From the IMG/VR virus record IMGVR_UViG_3300022747_000014: a DNA stretch of 34,323 bases. One strand, 5' to 3'. This document shows, piece by piece, positions 1-34,323 of this stretch (position 1 is its first letter; each line of letters begins with the position of its first letter). The notes beneath the pieces are model-generated. The model was not told where the DNA came from, did no database searches, and worked only from the letters and a program-made list of their open reading frames with translations. This stretch comes from a virus (taxonomy: Duplodnaviria; Heunggongvirae; Uroviricota; Caudoviricetes). The translations under genes were made by a program, and so were the position numbers.

Positions 1-2
1 CG

Positions 3-497
3 GGCGAATGGACAGTAAAGTTATCTAGCCATGCGGTAGTTTCACTACCGGAACGTGGTCAAAAGACTGATATATATACTATTGTTGATTTTATTTGTAA
101 ACAAACTACTGGCCCAAAAAATATCCAAAAAGGTAAAGGTGCATGTTTTTATGATACAACTTCTAAAAATGCTTTGTGGATTAGTCGATCAAAGGCATAT
201 CCGTGGGAAATTACAGTAGAAACATTGTTTGGTCCTGAGATGAAATTGCCACAACCATTATTTTATGTAGATGTGCCCAATTCTATTAGACAAGACAATG
301 ACCCAATGGACCCGCATATTAATAAAATACTAGATCTCATTGGTAACCAAGTAAAAGATCGTGGCAGAGATGCGGTTAGTGCAGAGCTTGAAACTATTGG
401 AAAGTTCCTTAAATGGAGGGACGAACAAGTGGCGCAGCAGACCCGTCAGCAACGTAGGGCAGTTGAACGACGAGCAAAGAAGGCAGATAAAGAATAA
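3..497 (+). CDS. hypothetical protein, 5'-truncated by window edge
   Basis: The frame of ORF 174..497 is open back to position 3 (GEWTVKLSSH...); its stop overlaps the next ATG (TAATG). Confidence 0.7.
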   Translation, partial: GEWTVKLSSHAVVSLPERGQKTDIYTIVDFICKQTTGPKNIQKGKGACFYDTTSKNALWISRSKAYPWEITVETLFGPEMKLPQPLFYVDVPNSIRQDNDPMDPHINKILDLIGNQVKDRGRDAVSAELETIGKFLKWRDEQVAQQTRQQRRAVERRAKKADKE

Positions 498-1315
498 TGA
501 GAGCAAGTGAATTTATTACAGAAGCCCCGTTAACTGATTACGTTCCGCTTGGAAATTTTGACAGGCCCGGCCCGTTTAGAAGTAAAGTTGACAAGAAGCT
601 GGTTATGCACCCAACTGCTCAGTTAAAGGCTGCAAAGTTCTTTGAGCAAACACCATACGACTTTCGCTTGTTTTTCTCTAACATTCCGGGAACAGGAAAA
701 AGTGCAGAACTAGGTGCAGTTAATCATGAGCAAGTTCGTAACGTACTTGGAGATGCTGCTGAACAAGTTATTGCTGGTAGTGAAGATGCTATTACTGTAG
801 TATTCTTGGGTAACTATGGCGCACAAAAAGTAATGATAACGCCGTGGATTATGGCGCATCGAATTGGGCATGCTATCCAAGCGTCTAGTATGGAACAATG
901 GCGCACAGTTGAGCATCATTTTGTTAAAGCCATAAACCAAAAGCTAGCAAATGTGTATGGCAAACCGTCTCGGCGAGATGTGTTTGATAGCGACTTAGAT
1001 TACATGAGATCTGATTTATACAATGCATTGTTTAATGCTATCGGTACACAGCGCAGTAGCCGTGAAAATCAAATCAAACGTCCATACGAATTCATATACG
1101 AGATGTTTGCACAGTATATTCAAACTGGCACCGTTACCCTAAATCCATTCCCTGCACAGTTAGGTTACGGCAAATATACATTTGGCAATCAACTACAAAT
1201 GAAAGCCCGTGGTGAAGAAGATTTAAAGCAAGCTGCTGAAACATTGGGCTACGATATGCAACTATTGTTTGGTGATGTTTTGAGTATGTGCAATGGTCAA
1301 ATCTTCCTAATGTAA
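497..1315 (+). CDS. hypothetical protein, putative internal head protein (capsid-targeting-like N-terminus)
   Basis: 272-aa ORF translationally coupled to the upstream gene; N-terminus MRASEFITE resembles the T4 internal-protein targeting leader MKTYQEFIAE. Confidence 0.7.
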   Translation: MRASEFITEAPLTDYVPLGNFDRPGPFRSKVDKKLVMHPTAQLKAAKFFEQTPYDFRLFFSNIPGTGKSAELGAVNHEQVRNVLGDAAEQVIAGSEDAITVVFLGNYGAQKVMITPWIMAHRIGHAIQASSMEQWRTVEHHFVKAINQKLANVYGKPSRRDVFDSDLDYMRSDLYNALFNAIGTQRSSRENQIKRPYEFIYEMFAQYIQTGTVTLNPFPAQLGYGKYTFGNQLQMKARGEEDLKQAAETLGYDMQLLFGDVLSMCNGQIFLM

Positions 1316-1338
1316 TTGACTTTGCTAGTGCAATATGT

Positions 1339-1366
1339 AAAAATGCTCTTATATAGGGCATTTTTT
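1339..1366 (+). terminator. terminator-like hairpin abutting the dNMP kinase start
   Basis: 11-bp stem AAAAATGCTCT/AGGGCATTTTT, loop TATAT, U-tract running to 1366; ATG at 1367. Confidence 0.45.
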
Positions 1367-1978
1367 ATGATTATAGGTATTACAGGTTTAATAGGGTCAG
1401 GCAAAGATACAGCAGCAGACTACTTAGTTAACTTTCACGGATTTAAAAGAGAGTCTTTTGCAGCAACATTAAAGGATGCTGTAGCCAATGTATTTGGTTG
1501 GGACAGAGACATGCTAGAAGGTCGCACTGACCAAAGTAGACTATGGCGCGAAGAAACAGACCTATGGTGGACTCAACGTCTGGGCATGCACATTACTCCA
1601 AGATGGGTATTGCAAAACTGGGGCACAAACGTATTGAGGGCACATTTTCACGATGATATCTGGATTGCTAGCTTGGAAAACAAATTGCGTAACAGCAAAG
1701 ACAACATTGTTATTACCGACTGTCGCTTTCCTAACGAAATTACTGGGCTTAAAGCACAATCCGCTAAAATGGTATGGGTTCAACGTGGTGTTATTCCTCA
1801 TTGGTACAGCATTGCAGAATCTGCTAACCGAGGAGATGTTAAAGCACAGGAATGGTTAGCCAAAGAAAATATTCATGCGAGTGAATACAGTTGGGCAGGA
1901 ACTCAATTTGACACTATAATCGATAACAATGGAACTATTGACAACTTGTACCAACAGCTTAAAAGTCTGGTACAATAG
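1367..1978 (+). CDS. gp1: deoxynucleoside monophosphate kinase (T4 gp1-like)
   Basis: MIIGITGLIGSGKD P-loop, LKDAV, PRWVLQNWGT, DCRFPNE motifs; start moved from 1316 to ATG 1367. Confidence 0.92.
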   Translation: MIIGITGLIGSGKDTAADYLVNFHGFKRESFAATLKDAVANVFGWDRDMLEGRTDQSRLWREETDLWWTQRLGMHITPRWVLQNWGTNVLRAHFHDDIWIASLENKLRNSKDNIVITDCRFPNEITGLKAQSAKMVWVQRGVIPHWYSIAESANRGDVKAQEWLAKENIHASEYSWAGTQFDTIIDNNGTIDNLYQQLKSLVQ

Positions 1979-2309
1979 TTCCGGGCTTCCAACTCAATTT
2001 GCTTTTATAAATTTCTTGTTGGCAGTTTAAACAAATGGTTTTTAAGTTGGCCCAATTGTTGTTTTTCAGATTACCGTCAACGTAGAACACATTACTCTGT
2101 TCTAAAAATTTAAATTTAAAACCACATTTCTCGCATTGTGGTTTTTTCTTATATCCAGACCTGGCCCATGCTGGCGGCTCGGGTTTTAATTTCTTTCCTT
2201 TACGGATACAACTAGTGCAGCTATTGCGATAGTGTGTCACATCTTCTTTAACATAGTTAACTGCCACTGGATTAACGTGACATATAGGGCATAATTGGCG
2301 TTCTAGCAT
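1959..2309 (-). CDS. Zn-finger protein with degenerate HNH-like C-terminus
   Basis: Four CxxC pairs; FYVDGN...NLKTICLNCQQ aligns to the HNH motif but lacks the His residues; TAAATA 5 nt upstream of ATG. Confidence 0.75.
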   Translation of the reverse strand: MLERQLCPICHVNPVAVNYVKEDVTHYRNSCTSCIRKGKKLKPEPPAWARSGYKKKPQCEKCGFKFKFLEQSNVFYVDGNLKNNNWANLKTICLNCQQEIYKSKLSWKPGTIVPDF

Positions 2310-2314
2310 ACAGC

Positions 2315-2320
2315 TATTTA
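2315..2320 (-). promoter_or_regulatory. T4-type late promoter core TAAATA (leaderless)
   Basis: TAAATA-GCTGT-ATG on the minus strand. Confidence 0.6.
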
Positions 2321-2373
2321 CCGCTAAACCTTTGCCAAGGCACCTGTAGCAGCGCCTTTTTTCCTTTTTAAAC

Positions 2374-2379
2374 TAAATA
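2374..2379 (+). promoter_or_regulatory. T4-type late promoter core TAAATA
   Basis: TAAATA upstream of the sheath gene; AAGGAA SD precedes ATG 2411. Confidence 0.6.
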
Positions 2380-2410
2380 TTCATAACATGTATTATAAAG
2401 GAATGTAACC

Positions 2411-5400
2411 ATGGCACTAGTTTCACCAGGAATTCAAATTTCCGTTAATGATCAGAGTCAATACGTTAACTCAAACGTAGGCTCTGTACCATTGGTACTA
2501 TTAGCAACTGCTCAAGACAAGACGTACAACAACGCAGCAGCAACTGGTACTACCAAAGCCAACGCAGGTAAGTTATTATCATTTACAAGTCAGCGTGACT
2601 TAGTAACAGTTTTAGGAACACCTTCGTTCCAAGTAAGTGCAGCAGGCACACCAATTAACGGCGACGAACGTAACGAATATGGTTTGCTAACAGCATACAG
2701 CGCATTAGGTTTGGGCAACCAACTTTATGCTATCCGTGCAGACATTGATCTAGCACAATTAAAAGGCACATCAACTCGACCAGTTGGTAATGTAGTAGAC
2801 GGTACATTGTGGTTGGATATTGCCAACACAGAATTTGGTATCTACTCATTGAATGCAACAACTAGTTCTTTTGAGCATGTTACACCGACATTCATCACTG
2901 ACATTAACAAAGCAGAAGTTGATACAGAGTTTACATTAGACGTAGTACATAAACCTTTAAATTCTGTTGGTAAGCCTGGTGATTATGCATTGGTTGCAAT
3001 AAACGATGTATTAACTCCGTTGAACCAAATTCACTTGTACTTTAAAGCCAGCGCAACCAGTGTTGGCAACATTGCTAATACATGGGTACAAGTTGGTAGC
3101 CCAGCATGGCAAAATTCTATCGTATCTGGTAAAGGCAGCATTGCTCCAAACGTTAATGGAGCACCTGCTCTAACAGTTACGGGTGGCTCGGCTGAATTGG
3201 GTATTAACGGTCAAACGGTTACATTCACAGTCGGCGGCGGCATTGGCAGCGATGCTTCTGCAGGTAGCTTAGTTGCACAAATTAATGCAGCAAACATTCC
3301 CGGTGTTACAGCAGCAAACATTGAAGGCAAGTTAAACTTCTTTGTTACCAGCGCAGCAAAGAGCAATGGCACAGTAGTCGACGGCAAGTTGTTGTTGACC
3401 GAAACTGATGCAACTAACACTCCGTTGGCGTTATCTGGATTTACATTGTCTGGTTCTGAAGTATCATTCTTCTGCCCAACATTGTTCTACGGTAACTATG
3501 CACAAGTTCCGACTGATAAGAACGGTAACATCATGGGCTGGTTTAGCTCAGATCTTCAACCACGTCCAACAGGCAGCATTTGGTGGAAGACAACTTCCAC
3601 AGGTGGCGGCTATAGCCCTGTATTGAAATCATACAGCGCATCGTTGGATACATGGAAGGCAATTAATGCACCAATGTTCCGTTACTACAACGAAGCAATC
3701 TTTGGATTAGACTTTGTAGGCGGTGGACAAAACATCGCACACGGTCAAGTAATTACTACATTTAGCCCACCTGATGGATCTTATAACGCATTAGCATATG
3801 CACGTCAAATTGATCCTGTACACGGCAACACCTATGCAACTGCCACAGGCGATTTGCTAAGTAACAGCCAAACTATTACTGGTGTTATCCGTATGTTAAC
3901 AACAGTTCCGAACAGTGCGGTAACCAAGACAACAACATTGTCATTCTCGGGTGCAACTCCTCAAGAGTTTGTTGATGCAATTTTGTTGGCAGACATTCCA
4001 TATGTTACAGCAGAGTTCTCAAACAACAAGATTAGTTTGATCCACTTAACTGGCGGTCAAATCGGTATCTTCTTAGATGCAACTAACCCAATTGGTGCAA
4101 CTCCGACATTTGATGCAGGATTTGTACAAGACTTATCTAGTCCAAAGCCATACCAACGTGATAATTACACTGTTGGCTCGAACGGTTCTGTTAGCATTGG
4201 TAACTTCTACCGTATTACAGACTTGATTAGTTATCAAACTGGCACACCATACAGCAACCCAGCTGATGGTACATTGTGGTATTACAGCAACCCAGCTGAT
4301 GTTGATATTATGGTCAACGATGGCGGGTGGAAAGGATACAAGCGCACAGCTAGTGATGTTCGTGGTTACAATCTACAACAAACTGATCCAAATGGTGTTA
4401 TTGTAAGTGCTAGCAAGCCAACATCACAAAGTACTGGTTCTATCTTAAAGGCTGGTGACTTGTGGTTGGATACAAGCGATTTGGTTAACTATCCAAAACT
4501 TAGCCGTTACACTGGTAGCGCATGGGTAGCAATTGACAATACAGATCATGTTACATCAAACGGTATCATCTTTGCTGATGCACGTTGGGATGGTTATGCA
4601 GATGACACAGGTGGCACCGCTGACCCAATCACAGATGCATTGCCGGTAATTTCCGATGGCGCAGCAGAAGGTCTATTATTCAGCAACTACATTGACTTAG
4701 ACGCACCTGACTATCGTTTATATCCACGTGGTACATTGTTGTTTAACACACGCCGTAGTGGTTATAACATCAAGAAGTTTGTAAGCAATAAGTTTAACGC
4801 AACTTCATATCCAAATGAAACTTTACCATCTGCTACAGATGCGTGGGTAAGCGAAAGCGGCTTGGATGAAAACGGTGCATTGAAAGCAGGTACAAAGGCT
4901 CAACGTTCAGTTGTTGTTGCAGCTTTGAAAGCAGCAGTTGACAGCAACATTGATGTTCGTGAAGAAACATATCGTTTCAACTTGTTATGTGCACCTGGTT
5001 ATCCAGAGTTGATCCCTAACTTAGTTGCACTAAACGATAACCGTGCAGATACAGGTTTTGTTATCGGTGACACTCCAATGACATTGCAACCAACTGCTAC
5101 AGCATTGAACGCATGGAACACTAACGCAAACGGTGACGGCTTGGCAACTGCTAGCCCATACTTAGGTGTATACTACCCAGCTGGTTTAACTAATGACTTG
5201 TCTGGTAATAGTGTTGCAGTTCCTGCAAGTCACGCAGTATTACGTACATTCTTGTACAACGATAACGTTTCTTATCCATGGTTTGCACCAGCTGGTGTAC
5301 ACCGCGGACTGGTAAACAACCTAAGCGACATTGGTTATGTTGATGCATCTTCTGGTAAGTTTGTACACAACGGTATTAACCAAGGTCTACGTGATTCATT

Positions 5401-5827
5401 GTACTCAATGTCTATTAACCCAATCACACAATTGCCTGGTACAGGTCTAGTTGTATGGGGTCAAGAAACTCGCAGTGGTAGCAGCACATCAAGAAACAGA
5501 GTTAACGTTGTTCGTTTAGAAAACTACTTACGTACTATCTTTAAGAGCATCGCTAACGGATTCTTGTTTGAACCAAACGATGCTATTACTAGAAAGACTA
5601 TCGCAAGCCAAGTTGAAAGTGCATTACACGATGTTCTAAGCAAGCGTGGTGTATATGACTTCTTAGTAATTTGTGATACAAACAACAACACACCTAGCAC
5701 AATCGCAAACAACCAACTTTATGTTGACGTTGCAATTGAACCAATGAAGGATGTTGAGTTTATTTACATTCCAATTGCCTTGTACAATCCAGGCACAATT
5801 GCTAACTTAGGCGCAACATCGACCTAA
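2411..5827 (+). CDS. gp18: tail sheath protein (gp18-like), enlarged by insertion domains
   Basis: N-term MALVSPGIQI; C-term LLCAPGYPEL, PWFAPAG..RG, INPI, RVNVVRL, NQLYVDVAIEP..EFIYIP sheath motifs. Confidence 0.95.
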   Translation: MALVSPGIQISVNDQSQYVNSNVGSVPLVLLATAQDKTYNNAAATGTTKANAGKLLSFTSQRDLVTVLGTPSFQVSAAGTPINGDERNEYGLLTAYSALGLGNQLYAIRADIDLAQLKGTSTRPVGNVVDGTLWLDIANTEFGIYSLNATTSSFEHVTPTFITDINKAEVDTEFTLDVVHKPLNSVGKPGDYALVAINDVLTPLNQIHLYFKASATSVGNIANTWVQVGSPAWQNSIVSGKGSIAPNVNGAPALTVTGGSAELGINGQTVTFTVGGGIGSDASAGSLVAQINAANIPGVTAANIEGKLNFFVTSAAKSNGTVVDGKLLLTETDATNTPLALSGFTLSGSEVSFFCPTLFYGNYAQVPTDKNGNIMGWFSSDLQPRPTGSIWWKTTSTGGGYSPVLKSYSASLDTWKAINAPMFRYYNEAIFGLDFVGGGQNIAHGQVITTFSPPDGSYNALAYARQIDPVHGNTYATATGDLLSNSQTITGVIRMLTTVPNSAVTKTTTLSFSGATPQEFVDAILLADIPYVTAEFSNNKISLIHLTGGQIGIFLDATNPIGATPTFDAGFVQDLSSPKPYQRDNYTVGSNGSVSIGNFYRITDLISYQTGTPYSNPADGTLWYYSNPADVDIMVNDGGWKGYKRTASDVRGYNLQQTDPNGVIVSASKPTSQSTGSILKAGDLWLDTSDLVNYPKLSRYTGSAWVAIDNTDHVTSNGIIFADARWDGYADDTGGTADPITDALPVISDGAAEGLLFSNYIDLDAPDYRLYPRGTLLFNTRRSGYNIKKFVSNKFNATSYPNETLPSATDAWVSESGLDENGALKAGTKAQRSVVVAALKAAVDSNIDVREETYRFNLLCAPGYPELIPNLVALNDNRADTGFVIGDTPMTLQPTATALNAWNTNANGDGLATASPYLGVYYPAGLTNDLSGNSVAVPASHAVLRTFLYNDNVSYPWFAPAGVHRGLVNNLSDIGYVDASSGKFVHNGINQGLRDSLYSMSINPITQLPGTGLVVWGQETRSGSSTSRNRVNVVRLENYLRTIFKSIANGFLFEPNDAITRKTIASQVESALHDVLSKRGVYDFLVICDTNNNTPSTIANNQLYVDVAIEPMKDVEFIYIPIALYNPGTIANLGATST

Positions 5828-5836
5828 GATTTTGGA

Positions 5837-5842
5837 TAAATA
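5837..5842 (+). promoter_or_regulatory. late promoter core TAAATA
   Basis: GATAAATA followed by AGGAG SD and tube ATG at 5862. Confidence 0.65.
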
Positions 5843-5861
5843 AGGATAACAGGAGAATAAT

Positions 5862-6476
5862 ATGGCAGTAGCAAGTTTAAGCAAATTTACAGTACCGCTA
5901 GCAAATAGTCAGAGCGCAGACAGCCAAGGTTTGCTAATGCCAAAATTAAAATATCGCTTCCGGGCGACATTTGTGAATTTTGGCGTTACAAACAGCACAA
6001 CCGAATTGACTAAGCAAGTGGTAGACATCAAGCGTCCACAGGTTAACTTTAACCCTATTACAATTGATGTATACAACAGCAAGGTTTATCTACAAGGTAA
6101 GCCTGAGTGGCAAGAAACCACAATCAATCTACGTGACGACAGCACTGGTGCTGTAAGTCGTTTAGTTGGTGAACAAATCCAGAAGCAATTCGACTTCCTA
6201 GAGCAAGCAAGTGCAGTGTCTGGTATCAACTACAAGTTCCAACTTGTATATGATATCTTGGATGGCGGTAATGGCAACACTACTCCAAACATTCTCGAAT
6301 CCTGGGAACTAGACGGCTGCTTCTTAAGTTCAGTTGATTATGGCGAAATGGCATACAACAGCAATGACCCTGTACAAATTGCATTGACAATTAAGTTTGA
6401 CAACGCAGTTCAAACAGCAGGTATTTCTACAACTAGAACAGTAGTTAGCACAACCCCAGGCGGTTCAGTTAACTAA
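5862..6476 (+). CDS. gp19: tail tube protein (gp19-like)
   Basis: Directly follows the sheath; PKLKYRFR..F, W.LDGCFLSSVDYG...IALTIKFDNA tube-fold pattern; strong SD. Confidence 0.88.
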   Translation: MAVASLSKFTVPLANSQSADSQGLLMPKLKYRFRATFVNFGVTNSTTELTKQVVDIKRPQVNFNPITIDVYNSKVYLQGKPEWQETTINLRDDSTGAVSRLVGEQIQKQFDFLEQASAVSGINYKFQLVYDILDGGNGNTTPNILESWELDGCFLSSVDYGEMAYNSNDPVQIALTIKFDNAVQTAGISTTRTVVSTTPGGSVN

Positions 6477-6495
6477 TAGTCGATGAGATAATACT

Positions 6496-6521
6496 AAACC
6501 CGGTTTTGACCGGGTTTTTTA
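6496..6521 (+). terminator. intrinsic terminator after tail tube
   Basis: AAACCCGGT-TTTG-ACCGGGTTT followed by a U-tract. Confidence 0.85.
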
Positions 6522-6526
6522 TTGGA

Positions 6527-6532
6527 TAAATA
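6527..6532 (+). promoter_or_regulatory. late promoter core TAAATA (leaderless)
   Basis: TAAATA-TTAGT-ATG(6538), no SD between them. Confidence 0.65.
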
Positions 6533-6537
6533 TTAGT

Positions 6538-8016
6538 ATGAGCTCAAATCGTATTTTATCACCGTCGACCCACCCAGCCGGTCCTGCAAGTCGTGCCCCA
6601 TTGGTCGGTGGCAATCAAACGATTGTGCTGAGTGACTATCGTCATGCTGCAAGAATTTTTACAGATGACAACTTTCGTTTAAGTCCAAAATACGGATTTT
6701 TATTCTATGTTGAATTTGACTTCAATCCATTAATCACCAACATCAGTAATCTAGCAGCACAAGAGTTAGGTATGATTGTAAAAAGCGTTGGACTCCCAAA
6801 GTACACAGTTGATACCAAAGTTCACAATGCTTACAACAGAGTAAACATTGTTCAAAACAAAATTAAATACGATCCAGTAAACATTGTATTCCATGACGAC
6901 CAAGCAGACAACGTTCGCAATTTTTGGTATGACTACTACAGCTACTTTTTCAGAGATCCGGACTATGCAGATGCAACGTATAATGCACCGCACAAATATC
7001 AAAGCCGTCCGAGTTTTGATTGGGGTTACAGCCCACGCCCTGCGGTAGGATACAATACGTCATTGGCTAATCAGCCTTATCAATATATCCAAGCTATTCG
7101 CATATACAGTTTGTATCAAAAGAGTTTTAGCGAATACGAATTAATTAACCCGACTATTACTAGCTTTAAGCATGGAGACCATGTTAATGGCGAGAACAAT
7201 TTATTAACACACGAAATGTCCGTGCAATTTGAAACGGTCAAATATCATACTGGATTTGTAACTGACAATAACGTAGGCGGGTTCATTGATCTGCATTATG
7301 ATCGTGTTACTAGCCCACTGTTGGCAGATCCAGACATGGCAAAAATAATCACCACCGGAGAAGGTGGCATTGCATTTGCGCCTGATACAATTGATGACTT
7401 GGCAAACTTTAGCACATCAGTTAATCCATACCTAAGATCGGATCAGGCACTTGCACAGACCAGTATGATTGGTGCTGGATCATACGGACTTGATTTTAGA
7501 TCAACTACATTATTAGCAGCAGGAACAGTAACTACCAATGGCGGTTTTAGTATTCCTAGCTTTGGTAGTTTAGCACAAGGTGCAACAAACAGCGCATCAA
7601 TTGGGCAACAATTACAGGCAGCGGGTGTTGGATTAGCAAACCGTTCTACTACTACTTTAGTTAACGGTGTTATAGGTGGTGTTGCTAAGGGTCTTGGTAG
7701 TAACGGAAGAAGCATTGTTGGATTAGCAGCACAGGCTATTGCTAACCCAAGTGCCGCATTGGCCACAGTTAAGAATATGGCTACACAGTATGCTATGGCA
7801 TATGTTAACAAGACCGTTAACAGTGCAGTTACCGCAGTATCTAATAAGGTATCTGATGCGGTGGCTGGGTTTGTAAAAGACAAAATTGCAACACCTGCTA
7901 GTGAAGCGTTTAACAGCTTTGCAGCAAGTAGTTTCTCTGCAGACTTTAACTTCTCACTTGGTATTGGTCAATACAGCGTGGGATCAGAAGCGTGGCAAGC
8001 GGCCCAGGAATGGTAA
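6538..8016 (+). CDS. tube-fold baseplate/tail-tube junction protein (gp48/gp54-like) with Ala/Gly-rich C-terminus
   Basis: LSPKYGFLFYVEF, KSVGLPKY..IKYDPVNIVFHDD, L.NP.ITSF..HEMSVQFE resemble tube-family strands; position next to the tube gene. Confidence 0.6.
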   Translation: MSSNRILSPSTHPAGPASRAPLVGGNQTIVLSDYRHAARIFTDDNFRLSPKYGFLFYVEFDFNPLITNISNLAAQELGMIVKSVGLPKYTVDTKVHNAYNRVNIVQNKIKYDPVNIVFHDDQADNVRNFWYDYYSYFFRDPDYADATYNAPHKYQSRPSFDWGYSPRPAVGYNTSLANQPYQYIQAIRIYSLYQKSFSEYELINPTITSFKHGDHVNGENNLLTHEMSVQFETVKYHTGFVTDNNVGGFIDLHYDRVTSPLLADPDMAKIITTGEGGIAFAPDTIDDLANFSTSVNPYLRSDQALAQTSMIGAGSYGLDFRSTTLLAAGTVTTNGGFSIPSFGSLAQGATNSASIGQQLQAAGVGLANRSTTTLVNGVIGGVAKGLGSNGRSIVGLAAQAIANPSAALATVKNMATQYAMAYVNKTVNSAVTAVSNKVSDAVAGFVKDKIATPASEAFNSFAASSFSADFNFSLGIGQYSVGSEAWQAAQEW

Positions 8017-8019
8017 TCA

Positions 8020-8415
8020 ATGGCAAATAATCAAATAACCACAGCAACAAACACAACTGGCCCAGACCTATCAGCTGAGTCAGCATCAACTGATGCACGT
8101 AAATATTTCAACAATTTCTACACTGAAAAATTTGATATATCTGCAGGTGCCAATGATGCTATTGTTGCATTCTTTGAACAGTATGCAGACAACCCTGCTA
8201 CTGCAAAAAATTTAAGTGCAGCAGTTATCTACACAGCATTGGCGCAAAACTTAAATCCAATTGCTGTGCTCAATGAGTTTCAACAATTACCAAAAGGGCA
8301 GTTGAATAACTATTTAATGGCCTTCTTAAACATTAATAGAGCTCCTACTAGTGTATTGGGCATCAAAGATAAGTCTAAGACGAGCCCTTATGTATCTCGA
8401 ACAATTCTATTATGA
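8020..8415 (+). CDS. hypothetical protein (tail/baseplate module)
   Basis: 131-aa ORF tightly packed between structural genes; its stop overlaps the next start. Confidence 0.7.
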   Translation: MANNQITTATNTTGPDLSAESASTDARKYFNNFYTEKFDISAGANDAIVAFFEQYADNPATAKNLSAAVIYTALAQNLNPIAVLNEFQQLPKGQLNNYLMAFLNINRAPTSVLGIKDKSKTSPYVSRTILL

Positions 8416-8849
8416 GTAAGTTTGCACAAGGAAAATATCAAATAAAGAATCCCGAAAAGTATGTGGGTAATAAATCTCCTACGTATAGATCCGGGTGGGA
8501 ACACACATTTATGACCATGTGTGATAATAACCCTTCTATAACACAATGGGCAAGTGAAGCGATTCACATCAACTATCGTAATCCCTTTACCAACAAGATG
8601 ACAATTTACGTACCAGATTTTTTAATGGTATACGTAGATGCCAATGGCAAACAACATGCAGAAGTCATTGAAGTAAAGCCCAAAAAAGAAACTAGTTTAC
8701 AGGAAGCAGGCCGCAGCGCAAAAGCACAGGCCGCCGCAATTCTAAACATGGCTAAATGGGAAGCTGCTAGGGCCTGGTGTAAAGCACACAATCTAAAGTT
8801 TAGAATTGTCACCGAAGATGATATTTTCCATCAGGGTCGTGCCAAATAA
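8412..8849 (+). CDS. gp4: head completion nuclease (T4 gp4-like, TnsA-like PD-(D/E)XK)
   Basis: NPEKYVG..PTYRSGWE, W.SE...I.Y, YVPDF, EVKP, KWEAA..W motifs. Confidence 0.9.
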   Translation: MSKFAQGKYQIKNPEKYVGNKSPTYRSGWEHTFMTMCDNNPSITQWASEAIHINYRNPFTNKMTIYVPDFLMVYVDANGKQHAEVIEVKPKKETSLQEAGRSAKAQAAAILNMAKWEAARAWCKAHNLKFRIVTEDDIFHQGRAK

Positions 8850-8852
8850 ATA
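8847..8852 (+). promoter_or_regulatory. late promoter core TAAATA (leaderless)
   Basis: TAAATA-TTGGT-ATG(8858); overlaps the gp4 stop codon. Confidence 0.65.
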
Positions 8853-8857
8853 TTGGT

Positions 8858-9349
8858 ATGACTAAAAAACTAGAAGAACTATTTAACTTGCCCAGTGCAG
8901 ATGCCACTGTTGAAGAAACAACGGCTGCAATTGAAGAGAACCGTACTATAATCGCTGATGTTGATGCTGCGATTGACAAAATTGATGCTGCATTGCCTGG
9001 TGTTAAAAGTCTAGATGCAGGGGACGACGAGCTAGATGAATTAGCCAAGCTAGCCAAAGACAAGTTTGAAGATCTAATGGATTTGGGTATGAACGTCGAC
9101 CCACGCTTTGGAGGCGTAATTTTCCAAACAGCAGGTACCTTACTAGGGCATGCAATATCGGCCAAAACAGCTAAAATGGATAAAAAGTTACGTACTATTA
9201 CCCTACAGCTACAAAAAGCCAGACTGGATCACCAAATTAAAAAAGATCAAGCGGGTGCTGGGCAAACCGAAGAGCCAATCGACGGCCAAGGTATTGTGTT
9301 GGACCGTAACGAATTATTAAAACAGATACTGAGCAAGAAAGACAATTGA
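8858..9349 (+). CDS. probable terminase small subunit (gp16-like)
   Basis: Helical 163-aa protein; DLMDLGMNVDPRF..IF..A..LL..AI..K pattern recalls the gp16 central helices; late promoter; packaging-module context. Confidence 0.5.
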   Translation: MTKKLEELFNLPSADATVEETTAAIEENRTIIADVDAAIDKIDAALPGVKSLDAGDDELDELAKLAKDKFEDLMDLGMNVDPRFGGVIFQTAGTLLGHAISAKTAKMDKKLRTITLQLQKARLDHQIKKDQAGAGQTEEPIDGQGIVLDRNELLKQILSKKDN

Positions 9350-9383
9350 TTGTTTCTTGCTAAATATAAGATATAGGATTATA

Positions 9384-9974
9384 ATGATGAAACCATTTCA
9401 GTCATACATTTTCGAATTGAAGAAACCGTTCGAATTTCGTGTTAAATTGGCAACGATTGAGCCTAAGGGTGAAGTAATGGAACGTATTAAAAATGCGTTA
9501 AACACTTACCAGTTAGAAAGCGTTAGCCCAGTTAAGAGTTTACCTATTATGGAACACAGAGAGTTTCCACAATGGGGCCCATGCGAGTGCTGGCAATTTG
9601 ATGTCAAAGTTGCCTACCCAACAAATACAGTAGCAATCCGTCAATTGATCAAAGAACGTGCCAATATTAATCCTGATTGGATTTGTGTTCGTAATTTAAA
9701 CGAAGCAGTTGACACAGAAGAAGCAGAAGCAATTGGGCAAGACACAAAAGGACCAGTACTGACTGATCCAGTTCTCAAAGATAATCCAGAAGGTCAAAGT
9801 TATGTAGGTCAGAACCGCATTGGTAATCTGCTAAAAGAACTTGAATCACGTAAATTTGAATTTGCACAAGACAGCAAAGAAGCCGGTAAAGATACAAATG
9901 ATTCTCCGGTTGGCGATGCAAGCCCTATGTCAAAACAGAATAAGATGTATAATCCGCTTAAAGGAAAAAAATAA
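9384..9974 (+). CDS. hypothetical protein, putative head-associated
   Basis: Start reassigned to ATG 9384 (AGGA SD at 9375, TAAATA at 9361-9366); N-terminus MMKPFQSYIFE is targeting-leader-like. Confidence 0.7.
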   Translation: MMKPFQSYIFELKKPFEFRVKLATIEPKGEVMERIKNALNTYQLESVSPVKSLPIMEHREFPQWGPCECWQFDVKVAYPTNTVAIRQLIKERANINPDWICVRNLNEAVDTEEAEAIGQDTKGPVLTDPVLKDNPEGQSYVGQNRIGNLLKELESRKFEFAQDSKEAGKDTNDSPVGDASPMSKQNKMYNPLKGKK

Positions 9975-11785
9975 TGAGCCACCACGACGACAATCTATAT
10001 ACCATTTTGGGTAAATTGCAAACGTTAAGAGCAGACGAGCAATCATCTGTTGCTGAAACAAAAACAACAGACACTGTCTACGAGAGCGTGGAAGCTCAAG
10101 GTAGCGTACTAGAAGGTGTTAACAAAGTTGAAGCTAAACTTCTTAAGCAGTTTCAAGAATCTAAAAAAGCCAAGAAAGATTACGACAAAGATGGCAAGAT
10201 TGAATCTGAAAAAGACGAAGTCATTGGTAGTCGCCGTAAAGCTGCTGGCCTAGACGAAGACTCTAAGAAGGCTAAAAAAGATTACGATAAAGATGGCGAG
10301 ATCGAGTCTGAAAAAGACGAAGTAATTGGTAGTCGTCGTAAAGCTGCGGGCTTAGACGAAAACCAAGTGGACGAAATGTTTGCGTTTGATACCAAGCCAG
10401 GTAAAGACAAAGGTCGTCCCGATGAGTTAGCTCGTCGTGCTAAATTGGGCAAGAACCCGTTAGCAAAAGGCAGTCCACACGCCTCTGAATACAAAACAAA
10501 AGACAAATATGGCAATGCATATAATATTGCTGGTCCAAAAGGTCAATTGCCAGAAGAGCGTGAAGAAAACGTTGCTATTCCCGGAACAGATAAAAAAGCT
10601 CAATCTAAATATACTCCGGTAAACAAGCCAGCACCTGTTAAGAAATTTGACAAACCGACTGACAAGTTTGACAAGATTAAAAACGAAGAGACAGTTTCTG
10701 AGCGAGCAAGAAACAAGTACTCTATTGGCATGGCAGCAGCTAAAAAGTCAGCTGGATACGGCTCTAAGCCGGCACACAACTTGCCAAAGAAAGTGATTAA
10801 CAAAGGTCACGAAATTGCCAGGAGCATTAACGAAGGCATTAACTTTGCTGAGATGATGCGCGATACTGATACTAGCGTAGCAGAGATGTTGAGCGAACTG
10901 CAAGCAGATATTACAGATTTTAAGAAAACAGGACATGCTAGTGACAAGCTAGAAGCCTTCTTAAAAGTGCACCACCATGGTAAGCGTCTAATGGGCGAAG
11001 CAGTGCCAAAGGGACCTAGCTTTGCACCACAAGATGCAATGGCATTAGCAAAACCAACAGCTCCATTTGAACCAAGTCGTATCCAAGGTACTAAACCACC
11101 GTCAATGGTAGACCGCGCTAAAGGCGCATTAGGTTCTGTCGCTAGCGGCATTAACAAAGTAATTGGTCACGGTAGTGATGAGGACTTGTTGGCAGACTTG
11201 CGTAACAAAAGCACAATGGAAGAAGATGCTAAGTTACACGAACTAGCACGTTTAGCTGGATTAACACTAGAAGAAAATTTTGAACTCAATGATGTTCCTG
11301 GCATGGGACAAGAGGGCAAGATTAGTGTTAGTTCTAACAGCAGCAGTGATGGCAACAGAAGTGTTAGTATCAATGCCGATGGCGAAGCAGCAGACGAACT
11401 AATGCAGATGTTAAAGATTGCTGGCCTTGGCGGCGGCGATGTTGATTTAGACATGTCGGCTATGCCAGATGATGAACTAGAAATGGTAGATGTTCCAACT
11501 GACTGTGGCGATGACGTAGTTAGCATGGACACAGACGGCTTGTCCGGGGACGAAGGAGTCGAAGAAGACTACTCCAATGAACCAGACGAACAATACTTTA
11601 GTATGAAGGCCAGTACGTTGAATCCAGGCGAAGGCGATAATGGCGAAAAACAAATGAACCCAGATCGTCCTACATTTAAGAATGGCGACAATGCAATGAG
11701 CCGCCCACCAATGCGTGAAGCTGTTCTTGCACTAGAAGCTGAACTGGCTGCTGAGTACGAAAGCATTAAAAAAGTTAGCAAGTAA
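9974..11785 (+). CDS. large acidic/low-complexity protein, putative internal head or scaffold-type protein
   Basis: 603 aa, D/E/K-rich, many (L/I/V)xE potential prohead-protease sites, internal 34-aa tandem duplication. Confidence 0.65.
   Translation: MSHHDDNLYTILGKLQTLRADEQSSVAETKTTDTVYESVEAQGSVLEGVNKVEAKLLKQFQESKKAKKDYDKDGKIESEKDEVIGSRRKAAGLDEDSKKAKKDYDKDGEIESEKDEVIGSRRKAAGLDENQVDEMFAFDTKPGKDKGRPDELARRAKLGKNPLAKGSPHASEYKTKDKYGNAYNIAGPKGQLPEEREENVAIPGTDKKAQSKYTPVNKPAPVKKFDKPTDKFDKIKNEETVSERARNKYSIGMAAAKKSAGYGSKPAHNLPKKVINKGHEIARSINEGINFAEMMRDTDTSVAEMLSELQADITDFKKTGHASDKLEAFLKVHHHGKRLMGEAVPKGPSFAPQDAMALAKPTAPFEPSRIQGTKPPSMVDRAKGALGSVASGINKVIGHGSDEDLLADLRNKSTMEEDAKLHELARLAGLTLEENFELNDVPGMGQEGKISVSSNSSSDGNRSVSINADGEAADELMQMLKIAGLGGGDVDLDMSAMPDDELEMVDVPTDCGDDVVSMDTDGLSGDEGVEEDYSNEPDEQYFSMKASTLNPGEGDNGEKQMNPDRPTFKNGDNAMSRPPMREAVLALEAELAAEYESIKKVSK
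10157..10360 (+). repeat. 102-nt (34-aa) in-frame tandem duplication
   Basis: (E/D)SKKAKKDYDKDG(K/E)IESEKDEVIGSRRKAAGLDE at 10157-10258 and 10259-10360, differing mostly at synonymous positions. Confidence 0.9.
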
Positions 11786-11786
11786 T

Positions 11787-12164
11787 ATGAAAATTACAGA
11801 AATAATCGTCGAAGGACATGATGGTGTAAAGCCCGGATTTGCTACTCAAGATAAAGGTGAGTGGCGATTCCGTGACCAAGGCGGTTACGATCGTACATAT
11901 AACTTAAACCGTGTAATGATGGCCACAGCAATGGCAGATGGTAAATCTACTAGCCCTGTGGAAATGGACCAAAGCAGTTGGGTTGAAAAATACAACATTG
12001 CTCGCCCGTACACTGAGGAAGAGCACAATATGATGCAACAAGCTCTTAAGACGGTTGATAGCGAATATCAACACACCGAACGTGATCATAAGAGCCGAGA
12101 GCAAGACGATGTACATCGTGTAAGTCCGCATCGTAATCCGGGTCCTATTGTTCGAAAAAGATGA
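11787..12164 (+). CDS. hypothetical protein, putative internal head protein
   Basis: 125 aa; N-terminus MKITEIIVEG is targeting-leader-like. Confidence 0.7.
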   Translation: MKITEIIVEGHDGVKPGFATQDKGEWRFRDQGGYDRTYNLNRVMMATAMADGKSTSPVEMDQSSWVEKYNIARPYTEEEHNMMQQALKTVDSEYQHTERDHKSREQDDVHRVSPHRNPGPIVRKR

Positions 12165-12562
12165 AACAGTATCGCATAACCTCTGCTAATTTTGTTTTGC
12201 CCGGCGAAACCGGAGATGCAGATGCGGTTATGGATGCTGCGGATTTAGCAGATATCAAACGTTTAGCAGGTATCGTAGAAACTGCCCCGGTCCCTGGTGG
12301 ACTTCAAGGGCCAGTAGGCGGTGTAATGGACAACGTAACAAACAGCACCGGCGATGGTATTGTTAGTCCAGTGGGCACAGTAGAGGAACCATCAAAACAA
12401 AGCCGCCGCGATCTTGAACGTGAATACAACGCCAAGACCGGGACGGATTTATGGTTTATAATTAACTTTGCTGACGCCGGTAGTATCAGACGTCAAATCG
12501 AAAGTTACCTAGATAAGCACCCTGAGTATCGTCAGCGTCCGCTGCCAACGCAGGATTTTTAA
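12161..12562 (+). CDS. hypothetical protein
   Basis: 133-aa ORF with ATGA overlap to the upstream gene. Confidence 0.65.
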   Translation: MKQYRITSANFVLPGETGDADAVMDAADLADIKRLAGIVETAPVPGGLQGPVGGVMDNVTNSTGDGIVSPVGTVEEPSKQSRRDLEREYNAKTGTDLWFIINFADAGSIRRQIESYLDKHPEYRQRPLPTQDF

Positions 12563-13070
12563 TTCCCAAGTACTTGTACCACGATTCTTGTGGCACATGA
12601 ATCTTTCGATCTTTCCACTTAGCAACCAAATTGTAATAGTCAGGCTTATAAGGGTCACGTAGTGGCTTCATAAGTTTGTGACCTTTTTTATGGTTACAAG
12701 GCTTGCAGCTAGTTACACAGTTTTCAAAGTTAGTTTTACCGCCGGCCATACGTGGAACCACGTGGTCAATGGTTAATGCTGCACTTTGGAAAACTTCACC
12801 GCAGTACTGGCAGGTGTATAAGTCGCGCAAATACATATTGCTACGGCTAAATTTAACTGCCTTCTTGTAGTTAAAGTACTCTTTGGTCACGCACACGCTG
12901 GGTACGTTAATGGATAGCTTTTCGCTACGCACAACCCAATCGTCGTAGGACTCTAGAATCGTTACACGATCCAAGAAATACAACTTTAATGCATGTTGCC
13001 AATTGATCACGCTTAATGGCAAGATCGAAATTGGCTCGTAGTTAGAATTTAACAAAAGAGTGTTTGACAT
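12486..13070 (-). CDS. HNH endonuclease (McrA/HNH_5-like)
   Basis: YLRDLYTCQYCG..LTIDHVVPR..GG..FENCVTSCKPCNHKKG; N-term TLLLNSNYEPI typical of this family. Confidence 0.92.
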   Translation of the reverse strand: MSNTLLLNSNYEPISILPLSVINWQHALKLYFLDRVTILESYDDWVVRSEKLSINVPSVCVTKEYFNYKKAVKFSRSNMYLRDLYTCQYCGEVFQSAALTIDHVVPRMAGGKTNFENCVTSCKPCNHKKGHKLMKPLRDPYKPDYYNLVAKWKDRKIHVPQESWYKYLGIKNPALAADADDTQGAYLGNFRFDV

Positions 13071-13098
13071 ATTTGATCACTTTTCAACTGTTATCAGT

Positions 13099-13104
13099 TA
13101 AATA
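13099..13104 (+). promoter_or_regulatory. late promoter core TAAATA
   Basis: In the AT-rich divergent gap before the large terminase. Confidence 0.5.
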
Positions 13105-13131
13105 TACTTATATTATATATGAAAAATCATT

Positions 13132-14691
13132 ATGAGTAAACCATTAGAAACAGCAATTATTAAAACTCCGTATCAGAAGGTGTCCCTTACTGAGCATCAG
13201 ATTATTGAGTTTGCTAGATGTGCAGATCCAGTAACTGGCCCACGGTATTTTATGAGCAATTACTTCTACATCCAGCATCCAACAAAAGGTAGTATACAGT
13301 ATCATCCATTTGAATACCAGGAGCGATTGATTGATGCGTATCATGTGAATAGATACAGTATCAGTTTGATGCCACGCCAAACAGGCAAGTCAACTAGTGC
13401 AGCAGGATATTTGCTTTGGTACGCTATGTTTGTTCCGGATAGTACTATTTTAGTAGCAGCACACAAGTACATTGGTGCACAAGAAATTATGCAACGTGTG
13501 CGTTACGCATACGAAAACTGCCCAGATCACATTAGGGCAGGCGTTACAAGTTATAACAAAGGCTCGTTGGACTTTGATAATGGTAGCCGTATTGTAAGTC
13601 AAACAACAACAGAAAACACAGGGCGTGGTATGTCTATTTCGCTCCTATACTGTGACGAGTTTGCTTTCGTTAGACCAACTATTGCCAGCGAATTCTGGAC
13701 TGCTATTACCCCTACTTTAGCCACTGGTGGTAAGTGTATTATTACATCAACTCCCAACAGTGACGAAGACCAGTTTGCACAAATTTGGCGTCAAGCTAAT
13801 AATACCTTTGATGAATTCGGTAACGAAACTCCGTTGGGCAAAAACGGATTCAAGGCATTCCGTAGCAACTGGCGCGAACATCCGGACCGCGATGAAAAGT
13901 GGGCCAGCGAAATGTTGGCACAGCTAGGTGAAGAACGTTTCCGTCGTGAAATGGAATGTGAGTTCATTATTTTCGACGAAACATTGATCAATCCGTTGCA
14001 CTTAGCTGAAATGGGCGGACTTGACCCAGTTGAAAAGCAAGGACAAATTCGTTGGTACAAGAAGCCACAGAAAGATTGTACATACGTAGTTGCACTTGAT
14101 CCCAGTCTGGGAACTGGCAGTGACCCTGCTGCTATTCAAGTGTTTGAGTTGCCGGGACTAAAACAGGTTGCAGAATGGAGCCATAATAAAACAATGGTTC
14201 AACGACAAGTTGCAATTCTTAAAGAAATTTGCCAGTACTTAACTGAAGTAGCGGGTCAAACAAACGTGTATTACAGTGTCGAAAATAACACACTGGGTGA
14301 GGCTGCATTAGTTGCTATTAGCGAACTGGGTGAAGAAAACATCCCGGGCACATTCTTAACAGAACCCAAAAAGCATGGTATTGGCAGAGTACGTAAGGGA
14401 TTTACTACAACCAACAAGAGCAAATTAGCAGCATGTGCAAAGTTAAAGAGTCTAGTTGAAACTAAACGTATTGCTATTGTCAGTAAAGCATTGATTTCGG
14501 AACTCAAGACGTTCGTGGCATCTGGTAACAGTTATGCAGCCAAGATTGGTGAACACGATGACTTGGTAATGTCTACACTATTGGCTATCCGCATGATCCA
14601 AATGCTACAAAGCTACGATTCTACCATGGATGCTGAGCTCAGGGACGGGTTGGACACGTTTGTGGAGCCAATGCCGTTCATAATGATCTAA
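13132..14691 (+). CDS. gp17: terminase large subunit (gp17-like)
   Basis: Walker A LMPRQTGKS, Walker B LLYCDEFAF, ITSTPN, nuclease ALDPS..D and HDDLVM motifs. Confidence 0.96.
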   Translation: MSKPLETAIIKTPYQKVSLTEHQIIEFARCADPVTGPRYFMSNYFYIQHPTKGSIQYHPFEYQERLIDAYHVNRYSISLMPRQTGKSTSAAGYLLWYAMFVPDSTILVAAHKYIGAQEIMQRVRYAYENCPDHIRAGVTSYNKGSLDFDNGSRIVSQTTTENTGRGMSISLLYCDEFAFVRPTIASEFWTAITPTLATGGKCIITSTPNSDEDQFAQIWRQANNTFDEFGNETPLGKNGFKAFRSNWREHPDRDEKWASEMLAQLGEERFRREMECEFIIFDETLINPLHLAEMGGLDPVEKQGQIRWYKKPQKDCTYVVALDPSLGTGSDPAAIQVFELPGLKQVAEWSHNKTMVQRQVAILKEICQYLTEVAGQTNVYYSVENNTLGEAALVAISELGEENIPGTFLTEPKKHGIGRVRKGFTTTNKSKLAACAKLKSLVETKRIAIVSKALISELKTFVASGNSYAAKIGEHDDLVMSTLLAIRMIQMLQSYDSTMDAELRDGLDTFVEPMPFIMI

Positions 14692-14693
14692 GG

Positions 14694-14699
14694 TAAATA
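14694..14699 (+). promoter_or_regulatory. late promoter core TAAATA (leaderless)
   Basis: TAAATA-CATC-ATG(14704). Confidence 0.6.
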
Positions 14700-14703
14700 C
14701 ATC

Positions 14704-16143
14704 ATGTCTAAAGAAATTGAATCAGCATCAGCTGCGTTATTTGATAAAATCCGTAGCAGATTTAGTCCCATTAACTTGGGCGACGAGAAAGCCAACGCCA
14801 CTAGCTCTCCAGAGAAAGCAAGATTTTTTAACTTTGTTTACACTGACAGCGATGGTATTGATCACGGCAATATAACAATGAGTTTGATTGGCGAGGAAAG
14901 TCTCAAGATTTACTTTAGCCACAACGTAACAGATAACATGTCTGCCGAACAACGCACCGAATGGTTTACATTCTTGCGTAATCTTCGCAAGTTTGCCAAG
15001 CGTAATTTGTTAAAGTTTGATACACGTGATATTAACAAGTCCAATTTGGATCTACGTGATATCAAACAACAGACTAGTTCGGACGATACATTTACTTCAG
15101 ACGAAGTTATTGCCGAAAGTAAGCTGCGTGGCACACCGGGCAGACCGTATCACAGTATTGCAGAAGCAGGCAAAACCAAAATTTTAGTTAAACACTCGGA
15201 CCGTATTAACGACGAAGTACGCGGCGCCCGCACTAGAAAGATTGAAAGTATTTTTCTTGAAACTGAACTAGGAGAACGATTCCTGTTACCTCACAACAAT
15301 CTACATGGCGCATATGCTCTAGCTGAACATTTGAACCAAGGTGGTACTGTGCACGATGACTTTGCAGGGCATATCAACGGCATGGTTAATGAAATGAATG
15401 CAATGCGCCATTTTGTTAGAGGCACACGTTTACGTGAGTTCGAAGATGCTGAAACAACTGCAATGACCGAAGCTGCATTTCAACACTATGCAGACCTTAA
15501 AGAAACTTTGAAGAAGTTGAAAAGTAGTAGATACTTTTCGGAGTACAAAGAATGTTATGTTCCTGTTCGCCCAATCGAAGAAGAAATTGATGTCAACACG
15601 TTAAAAGAGCGTTGGGTTAAAAAGGTATATGATGATCGTTTTGACGAAGCATTGCCGTATGTGTATCGTGCATATGCACAACAAAATGAATCAGCGAATC
15701 GATTCAGCAGCGAATTAGATGAATGGGCAGACTCTGTATTAGCAGAAACCGTTGCCACTGACGCAGAGTTAGTTGCTAGGTTAAATGACTTTATGAGTCA
15801 GCCACAGCCGGGCGGTATTGATGGCATCGATGTAGTGGCAGAACTAAGTTCAATACTACCGAATAAAGACAGCTTGATTAGTGTAGTTCAAAATTACTGC
15901 GGCCCAGAGGGCCAAGGCCCCGATGCTGACACTCGTGCTATTGTTAAAAAATGGTTAGAGTACCGCATGCCCGAAGTATACAACGAATTAGACTTTGATC
16001 AAACAAACGGTCAAGTAGACTTCGCTGGAGAAGTTAGTCCAAACCAACAGCCATCGCACGAATACGGTGCAACGGGTATGGATGAACCTGTAGTAAACGA
16101 AAACGATTTAAATCTATTGCGTAGTCTCGCTGGGATAAAATAA
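14704..16143 (+). CDS. hypothetical late protein, possibly virion-associated
   Basis: 479-aa ORF with its own late promoter and a downstream terminator; acidic C-terminus ending LRSLAGIK. Confidence 0.75.
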   Translation: MSKEIESASAALFDKIRSRFSPINLGDEKANATSSPEKARFFNFVYTDSDGIDHGNITMSLIGEESLKIYFSHNVTDNMSAEQRTEWFTFLRNLRKFAKRNLLKFDTRDINKSNLDLRDIKQQTSSDDTFTSDEVIAESKLRGTPGRPYHSIAEAGKTKILVKHSDRINDEVRGARTRKIESIFLETELGERFLLPHNNLHGAYALAEHLNQGGTVHDDFAGHINGMVNEMNAMRHFVRGTRLREFEDAETTAMTEAAFQHYADLKETLKKLKSSRYFSEYKECYVPVRPIEEEIDVNTLKERWVKKVYDDRFDEALPYVYRAYAQQNESANRFSSELDEWADSVLAETVATDAELVARLNDFMSQPQPGGIDGIDVVAELSSILPNKDSLISVVQNYCGPEGQGPDADTRAIVKKWLEYRMPEVYNELDFDQTNGQVDFAGEVSPNQQPSHEYGATGMDEPVVNENDLNLLRSLAGIK

Positions 16144-16170
16144 CTCAACTGGGACTAAATTGATTCAACC

Positions 16171-16200
16171 AAAGGCACAGAAATTTGTGCCTTTTCTTTT
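16171..16200 (+). terminator. intrinsic terminator
   Basis: AAAGGCACA-GAAATT-TGTGCCTTT followed by TCTTTT. Confidence 0.85.
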
Positions 16201-16228
16201 GACTATGCTAAATACATTATCATATACT
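16199..16228 (+). promoter_or_regulatory. sigma70-like promoter with nested late TAAATA upstream of gp32
   Basis: TTGACT-18-TATACT with TAAATA at 16209-16214. Confidence 0.55.
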
Positions 16229-16295
16229 AGCGACTGTGCTATTTAATATGATTAGGCACTTAAAAGACCATCTTAATTTATAAAGGAAATACATC

Positions 16296-17300
16296 ATGGC
16301 AATGACTTTAGCAGAAATCCGCGCAAAATTACAAGCGCAAGAAACACGTAAAAGCGGCGACAAGCCACAAGGCGATAATGCCATTTACGCACACTGGAAC
16401 ATTCCAGAAAATACAACAGCCCGAGTACGATTTTTACCAGACGGTAATCCCAAGAATGACTTCTTCTGGGTTGAGCGTCAAATGATCAACTTGCCTTTTG
16501 CAGGCATCAAGGGTCAAAGCGATAGCAAACCAGTTACAGTTAAAGTTCCTTGTGTTGAAATGTGGGGAGCGGCATGTCCTATCCTTGCAGAAGTTCGCAC
16601 TTGGTTCAAAGACCCTAACTTAGAAGACATGGGTCGTAAGTACTGGAAAAAGCGTAGTTATTTGTTCCAAGGTTTTGTTCGTGACAACCCAATTGGTGAC
16701 GACAAGACTCCAGAGAACCCAATCCGCCGTTTCATCATCAGTCCTCAGATCTTTAACTTGATCAAGAATGCATTGATGGACCCAGAGTTGGATCAACGCC
16801 CAGACGACTACCAAGAAGGTCTTGATTTCAACATCAAGAAGACCAGCAAAGGCGGCTATGCAGACTACAACACATCAACATGGGCACGTAAGCCTACAGC
16901 ATTAACTTCAGATGAAGCAGGTGCAGTTGAGCAATACGGCTTATACAATCTAAGCGACTTTATGCCTAAGCAACCAACTGATATTGAGTTGTCGGTTATT
17001 AAAGAAATGTTCGAAGCGTCAGTTGATGGTCAACCATACGATCCAGATCGTTGGGCCAATTACTTCAAGCCTAACGGCCTACAAGTAGGCGCAGGCAGCA
17101 CTGGCGAAGAGTCACATGCTACTCCTGTACCACAATCCCGCCCTGCGGTTGCCGCAGCGCCTACTCCAGTAGCAGAAGCTGAACCTTGGGAAGCAGATGC
17201 AGCAGAAGCCGCAGAAGCCCCGGTTGTTACACCAGCAGCCAAACCTTCTAGCCAACGTGCTGAAGACATCTTGGCAATGATTCGCAACCGCAAGCAATAA
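16296..17300 (+). CDS. gp32: single-stranded DNA-binding protein (gp32-like)
   Basis: VRFLPD, CP, YWKKRSY..GFVRD, FNIKKTSKGGYADY..S.W motifs; AAGGA SD. Confidence 0.92.
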   Translation: MAMTLAEIRAKLQAQETRKSGDKPQGDNAIYAHWNIPENTTARVRFLPDGNPKNDFFWVERQMINLPFAGIKGQSDSKPVTVKVPCVEMWGAACPILAEVRTWFKDPNLEDMGRKYWKKRSYLFQGFVRDNPIGDDKTPENPIRRFIISPQIFNLIKNALMDPELDQRPDDYQEGLDFNIKKTSKGGYADYNTSTWARKPTALTSDEAGAVEQYGLYNLSDFMPKQPTDIELSVIKEMFEASVDGQPYDPDRWANYFKPNGLQVGAGSTGEESHATPVPQSRPAVAAAPTPVAEAEPWEADAAEAAEAPVVTPAAKPSSQRAEDILAMIRNRKQ

Positions 17301-17314
17301 TATTGCTTTGACGT

Positions 17315-18199
17315 TTGTCTATGCAGGTTAAATTGGCATTCAATAACAGCGGCGATGAGCTGCTGTTTGATGCGGTTAACTATGAAGTCATTGAGTACTA
17401 TGTTGATTGCCTAAATGAACATAAGCTCAATGACTTCACTCTTTTACAACCAGCTGGACAACTAATCAACTCGGGCATTAATAATTTACACAATGCCATT
17501 GTTGATGCTAACACATATATTCGTAATATAACGTTTAAGGAAGTCGGTTCTTATACAGACATAGAGTATCTTGATCAACGGGTTTTAAATAAATTACACG
17601 CAGACTGGGTGCAGTCACAAAGCTGTGTAGTTAACGTTCAACATAACAGATTACATTCTAGTGCAGATATAAGAGAATTGGCTGAACAGTTACATCATTT
17701 ATTGCCCGACGGTGATATAGTAACACTAGGCACAGCATTGCATAAACTAAATCTGTCCAACGATTACAATAGGATAAATTTAAGTGTTCATGCACTGGAA
17801 GAGATGTTTAATAACATTAAGTACAAGACTAATTCTTGGATAGAATTTCCGAATCCGTTTCCTAAGTCGATATTAACAAATGATATCAGTAATTTAAGAT
17901 TATCGTTTAATCATTTAGGTAGAACATTGTATAACAAGTTCCGAGTGTTTGACAATACTTTAGAGTTCAACGATGAAAACACATACGATCAATTGCTGGG
18001 ATTTGTGTCTATTCATTTACAACAGCCACAGACTATTCCGCTAAGTAAAGAATATATTCAATGGTGTTCAAACAATAAAGTAGAGCCTTCGGGAGACTTT
18101 TTAAACGTAGGTAATCTTCCTGACATAAACAATAGAGTTAGCGAATATAGACAATTAGTATTTAGAAATATTAATAACAATTTTAAAATAGAGGTATAA
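17315..18199 (+). CDS. hypothetical protein
   Basis: 294-aa Asn/Leu-rich ORF filling the gp32-uvsX gap; ATG 17321 is a possible start. Confidence 0.7.
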   Translation: MSMQVKLAFNNSGDELLFDAVNYEVIEYYVDCLNEHKLNDFTLLQPAGQLINSGINNLHNAIVDANTYIRNITFKEVGSYTDIEYLDQRVLNKLHADWVQSQSCVVNVQHNRLHSSADIRELAEQLHHLLPDGDIVTLGTALHKLNLSNDYNRINLSVHALEEMFNNIKYKTNSWIEFPNPFPKSILTNDISNLRLSFNHLGRTLYNKFRVFDNTLEFNDENTYDQLLGFVSIHLQQPQTIPLSKEYIQWCSNNKVEPSGDFLNVGNLPDINNRVSEYRQLVFRNINNNFKIEV

Positions 18200-18200
18200 C

Positions 18201-19292
18201 ATGGCAACAAAACCATTTGATGTAAGCAAATTTCGTAAGTCAATTACTAAAAGCATTGACGGAATCTCAGTTGGATTCAATGACCCAACAGACTGGATCT
18301 CAACAAACAACTACGCTCTCAACTATCTTATTAGTGGGGATTTTAACCGTGGTATCCCAATGGGCAAGGTTACTGTATTTGCTGGCGAATCTGGTGCAGG
18401 TAAATCCTATATCTGCTCTGGAAATATCGTTAAGAACGCACAAGAGCAAGGCATTTATCCTATTCTCATCGATACTGAAAACGCATTGGATGAAGCGTGG
18501 TTACACGCTCTCGGTGTTGATACAAGTGAAGACAAACTCCTTAAACTTAATATGGCGATGATCGATGATGTTGCTAAAATGATCAGTGAGTTTGTTAAAG
18601 AGTACAAAACATTGCCAGAGGATGCTCGTCCTAAGGTTGTGTTTATTTTAGACAGCTTGGGTATGTTATTAACCCCAACTGACGTTAACCAATTTACAGC
18701 AGGCGATTTAAAAGGTGACTTGGGGCGTAAGCCTAAAGCACTTACTGCACTTGTTCGTAACTGTGTGAACATGTTCGGCGACTTAAACATTGGCTTGGTT
18801 GCTACTAACCATACCTATGCTTCACAGGACATGTTTGATCCCGATGATAAGATCTCGGGTGGTCAAGGCTTTATCTACGCTAGCTCTATTGTTGTTGCTA
18901 TGCGTAAGTTGAAGTTGAAAGAAGACGAAGATGGTAACAAGATTTCAGAAGTTAAGGGTATTCGTGCCGCGTGTAAGATCATGAAGACACGTTATGCCAA
19001 GCCTTTTGAATCAGTTCAAGTCAAGATTCCGTATGAAACAGGTATGAATCCATACAGCGGGTTAACTGACTTGATTGAAGGCAAAGAAATGCTAAAGAAA
19101 GAAGGCAACAGTCTTGTCTACACAACTGCTGATGGAGAAATTATTAAGAAGTTCCGCAAAGCATGGGAACGTAATGATGATGGCTGCTTGGATCAAGTTA
19201 TGAAAGATATTACTGCTAACCCACATATCTTTGACAAGAGCACACCCGAAGAAGCTCCTGATACTCCTGCAGAAGATGTTGTAGCAGAATGA
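18201..19292 (+). CDS. uvsX: RecA-like recombinase (UvsX)
   Basis: Walker A FAGESGAGKS, IDTENA, LDSLG, TNHTY, SGGQG..YASS motifs; GAGG SD. Confidence 0.96.
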   Translation: MATKPFDVSKFRKSITKSIDGISVGFNDPTDWISTNNYALNYLISGDFNRGIPMGKVTVFAGESGAGKSYICSGNIVKNAQEQGIYPILIDTENALDEAWLHALGVDTSEDKLLKLNMAMIDDVAKMISEFVKEYKTLPEDARPKVVFILDSLGMLLTPTDVNQFTAGDLKGDLGRKPKALTALVRNCVNMFGDLNIGLVATNHTYASQDMFDPDDKISGGQGFIYASSIVVAMRKLKLKEDEDGNKISEVKGIRAACKIMKTRYAKPFESVQVKIPYETGMNPYSGLTDLIEGKEMLKKEGNSLVYTTADGEIIKKFRKAWERNDDGCLDQVMKDITANPHIFDKSTPEEAPDTPAEDVVAE

Positions 19293-19981
19293 CACAGTAT
19301 TCACAACAGGTAGAGGTTACAGAAACTAATAAAATAGTTTCTATAAAGCGTAAAGAGTTTCCTACGCCTGTTGTGTCTATACAGTGGTTCATTGGTATCC
19401 GATGCCAATACGATTGCCAGTATTGTAGCCCCGAATGGCATAATACTACTGCACCGCATTGGACATTAGATCAATTGAAACTAGCATGGAATAATTTATG
19501 CAAGGCAAATGAATATCGCCCTGGTACTCAATTTTCTATTGCAATAAGTGGCGGTGAGCCAACTATGAATCCAGATTTAATGCCGTGGATTCAGTGGATT
19601 CGTGAACAACATAACAACAAGATAAGATATCTAAGTGTTGCAAGCAATGCTACACAGACCGTAGAGTACTACAAACAGCTATCACAGTACGTCTCGTTGA
19701 TAGACTTTGGTATACATAGTGAATACGTTGCCGAAAAGAGATTTTTCAAACTAGTAGAAGAAGTGCATGCTCACTCAAAAGCCAATGGACTGGCACAGGT
19801 ACGAGTACTAATACCCGATGAGTATTGGCACAGGGAACGTACAAGTCAGTATGTAGAATACTTGACTAAAAAAGGAATCAATAATAAATTACTTGCCTTG
19901 CATGATTTTAATCCTGGTAAACAACCTAGAACAATAAAGATACACAATAGGATGAACTTCGATGATACAGCTAAATCATGA
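19289..19981 (+). CDS. radical SAM protein (core domain only), paralog A
   Basis: CxxxCxxC (RCQYDCQYC), SGGEP, SN motif; no C-terminal Cys cluster. Confidence 0.88.
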   Translation: MTQYSQQVEVTETNKIVSIKRKEFPTPVVSIQWFIGIRCQYDCQYCSPEWHNTTAPHWTLDQLKLAWNNLCKANEYRPGTQFSIAISGGEPTMNPDLMPWIQWIREQHNNKIRYLSVASNATQTVEYYKQLSQYVSLIDFGIHSEYVAEKRFFKLVEEVHAHSKANGLAQVRVLIPDEYWHRERTSQYVEYLTKKGINNKLLALHDFNPGKQPRTIKIHNRMNFDDTAKS

Positions 19982-20291
19982 TCCAAGCAGAAACCATGAG
20001 TGTGAAGTTACATTTACCAATGGTGAAAAACTTTTATTAAATACGTCCCAACTTGCTCCGCATAGAGAGCTATGGACATTTCCTGACTGGCAGTGCAATG
20101 CCGGCACAGACCTGTTGATGATTTCGGGGGACATGACTGTCTACTCCTGTAACTCAAAAAATGACAAAATGGGTAACCTATTAGACCCAAACTTCTCAAT
20201 GTTGGAAGTCCCTACCCGTTGTAAACGCATTGAGTGCCAGCCTAAGAATATGGACATGTGCTGCACTAAAAGTAATCCTGGGCTAAAATAA
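19962..20291 (+). CDS. stand-alone SPASM/twitch-like Fe-S domain, paralog A
   Basis: WQCNAG...I.GD..VYSC...MGN....C....C pattern; overlaps the radical SAM stop by 20 nt. Confidence 0.7.
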   Translation: MIQLNHDPSRNHECEVTFTNGEKLLLNTSQLAPHRELWTFPDWQCNAGTDLLMISGDMTVYSCNSKNDKMGNLLDPNFSMLEVPTRCKRIECQPKNMDMCCTKSNPGLK

Positions 20292-20914
20292 TGGAAAAGA
20301 TTATATCTGTTGCTCCAACTGAGCAATACTTTTCGTTGTCCTGGAAAATAGGAGTTAGGTGTAATTATGATTGTATGTATTGTCCTCCCGAGTGGCACAA
20401 CGACAATAGCAAACATCACGACCTTAGTGCCCTAAAGGCTGCATGGATTAATATACATGAAAAAACACAGCACTTGGGATTACCATACAAGATAAGTTTC
20501 ACTGGCGGCGAGCCGACTAGCAGCAAAAGTTTTTTACCTTTTATTAGTTGGCTAAGAGAAAATTACAGCAATAGCATATATCGGTTATTAGTAACAAGCA
20601 ATGGCAGTGCAACTACTAAGTACTATACTAGATTGTTGCAACAAGGAATTGATAACCTGTCATTGAGTATTCATAGTGAACACATCAATGAAGCTAAATT
20701 CTTTGAAACTGTTATTACGTTAAAAGAAAATCTGTTGCCTGGAAAATTTTTACATGTAAATATCATGAATGAGTTTTGGAACCAAGACCGTATAGTCAAG
20801 TACAAAGCAATACTAGATGAGCATGCTATAAGTTACAACATTAACGAGATTGACTATTCGCACCAAACAAGAGTCTATCCAATTTTTAAAGGAAAACTAA
20901 ATCTTGCAATTTGA
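20291..20914 (+). CDS. radical SAM protein (core domain only), paralog B
   Basis: RCNYDCMYCPPEWH, TGGEP, TSNG; clearly paralogous to 19289..19981. Confidence 0.88.
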   Translation: MEKIISVAPTEQYFSLSWKIGVRCNYDCMYCPPEWHNDNSKHHDLSALKAAWINIHEKTQHLGLPYKISFTGGEPTSSKSFLPFISWLRENYSNSIYRLLVTSNGSATTKYYTRLLQQGIDNLSLSIHSEHINEAKFFETVITLKENLLPGKFLHVNIMNEFWNQDRIVKYKAILDEHAISYNINEIDYSHQTRVYPIFKGKLNLAI

Positions 20915-21212
20915 AGACCATCAGTATTATAATTGTGAAATTACTACAACTAGTGGAAATAAATATCGAGTTAACGCTAATTGGATACACAACGAATCAC
21001 TAGACAATTGGCAGGGCTGGCAATGTGCAGCCGGACAGCATCGATTATTCATGGACGAAAGTTTCAACATGTATAGCGGTGAATGTTTAAATGACGCATT
21101 AGGTAATGCAATAACAGGGTGGACATTATTTGATAAACCAACTGTTTGTAAACAAAATAGATGTACAGGATGTACAGATGATATCATTCAACATAAAAAG
21201 GAATCCACGTGA
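20904..21212 (+). CDS. stand-alone SPASM/twitch-like Fe-S domain, paralog B
   Basis: WQCAAG..LFMD...YSGEC...LGN...C...CTGC..D; TTG start with AAGGA SD; 11-nt overlap. Confidence 0.7.
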   Translation: MQFEDHQYYNCEITTTSGNKYRVNANWIHNESLDNWQGWQCAAGQHRLFMDESFNMYSGECLNDALGNAITGWTLFDKPTVCKQNRCTGCTDDIIQHKKEST

Positions 21213-21439
21213 GTATTGAAGTAGAAGTATTAAGTGAAGTTTACACAACTCTCAAACAATATATCCCGCAAAAAGATAGACAAGAAGCAGCAGACAATCT
21301 TATGGGACTATTGGTCGACATGCTGAACGATCTAGATCTTAGGGAGTTTGGAACAACAGACAGCGCATTGAAACGTGCATTGGCAGAATATGTCAGTGAC
21401 GACGAAGAAGATACTGACTATAACGACTACGAGGAATGA
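21209..21439 (+). CDS. small acidic hypothetical protein
   Basis: 76 aa, coupled at both ends by 4-nt overlaps, acidic tail. Confidence 0.75.
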   Translation: MSIEVEVLSEVYTTLKQYIPQKDRQEAADNLMGLLVDMLNDLDLREFGTTDSALKRALAEYVSDDEEDTDYNDYEE

Positions 21440-22665
21440 ACAAGTATTTTCCAATTAATACCGAAACAGCCTGTCCTTTAAAATGGAATTGGAGTACATT
21501 GTATTTGTACTCTGGACAGACTGCTTCGTGCCACCGTACCGGGTGGGGCAATATTACGTTGGAAAATTTTGATTCATTTCATAATACAGACAAGAAAATA
21601 CAAGAACGCCAGCAGATGCTCAATGGCCACTGGCCAACTGAAAGCTGTGCCTATTGTAAAGGTGTTGAGGACGTTGGCGGGACAAGTGATAGAATGTTTC
21701 ACTTAAAAATACCAAATCAAGTACCGGTTGAGCTAGATCTAACTCCCAATGCCACGTCAGTGACACCAACTACGTTAGAAGTCTACTTTAACAATACCTG
21801 TAACCTGAGCTGTGTTTACTGTGTCCCGGACCTGAGTTCCAAGATAAATCAAGAATACAAAAAATTTGGAGACTTTGATTGCAACGGAGTTAAGCTCTCT
21901 GCTGTTGCAGTTGCACCTGACCGCCGAGCCACAGTTGATAAGTTTTGGCAATGGATGGAGAAGAATTCATCTAAACTCAAACGATTGAATGTATTAGGCG
22001 GCGAACCGTTTTATCAGTCTGAATTTGATGAATGTTTTAACTTCTTTGATACAAAAGCACATCCAGATCTTGAGTGGGGCATTGTTACAAATTTAATGGT
22101 AAGCGAAGAGACATTAGAGTCGTATATCAATAAGTTTAAGAAATTGTTAGCAACAAAAAAACTTAAACGAATTGACATCACTTGCAGCATAGATTGTTTT
22201 GGACTGGAACAAGAATATGTACGACACGGACTAAAGCTAAGTACATGGAAGAAGAATTTTGAACGCTTGCTCAAAGAAAAATGGTTAACGATTAATATCA
22301 ACCAAACTATTACGGTGCTAACTATTAAAACCATGCCAGACTTGTTAGAGTATATTAATCAATGCAGACAGCAACGATCTATCGGTCATTACTTTTCTGT
22401 AGCAACACCGCAGCCCACTTACCTAGTTCCGTCAATAATGGGTAATATATTTGAACAAGATTTTGAAAAGATTTTACAGTTAATGCCAGACTCAATAAAC
22501 AAAGAGCACATGGAAGGTATAGCAAAAGAATCTATACAAGCTACTATCAACAGTAGCGAACTGTTAAAATTAAAAACATTCTTAGATGAGAACGATCGTC
22601 GTCGCAACACTAATTGGAAAACAACATTTCCATGGCTAGATAAGGAATTATTGAATGTGGTATAA
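21436..22665 (+). CDS. radical SAM protein with N-terminal twitch-like domain
   Basis: N-term CPLKW...SCH..C.YC; core NTCNLSCVYC, LGGEPF, VTN, SID motifs. Confidence 0.88.
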   Translation: MNKYFPINTETACPLKWNWSTLYLYSGQTASCHRTGWGNITLENFDSFHNTDKKIQERQQMLNGHWPTESCAYCKGVEDVGGTSDRMFHLKIPNQVPVELDLTPNATSVTPTTLEVYFNNTCNLSCVYCVPDLSSKINQEYKKFGDFDCNGVKLSAVAVAPDRRATVDKFWQWMEKNSSKLKRLNVLGGEPFYQSEFDECFNFFDTKAHPDLEWGIVTNLMVSEETLESYINKFKKLLATKKLKRIDITCSIDCFGLEQEYVRHGLKLSTWKKNFERLLKEKWLTININQTITVLTIKTMPDLLEYINQCRQQRSIGHYFSVATPQPTYLVPSIMGNIFEQDFEKILQLMPDSINKEHMEGIAKESIQATINSSELLKLKTFLDENDRRRNTNWKTTFPWLDKELLNVV

Positions 22666-23110
22666 CAAAGTAGTATCAGATTTATCAAACATACCAGCGT
22701 TCATTGTGTACTTTGACAACGAACTAAAGATAGCTAAGAACGAAATTTCCATTAAAGGGAACGTAGAAAAAAGTTTAGCTAACTTACCGGGTATTACAGA
22801 ACATAGATTCAATCAATTACAAGAGATTGAAGCAATTCTAAATTACCTTAATATACAGTTACGCAAGATTCGGCAGAAGCATTACAAAAAGTATCTAGAA
22901 GGTTATGCTAGGGCATTGACTAGTAGGGATGCTGAAAAATATGCAGAAGCAGAAGATGAAGTAGTTGATTTTGAAACTATCATTAACGAAGTGGCCCTGC
23001 TCCGAAACAAATGGCTAGGAGTAATGAAGGGTCTAGAAAGCAAAAACTTCATGGTAGGTCACGTTGTTAGATTAAGAACAGCGGGAATGGAAGACATTAC
23101 AGTATCATGA
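22655..23110 (+). CDS. uvsY: recombination mediator UvsY
   Basis: KKYLEGYARALTSRDAEKY, RNKWLGVMKGLESK pattern; gp32/uvsX context. Confidence 0.85.
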   Translation: MWYNKVVSDLSNIPAFIVYFDNELKIAKNEISIKGNVEKSLANLPGITEHRFNQLQEIEAILNYLNIQLRKIRQKHYKKYLEGYARALTSRDAEKYAEAEDEVVDFETIINEVALLRNKWLGVMKGLESKNFMVGHVVRLRTAGMEDITVS

Positions 23111-23355
23111 ACGTAAGAGACCGCGCCGTTGAAGTATTAAACGAATTTTATTTGTGTTATAAGTCTAAGCCAAGACATAATGCAATTAGCTTGCAACTTG
23201 AAAAAGATTCGTGCGAAGTATGTGCAGGACAGTTAAACAATCTTCTTGCGTGGGGCAACGATGAACAGATCGCAGAAGCATGTAATGAACTTGAGCCTCG
23301 GTTAAAGTCTTTAAAAGAAAAAATAATTATAGAAGTATTACGGCATGGTGTTTAA
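23107..23355 (+). CDS. hypothetical protein
   Basis: 82 aa, overlaps neighbours at both ends. Confidence 0.65.
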   Translation: MNVRDRAVEVLNEFYLCYKSKPRHNAISLQLEKDSCEVCAGQLNNLLAWGNDEQIAEACNELEPRLKSLKEKIIIEVLRHGV

Positions 23356-24100
23356 GAATGCATACGAAAGTCATAATCATAGTTTAGAAGTTCTAAACTT
23401 GCTCTATGGATATGACAGTTTTTTGGATAGTTTAGAGTACGTGGCTGATATGGGCTGCGGCGCAGGCCACGACTCTCGTTGGTGGGCAACATTAATGACA
23501 CGCGACGATCCACCTGAGCCACACAACTATAGAGTCTATGCAGTTGACACTAACTTGTCGCAGTTTGAACCAGACATCAAAGCAAACAATCCAAACATCA
23601 CATTACTTGAAGGTAACTTTGAAAAATATGGTGTAGTCCCAAGAAAAGTGGACTTCATATGGGCGCACGACTCATTGCAGTTTGCGGAAGATCCGGTGTT
23701 GTGCTTAAATGCATGGCGCAGGACTTTAAACAAAGATGGCATGCTGTGTTTAACTGTGCCACAAACTACCTACTACTATAACAGTAAATTAGTAATTACG
23801 CATTATAGCAAGCAAACATATAGCTTCAACATACTTAATTTAATCTACATGTTGGCCATTAACGGATTTGACTGCAACGATGCTTACTTTTATCGTAAAG
23901 AAAACAGTCCCTGGTTGTATGCCGCGGTCTATGCTGCGGATATGGATCCATTGCCAAGAAACACCAGCTGGTATGAACTAGTTGAACGCAACCTAGTTAA
24001 CGATAGTATTGTTGACAGTGTTAACAGACATGGATATGCTAGATTGGAAGATCTGGTTGTAAAATGGTTAGATAAAAACTTTTATAAGATTACAAATTGA
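23345..24100 (+). CDS. class I SAM-dependent methyltransferase
   Basis: VADMGCGAG motif I, AVD motif II, DFIWAHDSL..AEDP..L..W.R.L..DG.L. Confidence 0.85.
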   Translation: MVFKNAYESHNHSLEVLNLLYGYDSFLDSLEYVADMGCGAGHDSRWWATLMTRDDPPEPHNYRVYAVDTNLSQFEPDIKANNPNITLLEGNFEKYGVVPRKVDFIWAHDSLQFAEDPVLCLNAWRRTLNKDGMLCLTVPQTTYYYNSKLVITHYSKQTYSFNILNLIYMLAINGFDCNDAYFYRKENSPWLYAAVYAADMDPLPRNTSWYELVERNLVNDSIVDSVNRHGYARLEDLVVKWLDKNFYKITN

Positions 24101-24855
24101 TGAAAATAGTAATAGCAACAGGTGGATTCGATCCTATACATAGTGGGCACATTGAATACCTTAAAGCAGCAAAGCAACTAGGTGATACATTAATTGTTGG
24201 GTTAAACAGTGATGCATGGCTAGAGCGTAAAAAAGGCGCGGCGTTTATGCCATGGGCTGAACGCTATGCAGTTGTGAGTAAAATCAAGTATGTTAATCAG
24301 GTACGTTACTGGGACGACAGCGACGGGTCGGCTATCAAGCTGCTTGAAGATCTCAAACAAGGTTTCCCTTACGCTGAGATTGTGTTTGCCAACGGCGGCG
24401 ACCGTAACCAAGACAACATACCAGAAATGGTAGTCAGTGGCGTTGAATTTGTATTTGGGGTTGGTGGCGAAAACAAAGCCAACAGCTCAAGCTGGATCCT
24501 GCAAGAGTGGAAAGCACCCAAGACTCAACGCCCGTGGGGTGAATATCGCGTTTTATATCAACAACCCGGCACTAAAGTAAAAGAGCTTACAGTAGAGCCA
24601 GGGCAAAGTTTAAGCCTCCAAAGACACGATTATCGTGCAGAATATTGGCATATTGTGTCAGGAAAGTGCATTGTAGACCAGCAATTGGCCACTGGCTATC
24701 AATTGCCCTCTCGTACATTGCAACAGCACGATCAAATATTAATACCCACAAGAGAATGGCATAAGCTGTATAATCCATTCAGCGAACCTTGCAAAATTGT
24801 AGAAATACAGTTTGGTAGACAAACGGACGAAATGGATATCGAGCGCAAGGATTGA
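24100..24855 (+). CDS. cytidylyltransferase-family nucleotidyltransferase fused to mannose-6-P-isomerase-type cupin
   Basis: GGFDPIHSGH (HIGH), GLNSD, FANGGDR, NSSS; then RPWG.Y, LSLQRH..RAEYW, H.L.NP, IVEIQFG. Confidence 0.9.
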   Translation: MKIVIATGGFDPIHSGHIEYLKAAKQLGDTLIVGLNSDAWLERKKGAAFMPWAERYAVVSKIKYVNQVRYWDDSDGSAIKLLEDLKQGFPYAEIVFANGGDRNQDNIPEMVVSGVEFVFGVGGENKANSSSWILQEWKAPKTQRPWGEYRVLYQQPGTKVKELTVEPGQSLSLQRHDYRAEYWHIVSGKCIVDQQLATGYQLPSRTLQQHDQILIPTREWHKLYNPFSEPCKIVEIQFGRQTDEMDIERKD

Positions 24856-24880
24856 CAGATAAATACTTTTATCTTACAAT
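24852..24880 (+). promoter_or_regulatory. sigma70 promoter with nested late TAAATA
   Basis: TTGACA-17-TACAAT; TAAATA at 24860-24865; immediately upstream of tRNAs. Confidence 0.8.
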
Positions 24881-24891
24881 AGCGGCTTGAT

Positions 24892-24968
24892 GGGCTTGTA
24901 GCTCAGTTGGTCAGAGCAGGCGACTCATAATCGCTTGGTCAACGGTTCAAGTCCGTTCGAGCCCACCA
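24892..24968 (+). tRNA. tRNA-Ile2 (CAU, lysidine type)
   Basis: Cloverleaf with CCA; anticodon arm GGCGACTCATAATCGCT matches the bacterial ileX pattern. Confidence 0.85.
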
Positions 24969-24973
24969 TCAAT

Positions 24974-25058
24974 GCGGATGTGGCGAAATTGGTAGACGCA
25001 CCAGATTTAGGTTCTGGCGTAGAAATACGTGGGGGTTCGAGTCCCTTCATCCGCACCA
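24974..25058 (+). tRNA. tRNA-Leu (UAG)
   Basis: CCAGA-TTTAGGT-TCTGG, long variable arm, CCA. Confidence 0.93.
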
Positions 25059-25064
25059 TACATT

Positions 25065-26177
25065 ATGATTAACTTTCTAATACGGTCTCAATTGGGGCCA
25101 AGTTCTGCAAGAAACCAACTACTTACAACAGTACTTGAACTGTATAACATTCCATATAAGATTGTTTCCAGTCCAGATGACATCAACGGTGGTGCAGTAA
25201 TTACTGATGCTTTTGTAGAAGAAGTTCCGAGCAATGATGGAGAGTATTGTAAGTTGATCATTGATCGTTGTGCTGCATTAAGCATTCCGATTATTTTTTA
25301 CTATCCTAGCGAATGCGAAAGCACCTTTAGCAGCAGTTACTATCCCACTAGAGATTATGTTGCAGGGCGCATTCCTATACACTTAGTAAAGCAAGGCAAT
25401 AGAACTGTAGACGGATTTGTTGAGCATAACCTAGACAAATATTTTGTTTATAGATTGCTAACAGAGTTTAATCGTGCAAGATTGGCCTACACAGCAGACG
25501 GTGTTGACTTGCATAACAAGTCGCATAAGTTTTTGTTCTTAAACGGAACCAGCAGAATGAATCGCGAAGCTATGTTTGATAGCTTGCGTGAATTGGATTT
25601 GTTAAAGTACAGCATTCACAGTTTCATTGACTACAGAATTCCGGACGGGCATAGACCTTACAATATTAAACCTGTAGTGGATTGGCCCGATGCAAACTTA
25701 CACGAGGACTTTAGATTTGAAAACTTTTATCCTCTGCACTTTTGGAATACAGAATTTACACTTGCTTTAGAAACTGCACCAAACGAAGTGTTTGTTACAG
25801 AAAAGACATTTAAGCCTTTGCTAGTAGGGCATCCATTTCTAGCAATAGGCGGTAGATTCCAGCTTCGGCACCTGCATGCATTGGGATTTAAAACATTTGA
25901 TAACGTAGTAGATGAATCCTACGACAACGCTGAGTACCCGTTAGAACGGCAGCGGCTAGTCATAAAAGAACTACAGCGTATCTGCAATGACAACATCAAC
26001 TTGTTGGACAAAACTTACGATATACGTATGCACAACAGAATGGTAATGTACAAGTTAGGAGAACAAGTTTACTATGATTTGTACAATATCCTAATCACTG
26101 CATTGCCCCAGTATGCTAATTTAGACTACGTTAACTTGCCTGATCTAACAGTGGAACAATTTAAAAAATACGTATGA
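25065..26177 (+). CDS. hypothetical protein, possibly glycosyltransferase-like
   Basis: Start reassigned to ATG 25065 after the tRNA; FLFLNG..R..R, LETA..FVTEKTFKP...HPF, LGFKTF..DESYD motifs; function is inferred. Confidence 0.6.
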   Translation: MINFLIRSQLGPSSARNQLLTTVLELYNIPYKIVSSPDDINGGAVITDAFVEEVPSNDGEYCKLIIDRCAALSIPIIFYYPSECESTFSSSYYPTRDYVAGRIPIHLVKQGNRTVDGFVEHNLDKYFVYRLLTEFNRARLAYTADGVDLHNKSHKFLFLNGTSRMNREAMFDSLRELDLLKYSIHSFIDYRIPDGHRPYNIKPVVDWPDANLHEDFRFENFYPLHFWNTEFTLALETAPNEVFVTEKTFKPLLVGHPFLAIGGRFQLRHLHALGFKTFDNVVDESYDNAEYPLERQRLVIKELQRICNDNINLLDKTYDIRMHNRMVMYKLGEQVYYDLYNILITALPQYANLDYVNLPDLTVEQFKKYV

Positions 26178-26557
26178 ACATAACTTTTCCTGTAGTCGAA
26201 TTGCTAGATAGGTTAGTAATAGCCAAAATAAAAGTTGACAAAGGTCTAGACAGTCAGCTAGAATACACTTATTACGCAGAGCAAGCTAAACAGTTTAATC
26301 TAATTAGTGTACAATGCTTACTTGAAGAGCTTGAAAAAACGCATTTAGCGATTTGGGCACTGGAAAGTAAACTACGCCAAGGACTTGAAGAACAGTTGGG
26401 TTACGAAGAAATTGGACGCAGGGCAGTTGAGATTAGGAACTTTAATAACACTCGTGTTACAATAAAGAACAGGTTAGCTGAACAGCTAAACGATCCGATT
26501 CGGGAGATAAAACATGATCACCTTTCGGTTTCGCGCAGTTCTAAAGATGAAAGATAA
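26174..26557 (+). CDS. DUF6165-like helical protein
   Basis: ELLDRL.I.KIK ... IWALE ... N..R..IK pattern recalled for DUF6165. Confidence 0.6.
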   Translation: MNITFPVVELLDRLVIAKIKVDKGLDSQLEYTYYAEQAKQFNLISVQCLLEELEKTHLAIWALESKLRQGLEEQLGYEEIGRRAVEIRNFNNTRVTIKNRLAEQLNDPIREIKHDHLSVSRSSKDER

Positions 26558-26560
26558 ATA
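26555..26560 (+). promoter_or_regulatory. late promoter core TAAATA
   Basis: TAAATA-TTTGT-ATG(26566), opening a 13-codon ORF (MKTFTIKRIRISY) ahead of a tRNA. Confidence 0.55.
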
Positions 26561-26612
26561 TTTGTATGAAGACTTTTACTATTAAACGAATACGTATATC
26601 CTACTAATTAGT

Positions 26613-26704
26613 GGGAGTGTAGTTTAACGGTAAAACGGCGGATTTATATCCCGTAAGCAACAGATAATTGGTTCATTCGAGTTCGAGTCTCGGCGCTCCT
26701 ACCA
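26613..26704 (+). tRNA. atypical tRNA, anticodon UAU (Ile?), long variable region
   Basis: 7-bp acceptor GGGAGTG/CGCTCCT, D arm GTTT/AAAC, loop TTTATAT, 22-nt variable region, T arm TCGAG-TTCGAGT-CTCGG, ACCA. Confidence 0.7.
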
Positions 26705-26745
26705 AAAAACGGAAAAACAAAAAGATAAATAAATAAACAAAGTAG

Positions 26746-26774
26746 TTGACAACAATAGGTAAATAAACTACAAT
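26746..26774 (+). promoter_or_regulatory. sigma70 promoter with nested late TAAATA driving leader ORF and tRNA operon
   Basis: TTGACA-17-TACAAT; TAAATA at 26760-26765 and 26726-26731. Confidence 0.8.
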
Positions 26775-26781
26775 AGGAAAC

Positions 26782-26934
26782 ATGATGCAAACAACTTTTA
26801 ATCATTCGTTAAAACAAAAACAGTCCGGATTAGGCATGTCAGCCTATTGGTCTTTGTTTGCGAATACGTTTAATAGTAGTGATCGCACACCGGAGATTAG
26901 AATTGGGGTTCGAGAGGGAGATGGTTACGCATAA
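26782..26934 (+). CDS. putative leader peptide, 50 aa
   Basis: AGGAAA SD; MMQTTFNHSLKQKQSGLGMSAYWSLFANTFNSSDRTPEIRIGVREGDGYA; lies between promoter and terminator. Confidence 0.6.
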   Translation: MMQTTFNHSLKQKQSGLGMSAYWSLFANTFNSSDRTPEIRIGVREGDGYA

Positions 26935-26956
26935 CTTGCAGTAACTTACAAACTTA

Positions 26957-26992
26957 AGAACCCTGGATTAAACACCCAGGGTTTTTTATTTT
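26957..26992 (+). terminator. intrinsic terminator / putative attenuator
   Basis: AACCCTGG-ATTAAACAC-CCAGGGTT plus TTTTATTTT, 24 nt after the leader stop; the 5' arm can alternatively pair with 26903-26911. Confidence 0.8.
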
Positions 26993-27004
26993 GTAAAAGG
27001 AATT

Positions 27005-27163
27005 ATGAAGAAAATTGATTTAGTAAAACGTATGCGTGAGGTAAGGTTCGTTACAGAGAATGTACTAACCCCAGAACAACGTAAACAGTTGATTCAGGAA
27101 AAGTTAGATCGTGCTCATGTTGAATTTAACAAGCGCAAACAACTAAACCAGAATCACGCATAA
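27005..27163 (+). CDS. small basic hypothetical protein, 52 aa
   Basis: AAGGAA SD; MKKIDLVKRMREVRFVTENVLTPEQRKQLIQEKLDRAHVEFNKRKQLNQNHA. Confidence 0.65.
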   Translation: MKKIDLVKRMREVRFVTENVLTPEQRKQLIQEKLDRAHVEFNKRKQLNQNHA

Positions 27164-27169
27164 TTTAAC

Positions 27170-27480
27170 AGTGTTAACATAAGTGCTATATGCCCAGGGA
27201 ACGAGGCCCTGAAAGAACACTATAATAAACTTTAAACGGGCGGACAGTTGGATGAAATGCTGGCGGTAACAGCAGAGTACAAATAACTGGTTAGGGCATT
27301 GACCCTAACATATCCTGTAGCAATACAGGGTATTCACAAACGAACTAGACGAATCAATTATATTAATACCATTGGCAGCGACCCACTAGTTTGTTTATGA
27401 ATACCTTAAGGATGACGATGAAACTATCCTTTTGACGGGTAGTTTGTCCGGACCAGTGTGCCGGAAACCTTAAGGGATGT
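27170..27480 (+). ncRNA. candidate structured ncRNA (~310 nt)
   Basis: No ORF; at least eight helices, including a GCAA-capped 9-bp stem (27311-27332) and a 3-way junction closed by CCTTAAGG/CCTTAAGG (27404-27475). Confidence 0.6.
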
Positions 27481-27484
27481 ATTT

Positions 27485-27560
27485 GGAAATATAGCTCAGT
27501 CGGTAGAGCAGCAGCTTCATACGTTGACGGTCAGAGGTTCAACCCCTCTTATTTCCACCA
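27485..27560 (+). tRNA. tRNA-Met (CAU, elongator type)
   Basis: GGAAATA/TATTTCC acceptor, loop TTCATAC, CCA. Confidence 0.85.
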
Positions 27561-27562
27561 AG

Positions 27563-27709
27563 TTTTGAGATAGACGTAGGGTTTGAGTCCCATAGTGCAT
27601 AGCATACCGGCTGGTATGTGACAAAGCCACATTGCACCTATGGTAGTTTAAACTTGCCCATACGAGACAATCCAGTGAGTCCCGCCGAGGGATAGTTGGG
27701 CTCTCAAAA
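27563..27709 (+). ncRNA. candidate structured ncRNA (~147 nt)
   Basis: Closed by TTTTGAGA/TCTCAAAA; inner helices CCATAG-TGCA/TGCA-CTATGG and CATACC/GGTATG; TGAGTCCC repeated twice. Confidence 0.55.
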
Positions 27710-27718
27710 ACCTATAAT

Positions 27719-27810
27719 GGGGTGTCTGGTGAGTTATTCACGTTCGATTCGTGTTAATGGTGGTTCCGCCCGCGCAGCACTCATGAGGTTCGATTCCTCA
27801 TCGCCCCACC
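27719..27810 (+). ncRNA. tRNA-like RNA with two TTCGATT loops
   Basis: Acceptor-like GGGGTG/CGCCCC and canonical T arm (A)TGAGG-TTCGATT-CCTCA(T); second hairpin CACG-TTCGATT-CGTG; no D arm; ends ACCC. Confidence 0.5.
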
Positions 27811-27815
27811 CGATT

Positions 27816-27891
27816 GCCGATGTAGCTCAGTTGGTAGAGCAGCGGATTGAAAATCCGTGTGTCACTGGTTCAAACCCGGTCTTCGGCACCA
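27816..27891 (+). tRNA. tRNA-Phe (GAA)
   Basis: GCGGA-TTGAAAA-TCCGT, canonical cloverleaf, CCA. Confidence 0.95.
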
Positions 27892-27896
27892 ATAAT

Positions 27897-27975
27897 GGGG
27901 TATCAGTAGCATCTAACTGGTAGGGTTCAGTAGTAGCCCTTTGTTGGTAACTATGTAGTCCAATATACTCCACCA
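27897..27975 (+). ncRNA. tRNA-like cloverleaf with Ala-type acceptor
   Basis: GGGGTAT/ATACTCC-ACCA (G3.U70, A73); three hairpins but no TTC loop and no D-loop GG consensus. Confidence 0.55.
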
Positions 27976-27980
27976 AACAT

Positions 27981-28073
27981 GGAAAGTAATGCAGCGGGGA
28001 TGGTCCTGCGACTGGCCTTGAAAACCAGGTTCTCCGACAAGGGGATGGGGTTCGACTCCTCTGCTTTCCGCCA
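27981..28073 (+). tRNA. tRNA-Ser (UGA)
   Basis: Loop CTTGAAA, long variable arm, G73, CCA. Confidence 0.9.
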
Positions 28074-28091
28074 ATGATAAGTAAGTACAAT

Positions 28092-28167
28092 GCGGGAATA
28101 GCTCAGTTGGTAGAGCACTTGCTTGCCAAGCAAGATGTCGGGAGTTCGAGTCTCCTTTCCCGCTCCA
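28092..28167 (+). tRNA. tRNA-Gly (GCC)
   Basis: GCGGGAA acceptor, loop TTGCCAA, U73-CCA. Confidence 0.95.
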
Positions 28168-28172
28168 TATAT

Positions 28173-28249
28173 GGCTCCGTAGTTCAGTCCGGCAGAACGT
28201 TGGTCTCCAAAACCAAATGTCAGTGGTTCAAATCCATTCGGGGTCGCCA
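28173..28249 (+). tRNA. tRNA-Trp (CCA)
   Basis: TTGGT-CTCCAAA-ACCAA, G73-CCA. Confidence 0.9.
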
Positions 28250-28257
28250 GAAACATG

Positions 28258-28286
28258 TTGACACAAAATTAAACATGTCATACAAT
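28258..28286 (+). promoter_or_regulatory. sigma70 promoter internal to the tRNA array
   Basis: TTGACA-17-TACAAT. Confidence 0.8.
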
Positions 28287-28327
28287 AGACACTGTTAGTA
28301 ATTAACAATGTTCTTAAAACAAAATTT

Positions 28328-28413
28328 GCGAGTGTGGTGAAATTGGTAGACACAAGAGACTTAAAATCTCTCGCTGTAATGGCGTGCCGGTTCGATTCCG
28401 GCCACTCGCACCA
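28328..28413 (+). tRNA. tRNA-Leu (UAA)
   Basis: AGAGA-CTTAAAA-TCTCT, long variable arm, CCA. Confidence 0.95.
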
Positions 28414-28423
28414 AGAATTCAGT

Positions 28424-28498
28424 GGTGGGTTCGTCTATCGGTTAGGACACAGGCCTTTCACGTCTGTAAGACGGGTTCGATTCCCGTACCCACTACCA
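28424..28498 (+). tRNA. tRNA-Glu (UUC)
   Basis: Loop CTTTCAC, T arm ACGGG-TTCGATT-CCCGT, CCA. Confidence 0.9.
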
Positions 28499-28505
28499 AG
28501 TTTAT

Positions 28506-28581
28506 GCAGTAATGGAGAAGGCAGGTGCCCTGTGCATCGTATACTAGTTGCCACAAAGGTTCGAGTCCTTTGGCTGCACCA
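28506..28581 (+). ncRNA. tRNA-like RNA/pseudo-tRNA (76 nt, CCA end)
   Basis: GCAGT/GCTGC acceptor, canonical T arm AAAGG-TTCGAGT-CCTTT, ACCA; no canonical D or anticodon stem. Confidence 0.5.
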
Positions 28582-28584
28582 AGA

Positions 28585-28677
28585 TTTCTCGTCATTTGTG
28601 TGAAGAAAGCACATGTCATTAGGAAGGCTAGATTCAACGTATCTAGTATATTGCTGGTGTAAGTCCGGCCGGGAAAG
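28585..28677 (+). ncRNA. cloverleaf-like RNA without CCA
   Basis: TTTCTCG/CGGGAAA 7-bp stem stacked on GCTGG-TGTAAGT-CCGGC; hairpins TGTG/CACA and CTAGAT/ATCTAG. Confidence 0.4.
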
Positions 28678-28686
28678 AAATTTTAT

Positions 28687-28771
28687 GGAGGTGTAGGAAA
28701 ATTGGTAACCCCAGTGGACTGTAAATCCGCCGTCTCTGACACTACTGGTTCAACTCCAGTCGCCTCCACCA
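28687..28771 (+). tRNA. tRNA-Tyr (GUA)
   Basis: GTGGA-CTGTAAA-TCCGC, long variable arm, CCA. Confidence 0.93.
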
Positions 28772-28772
28772 G

Positions 28773-28986
28773 AGCAAATAGTAATCTTGTTTTGATGCAT
28801 GGTTGCTCAACGGTTGGCTGTGACGATGGGCGATATCGGAACTTCCCCAAATTTTGCAGTATTGTTTAATGCTGCTACTGAGCCTCGCCCTTGTCAGCGG
28901 CGTATAATGAGATAAATTGTTGACAAACCTACATCCGCGATAGTGCGAGCCACTCAGTTCATTCTGTTTGCAGTAACACTATTGCT
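28773..28986 (+). ncRNA. candidate pseudoknotted ncRNA (~214 nt)
   Basis: Closed by AGCAAATAGT/ACTATTGCT; TGACGA-T-GGGCGA/TCGCCC-TTGTCA; GCAGTATT/AATGCTGC; crossing pair ACTGAG/CTCAGT. Confidence 0.55.
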
Positions 28987-28988
28987 TT

Positions 28989-29064
28989 GCTCCGTTAGCT
29001 CAATTGGGAGAGCGCGACACTGTCACTGTCGAGGTAAGGGGATCGAAACCCCTACGGGGCGCCA
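28989..29064 (+). tRNA. tRNA-Asp (GUC)
   Basis: CGACA-CTGTCAC-TGTCG; T loop ATCGAAA; G73-CCA. Confidence 0.9.
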
Positions 29065-29071
29065 TGGTTGT

Positions 29072-29146
29072 TGGGGAGAAATCGATTGGAGCAGATATTA
29101 CGCTTTGACCGTAAGTGATAGGGTTCGATTCCCTACTCCCCTACCA
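29072..29146 (+). tRNA. tRNA-Gln (UUG)
   Basis: TTACG-CTTTGAC-CGTAA, T arm TAGGG-TTCGATT-CCCTA, CCA; short D stem, unpaired 1-72. Confidence 0.8.
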
Positions 29147-29301
29147 ATTTGTTTAGGAAGACCGTCTGGGATAAATTCTGCGGTGGTCTTCTTAGCGTAT
29201 GTAAGAGTGAAATCTTTGATGCACGAATAGCTAACACTGTTACGGTATGTTCCGTAACCTAGCTTTTGTAATTCTTCAAATCCTGGATTGGGTTTACTCA
29301 T
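29098..29301 (-). CDS. putative small late protein antisense to the tRNA array, 67 aa
   Basis: TAAATA-CAGT-ATG on the minus strand (29311-29299); MSKPNPGFEELQKLGYGTYRN...; its 3' end overlaps tRNA-Gln in antisense. Confidence 0.45.
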   Translation of the reverse strand: MSKPNPGFEELQKLGYGTYRNSVSYSCIKDFTLTYAKKTTAEFIPDGLPKQIGRGVGNRTLSLTVKA

Positions 29302-29313
29302 ACTGTATTTATT

Positions 29314-29390
29314 GCCTCCATAGCTCAGTTGGTTAGAGCATCCGCTTGATAAGCGGAAGGTCCGTGATTCGAGTTCACGTGGCGGCACCA
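29314..29390 (+). tRNA. tRNA-Ile (GAU)
   Basis: TCCGC-TTGATAA-GCGGA, CCA. Confidence 0.92.
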
Positions 29391-29398
29391 AATTTAAT

Positions 29399-29427
29399 TT
29401 GACAGTAATATGCAAGGTATATATACT
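29399..29427 (+). promoter_or_regulatory. sigma70 promoter internal to the tRNA array
   Basis: TTGACA-17-TATACT. Confidence 0.75.
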
Positions 29428-29442
29428 GTTATTGGAAATTAT

Positions 29443-29521
29443 TCCGTGAAACCCGAGCTAGGTGCATGGGCTGGACTGTTAATCCATGGTTAGGTGAGTT
29501 CGAATCTCACACACGGAGCCA
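29443..29521 (+). tRNA. tRNA-Asn (GUU)
   Basis: Loop CTGTTAA, T arm GTGAG-TTCGAAT-CTCAC, G73-CCA; enlarged D loop. Confidence 0.85.
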
Positions 29522-29528
29522 AATTTAA

Positions 29529-29577
29529 ATGGTAGAGCATAAATAAAAGTATAAAATATTTTAAAGGGCTCTACCAT
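29529..29577 (+). promoter_or_regulatory. RBS-sequestering hairpin with a late promoter in its loop
   Basis: Perfect 10-bp IR ATGGTAGAGC/GCTCTACCAT ending at the base before the HNH ATG; TAAATA at 29540-29545 inside the loop. Confidence 0.7.
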
Positions 29578-30021
29578 ATGAATTATAAAGGTACAAAAGA
29601 TAAAGTCTTTAACTGCACTCATTGCGGGGCTGAATTCAAGTTTAAAGGTTACAGTAGTAATCACAAATTTTGTAGCTTAGATTGTTCTTATGCCTCTCAG
29701 GCAAATAAAAAAATTGTTTTGAGAGAACAGCGATACCAGGATTGGTTATCGGGTAAGGACTTAGGATTGTCAAATCCAAGAGCTCTTATAAGAGAATTTC
29801 TTATTAAGAGAGATGGATATAAATGTAGTTGTTGTGGTATAGATAGCTGGAATGGAAAAGAAATTACGTTGTGGACTGACCACATAGATGGCAATGCAAC
29901 AAATAATCATCCATCTAACTTTAGACTAATCTGCCCTAACTGTGATAGTCAATCAGAAACGTTTGGCGCAAAGAATTACGGTAACGGCAGGAAGTCTAGA
30001 GGATTACCACAATATGGTTAA
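29578..30021 (+). CDS. free-standing HNH homing endonuclease with N-terminal Zn ribbon
   Basis: CTHCG..F, FCSLDC, KRDGYKCSCCG, DHIDGNATNN...NFRLICPNC; inserted between tRNA-Asn and tRNA-Thr. Confidence 0.88.
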   Translation: MNYKGTKDKVFNCTHCGAEFKFKGYSSNHKFCSLDCSYASQANKKIVLREQRYQDWLSGKDLGLSNPRALIREFLIKRDGYKCSCCGIDSWNGKEITLWTDHIDGNATNNHPSNFRLICPNCDSQSETFGAKNYGNGRKSRGLPQYG

Positions 30022-30027
30022 TTTAAT

Positions 30028-30102
30028 GCCCTTGTATCCTTAGTGGTAGAGGTCCTGTTTTGTAAGCAGGGTGTGGTGGTTCGATTCCATCCTGGGGCAC
30101 CA
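30028..30102 (+). tRNA. tRNA-Thr (UGU)
   Basis: CCTGT-TTTGTAA-GCAGG, CCA. Confidence 0.9.
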
Positions 30103-30105
30103 AAT

Positions 30106-30193
30106 TCAACGTACCAGCGTAACTGGGAGGTATAGCAGATGAAATATAACTATACTGCTATATGTACGGCACGTACTTGAGTGGAAAGCCCAC
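30106..30193 (+). ncRNA. candidate small structured RNA
   Basis: TCAA-GTAC/GTAC-TTGA closing an 8-bp TATAGCAG/CTGCTATA hairpin and a CCAG/CTGG hairpin. Confidence 0.35.
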
Positions 30194-30207
30194 AGTGCAA
30201 AGTTTTC

Positions 30208-30283
30208 GGGGGTGTAGCTCATCTGGGAGAGCAGTAGCTTTGCAAGCTAAAGGTAGTCGGTTCGATCCCGACCATCTCCACCA
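30208..30283 (+). tRNA. tRNA-Ala (UGC)
   Basis: G3.U70, loop TTTGCAA, CCA. Confidence 0.93.
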
Positions 30284-30287
30284 AATT

Positions 30288-30378
30288 GGAAAGCGGGCAG
30301 GCCGGTAATGCAGCACCCTGCTAAGGTGTAGACTTGTGATGAGCAGGTCAGTGGGTTCGATTCCCACGCTTTCCACCA
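30288..30378 (+). tRNA. tRNA-Ser (GCU)
   Basis: GCACC-CTGCTAA-GGTGT, long variable arm, CCA. Confidence 0.9.
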
Positions 30379-30385
30379 ATATATT

Positions 30386-30462
<77 letters not shown>

Positions 30463-30472
30463 TCTTCATTAT

Positions 30473-30549
30473 CGGCCCTTGGCTCAACTGGATAGAGTAG
30501 CGGTCTTCGAAATCGTTGGTTAGGGGTTCGAATCCTCTAGGGCCGACCA
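30473..30549 (+). tRNA. tRNA-Arg (UCG)
   Basis: CGGCCCT/AGGGCCG, loop CTTCGAA, A20-type D loop, CCA. Confidence 0.88.
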
Positions 30550-30554
30550 ATCAT

Positions 30555-30628
30555 GCTCCTATAGTTTAGTGGAAGAACAAATCCATGGTAAGGATTAGAT
30601 GAAAGTTCGATTCTTTCTTGGAGCACCA
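30555..30628 (+). tRNA. tRNA-Thr (GGU)
   Basis: AATCC-ATGGTAA-GGATT, CCA. Confidence 0.88.
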
Positions 30629-30633
30629 ATTTC

Positions 30634-30708
30634 ACCCCTGTAGTATAATGGATAATACACTAGGCTACGAACTTAGGAATTGTGGTTCGATTCCATGCAG
30701 GGGTACCA
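30634..30708 (+). tRNA. tRNA-Arg (ACG)
   Basis: CTAGG-CTACGAA-CTTAG, CCA. Confidence 0.9.
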
Positions 30709-30746
30709 ATAATAAAAATAATGTATAATAGCGCAAAGGAGCAGCA

Positions 30747-31178
30747 ATGAGCGTTTTTAAAAATTTAGTTGGCCAACGAATCAACGGAATATTTTTAGGC
30801 AATGACAGCTGGGCGTTAGTGGTTAGAACCATTGATGGTAAATTTCATCGCTATGATACTGAAAATGATTGCTGCAACAGCGTGTGGTTTAATCACATCA
30901 ACGGCGTTACTATCCTAGGCGAAGGCAACAGCTTTGATCTATTGCGAGGCGCACTAGTAACCGGAGTCGAAGACAAAGGTTGGGGCGAGAACCGCAACGA
31001 CGAAGCCGGATACGAAGTAGTCCAGGACGGATTCTGGACTATCAAAACTGACCGTGGATACATTGACATTGAAGTGCGTAATAGCCACAATGGATACTAT
31101 GGCGGTTCAGTCAAACACAGAGATGAGCCTAACCTTGATACAGTCGAGAATATGCAACAGGTCTTAGAAGATTTTTAA
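30747..31178 (+). CDS. hypothetical acidic phage protein
   Basis: AAGGAG SD, 143 aa; DCCNSVWF and RNSHNGYYGG motifs. Confidence 0.8.
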   Translation: MSVFKNLVGQRINGIFLGNDSWALVVRTIDGKFHRYDTENDCCNSVWFNHINGVTILGEGNSFDLLRGALVTGVEDKGWGENRNDEAGYEVVQDGFWTIKTDRGYIDIEVRNSHNGYYGGSVKHRDEPNLDTVENMQQVLEDF

Positions 31179-31186
31179 AGGTAGTT

Positions 31187-31393
31187 ATGTCAAATAGTAG
31201 AAACACTTCAGCAGCAGCAGTAGACAAAATTGGTAATAGATTCGATCTAGTGCTAGTAGCAAGTGAACGTGCTCGTGAACTTAAACGCGGTCATGCTGCA
31301 AAAGTTACAGGAGCAGGGGGCATTCCTTCCACAGTTCTAAAAGAGATCGAAGAAGGAAAAGTCGGTCGAGAGTACTTAAAAAAGCTCCGTTAA
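31187..31393 (+). CDS. rpoZ: RNA polymerase omega subunit homologue
   Basis: [22 protein letters not shown]...LKEIEEG matches proteobacterial omega ([21 protein letters not shown]...LREIEEG); AGGT SD. Confidence 0.88.
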   Translation: [68 protein letters not shown]

Positions 31394-31401
31394 GAGTTTA
31401 T

Positions 31402-31476
31402 GGCGGCTATAGTTTAGTGGTAAAACCATAGGTTGTGATTCTGTTATCGAGGGTTCGATTCCCTCTAGTCGCCCCA
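31402..31476 (+). tRNA. tRNA-His (GUG)
   Basis: G-1:C73 pair, loop TTGTGAT, CCA. Confidence 0.92.
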
Positions 31477-31477
31477 A

Positions 31478-31897
31478 TTATTGTGCAGCATCCATTACTT
31501 CAGCAGTAAGCGGCCAAGGTCCTCGGAAGTTACGGAAGTGTGGGTGACGACGATAATGATCGTAACGATCATTTTGCTGTGCATGGCGCATGATACCGTG
31601 TGCAATAGTCTCAGCAAGATCTCGGCTACCATAAGATTTAATAGGAGCCCATCCACCTTGATGTGCTCGCATCATCTTATCAAACGCAGCATCTTGGCTC
31701 ATGCCTGTTACGGCACTAATAGCTTCGATAACTACTTCTGCTGGGGTCATACCATCGTTAAGAATCATAACAGTGAACCCGCCTGGTTTATCAGTTGGTT
31801 TTTCTTGTTGCTGGCCCACTGGAGGTTTTGCTAATTCTGGTGGACGATCGGCAACTTCTGCTTCGCGGATGTATTCTTTTAATGGTTTGATTTTCAT
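31478..31897 (-). CDS. clpS: ClpS-like N-degron adaptor with N-terminal extension
   Basis: FTVMILNDGMTPAEVVIEAI...AA...MMRAHQGG.A....SRDLAET aligns to the ClpS core (YKVILxNDDYTPMEFV...M..VH..G.A...AET). Confidence 0.75.
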   Translation of the reverse strand: MKIKPLKEYIREAEVADRPPELAKPPVGQQQEKPTDKPGGFTVMILNDGMTPAEVVIEAISAVTGMSQDAAFDKMMRAHQGGWAPIKSYGSRDLAETIAHGIMRHAQQNDRYDHYRRHPHFRNFRGPWPLTAEVMDAAQ

Positions 31898-32448
31898 AAT
31901 TGTTGTGCAAGTGATTCTAGCTTTTGATCGTACTCAGCAGCCCATGATTGTATTACTTGGTTTACTTGATCTGCTAACTGTGCCTGCGGTCCTTCGTCTA
32001 GGCTCTTAATCTTAACACCAGCAGACTTTTGAGTTATAGTAACCATGGTGGTTTTCATCTTTTCAACTACTGCAATTAGTTCAGGAGTTAGATGAGAAAC
32101 TAGGGCTACTAGAATGTCCTTATATTTTGGACTCTTGGTTGCTTCTGGATCTTTGCTAAGTTGGATAATAAGGCTTTTGGTCTTTACAATACGTGTTTTA
32201 ACAGCATCAGCAGCATCAAAAATGCCAGCAACATCATCGCGTACAGTTTGCTTAACTTCATCTTCGAGCGCACTGATCTCGTCTTTAAGCTGAGACATAC
32301 GTTCGTACTTTTGTGCAAGTTTAGTATAGACTTGGCTATCGCGGCTTGTAAGGATAGCAATAACTTCTTTATCTGTTTCTTGGTAGTCTACATCAGGTAA
32401 ACGACCTTCAACTAAGGTAATAAGTTGCCGAAAATTTTGTGAATTCAT
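31894..32448 (-). CDS. hypothetical late protein, putative internal head protein
   Basis: 184 aa; TAAATA-N5-ATG; N-terminus MNSQNFRQLITLVEG; 4-nt overlap with clpS. Confidence 0.75.
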   Translation of the reverse strand: MNSQNFRQLITLVEGRLPDVDYQETDKEVIAILTSRDSQVYTKLAQKYERMSQLKDEISALEDEVKQTVRDDVAGIFDAADAVKTRIVKTKSLIIQLSKDPEATKSPKYKDILVALVSHLTPELIAVVEKMKTTMVTITQKSAGVKIKSLDEGPQAQLADQVNQVIQSWAAEYDQKLESLAQQL

Positions 32449-32453
32449 AAATT

Positions 32454-32459
32454 TATTTA
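32454..32459 (-). promoter_or_regulatory. late promoter core TAAATA (leaderless)
   Basis: TAAATA-AATTT-ATG on the minus strand. Confidence 0.65.
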
Positions 32460-32463
32460 TCTT

Positions 32464-32540
32464 GCCCTTGTGATGGAATTGGTATACGTTCTTGATTCAA
32501 AATCGAGATTTTGTGGGTTCGAGTCCCACCAAGGGCACCA
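32464..32540 (+). tRNA. tRNA-Leu (CAA), short variable loop
   Basis: CTTGA-TTCAAAA-TCGAG, ~5-nt variable region, A73-CCA. Confidence 0.85.
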
Positions 32541-32546
32541 AGTTAT

Positions 32547-32599
32547 GGGGGGCGGTGCTAGCCTTACCGGTAATCATGAGCCGGGACAGCCCTCCACCA
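32547..32599 (+). ncRNA. 53-nt mini-tRNA-like RNA with Ala identity element
   Basis: GGGGGGC/GCCCTCC-ACCA (G3.U70, A73) enclosing only 35 nt; spaced like a tRNA gene between two Leu tRNAs. Confidence 0.55.
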
Positions 32600-32603
32600 A
32601 CAT

Positions 32604-32680
32604 GCCCTGGTGGCGAAATTGGTAAACGCAGCGGTCTAAGAAGCCGTAAGCTGAGAGTTCGAGTCTCTCCCAGGGCACCA
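32604..32680 (+). tRNA. tRNA-Leu (AAG), short variable loop
   Basis: GCGGT-CTAAGAA-GCCGT, Leu-type D loop, T arm GAGAG-TTCGAGT-CTCTC, A73-CCA. Confidence 0.82.
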
Positions 32681-32696
32681 ATAAAGGAGTACAACT

Positions 32697-32762
32697 ATGG
32701 GCGCACTAATTGTAGTTTGTGTTATAATGTTTGTACTCTATGTAGTAATAAGGAAGCTATAA
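32697..32762 (+). CDS. 21-aa single-transmembrane micropeptide
   Basis: AAGGAG SD; MGALIVVCVIMFVLYVVIRKL; stop overlaps the phosphatase ATG (TAATG). Confidence 0.55.
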   Translation: MGALIVVCVIMFVLYVVIRKL

Positions 32763-33229
32763 TGTGGATTGAAAATGTAGCAGCAGCAGATGTACCGATG
32801 AAAATGCATCACGCTGCTGGCGAAAACAGCATGCTAATACAGATTATGGATCCTTGTCCAACATGGTGGCCTACACCTGCACATACTTTTAAAGAAGTAC
32901 ATCGATTTGAATTCCTGGATGCCGAGGATAAAGATGGGTTTCCGGCCGAAGCTAAAATTACAGACGAACAAGCAAATGAAATAGTCAAACTACTTCAACA
33001 TGCACTTGACAATAAAATGAATGTTGTAGTACACTGTATGGCAGGCTTATGTCGAAGTGGTGCAGTTGCAGAAGTTGGGGTTATGATGGGATTCGGCGAT
33101 ACAGAACGAACCCGCATACCTAACTTACGTGTAAAGCACAAGATGATGAAAGCCCTTGGATGGACTTACGACGAAAACGAACAACCAGACCCAGAGTCTT
33201 GGAGAACAATTCAATTTAGGAACATGTAA
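32762..33229 (+). CDS. protein-tyrosine/dual-specificity phosphatase family (CX5R)
   Basis: VVVHCMAGLCRSG signature, FLDAED acid loop; start reassigned to ATG 32762. Confidence 0.88.
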   Translation: MWIENVAAADVPMKMHHAAGENSMLIQIMDPCPTWWPTPAHTFKEVHRFEFLDAEDKDGFPAEAKITDEQANEIVKLLQHALDNKMNVVVHCMAGLCRSGAVAEVGVMMGFGDTERTRIPNLRVKHKMMKALGWTYDENEQPDPESWRTIQFRNM

Positions 33230-33303
33230 AATGAAAACTGGTAAACTCTAGTGTCAACGTTAGTCCATTTTGGTCTAGGGTTGGCACGTTAAACAAACAC
33301 CAA

Positions 33304-33379
33304 CCCTCTGTGGCGCAGTTGGTAGCGCAACGGACTCTTAATCCGCTGGTCGTCAGTTCGAATCTGACCGGAGGGACCA
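33304..33379 (+). tRNA. tRNA-Lys (CUU)
   Basis: Loop CTCTTAA, CCA. Confidence 0.92.
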
Positions 33380-33383
33380 ATTT

Positions 33384-33459
33384 GGAAGCATAACTCAATG
33401 GCTAGAGTACCCGGCTTTTAACCGGATAGTTGTGGGTTCGAGTCCCACTGCTTCTACCA
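33384..33459 (+). tRNA. tRNA-Lys (UUU)
   Basis: Loop CTTTTAA, CCA. Confidence 0.92.
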
Positions 33460-33539
33460 TATGTTAACACTCTTGCTCTACGGAGCCCCAGTTATCGTTC
33501 TAGACGTGGGATAACGGAAAAGTGTGTTAACATATGGTA
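33455..33539 (+). ncRNA. 3-way-junction RNA closed by a 16-bp IR that includes the tRNA-Lys ACCA
   Basis: TACCATATGTTAACAC/GTGTTAACATATGGTA; inner GCTC-TACG-GAGC (cUACGg) and GTTATC/GATAAC hairpins. Confidence 0.55.
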
Positions 33540-33540
33540 T

Positions 33541-33847
33541 CTAACCAGAAGGCTCAAACGTGGAGTGCCCGGTCATGACGACCAAATGTATGTTGTTTCT
33601 AGAGACAAACTACAACAACTCTTTGGCAGTTATCAGACTAAACTGCCACCATATGCAAACACATTACTTAAACCGCGGCTGATTTTAAAGTCGGATGATG
33701 GCGAAACTAATAGTGTGTTTACATATGGTAAAAACAGGAGTAATTACCCTGTCCATAATCGGGAGTCATGACCCGATGAACTCGTAGTCTTCTAATTGGT
33801 TAGGAAAGGCCCGTTATGGGGCTTAATGCAGGTTCGAGCCCTGCCTA
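33541..33847 (+). ncRNA. candidate large structured ncRNA with 3' T-arm
   Basis: Closed by CTAACCA-GAAGGCT/AGTCTTC-TGGTTAG; multiple 5-17 bp helices; complementary loops ATGAC/GTCAT; followed by GCAGG-TTCGAGC-CCTGC. Confidence 0.6.
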
Positions 33848-33858
33848 CAATGAGTTTG

Positions 33859-34288
33859 CATATAAAAACATTCTGATTGACTACACTGGAGTACATCGAG
33901 TAACCCTGATGTCGACTATACAGGTAAAAGTTGCCAGGAAGATGGGTCATCATTGTTTCGAGCACAGCAGAATGTTTTTATATGGCATAGTGTAATGAGA
34001 ATGCACGGGATCGCCACATAAGTCTTTGATCGAGCGGTGGAACAAGGTTCAGGTGTGGTAAAAACCCACAAGCCATATAAAAGGTAACTAACTTACGAAA
34101 TAAAAACGTCCGGCCGGCGCCTAAGTAGTTTGGAAGATTGGCGTGCCAAGTAGCAAGGAAAGGGTTTTCGCGACCAACGCCGGGCTAGCAACACAACATT
34201 CGTAGTTGTCTTTTATATGGTAATGCGTGAATTAGTAGCGTAATATCAAGTCGGCATGTGTGTCCACCGTGCATTAACCGACATAAAA
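33859..34288 (+). repeat. array of ~80-150 nt stem-closed modules linked by alternating CATATAAAA/TTTTATATG arms
   Basis: CATATAAAA at 33859 and 34074, TTTTATATG at 33976 and 34211, CATAAAA at 34282; 11-22 bp helices between neighbouring arms; no ORF. Confidence 0.6.
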
Positions 34289-34323
34289 TAAAGCCAGGAC
34301 GAATGCTGTCGTTAACGGTGGAG

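Follow-up and report, generated by a model that had tools for sequence, protein, structure and literature searches.

A 53-nucleotide element on the + strand of the 34,323-nucleotide stretch of viral DNA analyzed here (referred to as the window), at positions 32547-32599, appears from sequence comparison to belong to a real, selected and uncatalogued family of mini-RNAs of the non-decoding tRNA-mimic kind, whose function we infer. It is highly probable that this 53-mer is a functional RNA that accepts alanine and does not decode. Its annotation as a mini-RNA gene, a three-way junction with an alanine-type acceptor end, is based on its predicted fold, its homologues in other phages, covariation, and a covariance model that scores the window copy at 86.6 bits. 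No description of the element was found in Rfam or in the literature searched, and an unnamed entry is possible among 10,006 viral candidate RNAs (PMC10690425).

The element is closed by a 7-bp acceptor stem, P1, in which positions 32547-32553 pair 7/7 with 32589-32595. The pairs include G1-C72, G2-C71 and G3·U70, and the 3' strand (32589-32599, with U70) continues into the discriminator A73 at 32596 and an encoded CCA at 32597-32599, such that the full bacterial alanine identity set is present. Thirty-five nucleotides are enclosed by this stem, and spacers of 6 and 4 nt separate the element from tRNA-Leu(CAA) upstream (32464-32540, +) and tRNA-Leu(AAG) downstream (32604-32680, +), respectively, both of which are replaced by different neighbors in other carriers. 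A sequence-only reading made before this analysis had given the same coordinates, acceptor features, enclosed length and spacers, and re-examination bore all of them out. Markov-resampled windows of 34 kb are expected to contain 0.008 such elements, compared with the 1 observed. ARAGORN and Rfam make no call on 32547-32599, either at the gathering threshold or at E 10, and genes of this kind are systematically missed because they are invisible to both. A promoter scan did not rise above shuffles, and for this reason no promoter of its own is claimed.

The predicted fold is a three-way junction with a minimum free energy of -24.0 kcal mol−1 that accounts for 85% of the ensemble, with a z-score of only -1.7 relative to shuffles. 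The P2 hairpin (32554-32563; 3 bp and a GCUA loop) abuts P1 with no unpaired base between them, an arrangement that would permit a 10-bp coaxial helix. An invariant UUA junction (32564-32566) leads into the P3 hairpin (32567-32584), which has 5 bp with a U·G closing pair and an 8-nt loop, and an invariant GACA junction (32585-32588) stands in place of the variable loop and T arm. The fold lacks a T arm, a D-loop motif and a normal 7-nt anticodon loop. The earlier reading had described a single interior hairpin, of which the fold retains P3 and to which it adds P2; likewise, its term minihelix, which strictly denotes an acceptor plus T arm, does not describe an element that has a three-way junction and lacks a T arm.

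Is the 53-mer peculiar to one phage? It was found in 11 further contigs that, with the window, form nine carrier groups and contain six distinct sequences, and every copy is 53 nt long. Pattern scans of IMG/VR located it in five contigs (L001, L002, L005, L012 and L013), and a scan of metagenomes in six (L068, L078, L093, L098, L107 and L109); contigs L153-L155 represent the window's own phage. Among the 109 metagenome pattern matches, the six 53-nt members lie on contigs with 5-23 tRNAs, and the others on contigs with 0-1. All copies reside inside jumbo-phage tRNA arrays in eight different neighborhoods, with neighbors as varied as Leu/Leu, Phe/Leu, Ser/Arg, Asn, Trp and non-tRNA modules. Between carriers, sequence identity stops at G1 and at CCA and no flanks are shared. 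Because identity ends at these boundaries while the neighbors differ, the 53-mer behaves as would a tRNA gene cassette being shuffled from one array to another.

Other databases gave negative results. A blastn search against 50,697 GenBank phage records returned only short chance matches to the 53-mer, the covariance model found no copy in five cultured jumbo phages that are close by RecA (CBB, XbC2, Phosso, 2.275.O and Atu_ph07), and a GTDB scan found none apart from one chance archaeal match. Looser viral patterns, in which P2, the GACA junction or the 5' end was left free, returned the same five contigs plus chance matches, and thus no diverged members were found. Several candidates were set aside. 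Pattern matches in the five cultured jumbo phages were rejected as unpaired chance matches, and eight soil contigs matching the metagenome pattern (L048, L064, L110, L125, L132, L137, L141 and L147) were also assigned to chance; these have 6/7 acceptor pairs, 19 bits, no tRNAs and a site 5' of a dehydrogenase gene, and they derive from one bacterial lineage. A 53-nt match with 7/7 pairs in L173 (1811-1863), L215 and L227 was not counted, given its different interior and lack of tRNA context. This intergenic match, in one phage without tRNAs, has G3·U70, A73 and CCA preceded by A(-2)U(-1), and may be due to chance.

Alignment of the six distinct sequences reveals 40/53 invariant columns, and all 90 of the 90 pair cells are standard pairs. 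The alanine identity set, including G3·U70 and A73, never varies (6/6 variants), and the P1 stem retains 7/7 pairs in every variant. Two-sided changes are observed at four base pairs, namely bp 6 of P1 (G-C or A-U) and 3/5 pairs of P3, and RNAalifold, unprompted, returned the same structure. The covariation score is 0.253 compared with 0.122 ± 0.029 (0/500 shuffles; slid controls ≤0.107), a control that overstates the significance because there are only six distinct, related sequences. Because P2 is invariant in sequence it shows no covariation, and folding energy is the only support for its pairing. The strand that folds is the + strand, as indicated by three invariant G·U pairs. P3 and its loop vary at 10/18 positions, compared with 0/17 in the core (positions 8-20 and 39-42; Fisher p = 3e-4). 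Moreover, mean identity between carriers is 0.90 for the 53-mer and 0.69 for tRNAs of the same anticodon, a difference that search bias may raise since the metagenome pattern fixed positions 8-17 and about 20/53 positions in all; viral patterns that left positions 8-17 free found no variants. In the comparison of L153 with L109, the 53-mer is 100% identical and 19 tRNA pairs have a median identity of 65% and a maximum of 86%. Recent exchange between phages may add to this high identity, and four-gamete violations among the variants point to recombination or recurrent change. The proposal that this is a natural stand-alone RNA gene with a full alanine identity set thus gains support from recurrence, conservation and compensatory changes.

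A skeptical reading is that the 53-mer is a non-functional remnant of a tRNA-Ala or tmRNA that was recently spread by recombination between tRNA arrays. The patchy distribution, the identical copies in distant phages, the recombination signal and the folding z-score of only -1.7 would all fit such a history. However, four two-sided compensatory changes with no broken pair largely refute it, as do the constant length, the non-random placement of variation, the unshared flanks and the slot itself, and we consider a remnant extremely unlikely. The slot was inspected in relatives retrieved by protein anchors, independently of the 53-mer pattern. At these loci (L156, L157/158, L159/160, L163/164 and L263-L267), no 53-mer was present within the 14-20 kb fetched, and the orthologous slot holds other tRNAs or nothing, never a full tRNA-Ala. 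Ordinary tRNA-Ala(UGC) is kept separately by the carriers. Origin by simple deletion therefore fails, since the slot contains no full tRNA-Ala, tRNA-Ala(UGC) is encoded elsewhere, and the 53-nt form recurs with compensatory changes; the full tRNA-Ala in close relatives that the sequence-only reading had named as the observation that would overturn it did not appear. Locus L156, which lacks the 53-mer in its fetched tRNA island, has a median protein identity of 73% to the window (24 proteins), and the carrier G003 has 54% (21 proteins). Absence from close relatives and presence in more distant ones is an accessory pattern.

The window phage is of the jumbo type, and its RecA shares 63-69% identity with the RecA proteins of CBB, GAP32, XbC2, Phosso, Atu_ph07 and Vibrio phage 2.275.O. 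Its tRNA island contains 25 tRNAs called by ARAGORN, including an ordinary tRNA-Ala(UGC) at 30208-30283, together with genes for a cysteine phosphatase, RpoZ and ClpS; the last two correspond to an RNA polymerase omega subunit (PF01192; 31187-31393, +) and a ClpS-like protein (PF02617; 31478-31897, -). Both flanking tRNA-Leu genes are only 77 nt long and lack a long variable arm, and one has the rare anticodon AAG; in L163, tRNA-Leu(AAG) stands alone in the corresponding slot. The second non-tRNA with alanine identity that had been noted at 27897 is indeed present, as a cloverleaf-like 79-nt RNA (27897-27975, +) with a full alanine acceptor set and no TTC loop, directly 5' of tRNA-Ser(UGA). 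It was found again only in the window's own phage (L153 and L154), and L005 has at the same position a different 85-nt alanine-acceptor RNA with an 8-bp stem (9933-10017, +). An ORF-free module of ~150 nt (window about 27563-27714, +), closed by a GTTTTGAGA/TCTCAAAA helix and without a match in Rfam, is conserved in L002 and L005 (9777-9930) with a variable interior, and in L005 it lies directly 3' of the 53-mer. Two further tRNA-like modules in the window (27719-27811 and 28506-28582, +) have a T arm and odd interiors and are not called by ARAGORN defaults, and the related carriers L250 and L068 encode CCA-ended RNAs of 87 and 89 nt, also without an ARAGORN call, with a T-like loop and an 8-bp acceptor starting GGAGUGUG. 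One carrier has a GOLLD RNA (RF02032, 201 bits; L012:11725-12186, -) ~1.5 kb from its 53-mer. Related tRNA islands (L156:12429-13100, L163:12505-13173 and L265:1083-1754) contain an RF-1-domain ORF preceded by a PCRF-like ORF of 35 codons, which suggests a split or recoded release-factor-like gene.

How would a mature RNA arise from such an array? In our reading, Rak2/GAP32-like jumbo phages carry the 53-mer as a small accessory RNA gene that would be transcribed together with the array tRNAs; host RNase P would then cleave at G1, and trimming would leave the encoded CCA as the 3' end. For cleavage of hairpin substrates and pre-4.5S RNA, RNase P needs neither an intact specificity domain nor the normal T-loop contact, although loss of the T loop lowers efficiency (PMC11143913). 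An A(-2)U(-1) leader (window 32545-32546, +) precedes 13/13 copies examined and is the commonest leader of array tRNAs (69/146). These features could also be taken to mean that the 53-mer only punctuates processing, as a compact signal for RNase P and 3' exonucleases that helps to release neighboring RNAs and has no role after cutting. Every copy has A(-2)U(-1) and RCCA, the enzyme's tolerance of hairpins and pre-4.5S RNA lacking a normal T-loop contact would allow it (PMC11143913), and in L005, L012 and L107 the 53-mer adjoins non-tRNA sequence. However, the copies in the window, L002 and L013 are flanked on both sides by complete tRNAs, for which an additional signal is unnecessary, and mere punctuation would leave G3·U70, the length and the 17-nt core free to vary, which makes such a role very unlikely.

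A processed 53-mer would be expected to be alanylated by host AlaRS through G3·U70 and A73, in line with established identity rules from which alanylation is predictable (PMC9976931). It should not decode, because it is without a T arm, D-loop motif or normal 7-nt anticodon loop. Could it nevertheless be a decoding tRNA of the T-armless type known from nematode mitochondria, with P2 as a shrunken D arm, P3 as the anticodon arm and GACA as the TV-replacement loop? The three-arm topology and size range are alike (PMC4013460, PMC7609411), and in 3 variants the P3 loop reads U-CGC-GA, where CGC is an alanine anticodon. However, the loop is 8 nt, the other 3 variants have CAU (Met) as the central triplet under the same alanine acceptor, the base after the triplet is G compared with A37 in 30/31 Met and Ala tRNAs of these phages, and such tRNAs need an extended EF-Tu. 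We regard this assignment as highly unlikely. The same loop sequence, at 32574-32579 of the window (UCAUGA, also readable as U-CAU-GA), is a self-complementary hexamer, and UCAUGA and UCGCGA are both 6-nt palindromes within a hairpin loop that differ by a two-sided change, but this represents one event. The predicted gain upon dimerization is -8.5 kcal mol−1, a value matched by 22-41% of random loops. With one two-sided change to go on and a dimer energy no stronger than the control, a kissing-loop dimer of the HIV-1 DIS type is treated as a lead only.

A further question is whether the 53-mer reaches the ribosome at all. It might serve as a codon-independent peptide acceptor, similar to puromycin or tmRNA, that is alanylated and either carried by EF-Tu to free nascent chains from stalled ribosomes or acts as an EF-Tu sponge. 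P1 and P2 together would make up a 10-bp helix, with ACCA at its end, in place of the acceptor and T stem, and the minimal EF-Tu ligand is reportedly a 10-bp helix with NCCA (Rudinger et al. 1994). P2 is invariant, and its three pairs occupy the places of 49-65, 50-64 and 51-63, the T-stem pairs that tune EF-Tu affinity (PMC1904265). PTH2 and release-factor-like genes are present in related islands. The 13-nt 5' connector ending in A20 and the GAC connector echo tmRNA spacing. Against this, the strand break and P3 insertion are on the 3' strand (the 65/66 equivalent), opposite to tRNA and where EF-Tu contacts the backbone; the P1-P2 helix could therefore equally exclude this factor. Moreover, bacterial EF-Tu does not bind T-arm-less analogs (PMC4013460), there is no T loop and no GG/UCGAC D-loop motif, unlike in the mycobacteriophage DS6A tmRNA, no Rfam tmRNA match was obtained even at E 10, and no SmpB was found in carrier fragments that are 6-14% complete. 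The tmRNA-like option raised by the sequence-only reading is thereby weakened, since the T arm and D-loop motif that the DS6A RNA keeps are missing, and a peptide acceptor is unlikely. A related structural model is that of a natural bacterial aminoacyl carrier, free of T arm and anticodon, which would work via its own fold. It would be either a mimic of the acceptor/T helix, strand-swapped and 10 bp long, that gains entry to EF-Tu or the ribosome independently of a codon, or a homodimer joined by kissing loops and carrying two alanylated ends; we consider this model doubtful.

What, then, would an alanylated RNA that does not decode be for? The idea we tentatively put forward from the sequence comparisons, the likeliest of those considered although short of probable, is that the 53-mer is a decoy or competitive inhibitor of a host protein that handles tRNA 3' ends. 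Sequence is fixed throughout the core but only shape is kept in P3, which implies a specific binding partner; P2, UUA and GACA would form a compact non-tRNA surface beside the acceptor end, to which one conserved host protein would bind. No carrier-specific protein family was observed near the 53-mer in carrier fragments, and no conserved antisense partner RNA in carriers. A host-encoded partner is favored because the gene travels alone, without a fixed neighboring protein gene or conserved antisense RNA; the carrier contigs span only 6-14% of their genomes, and the partner may be phage-encoded. Such a decoy would shield translation of the phage from, for instance, a toxin that acts on acceptor ends or a surveillance enzyme. 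The rationale for a role in translation protection is that the 53-mer is patchy and occurs in islands with RNA ligase, RtcB, PTH2 and phosphatase genes, all of which are found in the tRNA islands of carriers and relatives. On the other hand, an invariant non-tRNA body is not obviously needed against fast-evolving toxins.

An invariant core would also suit one enzyme of the phage itself or of the host, as in the proposal that the 53-mer is dedicated to donating alanine away from the ribosome: AlaRS would charge it, EF-Tu would pass it over, and a transferase (Fem/MurM, MprF-like or GNAT type) would use it on glycan, lipid, protein or DNA. Aminoacyl-tRNA-dependent transferases read mainly the acceptor stem, the missing T arm predicts weak EF-Tu binding, and these phages have many glycosyltransferase, methyltransferase and radical-SAM genes. 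However, in contigs that are 6-14% complete there is no protein family specific to carriers near the 53-mer, no Fem-like or aminoacyl-transferase family among the matches listed (top Pfam families of 98 carrier proteins), and no PF13480 match in five carrier contigs. A donor role is for these reasons rather unlikely. A residual share belongs to unforeseen explanations other than a decoy, donor, peptide acceptor, punctuation, T-armless tRNA or remnant. The 53-mer is small enough for direct tests with E. coli AlaRS, RNase P, EF-Tu and SmpB.

Acceptor-only RNAs are well-established substrates in the laboratory and serve as models for primordial tRNA, and the descriptions that we found of minimal examples from nature concern organellar tRNAs and TLD-only tmRNAs, the latter with a T arm. 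A predicted alanine acceptor of 53 nt that has no T arm and is more conserved than neighboring tRNAs points to an unrecognized aminoacyl-RNA function in phage infection. Relative to canonical tRNA-Ala (RF00005), the 53-mer agrees in the acceptor set of G1-C72, G2-C71, G3·U70, A73 and CCA, but has two small hairpins in place of the D, anticodon and T arms of the cloverleaf and receives no ARAGORN or Rfam call. Among natural RNAs, the 53-mer comes closest to the TLD-only ('Standard, no CDS') tmRNA of mycobacteriophage DS6A, a reported tmRNA inhibitor, along with ~65-nt forms in Mallomonadaceae plastids (PMC4131195, PMC11915505). The TLD-only tmRNA and the 53-mer are both phage-encoded and share a G3·U acceptor, an A discriminator, a short internal hairpin, and the lack of an anticodon and of a tag reading frame. 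However, the DS6A RNA (L243:1501-1583) is 83 nt long, has a full T arm and a GGUCGAC D-loop/P2 entry, and scores 43.2 bits on RF00023, whereas the tmRNA covariance model has no match at 32547-32599 or on the copies in five carrier contigs. In DS6A the T stem-loop is stacked on the acceptor, where the 53-mer has the 4-nt GACA junction, and an unpaired D-loop mimic with a GG...UCGAC P2 entry (the SmpB site) occupies the region that in the 53-mer, at positions 8-20, is an invariant hairpin plus UUA. This 5' region agrees with DS6A only in its length (13 nt) and in A20-C21, and the P2 hairpin is an addition. The 53-mer is thus not a TLD-only tmRNA, because the tests of T arm, D-loop motif and RF00023 score all fail; by analogy with the DS6A type, it may likewise act as a non-decoding alanine mimic.

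The T-armless and armless mitochondrial tRNAs of nematodes, mites and arachnids (44 to about 60 nt) are similar in size, three-arm topology and short T-arm replacement loop (PMC4013460, PMC7609411). These tRNAs decode with a 7-nt anticodon loop and a specialized EF-Tu, in contrast to the 8-nt loop, CAU/CGC triplet and bacterial host of the 53-mer. The non-proteinogenic tRNA-Gly of Staphylococcus, a donor for Fem enzymes, has lost elbow features, is predicted to bind EF-Tu weakly and keeps its acceptor identity intact. The 53-mer shares this elbow loss, the predicted weak EF-Tu binding and the intact acceptor identity, but the tRNA-Gly is a full cloverleaf with a known partner enzyme, whereas none was found for the 53-mer. 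Finally, synthetic minihelix-Ala and microhelix-Ala, which are AlaRS substrates, have the same identity set (PMC9976931). These are laboratory hairpins composed of an acceptor with or without a T arm, and a strict minihelix-Ala is a 12-bp acceptor plus T helix capped by a T loop, whereas the 53-mer is a natural gene that has 7+3 bp, a GCUA loop, a side hairpin at a three-way junction and a conserved core unlike that of a tRNA, and that lacks a T loop. If it does act as a T-arm-free aminoacyl carrier, the 53-mer would be the living counterpart of these synthetic minihelices.

What the first reader, a model, noticed from the sequence alone, without database searches (positions are those of the whole stretch)
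33859..34288. Chain-linked ncRNA cassette array with shared alternating arms
Seen: four consecutive modules are each closed by a long helix: 33859-33875/33968-33984 (17 bp perfect), 33976-33986/34072-34082 (11 bp), 34073-34099/34199-34220 (~22 bp with a bulge) and 34211-34227/34271-34288. Each internal arm (TTTTATATG or CATATAAAA) is used by both neighbours, so adjacent modules are mutually exclusive. The module interiors are unrelated, more GC-rich and hairpin-rich. CCATATG/CATATGG also closes stems at 33457/33531 and 33649/33722. Inference: a repeat-delimited array of distinct small RNAs matured by one nuclease (CRISPR-like logic without CRISPR repeats), a co-transcriptional switch cascade, or DNA-level recombination or protein sites for cassette acquisition. 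It probably continues past the window.
Basis: partly seen in the sequence, partly recalled or inferred. Interest (0 to 1): 0.75.

Follow-up and report, generated by a model that had tools for sequence, protein, structure and literature searches.

The report
Stem-closed RNA cassettes among phage tRNAs
The end of this giant lake-phage tRNA gene array holds small folded RNA genes, several of them clamped shut by a long AU-rich stem that starts on the CCA end of the preceding RNA; related phages swap them like cassettes, they match no RNA family I could find, and what they do is unknown.

Summary
The helices are real and far above chance: four stems of 17 bp or more in 869 nt, against 0.02 per shuffle. 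The "four chain-linked modules" are really four different things.

- **A (33856-33987) and C (34072-34221)** are true stem-closed cassettes.
- **B (33982-34076)** is an independent, highly conserved ~95-nt RNA. Its own terminal helix is only about 5 bp. It reaches 11 bp here only because A and C flank it.
- **The fourth "module"** is a broken, non-conserved pairing into a separate conserved ~75-nt element (34249-34323).

All of these recur one by one, in a different order, in related uncultured jumbo-phage contigs, always on the tRNA strand inside the tRNA island.

A has seven distinct members, five helices and clear covariation. The outer arm belongs to a widespread constant stem: its exact 18-mer is in at least 120 viral contigs. 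That stem usually starts on the ACCA of tRNA-Lys(UUU), carries a fixed A·C mismatch, and otherwise departs from Watson-Crick pairing only by G·U in the tRNA sense, so it is selected as RNA.

Best reading: co-transcribed spacer RNAs cut out by tRNA-processing nucleases. The switch-cascade and CRISPR-like readings are not supported.

This scan had already noted the same family on other DNA. I found no paper or Rfam family describing it.

The parts
33384..33459 (+). tRNA-Lys(UUU) with encoded CCA. Its last four bases are the first bases of the next stem.
   Evidence: ARAGORN and Rfam tRNA; stem start at -4 from the tRNA end.
33455..33539 (+). Cassette H1: a hairpin closed by a 20-bp stem that starts on the ACCA of tRNA-Lys(UUU).
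   Evidence: Inverted repeat I2, 95% complementary; present in the MFE fold.
33540..33651 (+). Unit X: a non-tRNA RNA that ends in a 7-bp hairpin followed by ACCA. It behaves like a tRNA in the array grammar.
   Evidence: Read from the sequence. 93-96% identical copies in L118 and L002, each flanked by different cassettes.
33648..33729 (+). Cassette H2: a 19-bp closing stem that starts on the ACCA of unit X and has a C.A mismatch at the family's fixed position.
   Evidence: Inverted repeat I4. A 96% identical copy sits directly after tRNA-Lys(UUU) in L118.
33730..33858 (+). tRNA-like element with a canonical T arm and no CCA.
   Evidence: Cloverleaf-like fold, z = -2.6. The L003 homologue is called tRNA-Ala(AGC) by ARAGORN. 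Homologues in L110, L107 and L124.
33856..33987 (+). Cassette A: a 17-19-bp closing stem (33859-33875/33968-33984) around a four-helix cargo. One cargo loop carries an invariant self-complementary hexamer, GUCGAC.
   Evidence: Seven distinct family members, all between tRNAs on the tRNA strand. 91.7% of cells paired against 32-48% in slid controls, and 9 pairs changed on both sides.
33982..34076 (+). RNA B: an autonomous, highly conserved ~95-nt RNA. Its own terminal helix is about 5 bp (33982-33986/34072-34076). The neighbours' arms extend it to 11 bp in this window only.
   Evidence: 13 homologues with 59 invariant columns. Six of them have no flanking arm at all. Covariation in the terminal hairpin, with a variable insertion in one loop.
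34072..34221 (+). Cassette C: an 18-19-bp closing stem plus 6 further pairs beyond a bulge, starting on the GCCA at the end of B, with a G+C-rich cargo.
   Evidence: 92.7% identical copy in L003/L004. The three differences in the 5' arm all keep pairing through G.U in the + sense.
34222..34248 (+). Non-conserved linker.
   Evidence: Homology with the relatives begins only at about 34249-34250.
34249..34323 (+). Conserved ~75-nt element with 33 consecutive invariant bases and two interlocked helices (pseudoknot-like). It ends exactly at the window end.
   Evidence: Copies 83-100% identical in 13 locus hits, which are fewer distinct contigs; six of them are aligned. The 5' neighbours differ between loci.

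Best explanation
The stretch is the distal part of a polycistronic tRNA/small-RNA operon of an uncultured freshwater jumbo phage. RNAs that end in CCA (tRNAs, unit X, RNA B) alternate with stem-closed cassettes (H1, H2, A, C).

Each cassette is a long RNA helix. Its outer half is AU-rich and nearly constant, and it begins on the (A)CCA of the RNA in front. Where a tRNA follows, the 3' strand usually runs into that tRNA's first bases. The stem encloses a folded cargo that differs from cassette to cassette.

Inferred mechanism:
1. The array is transcribed as one precursor together with the tRNAs.
2. Host tRNA-processing nucleases cut at the two feet of the stem. RNase P cuts on the 3' side where a tRNA follows. 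On the 5' side either an endonuclease cuts right after CCA, as RNase E does at the E. coli proline tRNAs, or RNase III cuts within the helix and trimming follows.
3. This frees the flanking RNAs and releases the cassette as a stable, end-protected small RNA.

Shown: the structures, their selection as RNA in the tRNA sense, their conservation unit by unit, and their reshuffling.
Inferred: co-transcription, the nucleases, and any function of the cargo.

The apparent chain-linking arises because neighbouring units abut or overlap by a few bases and share the same outer arm sequence in opposite orientation.
For: **Setting**
- 25 tRNAs lie on the + strand up to 33459.
- No sigma-70-type promoter lies inside the array, and no + strand terminator.
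- No credible ORF and no Rfam family.
- Fold z = -5.2 on the + strand.

**Units are separately conserved and re-ordered**
-.

**Family A**
- Seven distinct members follow different tRNAs, always in the tRNA orientation.
- The five-helix structure has 9 pairs changed on both sides and G.U pairs in the + sense.

**Cassette C**
- All 3 arm differences from L003 are wobble-compatible in the + sense only.

**The constant stem**
- Of 111 distinct modules with enough upstream sequence, 64 start on the ACCA of tRNA-Lys(UUU) (a re-run counted 65).
- Where a tRNA follows within 100 nt, it begins 2-3 nt inside the 3' arm in 34 of 52 cases.
- The 59 short cargos after Lys(UUU) fall into 49 clusters.
- Outside positions 9 and 17 of the 5' arm, departures from Watson-Crick pairing are 57 G.U, 0 A.C and 7 other.
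- Position 17 is G.U in 86 of 117.
- Position 9 is A.C in 102 of 117.

**Location in complete genomes**
- The arm motif is clustered in the tRNA island of five complete relatives.

**Which tRNAs**
- CCA-anchored stems of 17 bp or more follow 19 of 22 Lys(UUU), 8 of 18 Glu(UUC) and 4 of 20 Gln(UUG) contexts, and almost no others.

**Precedents**
- T4 rnaD and rnaC lie 1 and 6 nt after tRNA-Arg and rnaD respectively.
- RNase E cuts immediately after CCA in front of a hairpin at the E. coli proline tRNAs (PMC5291269).
Against: - There are no expression or RNA-end data, so co-transcription, cleavage sites and stability are all inferred.
- Near-invariance of the stem sequence across many contigs is more than RNase III or RNase P normally require. 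It hints at an unidentified sequence-specific partner, or at homogenisation by recombination.
- No RNase III or CCA-adding enzyme gene was found in five complete relatives, so processing would depend on an unknown host.
- A and C of this window lack the family's A.C mismatch. A follows UGCA rather than CCA.
- C has only one independent homologue, so its cargo structure is untested by covariation.
- The association with particular tRNAs is partly inherited and partly shaped by how the loci were collected.
Confidence: 0.6

Rival explanations
1. The arms act mainly at the DNA level. They would be short shared inverted repeats that promote recombination and so shuffle, gain and lose RNA-gene cassettes, as PeSLs do in T4-type phages or attC sites do in integrons.
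For: - Cassette order and content differ between close relatives, and homology blocks end at the arms.
- The outer arm is almost identical between cassettes with unrelated cargo, as gene conversion would produce.
- PeSL-mediated shuffling is documented (PMC2839356).
- One relative carries a gene with a T7 endonuclease I-type domain inside the array.
Against: - Substitutions in the 5' arm are tolerated only where they give G.U in the tRNA-sense RNA: 57 G.U against 0 A.C outside the two special positions. A DNA hairpin or plain homology would not select for that.
- No tyrosine recombinase or HUH transposase in five complete relatives.
- No promoter or terminator, unlike PeSLs.
- Cassettes never appear inverted relative to the tRNAs.
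- Recombination at the arms may still be a by-product that explains the shuffling.
Confidence: 0.15
2. The hairpins are only insulators and processing spacers. The stem matters and the cargo is neutral filler with no function of its own.
For: - Cargo behind the same stem is hypervariable. There are 65 clusters among 117 modules, and 49 among the 59 short ones that follow tRNA-Lys(UUU).
- Cargo lengths vary widely; whole modules run from about 60 to about 330 nt.
Against: - The cargo of A is conserved at 69-79% identity across otherwise unrelated contigs. It shows covariation in four helices, and invariant loops including a palindromic hexamer.
- The cargo of C is 92.7% conserved, with differences concentrated in a predicted loop.
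Confidence: 0.15
3. The array is a co-transcriptional switch cascade. Because neighbouring helices share an arm, forming one module would prevent the next, giving alternative RNA outputs.
For: Arms overlap by 9-11 nt at the A/B and B/C junctions. The E/B junction in six relatives overlaps in the same way.
Against: - The 11-bp B helix exists only in this window. Only about 5 bp of it are conserved, and B occurs in six loci with no flanking arm.
- The fourth helix is not conserved.
- The MFE fold forms A and C together without conflict.
- Once the units are cut apart, no competition remains.
Confidence: 0.05
4. The helices are chance palindromes in AT-rich non-coding sequence.
For: The 7-10-nt motifs alone are not enriched over the whole window.
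Against: None of 1000 shuffles had four stems of 17 bp or more. Each unit is conserved in other contigs.
Confidence: 0.01

Closest known systems
Phage T4 stable RNAs species 1 and 2 (rnaC, rnaD) in the T4 tRNA cluster
   Same: Small non-tRNA RNAs of 119-139 nt encoded directly after a tRNA on the tRNA strand (gaps of 1 and 6 nt). At least rnaC is strongly structured and has a T arm (z = -4.6). Function unknown (my own knowledge).
   Different: No detectable sequence similarity: the phage-collection search with 33300-34323 returned only tRNA matches. No long AU-rich closing stem anchored on CCA, no constant-stem/variable-cargo design, and two genes rather than a large shuffled repertoire.
RNase III processing stems (leader-trailer helices around 16S/23S rRNA; phage T7 early-mRNA sites)
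   Same: A long helix formed by the sequences flanking an RNA within a polycistronic precursor. The 17-27 bp length is in the RNase III range (established knowledge).
   Different: Here the stem sequence itself is nearly constant across many phages, carries a fixed A.C mismatch, and is registered on a tRNA CCA end. Cleavage is untested, and no phage RNase III gene was found.
One-step 3' maturation of E. coli proline tRNAs by RNase E (Mohanty et al. 2016, PMC5291269)
   Same: A hairpin begins right after the encoded CCA, and an endonuclease cuts immediately downstream of CCA, releasing the whole hairpin.
   Different: In E. coli the hairpin is a Rho-independent terminator ending a monocistronic transcript. 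Here it is an internal spacer with cargo and no U tract, followed by further RNAs.
PeSL cassettes of T4-type phages (Arbiol et al. 2010, PMC2839356; Comeau et al. 2014, PMC4122927)
   Same: Short conserved stem-loop-containing motifs that border variable modules. Relatives differ by module-level shuffling at these motifs.
   Different: PeSLs combine a sigma-70 promoter with a terminator and flank protein ORFs. Here there is no promoter or terminator, the modules are RNAs, and the stem is selected as RNA.
Integron gene cassettes with attC sites; CRISPR arrays
   Same: Arrays of units in which a conserved structured element accompanies variable content.
   Different: No integrase in five complete relatives. 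The arms are inverted pairs around the variable part, not direct repeats between spacers. No cas genes were seen in the window; only ten of its longer ORFs were scanned against Pfam.

Membership tests
Constant-stem cassettes of phage tRNA arrays (operational family, apparently undescribed) | Closing RNA helix of about 17 bp or more that starts on, or within 4 nt of, the CCA end of the preceding RNA | tested here: met
   H1 starts on the ACCA of tRNA-Lys(UUU), H2 on the ACCA of unit X, and C on the GCCA of B. A is the exception: it follows UGCA in this window, but six of the seven A-family members start on the ACCA of the preceding RNA.
Constant-stem cassettes of phage tRNA arrays (operational family, apparently undescribed) | Shared outer arm sequence (ACCAUAUAAAAACA paired with UGUUUCUAUAUGGU) | tested here: met
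   A matches 12 consecutive bases of the 5' consensus and C matches 10. The inner halves are family-specific.
Constant-stem cassettes of phage tRNA arrays (operational family, apparently undescribed) | A.C (or C.A) mismatch at the ninth pair of the stem | tested here: not met
   The mismatch is present in 102 of 117 generic modules, in 6 of 7 A-family members and in H2. A and C of this window have A-U there, and H1 has U-A. They are therefore atypical members on this point.
Constant-stem cassettes of phage tRNA arrays (operational family, apparently undescribed) | Lies inside a phage tRNA island, on the tRNA strand, with cargo that differs between copies | tested here: met
CRISPR array | Direct repeats of one sequence separated by unique spacers of similar length | tested here: not met
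   Direct repeats are only 9-22 nt in two or three copies. The long matches are inverted.
Integron cassette array (attC) | IntI-type tyrosine recombinase in the same genome | tested here: not met
   PF00589 gave no match in five complete relatives, while the control genomes all matched. The window's own genome is not held.
PeSL (promoter-early stem-loop) | Strong sigma-70-type promoter joined to a terminator stem-loop | tested here: not met
   No promoter-like site lies between 33036 and 34323, and no + strand terminator-like site was found.
RNase III processing site | About two helical turns of double-stranded RNA, cleaved by RNase III | not testable with these tools
   The length criterion is roughly met (17-20 bp; 24 with the bulge in C). 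Cleavage cannot be tested here.
T4 rnaC / rnaD | Sequence or structure homology to the T4 RNAs | tested here: not met
   No T4-like match in the phage collection. The folds differ. Only the genomic setting is shared.
Any Rfam 15 family | Covariance-model match | tested here: not met
   Nothing except tRNAs at gathering score. With E up to 10 on 474 nt, the only hit was a 9.8-bit chance match.

The most novel reading that the evidence does not exclude
The constant stem with its fixed A.C mismatch would be the handle of a dedicated RNA cassette system. A sequence-specific factor (host or phage, still unidentified) would recognise the handle, excise the cassette and perhaps load it. The hypervariable cargos would be a fast-evolving arsenal of small RNAs, such as decoys or inhibitors of host defences that attack tRNA-Lys(UUU), Glu(UUC) and Gln(UUG), the three tRNAs the stem prefers to follow. 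The shared arms would let phages exchange cargos by recombination.
Probability: 0.15. Interest if true: 0.85.

Novelty: new variant of a known kind. Interest (0 to 1): 0.6.

Why it matters
tRNA islands of large phages are usually described only as tRNA sets, plus GOLLD or ROOL RNAs. Here much of the "spacer" turns out to be a repertoire of individually conserved, exchangeable structured RNAs. Many of them are packaged behind one constant RNA stem registered on a tRNA CCA end.

If the stem is a processing handle, it defines a new way for phages to punctuate stable-RNA operons and to release small RNAs. If the cargos act on the host, this is a large unexplored pool of phage small RNAs.

The preference for tRNA-Lys(UUU), Glu(UUC) and Gln(UUG) is notable. 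From my own knowledge, these are the tRNAs with modified wobble uridines that anticodon nucleases target. That gives a concrete link to test. It would also give the fifty-year-old puzzle of the T4 species 1 and 2 RNAs a much larger comparative data set.

Tried and rejected
- **Rfam.** Gathering search on the whole window, then E up to 10 on 2 kb and on 474 nt: only tRNAs and chance hits.
- **Cultured phages.** blastn and megablast against 50,697 phage records matched only tRNAs, so no cultured relative carries these units.
- **Own genome.** It is not held, and the nearest record is an 11-kb fragment with no match.
- **Y RNA (YrlA).** The only hit was 19.6 bits, lying over the two tRNA-Lys genes, so it is a chance match.
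- **Strand from mismatch counts.** A naive G.U against A.C count over mixed closing stems gave 21 against 23, which is uninformative because the fixed A.C position dominates. I replaced it with a per-position analysis on 117 modules.
- **Antisense targets.** The interiors of A, B and C found only their own homologues in four complete relatives' genomes. The host is unknown and was not searched.
- **Phage-encoded enzymes** in five complete relatives:
  - RNase III, CCA-adding enzyme, tyrosine recombinase and HUH transposase: all absent, with working controls.
  - T4 Rnl1-type ligase: no match, but no control matched either, so this is uninformative.
- **phiKZ-type late promoter (TATG).** I considered this from memory and dropped it. 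The complementarity extends 17-20 bp beyond the motif, and all units lie on one strand.
- **Literature.** Six full-text searches found no description of this family. The library is incomplete.

Full report
**Setting**

The window is a fragment of an uncultured jumbo phage.
- It encodes a T4-type large terminase, a tail sheath protein, a ClpS homologue and a dual-specificity phosphatase.
- It carries 25 tRNA genes, all on the + strand, between 24892 and 33459.
- No cultured phage resembles it beyond its tRNAs.
- IMG/VR holds many relatives, some of them complete genomes of 222-374 kb.
- The last 870 nt have no credible ORF, no Rfam family, no sigma-70-type promoter inside the array and no + strand terminator.
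- As RNA the region folds far better than shuffles: z = -5.2 on the + strand and -4.5 on the - strand.

**The observation**

Three of the four helices are exactly as described, as are the two extra CCATATG/CATATGG stems.
- C's stem continues for six more pairs beyond a 5-nt bulge.
- The fourth helix is only a 6+2+6 bp interrupted pairing (read).
- Four stems of 17 bp or more in 869 nt compare with a mean of 0.023 in 1000 dinucleotide shuffles, and no shuffle had four.
- The short motifs alone are not enriched over the window. The signal is the paired, clustered arrangement.

**What the units are**

Blast of each segment against about 120 related loci shows that the region is a string of separately conserved units. 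In order they are:
1. tRNA-Lys(CUU)
2. tRNA-Lys(UUU)
3. H1
4. X
5. H2
6. a tRNA-like element
7. A
8. B
9. C
10. a 27-nt linker
11. a conserved 75-nt element

Relatives carry subsets of these units, mixed with other cassettes and in a different order:
- L118: Lys(UUU)-H2-...-P-tail-J-X-...-O-G-K-E-B-Phe
- L002: N-X-I-P-tail-J-K-E-B-Phe
- L003: O-C-(tRNA-like)-tail-E-Phe

Homology blocks stop at the unit borders.

**Cassette A**

Seven distinct members were found. Each lies between tRNAs or tRNA-like RNAs and on their strand. They sit behind different tRNAs: Leu(CAA), Lys(UUU) twice, Tyr and Ala among them.

On a hand-specified five-helix structure, 91.7% of cells pair, against 32-48% when partners are slid. 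Nine pairs change on both sides. One pair is G.U in four members in the + sense.

The closing stem is almost invariant, with an A.C mismatch in six of the seven members. One hairpin loop carries an invariant self-complementary hexamer, GUCGAC. That could support loop-loop dimerisation, which is inference only.

**RNA B**

Thirteen homologues share 59 invariant columns. The terminal hairpin covaries, and one loop accepts a 27-nt insertion.

B's own terminal helix is about 5 bp and covaries (GGC/GCC, GUC/GAC, GGU/GCC; read). In six loci nothing resembling an arm flanks B. In six others cassette E precedes it with the same few-base overlap.

So the perfect 11-bp helix exists only here. A's 3' arm and C's 5' arm are the same family sequence in opposite orientation, and together they extend B's short helix.

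**Cassette C**

The only independent homologue (L003/L004) is 92.7% identical. All three differences in the 5' arm keep pairing through G.U or U.G in the + sense and would be mismatches on the other strand. Most interior differences fall in one predicted loop.

**The fourth module**

Homology with relatives starts at about 34249. From there a 75-nt element runs to the window end, with 33 consecutive invariant bases and two interlocked helices. It has different 5' neighbours in different loci.

**The stem is a widespread constant element**

- *Anchoring on CCA.* Across 498 distinct tRNA 3' contexts in the fetched loci, 44 are followed by a stem of 17 bp or more that starts within 4 nt of the tRNA end. 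At random positions stems of 18 bp or more are ten times rarer.
- *Which tRNAs.* The stems follow 19 of 22 Lys(UUU), 8 of 18 Glu(UUC) and 4 of 20 Gln(UUG) contexts, and almost no other tRNA.
- *What precedes it.* Of 111 distinct modules that end in the 18-mer and have enough upstream sequence, 64 start on the ACCA of a tRNA-Lys(UUU) (a re-run counted 65). These involve 51 distinct tRNA sequences averaging 73% identity. Their 59 short cargos fall into 49 clusters.
- *What follows it.* Where a tRNA follows within 100 nt, it begins 2-3 nt inside the 3' arm in 34 of 52 cases. The two feet of the stem therefore coincide with a tRNA 3' end and a tRNA 5' end.
- *Where in the genome.* In five complete relatives the arm motif occurs 2-10 times per genome, clustered in the tRNA island as facing pairs. 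The reversed-pattern control gives 0-2 per genome.

**RNA or DNA?**

A crude wobble-versus-mismatch count was uninformative. With the 3' arm held fixed, I scored the 5' arm of 117 modules position by position:

| Position in 5' arm | Result |
|---|---|
| 9 | A.C in 102 of 117 |
| 17 | G.U in 86 of 117 |
| All others | 57 G.U, 0 A.C, 7 other |

The three sites where a transition would create A.C never vary (0 of 351 cells). That is the signature of selection on an RNA helix in the tRNA sense. It argues against a DNA hairpin, against plain DNA homology and against an antisense transcript. The count is not corrected for phylogeny.

No tyrosine recombinase or HUH transposase was found in five complete relatives. 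Recombination at the shared arms may still account for the shuffling as a side effect, as with PeSLs (PMC2839356).

**Mechanism**

Shown:
- structured RNAs on the tRNA strand, abutting tRNAs;
- a stem registered on CCA.

Inferred:
- one precursor transcript;
- RNase P cutting at the 3' foot where a tRNA follows;
- at the 5' foot, either an endonucleolytic cut right after CCA, as RNase E makes in front of the hairpin of the E. coli proline tRNAs (PMC5291269), or an RNase III cut within the 17-27-bp helix followed by trimming.

Five complete relatives encode neither RNase III nor a CCA-adding enzyme, so host enzymes would be used. The near-constant stem sequence and the fixed mismatch suggest an additional sequence-specific partner that is not yet identified.

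The cargo of A, and the B RNA, are too well conserved to be filler. Their functions are unknown. The interiors found no antisense target in four complete relatives' genomes.

**Comparison with what is known**

The nearest published analogues in setting are the T4 stable RNAs rnaC and rnaD, which directly follow tRNA-Arg. They share no sequence or stem design with these units. RNase III leader-trailer stems, the RNase E route at the proline tRNAs, PeSLs, integron cassettes and CRISPR arrays each share one aspect and fail on others; see the membership table.

Six full-text searches found no description of this family.

Earlier notes of this same scan describe the same constant-stem cassettes on other DNA. 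I reached the CCA anchoring, the A.C mismatch and the variable cargo from my own analyses before reading those notes. They are leads, not independent evidence.

**Verdict**

The picture of four equivalent chain-linked modules is not.

The region is a mosaic of two stem-closed cassettes (A and C), one autonomous conserved RNA (B) and one conserved pseudoknot-like element. It continues the H1/X/H2 series just upstream. All are members or companions of a widespread, apparently undescribed family of RNA cassettes in jumbo-phage tRNA islands.

Noticed in passing
window 33540-33651: Unit X ends in a 7-bp hairpin followed by ACCA, which resembles an acceptor-stem microhelix. In three genomes a CCA-anchored cassette follows it directly, as if it were a tRNA.
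   Followed up: partly
window 33859-33984 and its homologues (alignment A4): The cargo of cassette A has a hairpin loop with an invariant self-complementary hexamer (GUCGAC) in all seven members. That could allow kissing-loop dimers. A second 9-nt loop is also nearly invariant, above a 3-bp stem that appears to use all four Watson-Crick combinations at one pair (by eye, allowing for alignment gaps).
   Followed up: partly
all fetched loci: CCA-anchored long stems follow tRNA-Lys(UUU) (19 of 22), Glu(UUC) (8 of 18) and Gln(UUG) (4 of 20) far more often than any other tRNA. From my own knowledge these are the three tRNAs with modified wobble uridine that anticodon nucleases target. The count is not corrected for phylogeny.
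   Followed up: partly
window 33270-33295; L001 1630-1655; L002 6520-6545; L003 6520-6545: A conserved motif (GGTTGGCACGTTAAA or close variants) lies just upstream of tRNA-Lys(CUU) in the window and three relatives. It loosely resembles a sigma-54 -24 element and may be a phage promoter for this part of the array.
   Followed up: no
L001 2689-3276: One relative has a 195-aa ORF with a phage endonuclease I (T7 endo I-type) domain (E = 2.8e-10) inserted between RNA B and tRNA-Phe, where other relatives have an 8-9-nt gap. It is probably a free-standing homing endonuclease, like segB in the T4 tRNA cluster.
   Followed up: partly
window 32762-33229: A dual-specificity (Cys) phosphatase gene sits directly upstream of the two tRNA-Lys genes. 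This arrangement is conserved in at least 80 viral contigs.
   Followed up: no
window 27327-27407 and 29522-29584: Two more long hairpins (22 bp and 17 bp) lie inside the tRNA array, with arm sequences different from the CCAUAU type. The first is conserved in L002 (149-234).
   Followed up: no
L089 2333-2714: ARAGORN calls a permuted (two-piece) tmRNA gene inside the tRNA island of a contig that also carries cassette A.
   Followed up: no
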